In this document: positions 1 to 32,000 of the stretch, piece by piece
Position numbering within the stretch: position 1 is the first letter of the stretch
How the letters are laid out: each line of letters opens with the position of its first letter
DNA from: Candidatus Caldarchaeum sp.
GTDB taxonomy: Archaea; Thermoproteota; Nitrososphaeria_A; Caldarchaeales; Caldarchaeaceae
NCBI GenBank assembly: GCA_038832005.1
Contig: JAWBJZ010000008.1
Coordinates: 1 to 32,000, forward strand
DNA: 32,000 nucleotides
Reading direction: 5' to 3'
Translations under genes and position numbers: made by a program
Notes under the pieces: generated by a model
What the model was told of the DNA's origin: nothing
Databases searched by the model: none
The model's input: only the letters and a program-made list of their open reading frames with translations

Positions 1-120
1 ATTGGGGGCCCTTAAAATATGTATGGGGCTGTTGTACTTATGTATTATCTATATTCTTGACTTATAATCATTAAACAAGCAAACACGCTAAATAAGGATA
101 ATGGAGATTGTCAAGCCCAG

Positions 121-576
121 TTACGCTCCGGCCGCCGTCATTTTGTCGAGAACCTGCAGGGACTCTCTCACGTGTTTGTCGGGCATCATGCCTTCTACCA
201 CATACAGTATTACGCCTTTCTCGTCGACTACGAACGTCTTCCTCTTGACCATGCCGAACAAACCCAGCGCATCGTATTTTCTGCAAACGCTTCCATCCCT
301 GTCGCTGAGAAGCAGGTGAGTCAGCTGGTGTTTTTCGGCGAAGCGTTTGTGGCTTTCGAGGCTGTCACGGCTTATGCCCAGAACAACCGCGCCGCGTTTC
401 TCGAACTCCGGCAGCATGTCCCTCAGCAGGCAGTTCTCGCGGGTGCATCCCGGCGAACCATCCTTGGGATAGAAGAAGAGAACAACTCTACGGCCTCTGA
501 GGCTGGAGAGCTGTATGACGCCGCCGTTGGAGGATGGCAGCGTGAAGTCGGGAGCTATGTCACCGGCTTTAACCAT
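121..576 (-). CDS. bcp: Thiol peroxidase / peroxiredoxin, Bcp (PrxQ) type
   Basis: 151-aa ORF. It has the AhpC/TSA-type core [19 protein letters not shown], with the peroxidatic Cys in PGCT and a second Cys five residues later (Bcp-style CxxxxC). Length is typical of Bcp. Confidence 0.9.
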
Positions 577-977
577 GTGGGTAGAGGGGAGAGTCTGTTT
601 TATCGCTGTTTCGCTGCTACAACTTTAAAAGAGACCTGGAGAAGAGTAAACAACGTGATGAAAGCGGGTATTTCTGATAGATGATGAAACGCCCGTTCTG
701 ACAATACCCGCGGCAATACGCTACTTCTGCTCTTCCATACTTTTTTGCGGTTTGTGTTGAACTGCTTGGATACGACTTTGCATGGGTCGGCATGGCTTTT
801 TGTTTCTTTAAATAGAAAGCTTATATGATGTATTACTTGGGGGGTCCATTTAGAGGAGGGTTTATAGGTGTATGGGAATGGAAAACACATCGGAGATGGA
901 GAGGTATCGAGCCACACCCCCTCGCCACCACTAAGCCCTGTCCAGCCTCATGGAAGTCCTAGTATTTTGGCGATATT

Positions 978-1050
978 AGCCCCGGCCGGATTTGAACCGG
1001 CGTCTCAGGGTCCAGAGCCCTGCATCTTTAACCACCTAGACGACAGGGCT
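978..1050 (-). tRNA. tRNA-Gln (anticodon CUG)
   Basis: 73-nt cloverleaf read by hand on the minus strand. Acceptor AGCCCTG/CGGGGCT (one G-U pair); D arm GTCT-AGGTGGTTAA-AGAT. Anticodon arm CAGGG-CTCTGGA-CCCTG gives anticodon CTG. The variable loop is 4 nt and the T arm is GCCGG-TTCAAAT-CCGGC. CCA is not encoded. Confidence 0.9.
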
Positions 1051-1075
1051 GTCTACCGTGTAGATTTTGATACGG

Positions 1076-1084
1076 TTATTTATT
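1076..1084 (-). promoter_or_regulatory. TATA-like box upstream of tRNA-Gln
   Basis: AATAAATAA on the minus strand, 26-34 nt upstream of the tRNA 5' end at 1050. This is the spacing expected for an archaeal TATA box. Confidence 0.4.
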
Positions 1085-1262
1085 CATACTGGTTCTGAAC
1101 CCATCTAACACAGCGCTCCTTCGACAAAGAAAAAACAGCGACAACAATACATAAGCAAGACATACAAAAAGGAAAAAATGAGGGGAGAGTTGGCTGGAGG
1201 CCGCCAGCAGAACAACATCAAGAAACCCATGGGAAAGGCCGGCTAATACCCGTTCTGACGCT

Positions 1263-1754
1263 TCACAGCTTGTAACCGATTTTTCTGAGGAAGTGTTTTC
1301 TCTCCTCGATGTGTTTCTCTTCCTCTATGCCTTTAGGTTTGAAGCCGTCTATAACGCCTAAAACTCCTCTGCCCTGCTCAGTCTCCCCGACTATTATTTG
1401 GATGGGGTTGGCTGTGGCGGCCAGTATGGTGCATACCTCGGGGACGTCTTTAAGCCTCTGCATGATGTTGATGGGGTAGAAGCCTTTTATGAAGAGGAGG
1501 AAGGTATGGCCACATCCTATCCTCAGCATCGTTTCAGCAGCCTGCTTCCTCAGCTCTGGGTCTGTACCCTCATGCCTGACGAGGCATTCGCCGCTCGCCT
1601 CCATGAAAGCAAGCCCAAACCTGGCTCCGGGAACAGTGTTCACAACAGCCTCGTAAACATCCTCCACCGTCTTTATGAAGTGGGAGACGCCGAAGACGAC
1701 GTTGCAGCCTTCTGGAACCTTGACGTCCACAACCTCAAGCTTTACCCCTGACAT
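1263..1754 (-). CDS. Adenosine-specific kinase family protein (DUF355-type)
   Basis: The ORF track gives 1263..1781. I prefer the internal ATG at 1754 (MSGVKLEVVDVKVPEG...). Strongly conserved archaeal family pattern: SHFIKTVEDVYEAV, RHEGTDPELR, GHTFLLFIKGFYPINIMQRLKDVPEV, and the ending EERKHFLRKIGYKL. Confidence 0.8.
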   Translation of the reverse strand: MSGVKLEVVDVKVPEGCNVVFGVSHFIKTVEDVYEAVVNTVPGARFGLAFMEASGECLVRHEGTDPELRKQAAETMLRIGCGHTFLLFIKGFYPINIMQRLKDVPEVCTILAATANPIQIIVGETEQGRGVLGVIDGFKPKGIEEEKHIEERKHFLRKIGYKL

Positions 1755-1789
1755 ATGTAAACAATTGAAAAAGTCCCGCATAAGTGTTT

Positions 1790-2854
1790 CTACAACGTCC
1801 TCTCAACCAAGAAGCTGGCCAGCTTCTCCAGCTTTTTCTTAGCCTCGGAGGATGGGAGAACCTTGCTGGCCTTTATCCAAGCTTCTTCAACGATTTTTCT
1901 CGAGACGGCTCGGGCGTATTCCCCGGCTCCCGACTCGTTTATCAGCCCTATGGCTTCAGCTATTTTGTCAGGCTCGGATGTATGGCTTGCGAGGATTTCA
2001 CGGAGCCGGCTGCTTTTATCTGCGGGAAGATGTCTCAGAGCGTAGACGGTCATCAGCGTGTATTTTCCCTCGGTTATGTCCCCGCCAATCTCCTTCCTGT
2101 ACTTCTCCTGCTCCCCGAAGATGTTCAGGTAGTCGTCCTGTATCTGGAAAGCCGTGCCGACAGCCTCTCCGAAACCCCCGAGCTCATCCAGTAAATCATA
2201 CCTGCCGGCGTAGATGCAGGCTATCTCTACAGCAAACCTTGCGAGAGAGCCGGTTTTGTAGGAAGCCATCTGGAGATAGTCTTCCTCGGTTACCCCATCC
2301 ACAAGCCCTTTATGCCACACTATGTCAAGAGTCTGGCCGAGGCTGAGCTTAACCATCATCTCGACATATCTTCTCAGAACCTTGGCCTGTTTTTCCTCGC
2401 CAGCATTTTTGGTGAGCAGGTATACCGGCAGGTAGTATAGGGCGTTTCCCGTGTTTACCGCTATGTCAACCCCGTAGATGAGATGGATGCAAGGCTTACC
2501 CCTTCTCAGGAGGCTTGAGTCCTCCACGTCGTCGACCATAAGCGTTGCGTTGTGGATTATCTCGGGAACGGCTGCCGCCAAAGCTATCTGCTCAAGCCTT
2601 CCGCCCAAAGCCTCGTAGGTCAAAACCGTCAACGCAGGCCTCCATCTCTTACCACCTCGGCTGAAAAGCTCCCAGAAAGGTTTCGACAAACCCTCTGTTA
2701 AAGACTCAGGGCTGTAGCGGAAACGTGGTTCTCCGAACTCTCTGACGAGAAAGTCGTGGCTGAAGGACTTGGGTATCAGCTTCTCCACAGCGGCTTCGAC
2801 AGATGAAGCATACTCGGCAAGGAAGGCCATCACCTCCGATTCCAGGCTCATCAT
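1790..2854 (-). CDS. Polyprenyl (geranylgeranyl) diphosphate synthase
   Basis: 354 aa. First aspartate-rich motif MVDDVEDSSLLRRGKP and second motif FQIQDDYLN, plus GKRWRP upstream. These are trans-isoprenyl diphosphate synthase hallmarks. Confidence 0.9.
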   Translation of the reverse strand: MMSLESEVMAFLAEYASSVEAAVEKLIPKSFSHDFLVREFGEPRFRYSPESLTEGLSKPFWELFSRGGKRWRPALTVLTYEALGGRLEQIALAAAVPEIIHNATLMVDDVEDSSLLRRGKPCIHLIYGVDIAVNTGNALYYLPVYLLTKNAGEEKQAKVLRRYVEMMVKLSLGQTLDIVWHKGLVDGVTEEDYLQMASYKTGSLARFAVEIACIYAGRYDLLDELGGFGEAVGTAFQIQDDYLNIFGEQEKYRKEIGGDITEGKYTLMTVYALRHLPADKSSRLREILASHTSEPDKIAEAIGLINESGAGEYARAVSRKIVEEAWIKASKVLPSSEAKKKLEKLASFLVERTL

Positions 2855-2928
2855 GTAGAAGAGCTTGGAAGAGGGATTTAAGGCATCATAGTCTCGGTGT
2901 TTTGGAAACCGTTCTGAGGGGTGTGTTT

Positions 2929-3705
2929 TCAGACTTTCACGCCGCGTTTCCTCAGGTATGCTGAAAGCTGTTCATACGATTGCTTAATATCCTTCGTCAC
3001 CATCATTCTCTCCGCCAAATATTCGGCATAGCTTCCCGCAAATTTAGCGTATTTCACCAAGTATCCCTCGGCCGACAGCGTCTTCTCCACCGTCCTGAGA
3101 TACTCGCCCACGTCGGCTTGCGAAACGGGCTTGTAGGAGTTGATGTGAAGGATGTTTTTGATGCTCCACCTGGGTCTCGGCGGTGGATTTTCCTCCTTCT
3201 CTCCTATCAGAAGGATAACCAGCGGGACAACACCGTGAGGGAGCTTAAACACATCAACAAGCCTTTCACACTCCATGACACCGCAGTCGAGTAGGAGAGA
3301 GCCGTATCCAAGAGCCTCGCTGGCTATTATCATGTTCTCAACAACCAGCCCGGTCTCTAAAACGCTGAGAAGAACCTCAGCAGGATAAGCGTCGAGCTTT
3401 AGAAAGTTGTCGGGGACCACAGATTGTAAAAAAGCAGCCAGCCTGTTGAAATCTAAGCAAACCAGAAGGACGGCGGAGGCTTGACGTATGGGCTCCGACT
3501 CGCATATGCTTGCAACCATTTCAACAAGGTTTTCATCCCTAACCCAGATGATTGAGTATGCCTGCAGATAGGCTGGCGCCGACTGACCAGCCTCAACAAT
3601 CATTGATAGAACATCCTCCCCCATCGCCGTTTTGCGAAACCTTCTGATAGACCTACGGGAAAGAAGCAGGCCTAATGTGCTGTGCTCAACTCTTCGTTTC
3701 AACAA
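2929..3705 (-). CDS. Nitroreductase family protein
   Basis: 258 aa. N-terminal LLSRRSIRRFRK (the typical RRSxRxF FMN-binding start of nitroreductases), followed by EAGQSAP and a central GYGS. Confidence 0.75.
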   Translation of the reverse strand: MLKRRVEHSTLGLLLSRRSIRRFRKTAMGEDVLSMIVEAGQSAPAYLQAYSIIWVRDENLVEMVASICESEPIRQASAVLLVCLDFNRLAAFLQSVVPDNFLKLDAYPAEVLLSVLETGLVVENMIIASEALGYGSLLLDCGVMECERLVDVFKLPHGVVPLVILLIGEKEENPPPRPRWSIKNILHINSYKPVSQADVGEYLRTVEKTLSAEGYLVKYAKFAGSYAEYLAERMMVTKDIKQSYEQLSAYLRKRGVKV

Positions 3706-3733
3706 GATAAAAGAAAAAGAGAGGGATATTTGT

Positions 3734-4819
3734 TTAATGGTAGGATGCCACTGGTTTTATGCCGAGTTCTTCGAGGATTTTGTCAACGTCCTCGCTTGAC
3801 TCCTCGGATGCATGCTGGTCTACTATTGCTGGTGTTAGGTCGTTGATCTCCACAACCTGCTGTGCTGACGACAGCCCTGTCAAGATGAGTGAGACCTGCA
3901 TAGTTGAGTTGTAGGTGTCCTCTATGCGGGCGCCCCATATCACAAGCCCGTCCTCGCCCATCAGTTCGGAAATTATCTCGGCGGGCCTAGCTGCCTCAGC
4001 CAGCTGCATGTCCTCGCCTCCGCAGACATGGACGATGGCTCCAGACAAGCCTTCGTATGAAGCGTCGAGCAGCGGCGACTGCAGAGCGCTGAACGTGGCT
4101 TCCTCCGCCCTGTTCGGTGAAGATGACCTTCCTATGCCGAGCGACGCAAGCTTCCCCCGCGAAACAACGGTCTTGAAGTCTTCATAATCTATGTTGATAA
4201 GGCCGGGCTTCGCTATGGATTCGGTTATGCTCTGTATCATGTTGCTTATGACTTCGTCGGCGAGGCCGAAGGCGCGGCGGAGGCCGTGTTGTGGATAAAG
4301 CTCCAGCAGCTTGTTATTGTCTATGACTACTGCTGTGTTTGTGTAGTTTTTCAGCTCGTCAAGCCCCTGCAACGCTATCCTCTTCCGCACCTGACCTTCG
4401 AAGGAGAACGGTAGAGAGACGACTCCGACAACAGTTGCACCCTCCTCCCTCGCGATCCGCGCTATGACTGGGGCTCCTCCGGTTCCCGTGCCTCCGCCAA
4501 GCCCAGCCGCCAGGAAAACTATGTCAGAGCCTTCAAGCGCCCTGCGTATCTCCTCCTCAGACTCTTCAGCGGCTCTCCTTCCCCTAACAGGGTCTCCGCC
4601 GGCGCCGCGTAAACGTGTTGTCGTCTTGCCCAACAGAATCTTTTTGTCAGCTCTCACCATGTCAAGGTGTTGAAGGTCGGTGTTGGCGGCTACTGTGTAG
4701 ACGCCGGTCATGCCGGATGCTATCAGCCGGTTGACGGTGTTGCAGCCAGCTCCTCCGACGCCTATTAGCTTGATACGTATGTCCTCAGGGTTGTGGATAA
4801 ACTCCGCGGCGTCACTCAC
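3734..4819 (-). CDS. ftsZ: Cell division GTPase FtsZ
   Basis: 361 aa. IGVGGAGCNTVNRL and the tubulin signature GLGGGTGTGGAPVIA, then NTDLQHL and a C-terminal acidic linker. The start codon is GTG at 4819 and overlaps the stop of the upstream RHH gene. Confidence 0.95.
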   Translation of the reverse strand: MSDAAEFIHNPEDIRIKLIGVGGAGCNTVNRLIASGMTGVYTVAANTDLQHLDMVRADKKILLGKTTTRLRGAGGDPVRGRRAAEESEEEIRRALEGSDIVFLAAGLGGGTGTGGAPVIARIAREEGATVVGVVSLPFSFEGQVRKRIALQGLDELKNYTNTAVVIDNNKLLELYPQHGLRRAFGLADEVISNMIQSITESIAKPGLINIDYEDFKTVVSRGKLASLGIGRSSSPNRAEEATFSALQSPLLDASYEGLSGAIVHVCGGEDMQLAEAARPAEIISELMGEDGLVIWGARIEDTYNSTMQVSLILTGLSSAQQVVEINDLTPAIVDQHASEESSEDVDKILEELGIKPVASYH

Positions 4820-5051
4820 TTATCTGTACCTCCGTTCTGATGAAGTCGCGGAGGGCCATCCGTATCGCCTCGGCTCTGTTGGGGTACAGCCTTCTTCTCA
4901 CGAGCTCGTCTATTGCCTGCAGGTATGGTTCAGGCAGATGCACCGTTACCACTTTCACTTCACCATCACCTCTTTGGGCCGCTGAATTGCGGCGAATGTT
5001 ATAACTATAGGTAATACCAAAGTATTCTTTTCCCGCGCTTTTCAACCGCAT
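4812..5051 (-). CDS. Ribbon-helix-helix (CopG-family) protein, CdrS-like, co-transcribed with ftsZ
   Basis: RHH core VKVVTVHLPEPYLQAIDELVRRRLYPNRAEAIRMALRDFI. The track ORF starts at a TTG (5096). The ATG at 5051 is preceded by GAGGGTGGTGA. A shorter alternative is GTG at 4958, preceded by AGAGGTGATGG. The stop TGA (4814-4812) lies inside GTGAGTGA, shared with the ftsZ GTG start. Confidence 0.7.
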   Translation of the reverse strand: MRLKSAGKEYFGITYSYNIRRNSAAQRGDGEVKVVTVHLPEPYLQAIDELVRRRLYPNRAEAIRMALRDFIRTEVQISE

Positions 5052-5097
5052 TTTCACCACCCTCTCGTTCTTTGAATGAGCAACATGCTTCAGCAAA

Positions 5098-5109
5098 CTC
5101 TATAATCTA
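5098..5109. promoter_or_regulatory. TATA-like element in the divergent RHH / Toprim intergenic region
   Basis: CTCTATAATCTA sits between the divergent genes that start at 5051 (minus) and 5147 (plus). It lies about 47-58 nt from the RHH ATG, compatible with a short SD-containing leader. Confidence 0.3.
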
Positions 5110-5146
5110 ATCAACTAATGATTATGCGGGAAGTCGGCGGCAGCCT

Positions 5147-5512
5147 ATGATGGACGATGAAATGTACGAGAAAATTAAAAAAATTTTTGACCAGCTCGCA
5201 GCGGAATCAGAGGAAGGCGCGGCTGTTCTTGTGGAAGGCGTAAGGGATGAGCGTGTTTTGAGGATGATTGGTTTCAAGGGAAGGGTGATTCTTGCAAGCC
5301 GTTTACGCGGCGAAGTGGAGAGGATGCCGAAGAAGGTGATTCTGCTGCTGGACTTTGACCGAGAAGGGTTGAAGAACATGAAAAGGCTGGCGAAGACGTT
5401 GTCATCCGCAGGCGTCAAGGTTGATGACAGCTATCACAAAAGACTGAGAATCTTGAAAAGGTATGGAATAACCACCGTCGAATCTCTTCGAAGCCTCCTA
5501 CCCACCAGCTAA
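5147..5512 (+). CDS. Small Toprim-domain protein
   Basis: 121 aa. Conserved Toprim glutamate in VLVEGVRDERVL and the DxD motif in VILLLDFDREG. This is the archaeal small-primase-like Toprim arrangement. Confidence 0.7.
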   Translation: MMDDEMYEKIKKIFDQLAAESEEGAAVLVEGVRDERVLRMIGFKGRVILASRLRGEVERMPKKVILLLDFDREGLKNMKRLAKTLSSAGVKVDDSYHKRLRILKRYGITTVESLRSLLPTS

Positions 5513-5517
5513 CGGTA

Positions 5518-5868
5518 TTATTTCTTCAGCAACGCGGCGAAGATTGAGTTAAGCTCTTGAGCCGCGAAGACGTCGCCCTTTATCTTGATACGGCCTGAGA
5601 AGAATGCTTTGACCGCGTCCAGCTCCCCCTTCAAAATCGATACAAGGTCCTGGTGTGTTGACTCTATCGAGGCGGATGGGTTGGGGTGGAGGCCTTCGGT
5701 GACCGTCAGCCCTCCGGCGGTTGAATGAATGTAGAAGGCTTTTCCGTCGCTTGGCTTGAACTGGACGACCTTGTTCCATCCAGCAGCCTTCTTAAAGGCA
5801 TCAGGATTTGTTTTGACAGCTTCTACAAGCCTCTGTGCATGCATCAGCGCCTCGTCAGCGGACATCAT
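5518..5868 (-). CDS. SCP2 (sterol carrier protein 2-like) domain protein
   Basis: The C-terminal 116 aa of the 220-aa track ORF: MMSADEAL...FFSGRIKIKGDVFAAQELNSIF, the typical SCP2 ending. The longer ORF would overlap the acyl-CoA synthetase gene on the other strand. The TATA-like GTTTATACATC at 5913-5923 favours ATG 5868 (alternative 5898). Confidence 0.75.
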   Translation of the reverse strand: MMSADEALMHAQRLVEAVKTNPDAFKKAAGWNKVVQFKPSDGKAFYIHSTAGGLTVTEGLHPNPSASIESTHQDLVSILKGELDAVKAFFSGRIKIKGDVFAAQELNSIFAALLKK

Positions 5869-5946
5869 CAAAACCTGTGAAAGACGGCTAATAAACATGT
5901 CGCATCCAAAAAAGTTTATACATCTTATCATCCAGCTCTGCCGAGG

Positions 5947-7542
5947 ATGTCTGACCGTCTCGACGTGGTTGAGCAAGGGATGTTGTGGAAGATTCCCGAG
6001 CGTTTTAACGTAGGCTCTGCTGTTCTGGAGAACGATGGCTCGCTGCCAGCCCTCGTGTCCGTTGACGTGAACGGCGGCGTTGCAAAATACACCTTCCACG
6101 ACCTGAGACGGTTCTCCAGCATGGTTGCCAACGGGTTGCGAGATTATGGTGTTGGACGGGGTGACAGAGTTGTTCTGCATCTTCTACAAGGCGTAGAGCT
6201 TGTCGGATGTCTGCTGGCTGTTTACAGGCTTGCAGCAATCGCCGTGACAGTGCCTGCTCTGCTGGGAAGCGAAGCCGTTGAATACCGTGTGAAGGATAGC
6301 GGCGCAAAAGCCGTGATAGTTGACCAAGCTCTCAAACACAAGCTTTCAAACATCAACACAGAACAAACCATGATTTTTGTAGCCAACGGCGGGGGTGGAG
6401 AAAAGACGTATGGCCTTGAAGAGCTCATGGGAGGCTCGGCTTCGTTCAGCGACGTTGTAACATCATCCGATGAAGCAGCACATATCTTCTACACATCCGG
6501 CACCGAGGGGCCTCCGAAAGGCGCTGTCCACGCCCACCGCTGGATACTAACCCACATACCTTGCTTTAAGCTGGGGTACGACAACGGGCCAAGAGAGGAT
6601 GATGTTTTCTGGACCCCGGCTGACTGGGCTTGGATAGGCGGGTGTGGAAACCTGCTTCTCACAGCACTCCTCTTCGGCAGGCCCGTCGTTGCCGTCAGGA
6701 GGCTGGGTAGGTTCGACCCAGCCAAGGCCTACGAGGTTATGGAGCAGTTCAAAATCACATGCAGCTTCATCCCACCCACGGCTTTACGGATGATGAGACG
6801 CTTCGACCACGAGCCGTTGAAGCATTACGGTCTCTCGCTAAGGGCTGTGCTGAGCGGCGGAGAGCCTGTCACGGCGGAGGTCGTCGATTGGGGGCGGAAA
6901 GAGCTCAACGCATCCATTAACGAAACCTACGGCCAGACAGAGGCAAACCTGTTGACGGCGAACTCGGCTGCAGCGGGAATACTGAAACCCGGCTCCGTCG
7001 GAAAACCCGTCCCAGGTCATGTCATACAAATCCTCGACGAGGCTCTTAGGCCTTTGCCTGCAGGTGTTCTGGGCCACATAGCTCTCAAGCTCCCCGACCC
7101 GTCAGCTTTCCTCGGCTACTGGAGAAACCCCGAAGCCACAGCCATGAAGATGAGAGGAGGCTATCTGCTTACGGGCGATTTGGGTTGGATGGATGAAGAT
7201 GGGTTTGTCTGGTTCAAATCGAGGGCCGACGACCTAATAAAAACCTCGGGCTACAGGCTTTCACCTTGGGAGGTGGAGCAGGCTATCAACAGGCATCCAG
7301 CTGTTGAAGAATCCGCCGTCATAGGCGTCCCCGACCCCGAAAGATACCAAGCGGTTAAAGCCTTCATAGTCCTCAAGCAAGGGTTTGAGCCATCCACGCA
7401 GCTTGTCGAAGAACTATGCGAAGCAGTCAGAAAAGCCGTCGGACCACATGCAACCCCGAGAGACGTGGAGTTCGTTAAAGAGATACCTAAAACCGCAACG
7501 TTTAAGCTGAAGCGGTCTGAGCTGCGGAAAAAGCTGGGGTAA
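5947..7542 (+). CDS. AMP-forming acyl-CoA synthetase / ligase
   Basis: 531 aa. AMP-binding motif IFYTSGTEGPPKGAVH, then ETYGQTE, TGDLGWMDEDGFVWFKSRADDLIKTSGYRLSPWEVE, and the C-terminal KTATFKLKR lysine. Confidence 0.9.
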   Translation: MSDRLDVVEQGMLWKIPERFNVGSAVLENDGSLPALVSVDVNGGVAKYTFHDLRRFSSMVANGLRDYGVGRGDRVVLHLLQGVELVGCLLAVYRLAAIAVTVPALLGSEAVEYRVKDSGAKAVIVDQALKHKLSNINTEQTMIFVANGGGGEKTYGLEELMGGSASFSDVVTSSDEAAHIFYTSGTEGPPKGAVHAHRWILTHIPCFKLGYDNGPREDDVFWTPADWAWIGGCGNLLLTALLFGRPVVAVRRLGRFDPAKAYEVMEQFKITCSFIPPTALRMMRRFDHEPLKHYGLSLRAVLSGGEPVTAEVVDWGRKELNASINETYGQTEANLLTANSAAAGILKPGSVGKPVPGHVIQILDEALRPLPAGVLGHIALKLPDPSAFLGYWRNPEATAMKMRGGYLLTGDLGWMDEDGFVWFKSRADDLIKTSGYRLSPWEVEQAINRHPAVEESAVIGVPDPERYQAVKAFIVLKQGFEPSTQLVEELCEAVRKAVGPHATPRDVEFVKEIPKTATFKLKRSELRKKLG

Positions 7543-7544
7543 CG

Positions 7545-7550
7545 TTTTTT
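7545..7550 (+). terminator. Oligo-T tract after acyl-CoA synthetase
   Basis: TTTTTT begins 3 nt after the TAA stop (7540-7542). Archaeal terminators are typically T-runs. Confidence 0.3.
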
Positions 7551-7555
7551 ATCAA

Positions 7556-7592
7556 CTTATGACCCCATTAGCCTGCTTATGACCCCATTAGC
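7556..7592 (+). repeat. Tandem direct duplication (17-nt unit CTTATGACCCCATTAGC, 20-bp period) spanning the start codon of the next gene
   Basis: Exact copies at 7556-7572 and 7576-7592. Each copy contains an ATG (7559 and 7579). Confidence 0.9.
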
Positions 7593-8730
7593 AGCAGACC
7601 CCTTCTCAACAGTCCCAAAAACCAGCCTCCAAGCATTCTACGACAGGGAGAATGAGCTACAGCAACTACAGCGGGCTGTGAAGGATGGGAGCAGGCTTGT
7701 TCTTGTTCTCGGCGTCAGACGCATAGGCAAGACATCGCTGATCAGAGTTGCTTTAAACCAGCTCAGCAAACCCTACGTCTTCATAGACCTGAGAGCCTTG
7801 GAATCATACGAGGACAGGTCTCTCTACAGGCTGCTGGCAGACGAGCTCAACAAAATAGTTCCGTTGTCTAAGAAAATTCTCCAGTACCTGAAACGTGTGC
7901 GCGGTGTTTCCGTTGGGAATGGGATGGTTTCCCTCGCAATCGGCAGGGATAAACCGAACATCATCAGCATGCTGAGGACGTTGGATGCTTGGGCTGCTGA
8001 CGAAGGCTTTACGTTGCCCATTGTCTTCGATGAGGCACAGGAATTACGGTTCTTTAGGGGTGGGAGGCGTCGTATCGACTTCAGAAAGATACTAGGCTTC
8101 TGCTACGACAACCTTGAAAGAACAGCCATCATACTGTCGGGCTCCGAAATAGGACTCCTCTACAGCTTCATCGGAGCTGATGACCCAAGCTCGCCTCTTT
8201 ACGGCCGCCATTACGCTGTAATCCAGCTGGAAAGACTCAGCAAAGAGAAATCTGTTGATTTTCTGAGGAAAGGGTTTGAGTACCATGGGATAAAGCCGTC
8301 TGAAGAAATCTTGGCTAGAGCTGTTGAAGAGTTTGACGGATTAATTGGCTGGCTGACGTATTTTGGGGCTGAGGCTGTGAGGCTCTACAGGCATGATGTC
8401 AGACCGACACTTCAGGAGTTGACGAGGCTCGTGCGAGCAAAAGCGGTTGAGCTCTGCGCCATCGAACTTGAAAAACTTTACTTACGCTCTCCTCTCTACT
8501 TAGGGTTGCTGGCTGACGTCGGCAGCGAGGGCAGCACTTGGTCTGAGCTGAGGATTGCTCTGGAGAAGAGGTTCAAAAGGACTGTAAGTGACCCACAGCT
8601 ATTCACACTTCTCCAAAACCTCGAAAACCTCAGCTACATCAAGAAGGACCAGGGGCGTTACAAGGTTTTAGACCCAGTCACGGCTGAGGCGGCTAGGATG
8701 CTGCTTGACAGAAGGCTTCGCAGACCATAG
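7579..8730 (+). CDS. Archaeal ATPase family protein (Arch_ATPase / DUF234-type AAA+)
   Basis: 383 aa. FYDRENELQQL followed by Walker A LGVRRIGKTSL and Walker B IVFDEAQEL, with a C-terminal winged-helix-like tail. This is the typical archaeal ATPase layout. Confidence 0.85.
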   Translation: MTPLAADPFSTVPKTSLQAFYDRENELQQLQRAVKDGSRLVLVLGVRRIGKTSLIRVALNQLSKPYVFIDLRALESYEDRSLYRLLADELNKIVPLSKKILQYLKRVRGVSVGNGMVSLAIGRDKPNIISMLRTLDAWAADEGFTLPIVFDEAQELRFFRGGRRRIDFRKILGFCYDNLERTAIILSGSEIGLLYSFIGADDPSSPLYGRHYAVIQLERLSKEKSVDFLRKGFEYHGIKPSEEILARAVEEFDGLIGWLTYFGAEAVRLYRHDVRPTLQELTRLVRAKAVELCAIELEKLYLRSPLYLGLLADVGSEGSTWSELRIALEKRFKRTVSDPQLFTLLQNLENLSYIKKDQGRYKVLDPVTAEAARMLLDRRLRRP

Positions 8731-8761
8731 ACTAATATCGGAAGCAGGTTTGTGGTTTTAC

Positions 8762-9367
8762 GTGGTTGTAAGTAGAAGGGGTAGAAGCTTTTTCGAAAAG
8801 GTTGTGACGCCTGTTGTCAGCGTTTTTGCCCGCGCTGGTTTTACTCCCAACATGCTTACTTTTTTGGGGCTTGTGGCTACGGCTGCATCGCTATTCTTCT
8901 ACATGCTTGCAAAAGCCAACAGCATTTACTTTCTGTTTGCAGCGTTGTTATTAGCTGTGGGCAGTCTGTTGGATGGGTTGGATGGGCCACTAGCACGTCA
9001 CACGGGCAGACAGTCAAACGCAGGGGCTTTCCTCGACTCTTTCATCGACAGAGTCTCCGACACACTCATCGTTGTTGGCTTCATGCTGACAGGTTTTGTT
9101 GACGGGTTTCTCGCGGTAGCCATGCTGGCTTCAAGCATGTTGGTCAGCTACGCAAGAGCGAGGGGTGAGTCGTTGAACGTCAGTTTGAGGGAGGTAGGGT
9201 TTGGCGAAAGGGCTGTGAGGCTTCTCGCAGCGATAGCGGGAACGTTGCTCGCCATCATGCATCCGCTGGCCCTGCAAGCCTCAGCAATCTTCATCACCGT
9301 TGTTTCGACTGTTACAGCCGTCCAAAGAGTCTGGGCAACGATGTCCATTCTCTCGGGGAGGACATAG
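8762..9367 (+). CDS. CDP-alcohol phosphatidyltransferase family protein (archaeal polar-lipid head-group transferase)
   Basis: Signature DGLDGPLARHTGRQSNAGAFLDSFIDRVSD (D-G-x2-A-R-x8-G-x3-D-x3-D) and several TM helices. The start is uncertain: the track uses TTG 8705, which overlaps the upstream gene. TTG 8750 and GTG 8762 give the usual short N-terminus before GFTPNMLT. Confidence 0.85.
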   Translation: MVVSRRGRSFFEKVVTPVVSVFARAGFTPNMLTFLGLVATAASLFFYMLAKANSIYFLFAALLLAVGSLLDGLDGPLARHTGRQSNAGAFLDSFIDRVSDTLIVVGFMLTGFVDGFLAVAMLASSMLVSYARARGESLNVSLREVGFGERAVRLLAAIAGTLLAIMHPLALQASAIFITVVSTVTAVQRVWATMSILSGRT

Positions 9368-9369
9368 CC

Positions 9370-9846
9370 GTGGAAAAGATTGTGCTCAAACCGATAGGCT
9401 ACGTGTCTCAGGGCATGCCCGTCGACAAAACCGTGAAATGGAACCGCTGGACAGACCCCTCAACCATCATAATCAACGAAGAATACCGCCCCGGGCTCGA
9501 AGGCCTCGAAGAATACAGCCACGTGTTCATCATCTACTTCATGCACGTAAGCCATCCAGCCGAGCTGAAGATAAGGCCGAGGAGCAGAGCCGACATGCCT
9601 GAGGTAGGTGTTTTCGCCTCAAGGGCTCCCAGCAGGCCCAACCCGATAGGCTTGACCGTCTGTAAGCTCCTCGAGGTTGGTGAGGGTTTTCTGAAGGTTG
9701 TCGGCTTGGACGCTTACACTGGAACACCGGTCCTAGACATAAAGCCATACGACTACTACGACGTCATCAAGCAGCCCAAAGTCCCTTCATGGTTTGAGAA
9801 AATCTGGGTGGAGAGGAACAACAACCTATCAACGGAAAATCCCTGA
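9370..9846 (+). CDS. TsaA/YaeB-family SAM-dependent methyltransferase (TrmO-like)
   Basis: 158 aa, GTG start. Family pattern LKPIGYV..., YSHVFIIYFMH, RPNPIGLTVCKLLEV, GLDAYTGTPVLDIKPY. Confidence 0.85.
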   Translation: MEKIVLKPIGYVSQGMPVDKTVKWNRWTDPSTIIINEEYRPGLEGLEEYSHVFIIYFMHVSHPAELKIRPRSRADMPEVGVFASRAPSRPNPIGLTVCKLLEVGEGFLKVVGLDAYTGTPVLDIKPYDYYDVIKQPKVPSWFEKIWVERNNNLSTENP

Positions 9847-9939
9847 CGGAGCCGCCGTTTATATTTCAGATGCCTAATTTGTAAGGTATATACCCTAAAC
9901 ATCTAAATAAATCTAGGACATACTTTCGGCGAAGACCAT

Positions 9940-11514
9940 ATGTTAGCAGGGCAAAACGTTTCCCTTCTAATGCCCGTAAGTGCTTTCGGAGTTTATCTTC
10001 ACGCGTTCTTCGTAAGCCTGACCTTGGGCTTGCCTTTCGTCATCTCATCCCTGCTTTTCGTTTGGTGGAGGACGGGTGACGAGGACTACTACAAGGCTGC
10101 GAGAATCACTACGGGTGTTTTAGCGGTCAACTTCGCCCTCGGAGCCATCATGGGAACGCTTGTCGAGTTCGGTCTTGTCCAAGCCTGGCCCGGCTCGATA
10201 TACGCCGTCGCCACCGTTGCCTTCGCACCCCTCGCCTCCGAGCTGGTAGCATTCATTGGCGAGATCGTCTTTCTGGTGGCCTTCATCGTCACGCTGCGTT
10301 GGGTTAAGCCTTGGGTGAGCATAGGTTTGATGGCGGGATACTTTGCTTTCGCAGGTTTTTCAGGCGTTCTGATTACTTTGGTCAACAGCTGGCTCAACGT
10401 CCCGTGGGGCACGGGCCCGCTCGCGTCAGTTCTCTATCCATACCTACCGAGCTACGGTCCCACAGCCTTCGACATACCAGTCCTCGTAGCTGTTAAACTT
10501 GCTCTCGTAGACAGCCTCCTTACAGCAGGCACCGCCTCGCAGATTCTGCAGAACCCCGAAACCGCCAAAGCCATCGGCATAAGCCTGAACGACCTCTTCG
10601 TAGCCTTCAACTCTCCCTACGGGCTTGCAAGCGTGGCCCATAACCTATCAGCCGCGATAATCATAGGCATGGCCTTTGCCGCAGCAGCCTTCGCTTACAA
10701 ACATCTCCGAACAGGAGACACAAAATACGTCAAACTCATCAGACCGTTCCTCCCCATCCTGCTGATACTGCTCATTCTCCAGCCGATTGTTTTCGGACAC
10801 AACATGGGCAGCGCTGTCGCAGCATACATGCCGACAAAATTCGCCATGATGGAGGGAGCTTACACAACAAAGCAAAACCCGCTGATCTCGTTCCTCGCAT
10901 ACGGAGACCCGTCAAAACCCATACTGGGATTCGATGAATTTGTTAAAAAATGTGAGATGCATGGAGATATAACGGTTGGAATTGTCGCGGCACAGGTTTT
11001 ACCCAATTACATCCCGGGCCCCTCCAGCAACATCAAGCTGAAAGACCTATGCCTGATGGATTTGGCTGAAGCACAAAACCGTGTTGCGGTCATTAATGCA
11101 GTATTCTACGTCAAGATAGGTGCTGGCGTGGTTGCCTTGGCAGCTGTCATCGGCCTTGTCTCAGCAACGTTCAACATCGGCTTGCTCAGCCGTATTGTCT
11201 CAGCCTTCTCCAACAGGTTTGGAAAAAGACAACTAGTTTTCCTTTTCGCATTGCTTGTGTTGATAGGCTCTGTTCTGCCAGCTGTTCTAGGCTGGTACGT
11301 TAGGGAAGCAGGTAGGAAGCCGTGGACTGTTTACGGGCTGCTGACCCCAGCCGAGCTCGTTACACCTGTTTCAGTCCCACCGGCGACAATAGCCATTTTC
11401 ACAGCGGTCTTCACGGCCATGGCCTTCGGAGGGGTTTACGGCATGTATCTTGTGGCCACCAAGCCTCTATTGTTCGTCAAACTTCTGAGGAAAGGGGCGG
11501 GTGAGGAAGAGTGA
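9940..11514 (+). CDS. cydA: Cytochrome bd-type quinol oxidase subunit I (CydA)
   Basis: 524 aa, polytopic. N-terminal YLHAFFVSLTLG (heme-ligand His) and NFALGAIMGTLVEFGLVQAWPG. It also has ASELVAFIGEIVF (conserved Glu residues), VAHNLSAAIIIG (second His), MPTKFAMMEGAY and GWYVREAGRKPW. All match the CydA motif order. Confidence 0.85.
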   Translation: MLAGQNVSLLMPVSAFGVYLHAFFVSLTLGLPFVISSLLFVWWRTGDEDYYKAARITTGVLAVNFALGAIMGTLVEFGLVQAWPGSIYAVATVAFAPLASELVAFIGEIVFLVAFIVTLRWVKPWVSIGLMAGYFAFAGFSGVLITLVNSWLNVPWGTGPLASVLYPYLPSYGPTAFDIPVLVAVKLALVDSLLTAGTASQILQNPETAKAIGISLNDLFVAFNSPYGLASVAHNLSAAIIIGMAFAAAAFAYKHLRTGDTKYVKLIRPFLPILLILLILQPIVFGHNMGSAVAAYMPTKFAMMEGAYTTKQNPLISFLAYGDPSKPILGFDEFVKKCEMHGDITVGIVAAQVLPNYIPGPSSNIKLKDLCLMDLAEAQNRVAVINAVFYVKIGAGVVALAAVIGLVSATFNIGLLSRIVSAFSNRFGKRQLVFLFALLVLIGSVLPAVLGWYVREAGRKPWTVYGLLTPAELVTPVSVPPATIAIFTAVFTAMAFGGVYGMYLVATKPLLFVKLLRKGAGEEE

Positions 11515-12638
11515 ACGGTACGGAGCTTTTCGTCTTCAGCCTCCTCGGAATAGCGGTCATAATCCACATCATATTCGTAAACATCACCATGGGGACGGGA
11601 TTCATCTCAGCCATGGCCCGTTTCCTGGCATGGCGTCGAAACGACCCCAGCCTCGAAATCATGTCGCGACGTGTCTTCAAGATTCTCGTGGTTCACGAGT
11701 TGTTTAGCGGTGTTTGGGGAACGGTCATCACCGTGGTTTTGGCTGCTTTTTTGCCCACGCTTCTCGCCATAGCTGTTGACGTAATGTTCTTTCCGCTGCT
11801 CATTGCATTATCGGCCATCATAATAAGAATTCCGACAATTGCGCTTTTCTGGTATACGTGGGGCAAAATCGAGCCGCGCATCCACTCCATCATAGGCTTT
11901 GTGATGGCGTTGTCAGGCTTCGCTGTCCCCATGGGTTTCAGATACGTCTTCGCCGAGATAACCTACCCGCACGGCGTTGGTTTGGCTCTTCAAAACCTGA
12001 GAGATGCCGCAAGGATTGAGGTGTTCGCCAACCCGCTATACCCGCCGCTGATTCTCCACACGTGGGCTGGTGCTCTGTTAGTCGGCGGGTTCATAACCGC
12101 GTCCTTCTTCGCGATCAAAGGCAATGTCTCGCCGAAATTCCTGTGGATAGGGCTTTGGCACGGTATCATCTTCCTCGCAGTGCAACCCTTCATCGGCCTC
12201 TGGTACCTAACATCTCTAAACACTTACGCACCAATACTGTACAATAACATTTTAGGAACGGCGACGTTCAACCTTCTGCCGATGTTCGGGCTTAAGGCCG
12301 TGGTTTTCGCCAGCCTAGCCGCTGTTTCGGCGTTTGTCTGGAAGAAAGTGAAGCGAGGGGAAGGCAGTGTTCCGCGTTATGCGATTGCTCTTGGTCCTTT
12401 AGCGGTTTTGGCGGTGCTCGCCGGCGAATTCATCAACGACGCCGGGAGATACCCATTCCTCGTTTTAGTCAAGGACGCTGGCTTGCCCCTTTCTGTTTTC
12501 TCAAACCTTTATATCCAGATTCCGTATCAGCTGGTTTTTGCCATACTCGGCGTGCTCGTCATCTTTCTGGGAGGGTTCATACTGACAGTGTACTACGCTC
12601 TCAACAAACGATTTCTGGTGGACATGCCTGAAGTTTAA
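11511..12638 (+). CDS. bd oxidase second subunit, CydA-like (CydA-prime type) rather than canonical CydB
   Basis: 375 aa, polytopic. The GTG start overlaps the cydA stop (GTGA) and is preceded by GGTGAGG. The N-terminus IIHIIFVNITMGTGF...KILVVHELFSGVWGTV resembles the CydA N-terminal pattern (H-x-x-F...T-x-G). It does not resemble the CydB DGFDLG pattern. Confidence 0.6.
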   Translation: MNGTELFVFSLLGIAVIIHIIFVNITMGTGFISAMARFLAWRRNDPSLEIMSRRVFKILVVHELFSGVWGTVITVVLAAFLPTLLAIAVDVMFFPLLIALSAIIIRIPTIALFWYTWGKIEPRIHSIIGFVMALSGFAVPMGFRYVFAEITYPHGVGLALQNLRDAARIEVFANPLYPPLILHTWAGALLVGGFITASFFAIKGNVSPKFLWIGLWHGIIFLAVQPFIGLWYLTSLNTYAPILYNNILGTATFNLLPMFGLKAVVFASLAAVSAFVWKKVKRGEGSVPRYAIALGPLAVLAVLAGEFINDAGRYPFLVLVKDAGLPLSVFSNLYIQIPYQLVFAILGVLVIFLGGFILTVYYALNKRFLVDMPEV

Positions 12639-12650
12639 CCATCTTATTTT

Positions 12651-13028
12651 TTACCCGATTCCCTCAGGTCTTTTGAAGTTTATCGAGCCGTTGTTGAAGG
12701 TAATTTCGTAAACCTCGTTAACCTCGAGCTTGACGTTAAGCATGTCGTATTCCTGCTCGGTGATGTAGAGGATTATTTTCGGGAAGATGTTTTCGCGGGT
12801 TACAGGCATAAGGCCCATCGACTGAAGCTGCAGCATGGCTGTTTGAAGCATCCTCTGCACCATCAGCGACTCCTCGCCAAATCCCGCAGGCTGGAAACCG
12901 CCGCCTCTCCTAACCTCGACAAGCTCGATAATCTTCCCCGGCCTCATCGTCTCCGGGTCCGTGTAACTTGTGATTCTCTGAACCTTGACTAACACCAAGC
13001 CAGTCCCCTTCGGAAAGCTCTGCTGCAA
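12651..13028 (-). CDS. Hypothetical protein
   Basis: 125-aa ORF with a TTG start. It has a beta-rich N-terminus, a Gly-rich loop RRGGGFQPAGFGEE, and a Met/Gln-rich helix MVQRMLQTAMLQLQSMGLMP. I recognise no family. Confidence 0.45.
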   Translation of the reverse strand: MQQSFPKGTGLVLVKVQRITSYTDPETMRPGKIIELVEVRRGGGFQPAGFGEESLMVQRMLQTAMLQLQSMGLMPVTRENIFPKIILYITEQEYDMLNVKLEVNEVYEITFNNGSINFKRPEGIG

Positions 13029-13056
13029 ACAAACTCACTAACATCAATATAAAGGC

Positions 13057-13431
13057 TTAGCTCAAACCCTGAAACACATCACACACCACAACACCTTCAG
13101 CGGCAACGGTCTTCAACCATCTACCATCTTTCATCGATTGATACTGCTTTTTTGAAAGTAGGTGTAGCTCCGCCCTTTCGAGAGACAGGTTTGTCCTAAA
13201 CACGTTGTAGACCGTGTCGCCGTCGCACACTTGTTCGTCGTAAACTATCAAGATGTCTACGTCGCTCGACGCCGTGAACCTTTTCACCGCATAAGAGCCG
13301 AATACAACAACCTTCAACAACCCAAGCCTGTTTGAAACCCTGTCAACGGCCTCACGCACCCTTGAAACAACATCATCCAAACTATACTTTGGATAAAATA
13401 TCCTTGCAAAACCCGAGGATTCTCTCCGCAT
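13057..13431 (-). CDS. Minimal nucleotidyltransferase (MNT) domain protein, HEPN partner
   Basis: VVVFGSYAVKRFTASSDVDILIVYDE (GS...DxD of Pol-beta-type nucleotidyltransferases). The ATG at 13431 overlaps the HEPN gene by 50 nt. An in-frame TTG at 13380, 1 nt after the HEPN stop, gives the usual ~20-aa N-terminus. Confidence 0.8.
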   Translation of the reverse strand: MRRESSGFARIFYPKYSLDDVVSRVREAVDRVSNRLGLLKVVVFGSYAVKRFTASSDVDILIVYDEQVCDGDTVYNVFRTNLSLERAELHLLSKKQYQSMKDGRWLKTVAAEGVVVCDVFQGLS

Positions 13432-13777
13432 AGTTTATCATTCTCTCAGCCTCTACTTTTGTGTATCTTCTGCGTGGGGAGGGGGATGGGTGTGCGTTCG
13501 GGTATCTGGTTGGTATGTATGCTTTATCCAGCTCCAGCGAATATGTTAGAAGCTCTTCGTCCACCGTGGTTTTTTCTCTGAGTCTTATAAGCAAGTCGTA
13601 AACGGAATACCCCCACGCCTCGGCGCCGAGCTTCTGGAAGACAGCTTTCACCGCTTTTCCAGCCGACTGCTGGGCGGAGAAACATGCCCAGTCATAAAAA
13701 CCACGTTCTAGGTCGGATTTCGCATGCTCAAGGTCCCCTTCCGCTTGGTCCATCCAGTCCCGACTCCTCTCAACCAC
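13382..13777 (-). CDS. HEPN domain protein
   Basis: 131 aa. WMDQAEGDLEHAKSDLERGFYDWACFSAQQSAGKAVKA (HEPN helices) and the Rx4H motif in PTRYPNAHP. Confidence 0.85.
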   Translation of the reverse strand: MVERSRDWMDQAEGDLEHAKSDLERGFYDWACFSAQQSAGKAVKAVFQKLGAEAWGYSVYDLLIRLREKTTVDEELLTYSLELDKAYIPTRYPNAHPSPSPRRRYTKVEAERMINYAERILGFCKDILSKV

Positions 13778-13906
13778 ATGTTTTCACAGCCAGTGCGAGT
13801 ATAAAAACAGGTGTTGGCCGTATGGTTGAAGCTCCGTCTCAGCCATCCAGCCGCCGGCAAAGCGTGTGGTTTTCCAAACACGGGCAGAAAACGTTCATGC
13901 ATTTCT

Positions 13907-14404
13907 TCACGCAACGGTTTCCAAAACCAGTTTGCCGGCGAGAGCCTCCATGACAAACTGGTTTAACAGAGGCAAGGATTCAGGGTGAACAAGATATTTC
14001 TGAACACGACCTGCCTTGCTTAAAACACGAACCTCACCCTTCTTCTTGACGACGAGCTTCAGATGACTCTGGTATGGAATGTACCAGGATTTGCGGACGG
14101 AGTTGCCTAGGCTGTTGAGCATCATACCGACTGTCTTACCGGTGGTTTTTTCAATGTAAGGCTTGTATCCATACCCCATCTGTCGTGAGGCTTCAGCGAT
14201 AACCCCTGACAGAATGTCTGAAGCTACGTCGCCAGTGCTTCCAACAACCCATGGTGGGATGTTAGCGGTCTCCGACGTTTCAACGGCGGTCAACCCTTCC
14301 TCACCAAACAACAGAAAACATCTAACGTATCCACCGCCCAGTGTTTTCAGCGTGAAAACTTTCTTCCAGCAGTCTAAGGCGAGTAAAACTCTCTCTTCAT
14401 GCAT
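13907..14404 (-). CDS. Hypothetical protein (downstream of gcvH)
   Basis: 165-aa ORF that starts 10 nt after the gcvH stop on the same strand. I recognise no motif. Confidence 0.5.
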   Translation of the reverse strand: MHEERVLLALDCWKKVFTLKTLGGGYVRCFLLFGEEGLTAVETSETANIPPWVVGSTGDVASDILSGVIAEASRQMGYGYKPYIEKTTGKTVGMMLNSLGNSVRKSWYIPYQSHLKLVVKKKGEVRVLSKAGRVQKYLVHPESLPLLNQFVMEALAGKLVLETVA

Positions 14405-14413
14405 GTGGGTTTT

Positions 14414-14836
14414 TCACATTTCCTCTTCGGTTTTCTCCTCCTCAAGCTCCTCGAGATACCTTCTGTACTCGTCTGCGTCCATCAGCTTGTCCAGCTCTGA
14501 AGGGTCTGAAAGCTCTATCTTAGCTATCCAGCCTTCGGTGTAGGGTGATTCGTTGAGCATCTCAGGGTGGTCGAGGAGCTTTGAGTTGACCTCCAGTATC
14601 TTTCCAGAAACAGGGGAGAAGACGTCGGCCGTGGATTTGACGGACTCAACCGTGCCCAAAACCTCTTTAGCCCTGACCTTGACGTTTGTGTGAGGTAGCT
14701 CGACGTAGATGATCTCCCGCAGCTTTTTCTGAGCGTAGTCTGTTATCCCCACGTACGCATACTTCTTTTCATGTCTCACCCATTCATGGTCTCTGGTGTA
14801 TAGAAGGTCTTCGGGTATTTCGTAGCGTTCCGACAT
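14414..14836 (-). CDS. gcvH: Glycine cleavage system H-like lipoyl carrier protein
   Basis: YTRDHEWVR, GITDYAQKKL, the lipoyl-lysine context VESVKSTADVFSPVSGKILEVN, and SPYTEGWI. ATG 14836 is preferred over the track's TTG at 14848. It carries an unusual acidic C-terminal tail, EELEEEKTEEEM. Confidence 0.9.
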   Translation of the reverse strand: MSERYEIPEDLLYTRDHEWVRHEKKYAYVGITDYAQKKLREIIYVELPHTNVKVRAKEVLGTVESVKSTADVFSPVSGKILEVNSKLLDHPEMLNESPYTEGWIAKIELSDPSELDKLMDADEYRRYLEELEEEKTEEEM

Positions 14837-14851
14837 AGTCCACGTCAAGCC

Positions 14852-15436
14852 TTAAAGGGTTTTATATATAGTCTGCGGCTGGACGGTGAGGCCCGCGCTC
14901 AGAAGCCACCAGGCCAACAGCTTTCCCTTCCTCGTAAGGCTGTAAACAACTCTGACGGGCGTGGTCTCCGCTTGAACTGTTTTTGCAACAAGCCCGTGTT
15001 TCTGAAGCTTTCTCAACCTTTCAGAAGCGACTTTCCAGCTTAATCCGTCCAAGCCGTTGACCAGCTCTACGCTGTATCGCGGGCCTTTCAACAGGCTTGT
15101 CAAAATCTCCTTAGACCATTTGCATTTCAGAACCTCAGCCAACGCCTGCGGAGAAACCTCAGAGACAATCGGCGTCAGAAGCCGGGTTATCTGCTCCCCT
15201 GTCTCGGTCAGCATGTACTTCCACCCATCAGCCCTGACCAGCCCCTCACGCTGCAGCAGCCAAAGCTTCCTGACCAAAACAGATGGCTTGACGCTGAGCC
15301 TTCGCTCAAGCTCGGAGAACCTGAGCGCGCTACCTCTCATCGCCGAAAGAATGGGTATTGTATGCTTGCATCTGAAAACGGGCAGCGTAACCATGCTGCA
15401 CTGCTGAGGGACGGTCATGGGTTTGTGGCTTCTCAC
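14852..15436 (-). CDS. Tandem winged-helix transcriptional regulator, HxlR-like
   Basis: 194 aa. The C-terminal half is classic HxlR (CKWSKEILTSLLKGPRYSVELVNGLDGLSWKVASERLRKLQKHGLVAKTV...VVYSLTRKG). The N-terminal half is a degenerate second copy (LRFSELERRLSVKPSVLVRKLWLLQREGLVR). The start is GTG 15436 or ATG 15418. Confidence 0.7.
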   Translation of the reverse strand: MRSHKPMTVPQQCSMVTLPVFRCKHTIPILSAMRGSALRFSELERRLSVKPSVLVRKLWLLQREGLVRADGWKYMLTETGEQITRLLTPIVSEVSPQALAEVLKCKWSKEILTSLLKGPRYSVELVNGLDGLSWKVASERLRKLQKHGLVAKTVQAETTPVRVVYSLTRKGKLLAWWLLSAGLTVQPQTIYKTL

Positions 15437-15539
15437 AAAAGATATAAACGTTTAGAAAAGCTTGTGCGGTTACTTTCCGGTAACAGCCTTACCGTTTTGT
15501 CAGCTAACTCTCAAATATGCAGGCCGCTGGCGTAAACGC

Positions 15540-16130
15540 ATGAACGTGCAGATTCCAGGATATGCATACGGTTCGAGGGAGTTGGCGAAAGCCCCTGTCA
15601 GCGACGACGAGTTCGAGCTGTTGAAGAAGACGGTTTTGATGACTGACGAGGACATCAAGTACCTCCGTTTGGCTGGAGAGGTTTTGAAGGACCAGGTTGA
15701 AGACGTTCTGGACCTTTGGTATGGATGGGTTGGCTCACACAAGCATCTTGTCTACTACTTCGGGGACAGGAAGACGGGGCAGCCCATATCAGAGTATCTG
15801 CAGGCTGTGAGGAGACGGTTTGGCCAGTGGATTCTTGACATATGTTTTAGAGTGTATGACCGCGAGTGGCTTGACTACCAGTATGAGATAGGTCAACGTC
15901 ATCACAGGTCGAAGAAGAATAAGACGGACAGAGTTGACTCAGTCGAACACATTCCGCTGAGATACATGATTGCGTTCATCGTCCCCATAACAGCGACCAT
16001 CAAACCTTTCCTTGCTAAGAAAGGTCATTCGCCGGAGGAGGTTGAGAAGATGCACAGCGCTTGGTTTAAGGCTGTGACGCTGTCGGTTGCGTTGTGGAGC
16101 ATCCCCTACGCAAACAAGGGCGAGTGGTAG
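15540..16130 (+). CDS. Protoglobin
   Basis: 196 aa from the internal ATG at 15540 (MNVQIPGYAYG...). It is co-linear with the Methanosarcina protoglobin pattern as I remember it: IPGY.YG, DIKYLRLAGEVLKDQVEDVLDLWYGWVGSHKHLVYYF, WLDYQYEIGQRHHRSKKNKTD, IPLRYMIAFIVPITATIKPFLAKKGHSPEEVEKM, AWFKAVTLSVALWS.PY. The track's TTG start at 15462 adds 26 unconserved residues. Confidence 0.9.
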   Translation: MNVQIPGYAYGSRELAKAPVSDDEFELLKKTVLMTDEDIKYLRLAGEVLKDQVEDVLDLWYGWVGSHKHLVYYFGDRKTGQPISEYLQAVRRRFGQWILDICFRVYDREWLDYQYEIGQRHHRSKKNKTDRVDSVEHIPLRYMIAFIVPITATIKPFLAKKGHSPEEVEKMHSAWFKAVTLSVALWSIPYANKGEW

Positions 16131-16132
16131 GC

Positions 16133-16513
16133 TTATCGGAAAAGCTCTCTAAGGTCTTTCGCCTCCCCTCTCTTAACATACATTATTTTTGTGTCGATTT
16201 TGACGCGTAGCCCGAGGCTTCTGAATAGGCTGTAGAGTTCTCCGCCATCTATCGGCTCCGTTATCTTCCCAGCCTTTATCAGCTCAGCAAGCTTGTTCAC
16301 TATGGCCATGGTTTCCTGAGGATATTGTTCGAGGGCTGCTGAGAGAACTTCCCCACCCCTCTCACCCAGCCTTGACCTGACAATCTCGAGCGGCGAGGGC
16401 TCAACATCCTGGGCCGTCTGCTGCTTCACCGCCTCCTGCTGCACCTTCTGCGACATCAGCTTCATCATCCGCTTGAGCTGCAGTCTTTTCAGCTCTATGT
16501 CTTCATCGGACAT
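16133..16513 (-). CDS. PDCD5/TFAR19-like double-stranded DNA-binding protein
   Basis: 126 aa. It has a charged coiled N-terminus, then VLSAALEQYPQETMAIVNKLAELIKAGKITEPIDGGELYSLF, typical of the archaeal PDCD5-related family. Confidence 0.65.
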   Translation of the reverse strand: MSDEDIELKRLQLKRMMKLMSQKVQQEAVKQQTAQDVEPSPLEIVRSRLGERGGEVLSAALEQYPQETMAIVNKLAELIKAGKITEPIDGGELYSLFRSLGLRVKIDTKIMYVKRGEAKDLRELFR

Positions 16514-16519
16514 GCCGGG

Positions 16520-17959
16520 TCACGCAGGACGTCGTACACCAAGCCTGACGTTGTGCAAAAGCACCGAAGGTCCTCCGAACCAGACGGGTATGCCCTGCAT
16601 GGGGTCTCCTTTCCCGCAGTAGCCCGCGTAGAAGCTGAGGTCGTCTCCCACAGCGGCAACCGAGGACCAGAGGCCTTTTGTCGTAAGGTCCACGACAGGG
16701 TCTCTCACCATCTCAGCCAGCTCCCCGTCCCTGATCAGGTAGGCGACGACGCCGACGTATCTCTGGTTCCAGCGACGGTCGTCGATGTTCCATTCTTGAT
16801 AACATTTAACGTAAACACCGTTCCTAACCTGTTCGATCAGTTCTTCGAGGCTTTGGTCGCCGGGCTTGAGGTAGGTGTTCGCCATCCTGACGATGGGCTC
16901 TCGGCTGTAGCTGCTTGACCTTGAGGCCCCGTTGCTGTGCGTGTTCAGTTCCGCCGCAGTCTCCCTGTTGTGGAGAAGCTCGTTCAAAACACCTTTGTCG
17001 ATCAACACACGTTCACGCGACGCCACGCATTCGTCGTCGTAAAGATAGTAGCCGAAGGAATGGGGGAGACGTGGGTCGTCCACGACGGTGACATGCTCGG
17101 AGCCGATGCGTGTTCGAAGCAGGTCGGGCTTTACGTATGTTTCACCTGCTTGAGCGGCTTCGCGCCCCAACATTCTGTCGGCTTCGCCGGGATGGCCGCA
17201 TGACTCGTGACAGACAAGCCCAACGATCTCCGAGCCTAAAACAACGTCCAACGGCTCTTTAGGCGGCTCGACGCCCCTCGTCAAAGCCATGCTTATGTCC
17301 CTAGCTTCGGAGCCCATTCTCCGAGGCAAGTCCCATCTCTCCACAGCCTCCCATCCAGCAGCCTCGCCCAAGTTCTCGAAACGCTGGACGGAGCCTTTCT
17401 GCGGGTGGAAGGCGGTGATTATGTAGTGGCATGCGGCTCTGCTGACCTTATACCTGACGTTGCCGCCGTCGCTGTTGACGACGTGTTTCTCGGTATCCCA
17501 CCGGCCTACGCTGATGATGCGTGAGACAAGCTTAACGCCATGTTTCTCCGCCGCCTCGACGGCTGTTCTGTCCGCCTCCTTCAGAAGCTCCATCATGTCA
17601 TTGACGTCGACATTTTCAAACTTTACACGAGGCTTTTTGACGTCGGAAGCCGAGACAAGCTTTTCCTCAGACATCCTAACCTTCTGCGACTTTTGAGCCG
17701 CTGCTCTAGCGATGGAGTAGGCTTCAGCCACGGCTTTTCTGACTGACGCGCGGTCGAGTTTGTTGACATATGCGAAGCCTAGGCTTCCGTCAACCAGCAG
17801 CCTGACCCCTATTCCTTTCTCCACAGACTCGGCTGAAACCTCTGGAACTCCGTTCTTGAGCAAAACCTCCGACTGATGGTCTGCTTGAAAACGTGCTTCA
17901 ACGTAGGATGCGCCAAGCTCCGCGCCTCTCCTCAGCACAAGCTCGAGAATGTCCTCCAT
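16520..17959 (-). CDS. tldD: TldD/PmbA-family metalloprotease (TldD-like)
   Basis: 479 aa. Metal-binding motif HESCGHPGEADR (HExxxH...E.D), family-typical length, and a Gly-rich C-terminal part (GYCGKGDPMQGIPV). Confidence 0.85.
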   Translation of the reverse strand: MEDILELVLRRGAELGASYVEARFQADHQSEVLLKNGVPEVSAESVEKGIGVRLLVDGSLGFAYVNKLDRASVRKAVAEAYSIARAAAQKSQKVRMSEEKLVSASDVKKPRVKFENVDVNDMMELLKEADRTAVEAAEKHGVKLVSRIISVGRWDTEKHVVNSDGGNVRYKVSRAACHYIITAFHPQKGSVQRFENLGEAAGWEAVERWDLPRRMGSEARDISMALTRGVEPPKEPLDVVLGSEIVGLVCHESCGHPGEADRMLGREAAQAGETYVKPDLLRTRIGSEHVTVVDDPRLPHSFGYYLYDDECVASRERVLIDKGVLNELLHNRETAAELNTHSNGASRSSSYSREPIVRMANTYLKPGDQSLEELIEQVRNGVYVKCYQEWNIDDRRWNQRYVGVVAYLIRDGELAEMVRDPVVDLTTKGLWSSVAAVGDDLSFYAGYCGKGDPMQGIPVWFGGPSVLLHNVRLGVRRPA

Positions 17960-18025
17960 ACCTGTTTCGAACAGTTGAGTCGGGTTATTAAAGGTGATAC
18001 TGGAGAAACCCCGAAGGAGAAGATG

Positions 18026-18310
18026 TTAGTATTTCGTGTCTTTTGTTGCTTCGGCTAGGTAGAGGAGGGTTTTCGCCCTGTGGTATGTTAGACGAGCTCT
18101 TTCAAGAAGTCTGAGCCTTTCCTGCTCGTCGATTCCCGGCGACCCGCTGGAGAGCTTTTGAATAAGCTCCTCGAGGATTACGACGACGAGGTCGAGCCGG
18201 GCTTCCATAGCCAGCATCCTCTCACAGTACTCAAGCTGCTCCACCAGCGAAGCCAGGACATCCGCCCTGCTTACCGTCATCCGTCTGACAGACGGGCTTA
18301 AAGCAGGCAT
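18026..18310 (-). CDS. Hypothetical small helical protein
   Basis: 94-aa ORF, ATG start, divergent from the PPAT gene. It is Leu/Glu/Arg-rich and predicted helical. I recognise no family. Confidence 0.45.
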   Translation of the reverse strand: MPALSPSVRRMTVSRADVLASLVEQLEYCERMLAMEARLDLVVVILEELIQKLSSGSPGIDEQERLRLLERARLTYHRAKTLLYLAEATKDTKY

Positions 18311-18347
18311 AATAAGTTTTTCGCATACAATAATATAGTGAGTTGAC

Positions 18348-19082
18348 GTGGGGGCTGCTGTGGAGCCTTTTTATCCAAAGGTCGAGTGGCATGTTCTCGT
18401 GGAGACGGTTCATGCTCTACCTCTTTACGCAAGTCACAAAGCCTACGTCCGCGACAAGATACTTCTCAGCAAGCCGGACATCACGGTTGAGGAGCTTGTC
18501 AGCAGGCTTGGGATGACAAGCGGGGAGGCGATGGTCATCCTCTGGGAGCTGAGGAAAACCGGCGGCGAAGTTCTTCAAATGCTGAAGGTGGAAAATGTTG
18601 AGAAACCGCGTTACACTCTGGCAGCCTTAGGCGGAACCTTCTCCATGATACATGTAGGGCATATGGCGCTGCTGCTGACAGCTTTCCAGACCGCTGAAAA
18701 AGTAATCATAGGGGTCACCTCGGACGCATACGCATCCACCCTCTCCAAACAACATCCCATACCATCCTTCGAGGAGAGGACCGCCATGATCAGGCGGTTT
18801 CTCGCAGCACAGGGATGGGCTGAGAGAAGCAGAATGGTCAAGCTGGAAGACCCATACGGCCCAACGGTCGAGGACCCAACGATCGAAGCCTTAGTAGTCA
18901 GCCCTTCGACAGCCAGCAGAGCTGTGGAGATAAACTCGAAGCGGGTGGAGAGGATGATGAAGCCTCTCGAGGTGTTTGTCTGCCCTCTCGTCGTGGCTGA
19001 GGATGGCCAGCCCGTCTCATCGACACGTGTGATGAAAGGTGAGATAACGGTGGAGGGTAGGCTTGTCAGGCGTGAGAGTTAA
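18348..19082 (+). CDS. Archaeal-type phosphopantetheine adenylyltransferase (cytidylyltransferase fold) with N-terminal winged-helix-like extension
   Basis: Core from about residue 90: ALGGTFSMIHVGHMALL (GGTFxxxHxGH), VIIGVTSD, PSFEERT, LEDPYGP, IEALVVSPST, SSTRV. About 90 extra N-terminal residues include ILLSKPDITVEELVSRLGMTSGEAMVILWELRKTG. The GTG start at 18348 is uncertain (alternatives GTG 18399, ATG 18579). Confidence 0.75.
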   Translation: MGAAVEPFYPKVEWHVLVETVHALPLYASHKAYVRDKILLSKPDITVEELVSRLGMTSGEAMVILWELRKTGGEVLQMLKVENVEKPRYTLAALGGTFSMIHVGHMALLLTAFQTAEKVIIGVTSDAYASTLSKQHPIPSFEERTAMIRRFLAAQGWAERSRMVKLEDPYGPTVEDPTIEALVVSPSTASRAVEINSKRVERMMKPLEVFVCPLVVAEDGQPVSSTRVMKGEITVEGRLVRRES

Positions 19083-20008
19083 AACAACGCTGGCACAAGG
19101 TTTGTCAAAACAAGATAAGAAATCAACATGACGAACGGCGACATTTTTCTCGAAGTGTTGTGAAGAGCTGAAACGCAGAACCCGAGATAAACCGATGTCA
19201 AAGCCTTCCACGACACGTTTCTGACGAGGCTAAGCTGGACGAGAAAAGCACCCGGTTCACCTCTCACCGCCGCCACAGAAGTCAACACAACGTTTTTGGC
19301 GTTCAAGCTTGTGAAGCTGAGGCTTTCGACAGCTATTTTTTCCGGCAGCGCGTGGGGAGGGGCTGATGGCTGCGTGAGCGTGGCTTTAAGCTGCGTCGTC
19401 CTCAGAAGGCTCGTTATCTCCTCAGCCGTGTAAACACCAGACGCGACAGGCGTCTGGTTTTGATGAACCCTTGCGACATCCGCTTTCTTGGCGTAGAGTA
19501 TGTCAGCCTCGACACCAGTCCTCCCTCCTTCAGACCCAGTCCACACGAGCTTCGCGCCGTGGAAAACCACATCCGTGAACTCAACTCCGAAAACATAGTA
19601 TCTCTCGGACGGCGCGCCAGCGGCGAACGCAACGTAGACAATGTTTACAATTGCCAGTATGATGAAGAGGTGGAGCACGGCGTTGATGAAGGTTTTCATC
19701 GAAGCGCTGGATTTTCCGAAAAGCCTGCCCATAATCCTCCCCACCCCCACAAGCATCACCAACGCCACGAACACTGTCGTCAGGCTTGACATCACCAAGT
19801 AGTCGGGGCTGAAAAGACGTATCTCAGCCATAGAATACTCTCCCAAAGCAACCTCGTAGACGGTTTTGTAGCCGACGATGTAGAGTGAGACGAGTATCTG
19901 TGAGACGGCGGCTATGCTAAAAATCGTCAGGCCTTTTTTCACGTTGAGCTGCGACTCCAAGGATGTGAAGAACCGTGAGGGGTGGCTGAAGAAGGTAAGC
20001 AGGCCCAT
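19079..20008 (-). CDS. Integral membrane protein, Yip1-like N-terminus, with a ~130-aa non-membrane insert
   Basis: 309 aa. The N-terminus FFSHPSRFFTSL is followed by three hydrophobic helices. Next comes a soluble segment (YYVFGVEFTDVVFHG...), then two C-terminal helices. Confidence 0.5.
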   Translation of the reverse strand: MGLLTFFSHPSRFFTSLESQLNVKKGLTIFSIAAVSQILVSLYIVGYKTVYEVALGEYSMAEIRLFSPDYLVMSSLTTVFVALVMLVGVGRIMGRLFGKSSASMKTFINAVLHLFIILAIVNIVYVAFAAGAPSERYYVFGVEFTDVVFHGAKLVWTGSEGGRTGVEADILYAKKADVARVHQNQTPVASGVYTAEEITSLLRTTQLKATLTQPSAPPHALPEKIAVESLSFTSLNAKNVVLTSVAAVRGEPGAFLVQLSLVRNVSWKALTSVYLGFCVSALHNTSRKMSPFVMLISYLVLTNLVPALF

Positions 20009-20055
20009 CCCAGAAAGGCGGTACAGCGCGTTAATAGACCTGTATCCTGAAACGG

Positions 20056-20064
20056 CTTATATAC
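20056..20064 (+). promoter_or_regulatory. TATA-like box for the radical SAM gene
   Basis: CTTATATAC lies 24-32 nt upstream of ATG 20088, suggesting a leaderless or very short-leader mRNA. Confidence 0.35.
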
Positions 20065-20087
20065 AGGTTTTAAATCAGCACGTTAGA

Positions 20088-21809
20088 ATGGTGCAAGTTG
20101 TCTTAACCTTCGACCCCTCGCTGGGGCATAGGTTTCACGACTTCCCGCTGTTAAGCTTCCTCCCATGCGCCCCCGTAAAGTATGTTCCAAGCCCGGTTTA
20201 CCATTACCTCTCGCTTCCAGACGTGCCCTACGACCCTCATGGAAGGGCTTTGCTGGCCCCTTACGCAATAAGAAAGATAGAGGCATGCCTCGTCAAGAAA
20301 TCCAAGCTTGAAGTAGTTGTAGCACATCCAAGGTTTGTCTCCCGCTTCATCGGCCCCGACACGAAGATAATCGGCGTTAACACGATGGACCCGCTCGGCC
20401 TAGGCCCCTTGACCCTTATGTTCAACAACGCCGGCAGGGAAAAATCATGGGTGACGAAAGAGTTTGAAGAACTGATGGCCCTGATAGCTGTGGCGAAGAA
20501 AAACACGGGATGCAGGGCGAAGGTTGTGGTCGGAGGCTCCGGCGAATGGGAGTTCGAGCACAGGAAAGAGGAGATTGAGAGGCTTGGAATAGACTATGTT
20601 GTCCAAGGCGAGATGGACGACATCGTGCATCTGCTTTTCGAACAGCTGGTTGAGGACAGCCTCGACAAAACAATGTTCATGCACGGCTACAAAACAACAA
20701 CCTTCGACGCCCACGGAAGGCCTTTCATCCGCTACGTCCAAGACCCGGCGGGAAGGTTCATCTGCCGGAACCCAGCCTCGAAATACAGGCTTCCCAAAAT
20801 AGAAGACATCCCCACCATAGTAAACCCAGCCATAAGCGGCCAAGCTGAGATAATGCGAGGATGTGGAATAGACTGCGACTTCTGCGAGGTAACGACAAGG
20901 CCTCTCCGCTACTATCCGCCTGAGAAAGTGTTGGAGGAGGTGGAAGTCAACCTGAGGGGAGGTATCGACAACGCATGGTTTGTGACCGACAACCAATGGG
21001 CTTACATGGTCCGCGACCCGCAGTTCTGGCCCAACAAGGAAGCCATCTTCAGGCTTTACAGAACAGTCATGTCTAGGGTCAGCAAAGCCAACCCGATGCA
21101 CGCCACGCTGGCGCCTGCTGCAGCAGACCCTGAGGCCGCGATGGGTGTAGCCAAGATAGTTGGAGCCGGGCCTGACAAGCATATAGGTGTTCAGATTGGG
21201 CTTGAGACTGGAAGCGACAAGCTCATCCTCAAGCACATGGCTAACAAGGCGAAGCCTTTGAAAGTTGGTGTGGATGGGACGTGGGCGGAGATAGTTGTCG
21301 AAGGCCAGAAGGTTTACAACGCCGCCTACTGGATACCCGCCTACACCATAATCCTAGGACAGGAAGGAGAGACAGACGAAGACAGCTGGGATACGATAGG
21401 GCTGATAAACTACATGGCCTCGCTCAACCTCTACTTCACGGTTACGCCCATGGCTTTGGTCAACCTCGGCTCTCTCAGAGGAACCAACGTTTTGACGGAT
21501 GTTTACGCAAAGCTGACGCCAGCTCAGGCGGCGTTGATATACGTGTGCTGGCGGAACACAAAACGCATGGCCGAATCCATAGCTTTCAAAATCTCCAAAG
21601 ACAGCTTCCTGCTCCGAATCCTAACCACCACAATCCTCAACGCAGGCGCAAGGTTCTGGCTCGACAGGCTGGAAAAATATTTCACAAGGCTTGGCAAGGA
21701 GTATGAGAGGGCGATAGGCAAAGCCAAAACATACACGCACATAAAGACGATGGGAACGGACTTCAACAAACTCAGACAACAGTACAAGGCTATGAGAGTA
21801 GCTGTATAG
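20088..21809 (+). CDS. B12-binding-domain-type radical SAM protein, function unknown
   Basis: 573 aa from ATG 20088. The track's start at 19914 would overlap the divergent membrane-protein gene. It has a Rossmann-like N-terminal half (KIIGVNTMDP..., KVVVGGSGEWEF) and the radical SAM cluster motif EIMRGCGIDCDFCEV (CxxxCxxC). There are only eight Cys in total. Confidence 0.75.
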   Translation: MVQVVLTFDPSLGHRFHDFPLLSFLPCAPVKYVPSPVYHYLSLPDVPYDPHGRALLAPYAIRKIEACLVKKSKLEVVVAHPRFVSRFIGPDTKIIGVNTMDPLGLGPLTLMFNNAGREKSWVTKEFEELMALIAVAKKNTGCRAKVVVGGSGEWEFEHRKEEIERLGIDYVVQGEMDDIVHLLFEQLVEDSLDKTMFMHGYKTTTFDAHGRPFIRYVQDPAGRFICRNPASKYRLPKIEDIPTIVNPAISGQAEIMRGCGIDCDFCEVTTRPLRYYPPEKVLEEVEVNLRGGIDNAWFVTDNQWAYMVRDPQFWPNKEAIFRLYRTVMSRVSKANPMHATLAPAAADPEAAMGVAKIVGAGPDKHIGVQIGLETGSDKLILKHMANKAKPLKVGVDGTWAEIVVEGQKVYNAAYWIPAYTIILGQEGETDEDSWDTIGLINYMASLNLYFTVTPMALVNLGSLRGTNVLTDVYAKLTPAQAALIYVCWRNTKRMAESIAFKISKDSFLLRILTTTILNAGARFWLDRLEKYFTRLGKEYERAIGKAKTYTHIKTMGTDFNKLRQQYKAMRVAV

Positions 21810-21837
21810 ACAGCTGGAAACTGTGGGCTCAAGCTCT

Positions 21838-22311
21838 TTACGGGTCGTCCAAAGCTTCAAGAAAATCTTTAAAACTGTTCAGTTTTTGCGCGAGTTTCTC
21901 AGCGTCTATTCTCTCGCCATAGCTCGGGAGCTTGTACTTCTCATACCTGTGGTTGTGTCTCAGATAGCTCAGGGCATTTTCCTTCCGCGGGTCTACGCAT
22001 TCGCCGGCCACAATCCAATCCTCAATAGCGTTCTCCACAACCACTACGTGTAAACCGTCTATCGGGCCGCAAGCCTGTTTAACGCTACTTTCTACTTCGA
22101 GAGGGGTTTTGCCGTGCGCATCGACGACCACTATAACCTTGCCTCTCATTCTGGCGGCGGCGACCGCTCTGGCCGCCTTGCTGTCAAAAGGCCCTTTCAT
22201 TGATTTTATGGAGATGCCTAGCTGGTGGGGTTCAGCTTTTTTGATTTTCTTTATCAGGTTTCTAAAGAAGCCTTTTCCGTATGCGTCTTCGCAGAAAATA
22301 GTTTTGACCAT
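21838..22311 (-). CDS. Small Toprim-like / DUF4276-RloB-like protein, candidate nuclease partner of the upstream ATPase
   Basis: 157 aa. Its ATG lies 1 nt after the ATPase stop (TAA-C-ATG). It has three acidic beta-strand-end motifs in Toprim order: TIFCEDAYGKGFF, KVIVVVDAHGK and HVVVVENAIEDWIV. The assignment rests on motif pattern only. Confidence 0.45.
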   Translation of the reverse strand: MVKTIFCEDAYGKGFFRNLIKKIKKAEPHQLGISIKSMKGPFDSKAARAVAAARMRGKVIVVVDAHGKTPLEVESSVKQACGPIDGLHVVVVENAIEDWIVAGECVDPRKENALSYLRHNHRYEKYKLPSYGERIDAEKLAQKLNSFKDFLEALDDP

Positions 22312-22312
22312 G

Positions 22313-23671
22313 TTATTGTAGGCCGTATAGCCACATTTCGCTCGGCGTCAACCCCTTCTCCTTCATCCACCGCCTGACTTGCTCGAGGTTTTCCACACGC
22401 TTGACAACGCTGCCCTCAGGTGTCCTCTCCACCAGCAAAAGGCTTTCCAAACCAGCCACGTCAACAACAACAGGCGAATGAGTGGCAACCAAGCAGAGAA
22501 CACCCGAGTTCTTCAATTCATGCACAACATATTCTAAGACTTCGCTGTGAAGAGAGTTCTCCAGCTCGTCTATGCATAATACGGAGGGCTTGCTCTCAAC
22601 CGCCGTCAGGATGTGGAGAAGCTTGTAAAAGCCGTCGGGTATGCTCGGCGGATGTATCTCAGCCCCATTAAGCTTGTCTGTTACAGAGAGAAAAACGCGG
22701 CCGTCAGCTGTTGGCTTTATTTGGATTGCAAAATCAGGGAACAGGTTTTTTAGAGCATTTTCGATTCTTTCTGGTAATGCACCGGACAGAAACATCCGGG
22801 CGATCAGTAGGTTAAGCGTTTCACCTCTTTCTGAAGGGGTATCGGGAAAACCAGCCATTATACTAGGCTCTCGAACCTTACCCATGTCAGGATGGCGGAT
22901 GAATGATACGCCTCTGAAAAACCGCCTGATATTACGAGTTACATATTGGAACAGCGAATCGTTTTTATCTTCTAGGTAAGGGCTTATCAAGTTAATCCTT
23001 GTTGCACGAGTTCTCTGCCCATTGAGCGTGAATACCATTTCACGTGTTCTTATGTCAGTTAATGCGATTTTGTTTTCCACTGCGAGGTCTCTGTAAACTA
23101 TAGGTGCAATTATGTCAAAAGATGATAATGTCGGTAATATGCTTATTGGTATTTTTTCCAAGATAACCGTCTCTGTTCCCCTAGTTATATCTTCTATTTT
23201 GATTCCATGTCTTTTTACACGGTGTATAATGTATTCTCTGACGGTGTTTATGTGTTCTTCGATGAATTGCTTCTCCTTAACAACTCTGAGTATGTCTCCT
23301 TCTCTGCTGATCATTGCTACCCCGTGTAGGTTGATTGTTTCCTGGATAGGTCTGACCATTTGTTCTATATTGGTGAAGGCCACCTCATAGGTTGCCTTGT
23401 AGTTTTCTGGGCATTCGAATTCAAGCTCGAATGTTATGGGCTTTGTTTCGTCGTTGCCGTAGACGATGTTTCTGTAGGACCACCATTCGAGATGGGGTGC
23501 GTATGGTGATGTGATGTCGCCGAGGGCTTTCTTGAGGAACTTGAAGGCTTCCAGCAGGTTTGTTTTTCCTGAGGCGTTTGGGCCTACTAGGACGTTGAGG
23601 CCGTCGTTCAGCTCGACGACCGTGTCTTTGAAGGACTTCCAGTTGCGCAGCCGTATCCTCCTAAGCTTCAT
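22313..23671 (-). CDS. ABC/SMC-like ATPase of the AAA_21/AAA_15 (OLD/AbiL/AriA-like) type
   Basis: 452 aa. IRLRNWKSFKD...LNVLVGPNASGKTNLLEAF (Walker A), then a ~300-aa insert. This is followed by PDGFYKLLHILTAV (signature-like), VLCIDELENSLH (Walker B/D-loop) and LVATHSPVV (H-loop). It has its own TATA-like CACTTATATGTG and a GGAG upstream of the ATG. Confidence 0.8.
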   Translation of the reverse strand: MKLRRIRLRNWKSFKDTVVELNDGLNVLVGPNASGKTNLLEAFKFLKKALGDITSPYAPHLEWWSYRNIVYGNDETKPITFELEFECPENYKATYEVAFTNIEQMVRPIQETINLHGVAMISREGDILRVVKEKQFIEEHINTVREYIIHRVKRHGIKIEDITRGTETVILEKIPISILPTLSSFDIIAPIVYRDLAVENKIALTDIRTREMVFTLNGQRTRATRINLISPYLEDKNDSLFQYVTRNIRRFFRGVSFIRHPDMGKVREPSIMAGFPDTPSERGETLNLLIARMFLSGALPERIENALKNLFPDFAIQIKPTADGRVFLSVTDKLNGAEIHPPSIPDGFYKLLHILTAVESKPSVLCIDELENSLHSEVLEYVVHELKNSGVLCLVATHSPVVVDVAGLESLLLVERTPEGSVVKRVENLEQVRRWMKEKGLTPSEMWLYGLQ

Positions 23672-23745
23672 CTACTCCAAGCCTAACAAGACCCCCACAC
23701 ATATAAGTGTTGGTACTTGTCGTGCTATTGAATTCCGCCTGTAAG

Positions 23746-24033
23746 CTATGGGTATTCTGCAGGTTTTGACAACGCACGCCGTGTAATGATGGTTAGGGCT
23801 ATGAAGATTGACAGGGCTGTCAGCAGCGACGCCGTGCCAATCGTGATGAAAAGCGTTGGCTCATTAGTCTCAGCCGTCTTTAACCGTATTTCAGGCGTTG
23901 CCGCTTGAACCAGTTCAGCGCCTTTCCGAGGTTCGGCAACGTATATTCCCCCGAATAGCATCAGCGCAGCCAGCACGCCCAGCAGAACAGGGGCCAACCG
24001 CCTCAACATCAAAACCTTCTCAAACCCCCTCAT
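23746..24033 (-). CDS. Small membrane protein (two TM segments)
   Basis: 95 aa. N-terminal hydrophobic LAPVLLGVLAALMLFGGIYV and C-terminal LFITIGTASLLTALSIFIALTII. It starts 24 nt after the upstream wHTH-TM gene. Confidence 0.5.
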   Translation of the reverse strand: MRGFEKVLMLRRLAPVLLGVLAALMLFGGIYVAEPRKGAELVQAATPEIRLKTAETNEPTLFITIGTASLLTALSIFIALTIITRRALSKPAEYP

Positions 24034-24057
24034 AAGTCCATTCGTTAGAACAGAGGG

Positions 24058-24537
24058 TTACCATGGTTTTTTCCGCCATGTGCGCACAGCTTCGTATAGG
24101 GTTGCCGCCGAGGAGGATGCTCCGAGCGCGATGACGTAGGGGTCTGGTGAGGTAAGGTGGGTGGCCAAGTAGAGTGTGGTGAAGGTTGTGAACAGGGCGG
24201 CGTAGAAAGCCATGCGGGGCAGCAGTTTTCCCCCAACCAGTATGAAGGACTGGAGAACAGATATGTCTACTTTCTCAGAAGCTGTGTAGGAGCCTTTATC
24301 GTCTTTCTGCAGCACGCCGAGCGAGTGAAGCTTCTCCAGATGGTGGTGGGCTACGCTGGGGCTTGAAAGCCCAAGACCCCTTTGAACATCCCTAACACCC
24401 ACAGGCCTTCCAGCCCTGATGACGTAGAGAAAAACGTCCAAGCTCCTGCCACGCAGCTCGGCTTCGACACGCCTCCTGTCCACACTCAAGCCTGTAAACA
24501 GCCGTGAACAGGGCTTAAAAACCTGAGCCCGTCTCAC
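24058..24537 (-). CDS. Membrane-anchored winged-helix (ArsR/MarR-like) protein
   Basis: 159 aa. The wHTH segment is LDVFLYVIRAGRPVGVRDVQRGLGLSSPSVAHHHLEKLHSLGVLQKD. Two C-terminal hydrophobic helices follow (LQSFILVGGKLLPRMAFYAALFTTFTTLYLA, YVIALGASSSAATLY). GTG start; start uncertain. Confidence 0.55.
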   Translation of the reverse strand: MRRAQVFKPCSRLFTGLSVDRRRVEAELRGRSLDVFLYVIRAGRPVGVRDVQRGLGLSSPSVAHHHLEKLHSLGVLQKDDKGSYTASEKVDISVLQSFILVGGKLLPRMAFYAALFTTFTTLYLATHLTSPDPYVIALGASSSAATLYEAVRTWRKKPW

Positions 24538-24835
24538 AAACGGAGGCGCATAAAAACTGCTTCTCCCTCGGCTATTCCCATTTAGACATCACCCTACTAC
24601 ATCTGCACCAAAGCACTCCCTTACTTTAATGATGTAGTATGGTTCAATGTCTTAAACCTATAGAACTATCTTCCGTTGCAAATCTTGTCGACGTTTTCAA
24701 CAAATATTACGCCACTCCTATCCTAAGTTGGCGGCTATCGAGATCCATGATCAATCTCTCAATCCTGCTTCGCCCTAAACGTTTCATGAATTATCCTATA
24801 CCTAAACTTTTCCAACACCTATCAAGCACCCGTCT

Positions 24836-25324
24836 TCAAGATATCCTTGGATCGCTTGTTACCAGAAATTCTCTGTTTGGATGCCCTTTTACTATATCTT
24901 TGATTGCTTTATTTTTAATCAGTTTGTTATCGAATGTGAGAAGACCACAGCATTCGGGGCTCGCTATTGAGAAGGCCACTATCACGCAGTCTATGAGTTC
25001 GAGCATCTTATCCCTATCCGCGAGATTCTGTAAGATATCTAAGAAATCGGTTAGGAATTCTCTCCTGAGATATGCGACCTCGAGTCCTCCAAACAAATTG
25101 ACGACCCCGATGTTCACCTCGTGCTTGACTAACTGTGCAACGGTCTCACAGATAACTATGAATGGTATCTTGATCTTCTGTGAAAGGCTCTTTATCACGC
25201 TATTTGCAGTAATTCGAGCGTAACGCTCGGTAGACATCTTCTTAGCTATTGAATCATATCTAAACGAGAGGTAGTTTATCAAGTAGTTTGTGTCAAGATA
25301 AAAATACTCCGGCCTGACACTCAT
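24836..25324 (-). CDS. PIN-domain nuclease (VapC-like toxin candidate)
   Basis: 162 aa. The four acidic PIN positions are in the expected order and spacing: FYLDTNYLI, FIVICETVAQL, LIDCVIVAFSIA, LLTFDNKL. Confidence 0.7.
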   Translation of the reverse strand: MSVRPEYFYLDTNYLINYLSFRYDSIAKKMSTERYARITANSVIKSLSQKIKIPFIVICETVAQLVKHEVNIGVVNLFGGLEVAYLRREFLTDFLDILQNLADRDKMLELIDCVIVAFSIASPECCGLLTFDNKLIKNKAIKDIVKGHPNREFLVTSDPRIS

Positions 25325-25337
25325 GTCCAGTAAGTGT

Positions 25338-25826
25338 TCAGACCGGCTGCTTCATAGAAAGAATCTTATAGACTTTCTCGAAGGACTCATAAGTTAGCCA
25401 GGGCTTCGACATCCTCAATATATCGTAGACCTCGTTCTCAGACATTCCTGGATATTTTTCCAAGACCATTAGTATGCTAGCAGCCGTTTCAAGCCATTTG
25501 GCATCCCTATCTTTAACAAGGCTGACGAAAGCGTCTGCATTGAATTCTGGGGGAAGACTCGCCTCCGGCAGAACTTTTTGCCGCGCAAGCTCATAGTAGT
25601 CATCTGCAAGCTCCTTGGAATATGGGCCATACATGTAGAGCGAGTAATCATACGCTAGGTCTAGACCAAGATACTTGGCTAGGAAGACATATTTCTGCAA
25701 GAGAAACCTCTTATCGAACTCCTTCTCAACGTTGAAGTCATAGCCTAACCTATCGTTTAGGAAACGAATGAAAGCAGCAAGAATACCCTTCCTCTCGGCT
25801 GAGAGATCTACAGAAGAGACCGTCAT
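25338..25826 (-). CDS. Panacea (DUF4065)/YwgA-like domain protein, candidate antitoxin
   Basis: The core FDKRFLLQKYVFLAKYLGLDLAYDYSLYMYGPYSKELADDYYEL matches the remembered DUF4065 pattern (LQK..Y......G......F....YGP.S..L). ATG 25826 is preferred (alternative GTG 25856). The stop lies 13 nt before the PIN gene's ATG. Confidence 0.45.
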   Translation of the reverse strand: MTVSSVDLSAERKGILAAFIRFLNDRLGYDFNVEKEFDKRFLLQKYVFLAKYLGLDLAYDYSLYMYGPYSKELADDYYELARQKVLPEASLPPEFNADAFVSLVKDRDAKWLETAASILMVLEKYPGMSENEVYDILRMSKPWLTYESFEKVYKILSMKQPV

Positions 25827-26185
25827 ACCCACTATCCCATAACACACACTAGCCACTGATTAATAAGTATTATACACTTTTACGCAAACTATGCATAGCT
25901 ATTATCATTTTTAGCCGAAAATGAATGAGGTATAGAGGGTCGTATGTCCTATTTCCACAAAGTTTCATGCGCCATATTTGATTGGGAGTCTCAACCGTCT
26001 TCTTCCACCTAGGGCTAAGACTGGTGTAGCTAGGAAAGACGATAGTTACGTTTTGAGCTGTGTGTTCAGCTAGCCGGAGACCCTACGCCTGTGGAAAGCA
26101 TAAAAGAGGTGATAAAAATGGCCCAAGTTAACAGAGCTGGCTAAACCGCTAAAATAATTGCTGGAGGGGCTTTGACTAGCGTTAT

Positions 26186-26422
26186 ATGGAGGCTTACAAC
26201 GCTTTTTCAGACGTGAAAACAGCTAGGTTATTCGGCTATTTCCTCATGTTCTTCGCCGCCGGCGGCGGGGTTTTCTACACAGCATGGTGGGCTGGGTTAA
26301 TCGGTTTCCTCAACCCCGAAGATGCTGTCAAGCTGGTCGCCCTGCTCGTGGCGCTCTTCATTTTCCTCGTAATCGGCTTCGTCGGGTACGTCATGGCGTT
26401 CACAAAGCCTCCTGCATCATAA
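26186..26422 (+). CDS. Small two-TM membrane protein
   Basis: 78 aa. LFGYFLMFFAAGGGVFYTAWWAGLIGF and LVALLVALFIFLVIGFVGYVMAF; codon usage looks like the rest of the window. Its 3' 148 nt overlap the tail of the convergent 889-aa ORF. Confidence 0.5.
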   Translation: MEAYNAFSDVKTARLFGYFLMFFAAGGGVFYTAWWAGLIGFLNPEDAVKLVALLVALFIFLVIGFVGYVMAFTKPPAS

Positions 26423-28923
26423 GCATCTTTAACACTGTCCAGAAGCTTTGTTATGAAGAGAAGTTCCGCAGCGATGTAAAACATCCCCAACATATGCATG
26501 TAGTGAACAAACGTTGAGAACGGCGGGTTTGGAAAATCGGTTGACGCAACTGCAGAACGCTGGCTCACATCTCTATAAAGCACAAACCCGGTCTGAGGCG
26601 GTATCGCAATCAAGCCATCAAACACGTTACCCGCCCTGTCACGATGCCTTTCAGCGAGAAAGTATGTGAAAGTTCTTCCGTTTGCAGTGTTCAGAAGAAC
26701 GATTCCGTTGCTGTAACGACGTATAAACAACGCGCCTCTTTCATCCCCTTCAACAACTTCAATACCTGTCAACGGGCTGCCGACAGGGATGTAGAAATCT
26801 TTCAGAATGTATGAAGGTGTTGTATATTCACCCTCACCCCCTCTGAGCGCGACGTATGTCTTTGGCTTGTTGACGAGATACAGGGAGGCTATGACGAAGT
26901 TGAACCGTCTCCGAACATCCTCAGGGACAAGCCTCGGGTCTTGATTCCATTGTTCAACATAACCAGCGGGCACGACATCTACCAGGATAACAAACCTATC
27001 CTCGGGATACGCGTTTAGGACTTGAAACTGTCTGTAGAGCAGCTGGGCGTCATGGGTTCTGTTGAATATCTGTGTAAAGTATTCGATGAAGACTCCGTCA
27101 TAGTCAAATCTCAGCAGAAGCTCGAACCTTTCGTCTCTATACGTCCCAATGTTCGCTATGATTTTACGTTCAGGACCCGTGTCTATAAGCTCTGATTTCA
27201 ACCGGCTGAGCATGTTTTCCAAAACGGTCTTTCTTACGGAGCGGTCTGGATACTTTGACGGCGGCATCCCATCCATGTTCCATAGATAAATGAAGTTCGG
27301 AAGATTGTCGTGGAAAAGGATGGGCGACAGTAGAGGATTGTTATAGCCTGCGTAGGCATGAAGCTTTTCAATACCTTTCAGAGCCGCGTCAACAACATCC
27401 TTGCGGCCAATGTCCAGCAGAAACTCACAGTACTTTTCTCTGACGATGTAGTATCCGGAGCCGTCTTCCCGTGGATATTTTGAAGACGATGCTGAGCTTA
27501 GAAACCATTCGCTGAAGACCTTCTTGTAGATTGTTCTGTAGGGTCTGAACTCGTAGACAGGTTTGCTGCCGTTCCAGCGAAGCATGCAGGGAGGTGTGTT
27601 TGAGCTGTTTCTAACGCTGACGACGAGAGACGGGTCGTTGAAGTAGTAGAGGCTGACAACCTGTGGGTTTATTCCTTTGACGTATGTGTTGTAGTAACCG
27701 CCTCCGAGCAGCAGGTCGTATTTCTGAGCCAGCTCCAGAGGCTCGGTCATCACGACTGTCCCATGTATTGCAGCAAGCTTGAAGTTGTTTCCAACCCTGC
27801 CAACCAGCGGGAGACGTTTCTCAGGCTCCGTGCGCAAAACAAAATCATCAAGCCAGAACGTTCCCATACAGGACCTCACGCATGTGAAAACTATTAGGAC
27901 CCTCGCAGCCGTTAGGTTTGCGGGAGCCTCAGCAGTGAACGAGATTTTCGTCCAGAATGGTGTCGAGTTCCCCGACCTCAGCACGTAAAGGGGTGAGAGA
28001 TAACGCTCGTTGCCCGTGTTGTCGCGGACAATGAAGTAGAGCATAACCTCATACTGGATGTTTGAAATCTTCTCTCCTGTTTTGACTTGGAAGCTGAAGA
28101 CAACCTTGTCGCCTGGAAGCGGGTAGAAGACCGAGTATCTTGGGTTTTTCGACCTGACAACGTAGGACGAGAGGATCAGCCTTGTTTCCGGGCCTGATTC
28201 GTTATCCCTTTTTATAGTGATTTTCTGGCTGCCGGCGCCTGAGACGTATTCTTGGAAGTCTATGGATGCTTCCACGCTGGCTCCTTTGGAGCCTGAAGGC
28301 CATGGTTGCCAGTTCCAGTAAGGGTTGAAGATGTCTGCAAAGCCCTCACGCATGTTCGCTGCGTTAGTAATGCCTGTTTCAACCTCTCCCAAGCCGCCGA
28401 AGTAGTTGCTGAGAGGGATTCCATATGGTGTCGCCGTTTCCACGACGGTGTTGGACGCGTTGCTTACAACGCTTCCACGAAAGGCTCTTACCCTGTAGAG
28501 ATAGGTTTTCTCCCTTTCAACGGACGCGTCTGCGAAGCTGATAGCGTTGGGGGCTGTCCTACCTATGGCTGAGAAGACCTTACCGTCCTCGCTCCTCTCT
28601 ATCACGAAGCCATCCTCGCCCACCGAGTTGTCCCGCCAGCTGAGCACAATCTGTCTAAAGTCGGCGGCCTGCACTCTCAAATCTGACGGCGGAACCAGCT
28701 GGCTAACAGTCTCTGTCGTCCTCCGCACCACAGTTGTTGTCACAGCTGATGTAAGGTATGTTTTGACAGTTGCCGTGGTTGTGCTTAGAGAAGTCGTTGT
28801 TACGGTTTCGGTTATGGTTGAGTAAAAGGTTTTGTTGTTCGATGTGTTGAGGGGGGTTAGCTGGCCGAGGATAAAGCCGGACAAAACGGCTGAAAAAAGC
28901 AGAAACGCCACCGCCGGCCTCAT
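26275..28923 (-). CDS. Large secreted / membrane-anchored protein: signal peptide, Thr-rich linker, FN3 domain, beta-rich region, glycoside-hydrolase-like region, C-terminal TM
   Basis: ATG 28923 (preceded by GGTGAGGTG) is preferred to the track's GTG at 28944. The signal/anchor is MRPAVAFLLFSAVLSGFILG, followed by the Thr-rich TTTSLSTTTATV...TTTVV. The FN3 pattern is PPSDLRVQAADFRQIVLSWRDNSVGEDGFVIERSEDGKVF...YLYRVRAF. The C-terminal ~450 aa only loosely recall uncharacterised TIM-barrel GH-like families (YDGVFIEYF). There is a hydrophobic MLGMFYIAAELLFITKLL near the end. Confidence 0.6.
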   Translation of the reverse strand: MRPAVAFLLFSAVLSGFILGQLTPLNTSNNKTFYSTITETVTTTSLSTTTATVKTYLTSAVTTTVVRRTTETVSQLVPPSDLRVQAADFRQIVLSWRDNSVGEDGFVIERSEDGKVFSAIGRTAPNAISFADASVEREKTYLYRVRAFRGSVVSNASNTVVETATPYGIPLSNYFGGLGEVETGITNAANMREGFADIFNPYWNWQPWPSGSKGASVEASIDFQEYVSGAGSQKITIKRDNESGPETRLILSSYVVRSKNPRYSVFYPLPGDKVVFSFQVKTGEKISNIQYEVMLYFIVRDNTGNERYLSPLYVLRSGNSTPFWTKISFTAEAPANLTAARVLIVFTCVRSCMGTFWLDDFVLRTEPEKRLPLVGRVGNNFKLAAIHGTVVMTEPLELAQKYDLLLGGGYYNTYVKGINPQVVSLYYFNDPSLVVSVRNSSNTPPCMLRWNGSKPVYEFRPYRTIYKKVFSEWFLSSASSSKYPREDGSGYYIVREKYCEFLLDIGRKDVVDAALKGIEKLHAYAGYNNPLLSPILFHDNLPNFIYLWNMDGMPPSKYPDRSVRKTVLENMLSRLKSELIDTGPERKIIANIGTYRDERFELLLRFDYDGVFIEYFTQIFNRTHDAQLLYRQFQVLNAYPEDRFVILVDVVPAGYVEQWNQDPRLVPEDVRRRFNFVIASLYLVNKPKTYVALRGGEGEYTTPSYILKDFYIPVGSPLTGIEVVEGDERGALFIRRYSNGIVLLNTANGRTFTYFLAERHRDRAGNVFDGLIAIPPQTGFVLYRDVSQRSAVASTDFPNPPFSTFVHYMHMLGMFYIAAELLFITKLLDSVKDAYDAGGFVNAMTYPTKPITRKMKSATSRATSLTASSGLRKPINPAHHAV

Positions 28924-29050
28924 CTCAGCCACCTCACCGAACACGCTGGATTTAAGAGATATGGCGTACGTATAGTTAGAACATGTGTTGGTTTTTCTCT
29001 AGAAGCATGCTTGGATGAAGACGTCAGGGTTAATATTTACAGGTTTTTTG

Positions 29051-29773
29051 ATGGGGCGTGGGTTGAAGGCTGTTTTCTTCGACTTCGACAACACATTGGT
29101 TGACTCGGCGAGCGTTCTTCCACACGCCCAGAGGAGGGTTGCTGGGGAGATAGCTAGGTTTCTCAACGGTTCCGTGGATGTGGACATGGTTTTCAGCACT
29201 GTAAAGCATGTTGAGAGGGTTTTGGAGATGCAGGGCCTCTACGACAGGGATAGGATTTGGATGCATGTTTTGTGGGAGCTGGGGTTTGACGGAAGGGTTG
29301 ACGATGGGTTGTTGCGCAGCTGGTCGCTGGCCTACTGGGAGGAGTTCATGAAGGGCGAGGTTTTCCCCGAAACCGTCGAAGTCCTCGAAAGACTCAGCAA
29401 ACACTACAGCCTCGGAGTTGTAACAAACACCGACGGGCTTTACGGCATGAAACGTATGAGGATGGAGAAGAAGGGCCTCAACCGCTTCTTCAAAGTGGTC
29501 GTCGTGGCTGGTGAGGATATTCCCGAAGCCAAGCCCAGCCCAAGGCCTTTCCTGCTGGCCGCCGAGATGATTGATGTCAAGCCATCTGAATGTGTGATGG
29601 TTGGAGACGACCCCGTCAACGATGTAGCGGGGGCGAAAGCCGCAGGCATGACAGCCGTTCTACTAGACCGTTCAGGAGGAAAAACATGCCCCGTCAAACC
29701 AGACCACGTCATCAAATCTCTCAACCAGCTGCTAGACCTTCTTCCCATATGGGAAGGCGGCCAAAGTTTTTAA
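29051..29773 (+). CDS. HAD-superfamily hydrolase (phosphatase)
   Basis: Motif I AVFFDFDNTLVDS (DxDxT), motif II GVVTNT, a Lys in EAKPSP, and motif IV VMVGDDPVNDVAGAKAAGM. ATG 29051 puts motif I near the N-terminus (alternative ATG 29015). Confidence 0.85.
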   Translation: MGRGLKAVFFDFDNTLVDSASVLPHAQRRVAGEIARFLNGSVDVDMVFSTVKHVERVLEMQGLYDRDRIWMHVLWELGFDGRVDDGLLRSWSLAYWEEFMKGEVFPETVEVLERLSKHYSLGVVTNTDGLYGMKRMRMEKKGLNRFFKVVVVAGEDIPEAKPSPRPFLLAAEMIDVKPSECVMVGDDPVNDVAGAKAAGMTAVLLDRSGGKTCPVKPDHVIKSLNQLLDLLPIWEGGQSF

Positions 29774-29815
29774 CCAGCCTCTGGCGTCTTTAAGCTTAGG
29801 TGGTCTGAGCTAGGC

Positions 29816-31486
29816 AAGTGGGTTGTCTGCGGTGCATGGCCCTACATCAACACCGTACCCCATCTAGGGACGTTGATAGGGTCGGAGCTATCGGCTGACG
29901 TTTTCGCGCGATATTTGAGGGCTGTCGGCGAGGAGGTTGTTTTCGTGAGCGGCTCGGATGAGCATGGCACGCCTATAGAGGTTGAGGCTGCGAGGAGAGG
30001 TGTTGACCCTCGTGAGATAACCGACCGAAACCACGCGATAGTCGTCGACCTGTTCAAAAAATTCAACCTCTCCTTCGACAACTACACCCGCACCCACAAC
30101 GAGGTCCACATAAAGTTCTGCCAAGAACTTTTCATGAAGATCTACAACAACGGCTACATCTACGAGCAGGAGGTTAGCCAGCTCTACTGCAGGAACTGTG
30201 GAAGGTTTCTGCCGGACAGGTTTGTCACAGGCGTCTGCCCTTCATGCGGCTATCCAAGAGCAAGGGGAGACCAGTGTGAGGCATGTGGAAGGGTTCTCGA
30301 CCCTCTCGACCTTGTGGAACCGCGTTGCAGCATCTGCGGCGAGAAGCCTGTCGTCGAGTCGAGCCCTCACTGGTTCTTTGACCTGCCGCGTTTCTCCGAA
30401 AGGCTGAGGAACTGGCTGCTGTCCAACAAAACCCTGCCTGACAAGGTGCGTAACTTCAGCCTTAGCTGGGTTAGGGAGGGGCTTAAGCCGAGGTCTGTCA
30501 CCCGCGACAACCTCTGGGGCATTCCAGCACCCTTCCCCAACGCAGGCGGCAAGACCATCTACGTCTGGTTTGAGGCGGTTCTAGGCTACGTGACAGCCAC
30601 AATCGAGTGGGCGGAGAAAATCGGCCAGCCAAGCCTTTGGAAGGAATTTTGGCTGGACTCGGAAACAAAGTCAGCCTACTTCATCGGCAAAGACAACATA
30701 CCCTTCCACACAGTCATATTTCCAGCGTTGTTGATGGCTTCGGGCGAGCCCTACATCCTACCCTACACGGTTTCAGCCACCGAGTATCTCACGTTTGAGG
30801 GGCGGAAGTTTTCCAAGAGCCAGGGCGTCGGCATCTGGCTTGACCAAGCAATCGCCATGCTTCCAGCTGATGTCTGGCGGTATTATCTCGTGAAGATAAG
30901 GCCCGAGACCAGCGATTCTAATTTTAGCTACGATGGTTTGCAGGCGGTTGTCAACGCAGACCTCAACGATAGCTTAGGCAATTTTGTCCACCGTGTTCTC
31001 ACATTTATCGTCAACCACTTCGATGGAAAAATTCCACAACCAGCTTTGTTGATGGCTGAGGACACAGCCATGCTCGACGCAGTTGAGAAAACGTTCACAG
31101 AAGTCAACAATCTTTTATCGAAGGTTCATGAAAGGCAAGCCCTTGAGACCGTGATGCAGCTAGCCCGTGACGGCAACGTCTACCTCAACAGACGTGAGCC
31201 ATGGAAACTCGTTAAAACCAACAAACAGGAAGCAGCCACTGTTCTATACGTTGCTGCACAGACAGTGAAAGCCCTCGCCCTATTACTGCATCCATTCATA
31301 CCAGACACCTCTAAGCGGTTGCTGGAAATACTCAGCCAAAGCGATGTGAAAATATCTTGGACGGATAGAAAACTATGGACGCTGGCTGCGGGAACGTTGA
31401 TAAAAAAGCCTACACCCATCTTCGAAAAACTATCCGACGAAAAACTCGAAACAATTAAAACAAGCCAAGCATCCAGCCCATCCTAG
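29816..31486 (+). CDS. metG: Methionyl-tRNA synthetase (catalytic core, no C-terminal tRNA-binding appendix)
   Basis: AWPYINTVPHLGTLIGS (HIGH-type motif) and VFVSGSDEHGTPIE. It has four CxxC knuckles (CRNCG, CPSCG, CEACG, CSICG) and the KMSKS-type GRKFSKSQG. The 5' end is unresolved. The conserved N-terminus begins at about 29816-29822. The first in-frame canonical start is the TTG at 29873 used by the ORF track (see finding). Confidence 0.9.
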   Translation, partial: KWVVCGAWPYINTVPHLGTLIGSELSADVFARYLRAVGEEVVFVSGSDEHGTPIEVEAARRGVDPREITDRNHAIVVDLFKKFNLSFDNYTRTHNEVHIKFCQELFMKIYNNGYIYEQEVSQLYCRNCGRFLPDRFVTGVCPSCGYPRARGDQCEACGRVLDPLDLVEPRCSICGEKPVVESSPHWFFDLPRFSERLRNWLLSNKTLPDKVRNFSLSWVREGLKPRSVTRDNLWGIPAPFPNAGGKTIYVWFEAVLGYVTATIEWAEKIGQPSLWKEFWLDSETKSAYFIGKDNIPFHTVIFPALLMASGEPYILPYTVSATEYLTFEGRKFSKSQGVGIWLDQAIAMLPADVWRYYLVKIRPETSDSNFSYDGLQAVVNADLNDSLGNFVHRVLTFIVNHFDGKIPQPALLMAEDTAMLDAVEKTFTEVNNLLSKVHERQALETVMQLARDGNVYLNRREPWKLVKTNKQEAATVLYVAAQTVKALALLLHPFIPDTSKRLLEILSQSDVKISWTDRKLWTLAAGTLIKKPTPIFEKLSDEKLETIKTSQASSPS

Positions 31487-31561
31487 CCTTCGAGAAACTC
31501 ATCGGTCAAAGCTTTGTTCACACTAAATCCTTTAAAGATACTGCTGAAGTTTGTTACATTG

Positions 31562-32000
31562 ATGGTTGAGGCTGCGTATTTAGCTGTAGCCGCCGTTGGC
31601 TTGTTGCATGGCTTAGAGCCTGGACATGGTTGGCCGGTCGCCATGCTGTATGCTGCCAGATATCCCAAACCCCTGTTGAGAGCCTTCGCCGGCAGCACGA
31701 TGATGTCTCTGTTTCATCTGATTTCTTCGCTGGCGGTTGTCGCCGCCTACGTAGTTTTAAAAACATTCATAGATTTCTCCGCAAGCTACATTAGCTACAT
31801 AGCTGGCGCGGCTCTCTTCGTCCTCGGAGTCAGATTCCTTCTTGAGGAAAGTGGTGAAGAACAGCACGACCACATCCACGAAAACTTCGCAGGCTGGCAC
31901 ACACATGAACACCAACACCCAGACGGGACAATTCACAGCCATCCACACTATCATGCGAAAAGAGTATACCTCACCCTAACGGGATTAGCAGTTTTCGCAT
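31562..32000 (+). CDS. Nickel/cobalt transporter, RcnA/NicO-like (partial, runs off the window)
   Basis: Not in the ORF track because it is open-ended. Translating from ATG 31562 gives MVEAAYLAVAAVGLLHGLEPGHGWPVAML... (RcnA-type H-x-L-E-P-G-H-G motif). Next come TM segments and a His-rich loop, EEQHDHIHENFAGWHTHEHQHPDGTIHSHPHYH. TTTAAAG lies about 25 nt upstream. Confidence 0.6.
   Translation, partial: MVEAAYLAVAAVGLLHGLEPGHGWPVAMLYAARYPKPLLRAFAGSTMMSLFHLISSLAVVAAYVVLKTFIDFSASYISYIAGAALFVLGVRFLLEESGEEQHDHIHENFAGWHTHEHQHPDGTIHSHPHYHAKRVYLTLTGLAVFA

Follow-up and report, generated by a model that had tools for sequence, protein, structure and literature searches.

A recently exchanged ABC-ATPase/Toprim gene pair of Candidatus Caldarchaeum, a probable two-gene conflict module

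Modules that join an ABC ATPase to a Toprim protein (OLD, Gabija, PARIS, AbiL, HEC-01 and MADS3-4) form a major and only partly understood branch of prokaryotic immunity, in which almost all experiments have been done in bacteria. Does a pair of adjacent genes in the hot-spring archaeon Candidatus Caldarchaeum belong to this branch? The pair lies in the stretch of 32,000 nucleotides that was analysed and is called the window here. A preliminary description of it, made from the sequence, had proposed a split-OLD, AbiL or PARIS-style candidate module for immunity, with an ATPase as the first gene and an unusually compact Toprim-like protein as the second.

The two reading frames are found where they had been placed (Table 1), and both are on the minus strand. 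Judging by the many homologues of each, they are not chance ORFs. Their junction reads ...CAA TAA C ATG GTC..., i.e., a stop codon, one nucleotide and a start codon, and in the window as in all relatives the two proteins are encoded by separate ORFs with a stop codon in between. The TATA-like box and the GGAG that had been reported are present upstream of the ATPase start codon, at 23701-23707 (CTTATAT, 30-36 nt 5' of the ATG) and at 23675-23678, respectively. Both are consensus-like strings only and may be regarded as a putative promoter and a putative ribosome-binding site. The 74-nt spacing upstream of the ATPase gene is identical at three related loci (L004, L005, and L006). Also the reported AT-richness of the central part of the pair was recovered: the GC content is 0.43 at 22600-23600 vs. 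0.50-0.55 in the flanks, and the AT-rich part maps to residues 101-250 of the ATPase.

Table 1. Features of the gene pair, with positions counted along the window.
Feature	Position	Strand	Basis or conservation
Exchanged two-gene cassette: upstream region, ATPase gene and Toprim gene	21840..23780	-	Nucleotide identity, dS
Upstream intergenic region of the ATPase gene	23672..23745	-	74 nt, read from sequence
ABC-type ATPase gene, predicted sensor/regulator	22313..23671	-	452 aa, ATG start; Pfam/PADLOC matches
ATPase Walker A / P-loop GPNASGKTNLLEA, aa 30-42	23546..23584	-	G30, N32, G35, K36 invariant (45 homologues)
ATPase insertion domain, aa 101-250, AT-rich and fast-diverging, candidate trigger-sensing region	22922..23371	-	GC3, divergence
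ATPase ABC signature-like motif PDGFYK, aa 345-350	22622..22639	-	D346, G347, K350 invariant (45 homologues)
ATPase Walker B / D-loop LCIDELENSLH, aa 365-375	22547..22579	-	D368, E369, S373 invariant (45 homologues)
ATPase H-loop VATHSP, aa 395-400	22472..22489	-	T397, H398, S399, P400 invariant (45 homologues)
Toprim-fold protein gene, divergent DUF4276/RloB-like, predicted metal-dependent nuclease effector	21838..22311	-	157 aa, ATG start
Toprim Glu E8 and D9, CED motif after strand 1	22285..22290	-	E8 113/125, D9 118/125
DxD-equivalent D64-A-H66 after strand 3	22114..22122	-	D64 invariant (125 members)
E97, start of helix after strand 4 (EIEEW/IEDW motif)	22021..22023	-	Invariant in 125 sequences
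Y123-E-K125-Y-K-L128-P129, C-terminal helical-region motif	21925..21945	-	Y123 and K125 each 123/125, L128 121/125

The ATPase matches Pfam AAA_21 (PF13304) with an E-value of 2.7e-23 and 83.9 bits (cut-off 27), its residues 25-404 being aligned to positions 1-304 of the 304-position profile, and AAA_15 (PF13175) with 2.2e-16 and 60.9 bits (cut-off 32.1). These matches and the positions of the Walker A, Walker B/D-loop and H-loop motifs bear out the AAA_21/AAA_15 layout that had been read from the sequence. All four ABC motifs, including the signature-like one, are present and conserved. Among the candidates that were scored, 243 homologues were found at E<=1e-10. The top matches in PADLOC are ATPases from defence candidates and defence systems, i.e., PDC-M25A (3e-28), HEC-01A (3.6e-28), AriA (1.7e-24), and AbiLi (1.2e-23). 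Structures in the PDB were matched over the head domain only, with PtuA and Ts OLD as the best ones.

The insertion domain of the ATPase (aa 101-250) evolves at another pace than its core. Its GC3 is 0.28-0.48 vs. 0.60-0.76 in the core, and it carries 33 of the 47 amino-acid differences from a 90%-identical homologue. Within it, at 23282-23381, the nucleotide identity drops locally to 75%, and dN/dS amounts to 0.47 in the insert vs. 0.20 in the core. Overall, dN/dS is <1, the insert included. Positive selection on the insert was therefore rejected, since its value, although above that of the core, does not exceed 1.

Homologues of the 157-aa protein fall into 203 clusters (E<=1e-3; clusters at 50% identity, searched among 1.84 billion representatives), which make up a family with a median length of 166 aa. 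Almost all hosts that are named are archaea, mostly (hyper)thermophiles. Residue counts and family-level profile matches rest on 125 members. The three acidic motifs of the protein are IFCEDAYGKGFF (aa 5-16), VIVVVDAHG (aa 59-67), and VVVVENAIEDW (aa 89-99). At position 66, Asp is found in 81, Glu in 29 and His in 14 of the 125 members; thus, the protein in the window is a minority DxH form. The order of the conserved residues in the family matches the two-metal site plus lysine of Bp OLD. E8/D9 presumably map to E400/E404 of Bp OLD, with which they agree in order, the position of E97 appears to parallel that of the metal-B ligand E508, and K125 is a candidate counterpart of the catalytic K562.

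A likeness of this protein to Toprim, DUF4276 and RloB proteins had been suggested, and it is seen more clearly in the family than in the protein itself. In Pfam, the protein of the window has no match to DUF4276 (PF14103) at E<=1 and none to RloB (PF13707), families with gathering thresholds of 30.2 and 31.5 bits, respectively, and with 12.9 bits (E=0.17) it stays below the threshold of OLD-like_TOPRIM (PF20469; 23.2 bits). In PADLOC, it matches HEC-01B models only, and weakly so (2.3e-4, 1.2e-3, and 2.3e-3). Among its relatives, however, DUF4276 is matched by 39 of the 125 members at E<=0.1, over N-terminal and C-terminal parts of the 192-position profile, and one of these (P0301) reaches 31.2 bits, which is above the threshold; UniRef labels two Thermococcus members as DUF4276 family protein. 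RloB is matched by 18/125 at the same E-value, and at locus L007, where the ATPase is 52% identical, its 185-aa partner scores 34.6 bits, also above the gathering threshold. In PADLOC, mad4 is matched by 45 of the 125 members (best 1.5e-8) and the commonest HEC-01B model by 33, and one AbiLii model is matched weakly by seven members and the other by one. DUF4435/AriB was matched neither by the protein of the window nor among the top 25 families matched by its relatives. The description of the effector as unusually compact was overstated: with a median of 166 aa against the DUF4276 and RloB profiles of 192 and 195 positions, the family has ~85% of their length, and only in comparison with AriB is about half the size correct.

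The AlphaFold model of the Toprim protein (pLDDT 94.5) predicts a three-layer α/β Toprim fold, to which the Toprim domains of the OLD family are closest. In a Foldseek search of the PDB, ranks 1-7 were taken by 6njx, 6nk8_A, 6njw, 6njv, 6nk8_B, 6p74, and 8jq9, i.e., by C-terminal regions of OLD proteins, Ts OLD and GajA, with a probability of 0.98-1.00 and a TM-score of ~0.5. The best viral match is an RloB-like protein. At the sequence level, the family profile found nothing significant in the PDB (best E=0.14); a match to a topoisomerase fragment (E=0.18) was discarded, as it spans the DAD motif only.

The two genes are strictly linked. Relatives' loci were examined in Aigarchaeota, other Thermoproteota, Thermococcales, Methanoperedens, and Heimdallarchaeota, and a gene for a protein of 157-185 aa lies immediately 3' of the ATPase gene in 25 of the 25. 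In 14 of these (L001-L014), the partner was confirmed by profile as a member of the same Toprim family. Five of the latter (L010-L014) are the true relatives from a scan of genome contigs seeded with the ATPase alignment, in which the rest were mostly generic Walker A matches. At L090-L095 and L097-L099, the gene directly 3' of the ATPase encodes 160-177 aa, as called by the source annotation. Adjacency in other genomes, on which the proposal of a module partly depended, is thus well documented.

The surroundings of the pair vary between lineages. In the window, a toxin-antitoxin (TA)-like PIN pair and an unknown protein of 889 aa are encoded in the segment beside it. In relatives, the equivalent segment contains a gene for a DNA methyltransferase (N6_N4) at ~1.4 kb upstream of the pair, Csx1/Cas_NE0113 is encoded close to the pair, and in one relative the pair is prophage-adjacent. 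All close relatives have an HTH gene and a gene for a membrane protein of 90-95 aa 5' of the pair. Many loci have housekeeping genes around them and are not part of defence islands. In two Thermococcus species, for example, the pair lies between PTH2 and TruD and together with genes for ribosomal proteins; at L099, RadA is encoded directly upstream and pyruvate kinase is another neighbour, and L094 has DnaG, Pelota and Cdc6 as neighbours. Of the variable, defence-island-like neighbourhood that had been envisaged, the variability therefore stands, but a defence-island character is lacking at many loci. The distribution is patchy, also within Thermococcus, where only about nine named species carry the pair. 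No real relative was found on the viral contigs searched.

Comparison with the syntenic Caldarchaeum locus L004 revealed a recent exchange. Over the cassette, the nucleotide identity is 90-100%, whereas it is 65-85% in both flanks, and the step in identity at the cassette borders is sharp. The dS values are 0.14 and 0.04 for the two genes of the pair vs. 1.5-2.0 for MetRS, HAD, HTH, and radical SAM, which makes the cassette more than ten-fold younger than its flanks at synonymous sites. Thus, the cassette was replaced recently, by horizontal transfer. The HTH gene (dS 1.56) and the gene for the membrane protein (dS 0.60) are outside the exchanged cassette. Because both evolve at the rate of the flanks and are absent from the loci of distant relatives, the HTH protein and the 95-aa membrane protein were rejected as parts of the module. 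Patchy distribution, variable contexts and a cassette younger than its flanks speak against a fixed core-genome context with a housekeeping pattern.

The pair is probably a two-gene conflict module of the class in which an ABC ATPase is combined with a stand-alone Toprim nuclease, as in HEC-01, AbiL, Mad3-Mad4 of MADS and, more distantly, PARIS. Complex formation, sensing, nuclease activity, substrate and protective effect we infer as follows. The two genes would be co-transcribed and are probably translationally coupled. The ATPase, which is probably oligomeric, would keep the small Toprim nuclease inactive, and its variable insertion domain (aa ~101-250) may sense an infection-associated cue; in PARIS, the trigger has been proposed to be recognised by variable insertion sequences of the ATPase (Burman et al.). 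Binding or hydrolysis of ATP would then release or activate the nuclease, which would cut nucleic acid (DNA or tRNA) in a metal-dependent manner via E8/D9, D64/H66, E97, and K125. Cleavage could halt replication of the virus or the host cell itself, as in abortive infection or in a TA-like manner. A pairing of an ATPase as antitoxin or sensor with a Toprim effector has published precedent in PARIS, AbiL, and NetFlax.

Several observations count against a role as a conflict module. The protein of the window scores below the Pfam thresholds, matches HEC-01B weakly, and carries a His where the DxD motif has its second Asp. Furthermore, many loci have housekeeping neighbours, dN/dS is <1, and relatives are lacking on the viral contigs searched. 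Finally, the HEC-01 prototype did not protect E. coli against any phage (Payne et al., bioRxiv 10.1101/2024.01.29.577857), an outcome that would also suit a housekeeping pair or a selfish cassette. In the former case, an SMC/RecF-like ABC ATPase and a Toprim protein would act together in DNA repair, comparable to RecF-RecR or Rad50 and its nuclease, or in RNA maturation, comparable to RNase M5. The neighbouring PTH2, TruD and ribosomal protein genes in the two Thermococcus species, RadA at L099, and DnaG, Pelota and Cdc6 at L094 would fit such a role. The N-terminus of the ATPase also matches the heads of RecF, Rad50 and SMC, and in some sources homologues carry the annotation RecF, but the head matches span only the ~45-residue Walker A head and are far below the family cut-offs. 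With ~200 clusters among the 1.84 billion representatives, about nine named Thermococcus species and a context that changes between lineages, the pair is not distributed like a core gene; its exchange fits an exchangeable accessory module, and the nearest profile matches are to defence-associated families. A housekeeping role is, therefore, improbable.

No better are the prospects of a purely selfish addiction cassette, in which the Toprim protein would be the toxin and the ATPase the antitoxin, and which would persist by post-segregational killing and horizontal spread without any antiviral benefit. Pairs in which AAA/ABC ATPases neutralise Toprim_OLD toxins have been validated experimentally as TA systems, and type II TA behaviour is seen in PARIS. 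The recent exchange of the cassette and the PIN-type, TA-like pair that adjoins it in the window point in the same direction. However, an ATPase of 452 aa whose catalytic motifs are fully conserved and whose insert diversifies would be an expensive antitoxin, and it resembles the sensor ATPases. Moreover, the search of viral contigs did not find the pair, and TA-like and defence roles are compatible in this class. Very unlikely is a third explanation, according to which the pair would be a sub-module that works only with its neighbours, such as the HTH protein, the small membrane protein and a methyltransferase or restriction component, comparable to RloB in type I R-M systems and to Mad3-Mad4 in MADS. 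The constant position of the HTH and membrane protein genes 5' of the pair in close relatives, the N6_N4 methyltransferase upstream of it in relatives, the many mad4 matches in the family and the weak MAD3 match of the ATPase could be explained in this way. Yet, the HTH and membrane protein genes evolve with the flanks and are missing at distant loci, as discussed above, the window lacks the methyltransferase, and the MAD3 match of 73 bits is far from the cut-off of 420.

A further-reaching proposal can be made, although it is speculative and we give it a low chance. [quoted passage not shown] Since the pair is present in cultivated Thermococcus species, it could then open abortive infection of the OLD/PARIS type to experiments in archaea for the first time, with tRNA as a possible target. 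Independent of this proposal, the locus documents a coherent, mostly archaeal subfamily that is largely missed by Pfam, in which the effector is very small, the two genes are strictly linked, and clear signs of cassette exchange and of diversification of the sensor domain are seen. With this locus, tests of such systems in archaea, e.g., in Thermococcus, have a defined object, and the family sequences could improve the DUF4276, RloB and HEC-01B profiles. A new principle is not revealed by the locus.

How does the pair relate to the known systems? Among solved structures, those of the OLD family (P2 Old, Ts OLD, Bp/Xcc OLD, and GajA) come closest to the Toprim protein. OLD proteins have the same order of catalytic-type residues, i.e., E, DxD-like, E, K, and a related ABC ATPase head. 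In contrast, OLD is a single polypeptide, whereas ATPase and Toprim protein are split here; the match to OLD-like_TOPRIM has an E-value of only 0.17 and that to the structures a TM-score of ~0.5, and the helical region is much smaller in the protein of the window.

With PARIS, the pair shares the split logic of a sensor ATPase and a Toprim effector, and the ATPase matches AriA, though partially. AriB, however, is a protein of ~35 kDa with DUF4435, and PARIS is often found on phages or satellites, whereas the pair is absent from the viral contigs searched. Because DUF4435 is lacking among the matches listed, the pair was rejected as a member of PARIS. From the preliminary description as a split-OLD, AbiL or PARIS-style candidate, the split of ATPase and Toprim functions is thus retained, with immunity as its putative function, but the pair is not PARIS itself. 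AbiL is also bicistronic and consists of the ABC ATPase AbiLi, matched at 1.2e-23, and the small, OLD-like Toprim protein AbiLii, which is RloB-like. The abortive-infection phenotype of AbiL in Lactococcus is known. It differs from the pair in being bacterial and plasmid-borne, and the Toprim protein of the window matches neither AbiLii nor RloB.

[quoted passage not shown] The mad4 model is the PADLOC model that is matched by most family members. Nevertheless, the Toprim protein of the window has no mad4 match, its neighbourhood contains no methyltransferase or other mad gene, and the ATPase reaches 73.4 bits with the NCBIfam model MAD3, which has a cut-off of 420. HEC-01 has the same gene order and architecture as the pair, with the ABC ATPase HEC-01A and the Toprim protein HEC-01B, and six HEC-01A models are among the best PADLOC matches of the ATPase, with E-values from 3.6e-28 to 5e-23 (including 7.8e-27 and 1.2e-25). 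The metal-binding Toprim site of HEC-01B is described as conserved with that of Bp OLD (Payne et al., bioRxiv 10.1101/2024.01.29.577857). On the other hand, the match of the Toprim protein to HEC-01B is weak (2.3e-4) and mainly covers the N-terminal Toprim core, and the family is shorter, with a median of 166 aa vs. profile lengths of 192-204. Moreover, HEC-01 was discovered inside Hma systems, whereas no Hma genes are present around the pair. The combination of an ABC ATPase with a small Toprim protein is already catalogued in HEC-01, AbiL, and MADS3-4, and the pair is a divergent member of this architecture rather than a new kind of system.

The ABC-type ATPase and the small protein are encoded by two genuine ORFs, as the preliminary description had it, and every motif quoted there was found in the two proteins (see the table). 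Both ORFs lie on the minus strand. The junction reads CAA-TAA-C-ATG; thus, a single nucleotide separates the stop codon from the next start codon, again as described. Also the AT-richer centre was recovered: the GC content is 0.43 across 22600-23600 of the window vs. 0.50-0.55 on either side, and the dip corresponds to residues 101-250 of the ATPase, where GC3 is 0.28-0.48 as compared with 0.60-0.76 in the catalytic core. The TATA-like box and GGAG claimed for the pair are present in the 74-nt spacer 5' of the ATPase gene, i.e., CTTATAT 30-36 nt and GGAG 4-7 nt upstream of the ATG, as strings that resemble the consensus only.

Features of the gene pair and its surroundings in the window, with dS relative to the syntenic Caldarchaeum MAG locus L004
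Feature	Position	Strand	Length (aa)	dS
MetRS				1.99
HAD				1.50
Large ORF	26275-28944	minus	889
172-aa gene	25338-25856	minus	172
PIN-domain gene	24836-25324	minus
Winged-helix (HTH) regulator	24058-24537	minus		1.56
Membrane protein	23746-24033	minus	95	0.60
ATPase ORF	22313..23671	minus	452	0.14
Walker A, GPNASGKTNLLEA	ATPase aa 30-42
Signature-like, PDGFYK	ATPase aa 345-350
Walker B/D-loop, LCIDELENSLH	ATPase aa 365-375
H-loop, VATHSP	ATPase aa 395-400
Small-protein ORF (Toprim gene)	21838..22311	minus	157	0.04
IFCEDAYGKGFF	small protein aa 5-16
VIVVVDAHG	small protein aa 59-67
VVVVENAIEDW	small protein aa 89-99
B12-binding radical SAM gene	19914-21809	plus	631	1.47
Opposite-strand ORF	19079-20008		309

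The ATPase matches the Pfam profile AAA_21 over its full length (2.7e-23), besides AAA_15, AAA_23, and SMC_N heads. In an alignment of 45 homologues, G30, N32, G35, K36, D346, G347, K350, D368, E369, S373, T397, H398, S399, and P400 are invariant. Its top PADLOC matches are ATPases from known or candidate defense systems, i.e., PDC-M25A (3e-28), several models for the A component of the candidate ATPase-TOPRIM system HEC-01 (best 3.6e-28; bioRxiv 10.1101/2024.01.29.577857), AriA of PARIS (1.7e-24), and AbiLi (1.2e-23). Matches to MAD3, RecF, and Rad50 in NCBIfam are well short of the family cut-offs; those to RecF and Rad50 are limited to the Walker A head, and the best stretch for MAD3 is the C-terminal lobe. 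Solved structures (PtuA, Ts OLD, retron ATPases, Rad50, and GajA) match the head and C-terminal lobe only.

A word-indexed search yielded three homologues of the small protein; when their alignment served as the query of an exhaustive HMMER search, 203 clusters were recovered at E<=1e-3, almost all of 150-190 aa. Among 125 aligned sequences, D64 and E97 never vary, and E8, D9, F15, Y123, K125, L128, and F147 are conserved in at least 90%. Two positions after D64, 81 members have D, 29 have E, and 14 have H; hence, the window protein has a minority D-x-H form. Its AlphaFold2 model, built with the family alignment (pLDDT 94.5, pTM 0.89), has a β-α core (strands 2-7, 33-37, 57-64, and 87-92) followed by helices. 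Ranks 1-7 of a Foldseek search against the PDB are the C-terminal nuclease regions of Xanthomonas, Burkholderia, and Thermus OLD and of GajA (probability 0.98-1.0, TM about 0.5), with unrelated Rossmann-like folds below them; the top viral-model match is an RloB-like protein. The conserved residues run in the same order as the catalytic set of Bp OLD: E8 and D9 may correspond to E400 and E404, D64 and H66 to D455 and D457, E97, where the next helix begins, to E508, and K125, in the helical part, to K562.

In Pfam, the window protein gave no significant match (OLD-like_TOPRIM, E=0.17), and in PADLOC it gave only weak HEC-01B matches (2.3e-4). Across the 125 members, Pfam matches are to DUF4276 (39), spanning both ends of this 192-position profile, and to RloB (18), whilst PADLOC matches are to mad4 (45), the commonest HEC-01B model (33), and, for others, ATPase-Toprim_I-B and AbiLii. 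A few relatives pass the gathering score, i.e., family member P0301 for DUF4276 and the partner in the Thermoproteota locus L007 for RloB, and two Thermococcus members carry the UniRef name "DUF4276 family protein." Since DUF4276 and RloB have been placed in the Toprim superfamily in published work, the family belongs to the DUF4276/RloB Toprim group as a branch that has diverged and become somewhat shorter. Thus, the proposed likeness to Toprim, DUF4276, and RloB holds, but an unusually compact, half-size effector does not: the family median is 166 aa vs. 192-195 positions in the DUF4276/RloB profiles.

The two genes are linked well beyond the window. Each of the small protein's three close homologues sits directly behind an AAA_21 gene, and the family HMM finds a member immediately 3' of the ATPase gene in 14 of 14 examined loci with a true ATPase relative, covering Caldarchaeum, other Thermoproteota, Desulfurococcaceae, two Methanoperedens, Stygiolobus, and one unclassified archaeon. 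Further ATPase homologues, from Thermococcus thioreducens, T. zilligii, Pyrococcus kukulkanii, Ignisphaera aggregans, one Heimdallarchaeote, and two metagenomic contigs, each have a 160-177-aa gene directly 3'. In Stygiolobus sp. CP850M (5950-7653 of its locus), the small gene is in two overlapping fragments, an apparent frameshift, and the ATPase is shorter; this pair is apparently decaying into pseudogenes. The distribution is of the accessory type: of the named Thermococcus species, only about nine have close homologues of the Thermococcus protein. One family member, P0128, is annotated from a bacterial MAG of candidate division WOR-3; either the small-protein family may extend beyond archaea, or this contig may be mis-binned. 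A search of IMG/VR contigs revealed no relative.

The preliminary description would have taken a fixed core-genome context as evidence against its proposal; instead, contexts differ between lineages. On a Thermoproteota contig (L007/L008, 11254-21168), an ATPase of 52% identity and its partner, which is 185 aa long and scores for RloB, adjoin a block that resembles a head-tail provirus (terminase, tape-measure, HK97 gp10-like). The Ignisphaera pair is surrounded by MazE, AF2212-like, and ATPase_2 genes, PTH2 and TruD flank the pair in two Thermococcus species, RadA precedes it in one locus (L099), and DnaG and Pelota adjoin it in another (L094).

The history of the cassette can be read from L004 and L005, which are syntenic with the window in the order MetRS, HAD, a variable segment, HTH, a 90-aa protein, the ATPase, the 157-aa protein, and the convergent radical SAM gene. 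Between about 23780 and about 21840, the window is 90-100% identical to L004 at the nucleotide level vs. 65-86% in the flanks, with a sharp border that coincides with the cassette: the block (window 21840-23780, L004 5350-7290) comprises exactly the putative promoter region and both genes. This step and the low dS of the pair relative to the flanks show that recombination or horizontal transfer put the present cassette in place long after the lineages had split; the syntenic site offers a clean case of recent replacement by recombination. ATPase residues 101-250, the AT-rich insert, hold 33 of the 47 amino-acid differences and the local identity minimum (75%), and dN/dS is 0.47 there vs. 0.20 in the core, which agrees with a specificity domain that evolves faster and is possibly mosaic, but does not in itself prove positive selection.

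Upstream of the ATPase gene, every close relative (L002, L004-L006) has the winged-helix regulator, which is HTH_IclR/LexA-like and hydrophobic in its C-terminal part, as well as the membrane protein. Both were considered as cassette members and rejected: they diverge at the flank rate and, thus, are conserved neighbors outside the exchanged cassette, which travelled as a unit without them. Beyond them, L004 and L005 have an N6_N4 DNA methyltransferase and a 72-aa gene, where the window (about 24540-28990) has the 889-aa ORF, without a match in Pfam, PADLOC, or NCBIfam, and the PIN (6.6e-5) and 172-aa genes; this swap marks a variable hotspot. The 172-aa gene, directly before the PIN gene, has weak PDC-M19A (6e-6) and DarG-region matches, and the two, in a stretch of low GC (0.42-0.44), likely form a toxin-antitoxin-like pair. 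On the other side, the radical SAM ORF (TIGR04013-like, 2.6e-12), convergent to the Toprim gene, probably has a later true start, because the relatives' version is 573 aa; the extra 5' stretch runs into the 309-aa ORF of the opposite strand. In relatives, Csx1 and Cas_NE0113 are found a few kilobases past this gene.

The reading with the best support pairs an ABC ATPase, as the putative sensor/regulator, with a Toprim protein as the predicted metal-dependent nuclease effector. The two proteins would form a complex in which the ATPase insert may do the sensing, and the Toprim protein would act as a nuclease. This logic has been demonstrated for PARIS, where the AriA scaffold lets go of AriB, which cuts tRNA, and it has been proposed for AbiL and for ATPase-neutralized Toprim toxins. 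The effect may be protective, but caution is required as, in E. coli, the published prototype of HEC-01 gave no protection from the phages tested. A housekeeping pair for repair or processing would agree with the housekeeping neighbors in several lineages, but is at odds with the patchy distribution, the youth of the cassette, and the nature of the closest profile matches. Dependence on neighboring genes is disfavored, because these are not co-inherited with the pair, and a purely selfish toxin-antitoxin cassette is a further rival to the sensor-effector reading.

The interpretation as a candidate immunity module is supported overall, whilst its claims on size and novelty are not. The find is robust, has well-defined limits, and bears a clear mark of cassette exchange, but its architecture is already catalogued. 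The pair would work like HEC-01, AbiL, MADS3-4, and PARIS. Its ATPase is an AAA_21 ABC ATPase that fits the A component of HEC-01, and its partner has a Toprim fold in the D-x-H variant and matches the B component weakly; this protein scores below the Pfam thresholds of DUF4276, RloB, and OLD-like_TOPRIM, the relation being remote and at the family level only. The pair differs from PARIS in having no DUF4435 protein, from MADS in scoring below the cut-off and having no methyltransferase, and from the fused OLD classes in having its two functions on separate ORFs. We file it as a mostly archaeal addition to the known class of an ATPase with a stand-alone Toprim protein, nearest to the HEC-01 and DUF4276 type.

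Follow-up and report, generated by a model that had tools for sequence, protein, structure and literature searches.

A Panacea-like protein encoded next to a VapC-like PIN nuclease on an acquired segment of a Candidatus Caldarchaeum genome: a putative toxin-antitoxin cassette

Two adjacent genes in the genome of a Candidatus Caldarchaeum sp. (GenBank assembly GCA_038832005.1) probably form a type II-style toxin-antitoxin cassette in which a Panacea-like domain neutralizes a PIN nuclease directly, and we consider this the most likely reading of the locus. The genes lie within a window of 32,000 nt (positions 1 to 32,000 of contig JAWBJZ010000008.1), which is the whole stretch of DNA that was analyzed and to which all coordinates refer. 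A first-pass annotation of this window had already suggested a PanA-type pair. Profile comparison and predicted fold place the upstream protein, as a divergent member, in the Panacea / DarG C-terminal superfamily; the downstream protein is by sequence and fold a VapC-like PIN nuclease and a putative toxin. The cassette is a horizontally acquired, low-GC insert with IS6 remnants near both ends. The homology and predicted fold of the proteins, their synteny, the insertion and the erosion of the toxin gene in relatives were established by the analysis; we infer that the two proteins would bind each other, that the nuclease would be a toxic RNase neutralized by its partner, and that the pair would be co-transcribed.

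Layout of the locus and its insertion

Both genes are encoded on the minus strand, and the 13-nt gap between them that had caught attention at the outset was found at 25325-25337; so short a gap would imply a single transcript. The ORF list of the window shows no further small ORFs between or flanking the two genes. The long AT-rich spacers described earlier on either side (about 300 and about 330 bp) measured 298 bp on the 3' side of the PIN gene (24538-24835, GC 0.419) and 329 bp on the 5' side of the antitoxin ORF (25857-26185, GC 0.416), compared with a GC content of 0.513 for the window. Both spacers are single-copy, as no second copy of either was found in the 76-contig assembly of the host. 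The positions of all features are summarized in Table 1.

Table 1. Features of the putative Panacea-PIN cassette and of the segment that carries it.
Feature	Position	Strand	Remarks
Inserted segment, ~1.63 kb	24549..26182	.	GC 0.428; bears both genes; missing from 2 same-genus genomes
IS6-family (DDE_Tnp_IS240) transposase gene remnant, 3' part	24740..24811	-	Downstream of the PIN gene
Putative VapC-like PIN toxin ORF	24836..25324	-	162 aa, ATG start, pI 8.3
Intergenic spacer, 13 nt	25325..25337	-	Between antitoxin and PIN ORFs
Putative antitoxin ORF	25338..25856	-	172 aa as listed, GTG start at 25856
Likelier form of the antitoxin	ATG at 25826	-	162 aa, pI 5.0; start from homologue alignment
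Candidate archaeal promoter region	25857..25880	-	TATA-like TATAATAC at ~25874-25867; predicted from sequence alone
IS terminal sequence remnant	26065..26137	+	Sharp end at 26137, faces outward from the cassette

The antitoxin ORF as listed is probably ten residues too long at its N-terminus. The ATG at 25826 is favored as the true start, which would give a protein of 162 aa, because all close homologues begin at the position of Met11 of the 172-aa ORF in the alignment and because the TATA-like element crowds the GTG codon. This element is situated only ~11-18 nt 5' of the GTG at 25856, too near for that codon to be a likely part of the transcript.

The comparison with genomes of the same genus revealed two empty sites. 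In the first genome (G058), which is 95-99 % identical to the host, the flanks are 96-99 % identical to those of the host and are separated by just 18 nt. In the second (G090, ~75 % identical), a gene for a membrane-anchored HTH protein directly adjoins a gene for a small membrane protein, and these are the two genes that flank the cassette in the host. As the site is empty in both genomes, the ancestral state is the one lacking the cassette, which was thus inserted later; the left boundary of the insert lies between 24526 and 24558. A gene pair coding for a HEC-01/AbiL/PARIS-like ATPase and a Toprim protein neighbors the cassette.

Mobile-element remnants were detected near both ends of the segment. 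The remnant downstream of the PIN gene shows ~79 % identity to multi-copy sequences of G058, located within a transposase ORF of 219 aa that matches PF13610 at 4.6e-12. On the other side, the remnant has seven or more counterparts in G058 at ~81 % identity, all of which end at the identical base and several of which are located at contig ends. An integron attC or MITE origin of these ~70-bp repeats was also considered and ruled out; one is part of an IS6 transposase gene and the other the end of an IS. Terminal inverted repeats and a target-site duplication of the ~1.63 kb insert were looked for, and none were found.

Relationships of the upstream and downstream proteins

The core of a DUF4065/Panacea protein had been suspected in the peptide LLQKYVFLAKYLGLDLAYDYSLYMYGPYSKELADDYY, which corresponds to residues 52-88 of the 172-aa upstream ORF. 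This likeness stands at the level of the superfamily, whereas the Pfam model that defines the domain is silent. No match of the upstream protein to SocA_Panacea (PF13274, DUF4065; gathering score 25.7 bits) was obtained at E <= 1, and among its 13 close homologues a single one matched, at E = 0.1. None of 71 diverse family members matched at E <= 0.01, and a six-frame search across the whole genome with PF13274 gave zero matches. NCBIfam and PHROGs provided no usable name for the protein (a weak NCBIfam match to DarG plus noise), a Foldseek search against viral structures (BFVD) returned no significant match, and Pfam revealed no AbrB, RHH, PhD or MerR domain in it. Nothing relevant was found in the literature on YwgA.

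For a more sensitive comparison, a family profile was built from the 13 close archaeal homologues. It recovers 2,571 clusters (50 % identity, E <= 1e-3), the best-scoring representatives of which make up the diverse set of 71 sequences. The sole match of this profile among PDB sequences was a designed protein (E 0.11), which was judged to be due to chance. The Panacea superfamily was represented by an alignment of 23 Pfam-positive proteins from archaea of the host's phylum. When the two alignments were compared with hhalign, a probability of 95-96 % was reached (E ~1e-8 to 1e-9), while the reversed control of the same comparison gave 0.5 %. The check whether the upstream protein belongs to an unrelated family was therefore negative.

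Intermediate sequences connect the two groups as well. One Pfam-positive archaeal protein (L010) scored 48 bits on the HMM of the upstream protein's family, and 15 Pfam-positive proteins from Lachnospiraceae scored 43-60 bits, one of which carries the UniRef name "Antitoxin SocA-like Panacea domain". Two PADLOC models, DarG in its C-terminal half and the candidate PDC-M19A in its N-terminal part, are matched by the family and by the Pfam-positive Panacea proteins alike. Within DarG, the upstream protein matches the C-terminal part alone (positions ~176-234 of 329-338), and HMM matches fall consistently at DarG positions ~165-329. The AlphaFold2 (AF2) model of the upstream protein has a pLDDT of 87, and its top Foldseek match in the PDB is 7yk3_B/D, the DarT-binding C-terminal domain of DarG from M. 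tuberculosis (probability 1.0, TM 0.57, ~188 aligned columns). This is the best match to a solved structure along the whole length of the protein.

Kurata et al. (2022, PMC8832971) described a GPV motif after a beta-hairpin as the signature of Panacea and reported it to be critical for neutralization. At the corresponding site, none of the 13 close homologues deviates from G77, P78, Y79 and S80, and in the 71-sequence alignment G77 remains invariant, with P78, Y79 and S80 conserved to >= 90 %. The GPY motif of the family aligns with the GPV or GPF of Panacea proteins, with Y and not V as the third residue. Since profile-profile comparison, intermediate sequences, this motif, the shared PADLOC models and the predicted fold agree, they argue for the assignment to the Panacea / DarG C-terminal superfamily.

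The match of the downstream protein to PF01850 is marginal (24.0 bits at a cut-off of 23.6, E 6.6e-5) and covers profile positions 2-116 of 120. The four acidic motifs that had been read from the sequence (LDTN, CETV, IDCV and TFDN) were confirmed as D11, E60, D112 and D132, and these residues are retained in every homologue that covers the respective positions. The AF2 model has a pLDDT of 88, and nearly all of its top ~40 Foldseek matches in the PDB are VapC or other PIN-domain proteins, from Shigella, Mycobacterium, Rickettsia, Pyrococcus and others. These matches had a probability of ~1.0 and TM scores of 0.55-0.71 (maximum 0.60 when normalized to the query and 0.71 when normalized to the target). 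The model resembles VapC toxins and not processing enzymes of the Fcf1/Nob1 type, which points to a VapC-like nuclease.

Distribution, toxin decay and other partners

Both genes were found together in just two of 41 related genomes, namely that of the host and one from another family of the same taxonomic order, in which they are adjacent and 19 nt apart. The same PIN subfamily also occurs downstream of a Panacea-like gene in Ca. Wolframiiraptor (L031), Ca. Terraquivivens (L032) and two unclassified archaea (L044, L045). The spacing of the two genes in relatives is likewise tight (+17, -8, -4 and +19 nt). The pair is therefore syntenic in distant relatives. The asymmetry in pI between the acidic upstream protein (5.0) and the basic PIN protein (8.3) is seen in the host, but it is inconsistent across homologues. 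In one further family member (P0023), the neighboring PIN gene is convergent in orientation, which counts against pairing.

In relatives whose upstream gene is intact (160 aa, 65-70 % identity), damage to the PIN gene is frequent. Three assemblies have a frameshift in it at approximately residue 117 (L131, L132, L134), four loci retain about 70 residues of it (L133, L135-137), and one lacks it (L138). The loss of a toxin with retention of its partner is what would be expected from toxin-antitoxin logic.

It had been proposed to survey whether homologues of the upstream gene pair with different toxins elsewhere, and among 77 genome loci of the family, several kinds of partner were indeed found, including toxins such as MazF. 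MazF/PemK proteins are the partners at two loci (L062, L074), each with a winged-helix gene upstream. At 20 bacterial loci, the partner is an HD-domain protein of ~470 aa, in either gene order, and several small uncharacterized proteins are also tightly linked to family members. For the ~170-aa partners from Thermoplasmata and other archaea (L043, L050, L055, L075, L076), hhalign detected no significant similarity to the PIN family. Many family members adjoin metabolic or otherwise housekeeping-looking genes, and some of these neighbors are probably unrelated. One member adjoins a Gabija-like pair of OLD-TOPRIM and UvrD.

Proposed mechanism, alternative explanations and meaning

According to the proposed mechanism, the cassette would have arrived by horizontal transfer on the ~1.63 kb segment, with its IS6 remnants at both ends, and would have landed between the genes for the membrane-anchored HTH protein and the small membrane protein, beside the HEC-01/AbiL-like ATPase-Toprim module. 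A promoter situated 5' of 25826, within the AT-rich spacer, would drive the co-transcription of both genes. The PIN protein would act as a VapC-like, Mg2+-dependent ribonuclease toxin, and the acidic stand-alone Panacea/DarG-C-like domain would attach to this basic protein and block access to its active site. In this role, the Panacea-like domain would substitute for the usual VapB. The idea that it takes the place of VapB stemmed from the first-pass annotation and is supported by the superfamily homology, the synteny and the finding that no AbrB/RHH/PhD-type gene lies upstream. Direct neutralization of this kind would parallel the binding of DarT by the C-terminal domain of DarG and the action of stand-alone PanA, which according to Ernits et al. 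(2023, PMC10440598) is direct. Points that weigh against the proposed mechanism are the missing PF13274 match, the PIN score close to its cut-off, the antitoxin-first gene order, the convergent PIN neighbor of P0023, the housekeeping-looking neighbors of many family members and the inconsistent pI asymmetry.

Dozens of toxin families are known as partners of PanA antitoxins, and the present pair shares several traits with such PanAT systems (Kurata et al., 2022, PMC8832971; Ernits et al., 2023, PMC10440598): a stand-alone domain of ~160 aa with a conserved QK...GP[VYF] core, a place beside a toxin-like gene in a two-gene cassette, partners that change across the family (PIN, MazF and others), and a patchy, mobile occurrence. 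However, the upstream protein is not seen by the Pfam model that defined PanA, it carries GPY in place of GPV, and the host is a thermophilic hot-spring archaeon. The antitoxin gene also comes first here; in the study of Ernits et al. (2023, PMC10440598), the toxin gene leads in 78 % of the PanAT pairs. With VapBC systems, the cassette shares the VapC fold and the four acidic residues of the toxin, as well as a putative antitoxin gene that is located upstream at a very short distance. Unlike VapBC, it contains no VapB of the AbrB, RHH, PhD or MerR type, and the predicted upstream protein is a folded globule of ~160 aa instead of a DNA-binding domain with a disordered tail. The likeness to DarTG consists in the C-terminal domain of DarG (7yk3) being the best solved-structure match, in agreement with the HMM matches; the upstream protein nevertheless has neither a macrodomain nor a DarT (ADP-ribosyltransferase) partner, and is paired with a PIN nuclease.

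A combination of Panacea and PIN had initially been regarded as poorly characterized in archaea. An archaeal example is indeed added here, but the combination as such is less new than had been implied, since Kurata et al. (2022, PMC8832971, Dataset S2) had already listed a predicted, unassayed bacterial cluster of PanA with a PIN-like toxin (pT43/T38), the HHpred matches of which include VapC proteins and PAE2754.

Ernits et al. (2023, PMC10440598) argued that sensing, and not neutralization, is the task of the Panacea domain in many PanA proteins. Transferred to the present pair, this would make it a virus-defence (abortive infection) sensor-effector instead of a plain addiction or stability module, in which an infection cue perceived by the Panacea-like protein would set the PIN nuclease free. 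We regard this as unlikely, even though the cassette lies beside the ATPase-Toprim pair, the Gabija-like neighbors of one family member fit a defence context, and the family matches PADLOC DarG and the candidate PDC-M19A. The neighborhood alone cannot tell defence from addiction, and the pattern of toxin erosion fits any toxin-antitoxin logic. A defence role also overlaps with, and is compatible with, direct neutralization.

PIN domains are also found in housekeeping nucleases. The pair might thus not be a toxin-antitoxin system at all, with the PIN protein as a non-toxic RNA-processing nuclease and the winged-helix-like upstream protein as its transcriptional regulator or chaperone. Parts of the upstream model do resemble the winged-helix domains of Fur, PerR and Zur (46-63 aligned columns, probability 0.2-0.85), and metabolic genes are neighbors of many family members. 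This explanation appears less probable still, because it is at odds with the patchy distribution (2/41 relatives), with the recent insertion of the pair together with IS remnants, and with the repeated decay of the PIN gene next to an intact partner. The PIN fold matches VapC toxins and not Fcf1/Nob1-type enzymes, and the upstream family also partners MazF, both of which argue for a toxin.

Very improbable, finally, is a type VI arrangement in which the Panacea-like protein serves as a proteolytic adaptor delivering the toxin to a protease, as SocA, which has a Panacea domain, does in Caulobacter (Kurata et al., 2022, PMC8832971): neither a SocB-like toxin nor a canonical ClpP was found (the lone ClpP-family match in this 90 % complete genome is weak, at 22.6 bits within an ORF of 486 aa, and non-canonical), the closest solved structure, DarG-C, neutralizes through direct binding, and direct complexes were seen for the PanAT pairs tested in the same study.

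A type II-style cassette with direct neutralization of the PIN protein implies neither a new mechanism nor a new class of system. The new part is modest and consists of a thermophilic archaeal, antitoxin-first pair, a subfamily invisible to Pfam, and unusually clean natural evidence. The empty site, the decay of the toxin with the antitoxin kept, and the swapping of partners can steer experiments, and a thermostable Panacea-PIN pair would suit structural work on how one fold neutralizes unrelated toxins. The family profile is also usable for annotating thousands of "hypothetical" proteins.

For the family, the analysis extends the Panacea antitoxin idea to thermophilic archaea and to a VapC-type toxin, through a subfamily that standard domain models miss. 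It is conceivable, with a chance that we place somewhat below even, that the Pfam-negative branch as a whole (2,571 clusters; 0/71 best-scoring representatives match PF13274) is a large hyperpromiscuous clade of antitoxins or sensors in archaea and bacteria. Its partners might then comprise VapC-like PIN proteins, MazF and small hydrophobic proteins, joined in many bacteria by the ~470-aa HD-domain (dNTPase-like) enzymes. If this is true, a large share of the diversity in archaea would have escaped the HMM-based surveys of PanAT systems made so far.

Indels and the interrupted gene pair

As the HEC-01/AbiL-like ATPase gene, the gene of its 157-aa partner and a 95-aa membrane-protein gene were absent from three same-genus genomes (G010, G026 and G066), where about 280 bp lay between the end of the radical-SAM gene and the HTH gene, yet were present in G058 and G090, the two related genomes with an empty site for the Panacea-like/PIN pair, the 'island' of the window is, judged by this gene content, at least two independent indels.

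In the empty-site genomes, the HTH gene and a 78-aa membrane-protein gene were divergent, with start codons only 12 nt apart (5103-5122 of L110, a relative's locus). The insertion parted these two genes in the window (24526-24560 and 26183-26190), where the HTH gene has a GTG start codon in place of the ATG of the empty-site genomes and also differs in its first codons. Since the DNA upstream of both genes is now insert-derived, their promoters may have been altered by the insertion.

Features in the window and in loci of Panacea-like family members
Feature	Source	Positions	Strand	Remark
157-aa partner gene of the ATPase	window	21838-22311		within 21800-24065
HEC-01/AbiL-like ATPase gene	window	22313-23671		within 21800-24065
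194-aa ORF	window	24639-25223	+	antisense to PIN gene
Eight-codon micro-ORF	window	26106-26144		Shine-Dalgarno-like GAGGTGAT
Three-gene locus	L062	777-1991		Micrarchaeota genome
Three-gene locus	L074	2537-3833		unclassified archaeal MAG
302-aa protein with N-terminal Panacea-like domain, then 206-aa unknown protein, and neighbouring Gabija-like pair	L128	2432-6340		
HD + HD_assoc_2 gene	L064, L069-L071, L078, L079, L084, L090			downstream of Panacea-like gene
HD + HD_assoc_2 gene	L083, L086, L091, L093, L094, L101-L106			upstream of Panacea-like gene

IS6-family sequences and small ORFs

Many IS6-family (DDE_Tnp_IS240) copies were found in G058 (834-1493 of L117, contig G058:C22; contig ends L119-L122), and the ends of these elements coincided with contig breaks. 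The window's own assembly showed no IS6-family elements besides the two remnants, a scarcity that probably reflects repeats left unassembled.

The micro-ORF was placed within the IS-end remnant (26065-26137), and its sequence was approximately 81 % conserved in at least seven IS termini of G058. The micro-ORF thus fits IS terminal sequence better than a leader peptide. The antisense ORF over the PIN gene is most likely spurious.

Partners of the Panacea-like family

Among family members elsewhere, P0023 (166 aa) adjoined a Pfam-positive PIN gene, but the two were convergent with a 14-nt overlap (L130, 97-1060), an arrangement atypical of an operonic toxin-antitoxin pair. In the three-gene loci of L062 and L074, a winged-helix (HTH_34/PadR) gene preceded the Panacea-like gene and one for a MazF/PemK toxin (PF02452, E 1.3e-22), with gaps of 0-6 nt between genes. 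The Panacea-like locus of L128 adjoined a Gabija-like pair, in which a UvrD helicase accompanies an OLD-like TOPRIM ATPase, and this neighbourhood resembles a defence island. A tight link to an HD + HD_assoc_2 protein of about 470 aa, often with overlapping genes, was seen for the Panacea-like member in Planctomycetota, Dehalococcoidia, Bacillota and Lachnospiraceae, and the two may form an uncharacterised HD-enzyme/Panacea pair that works as a toxin-antitoxin or defence module.
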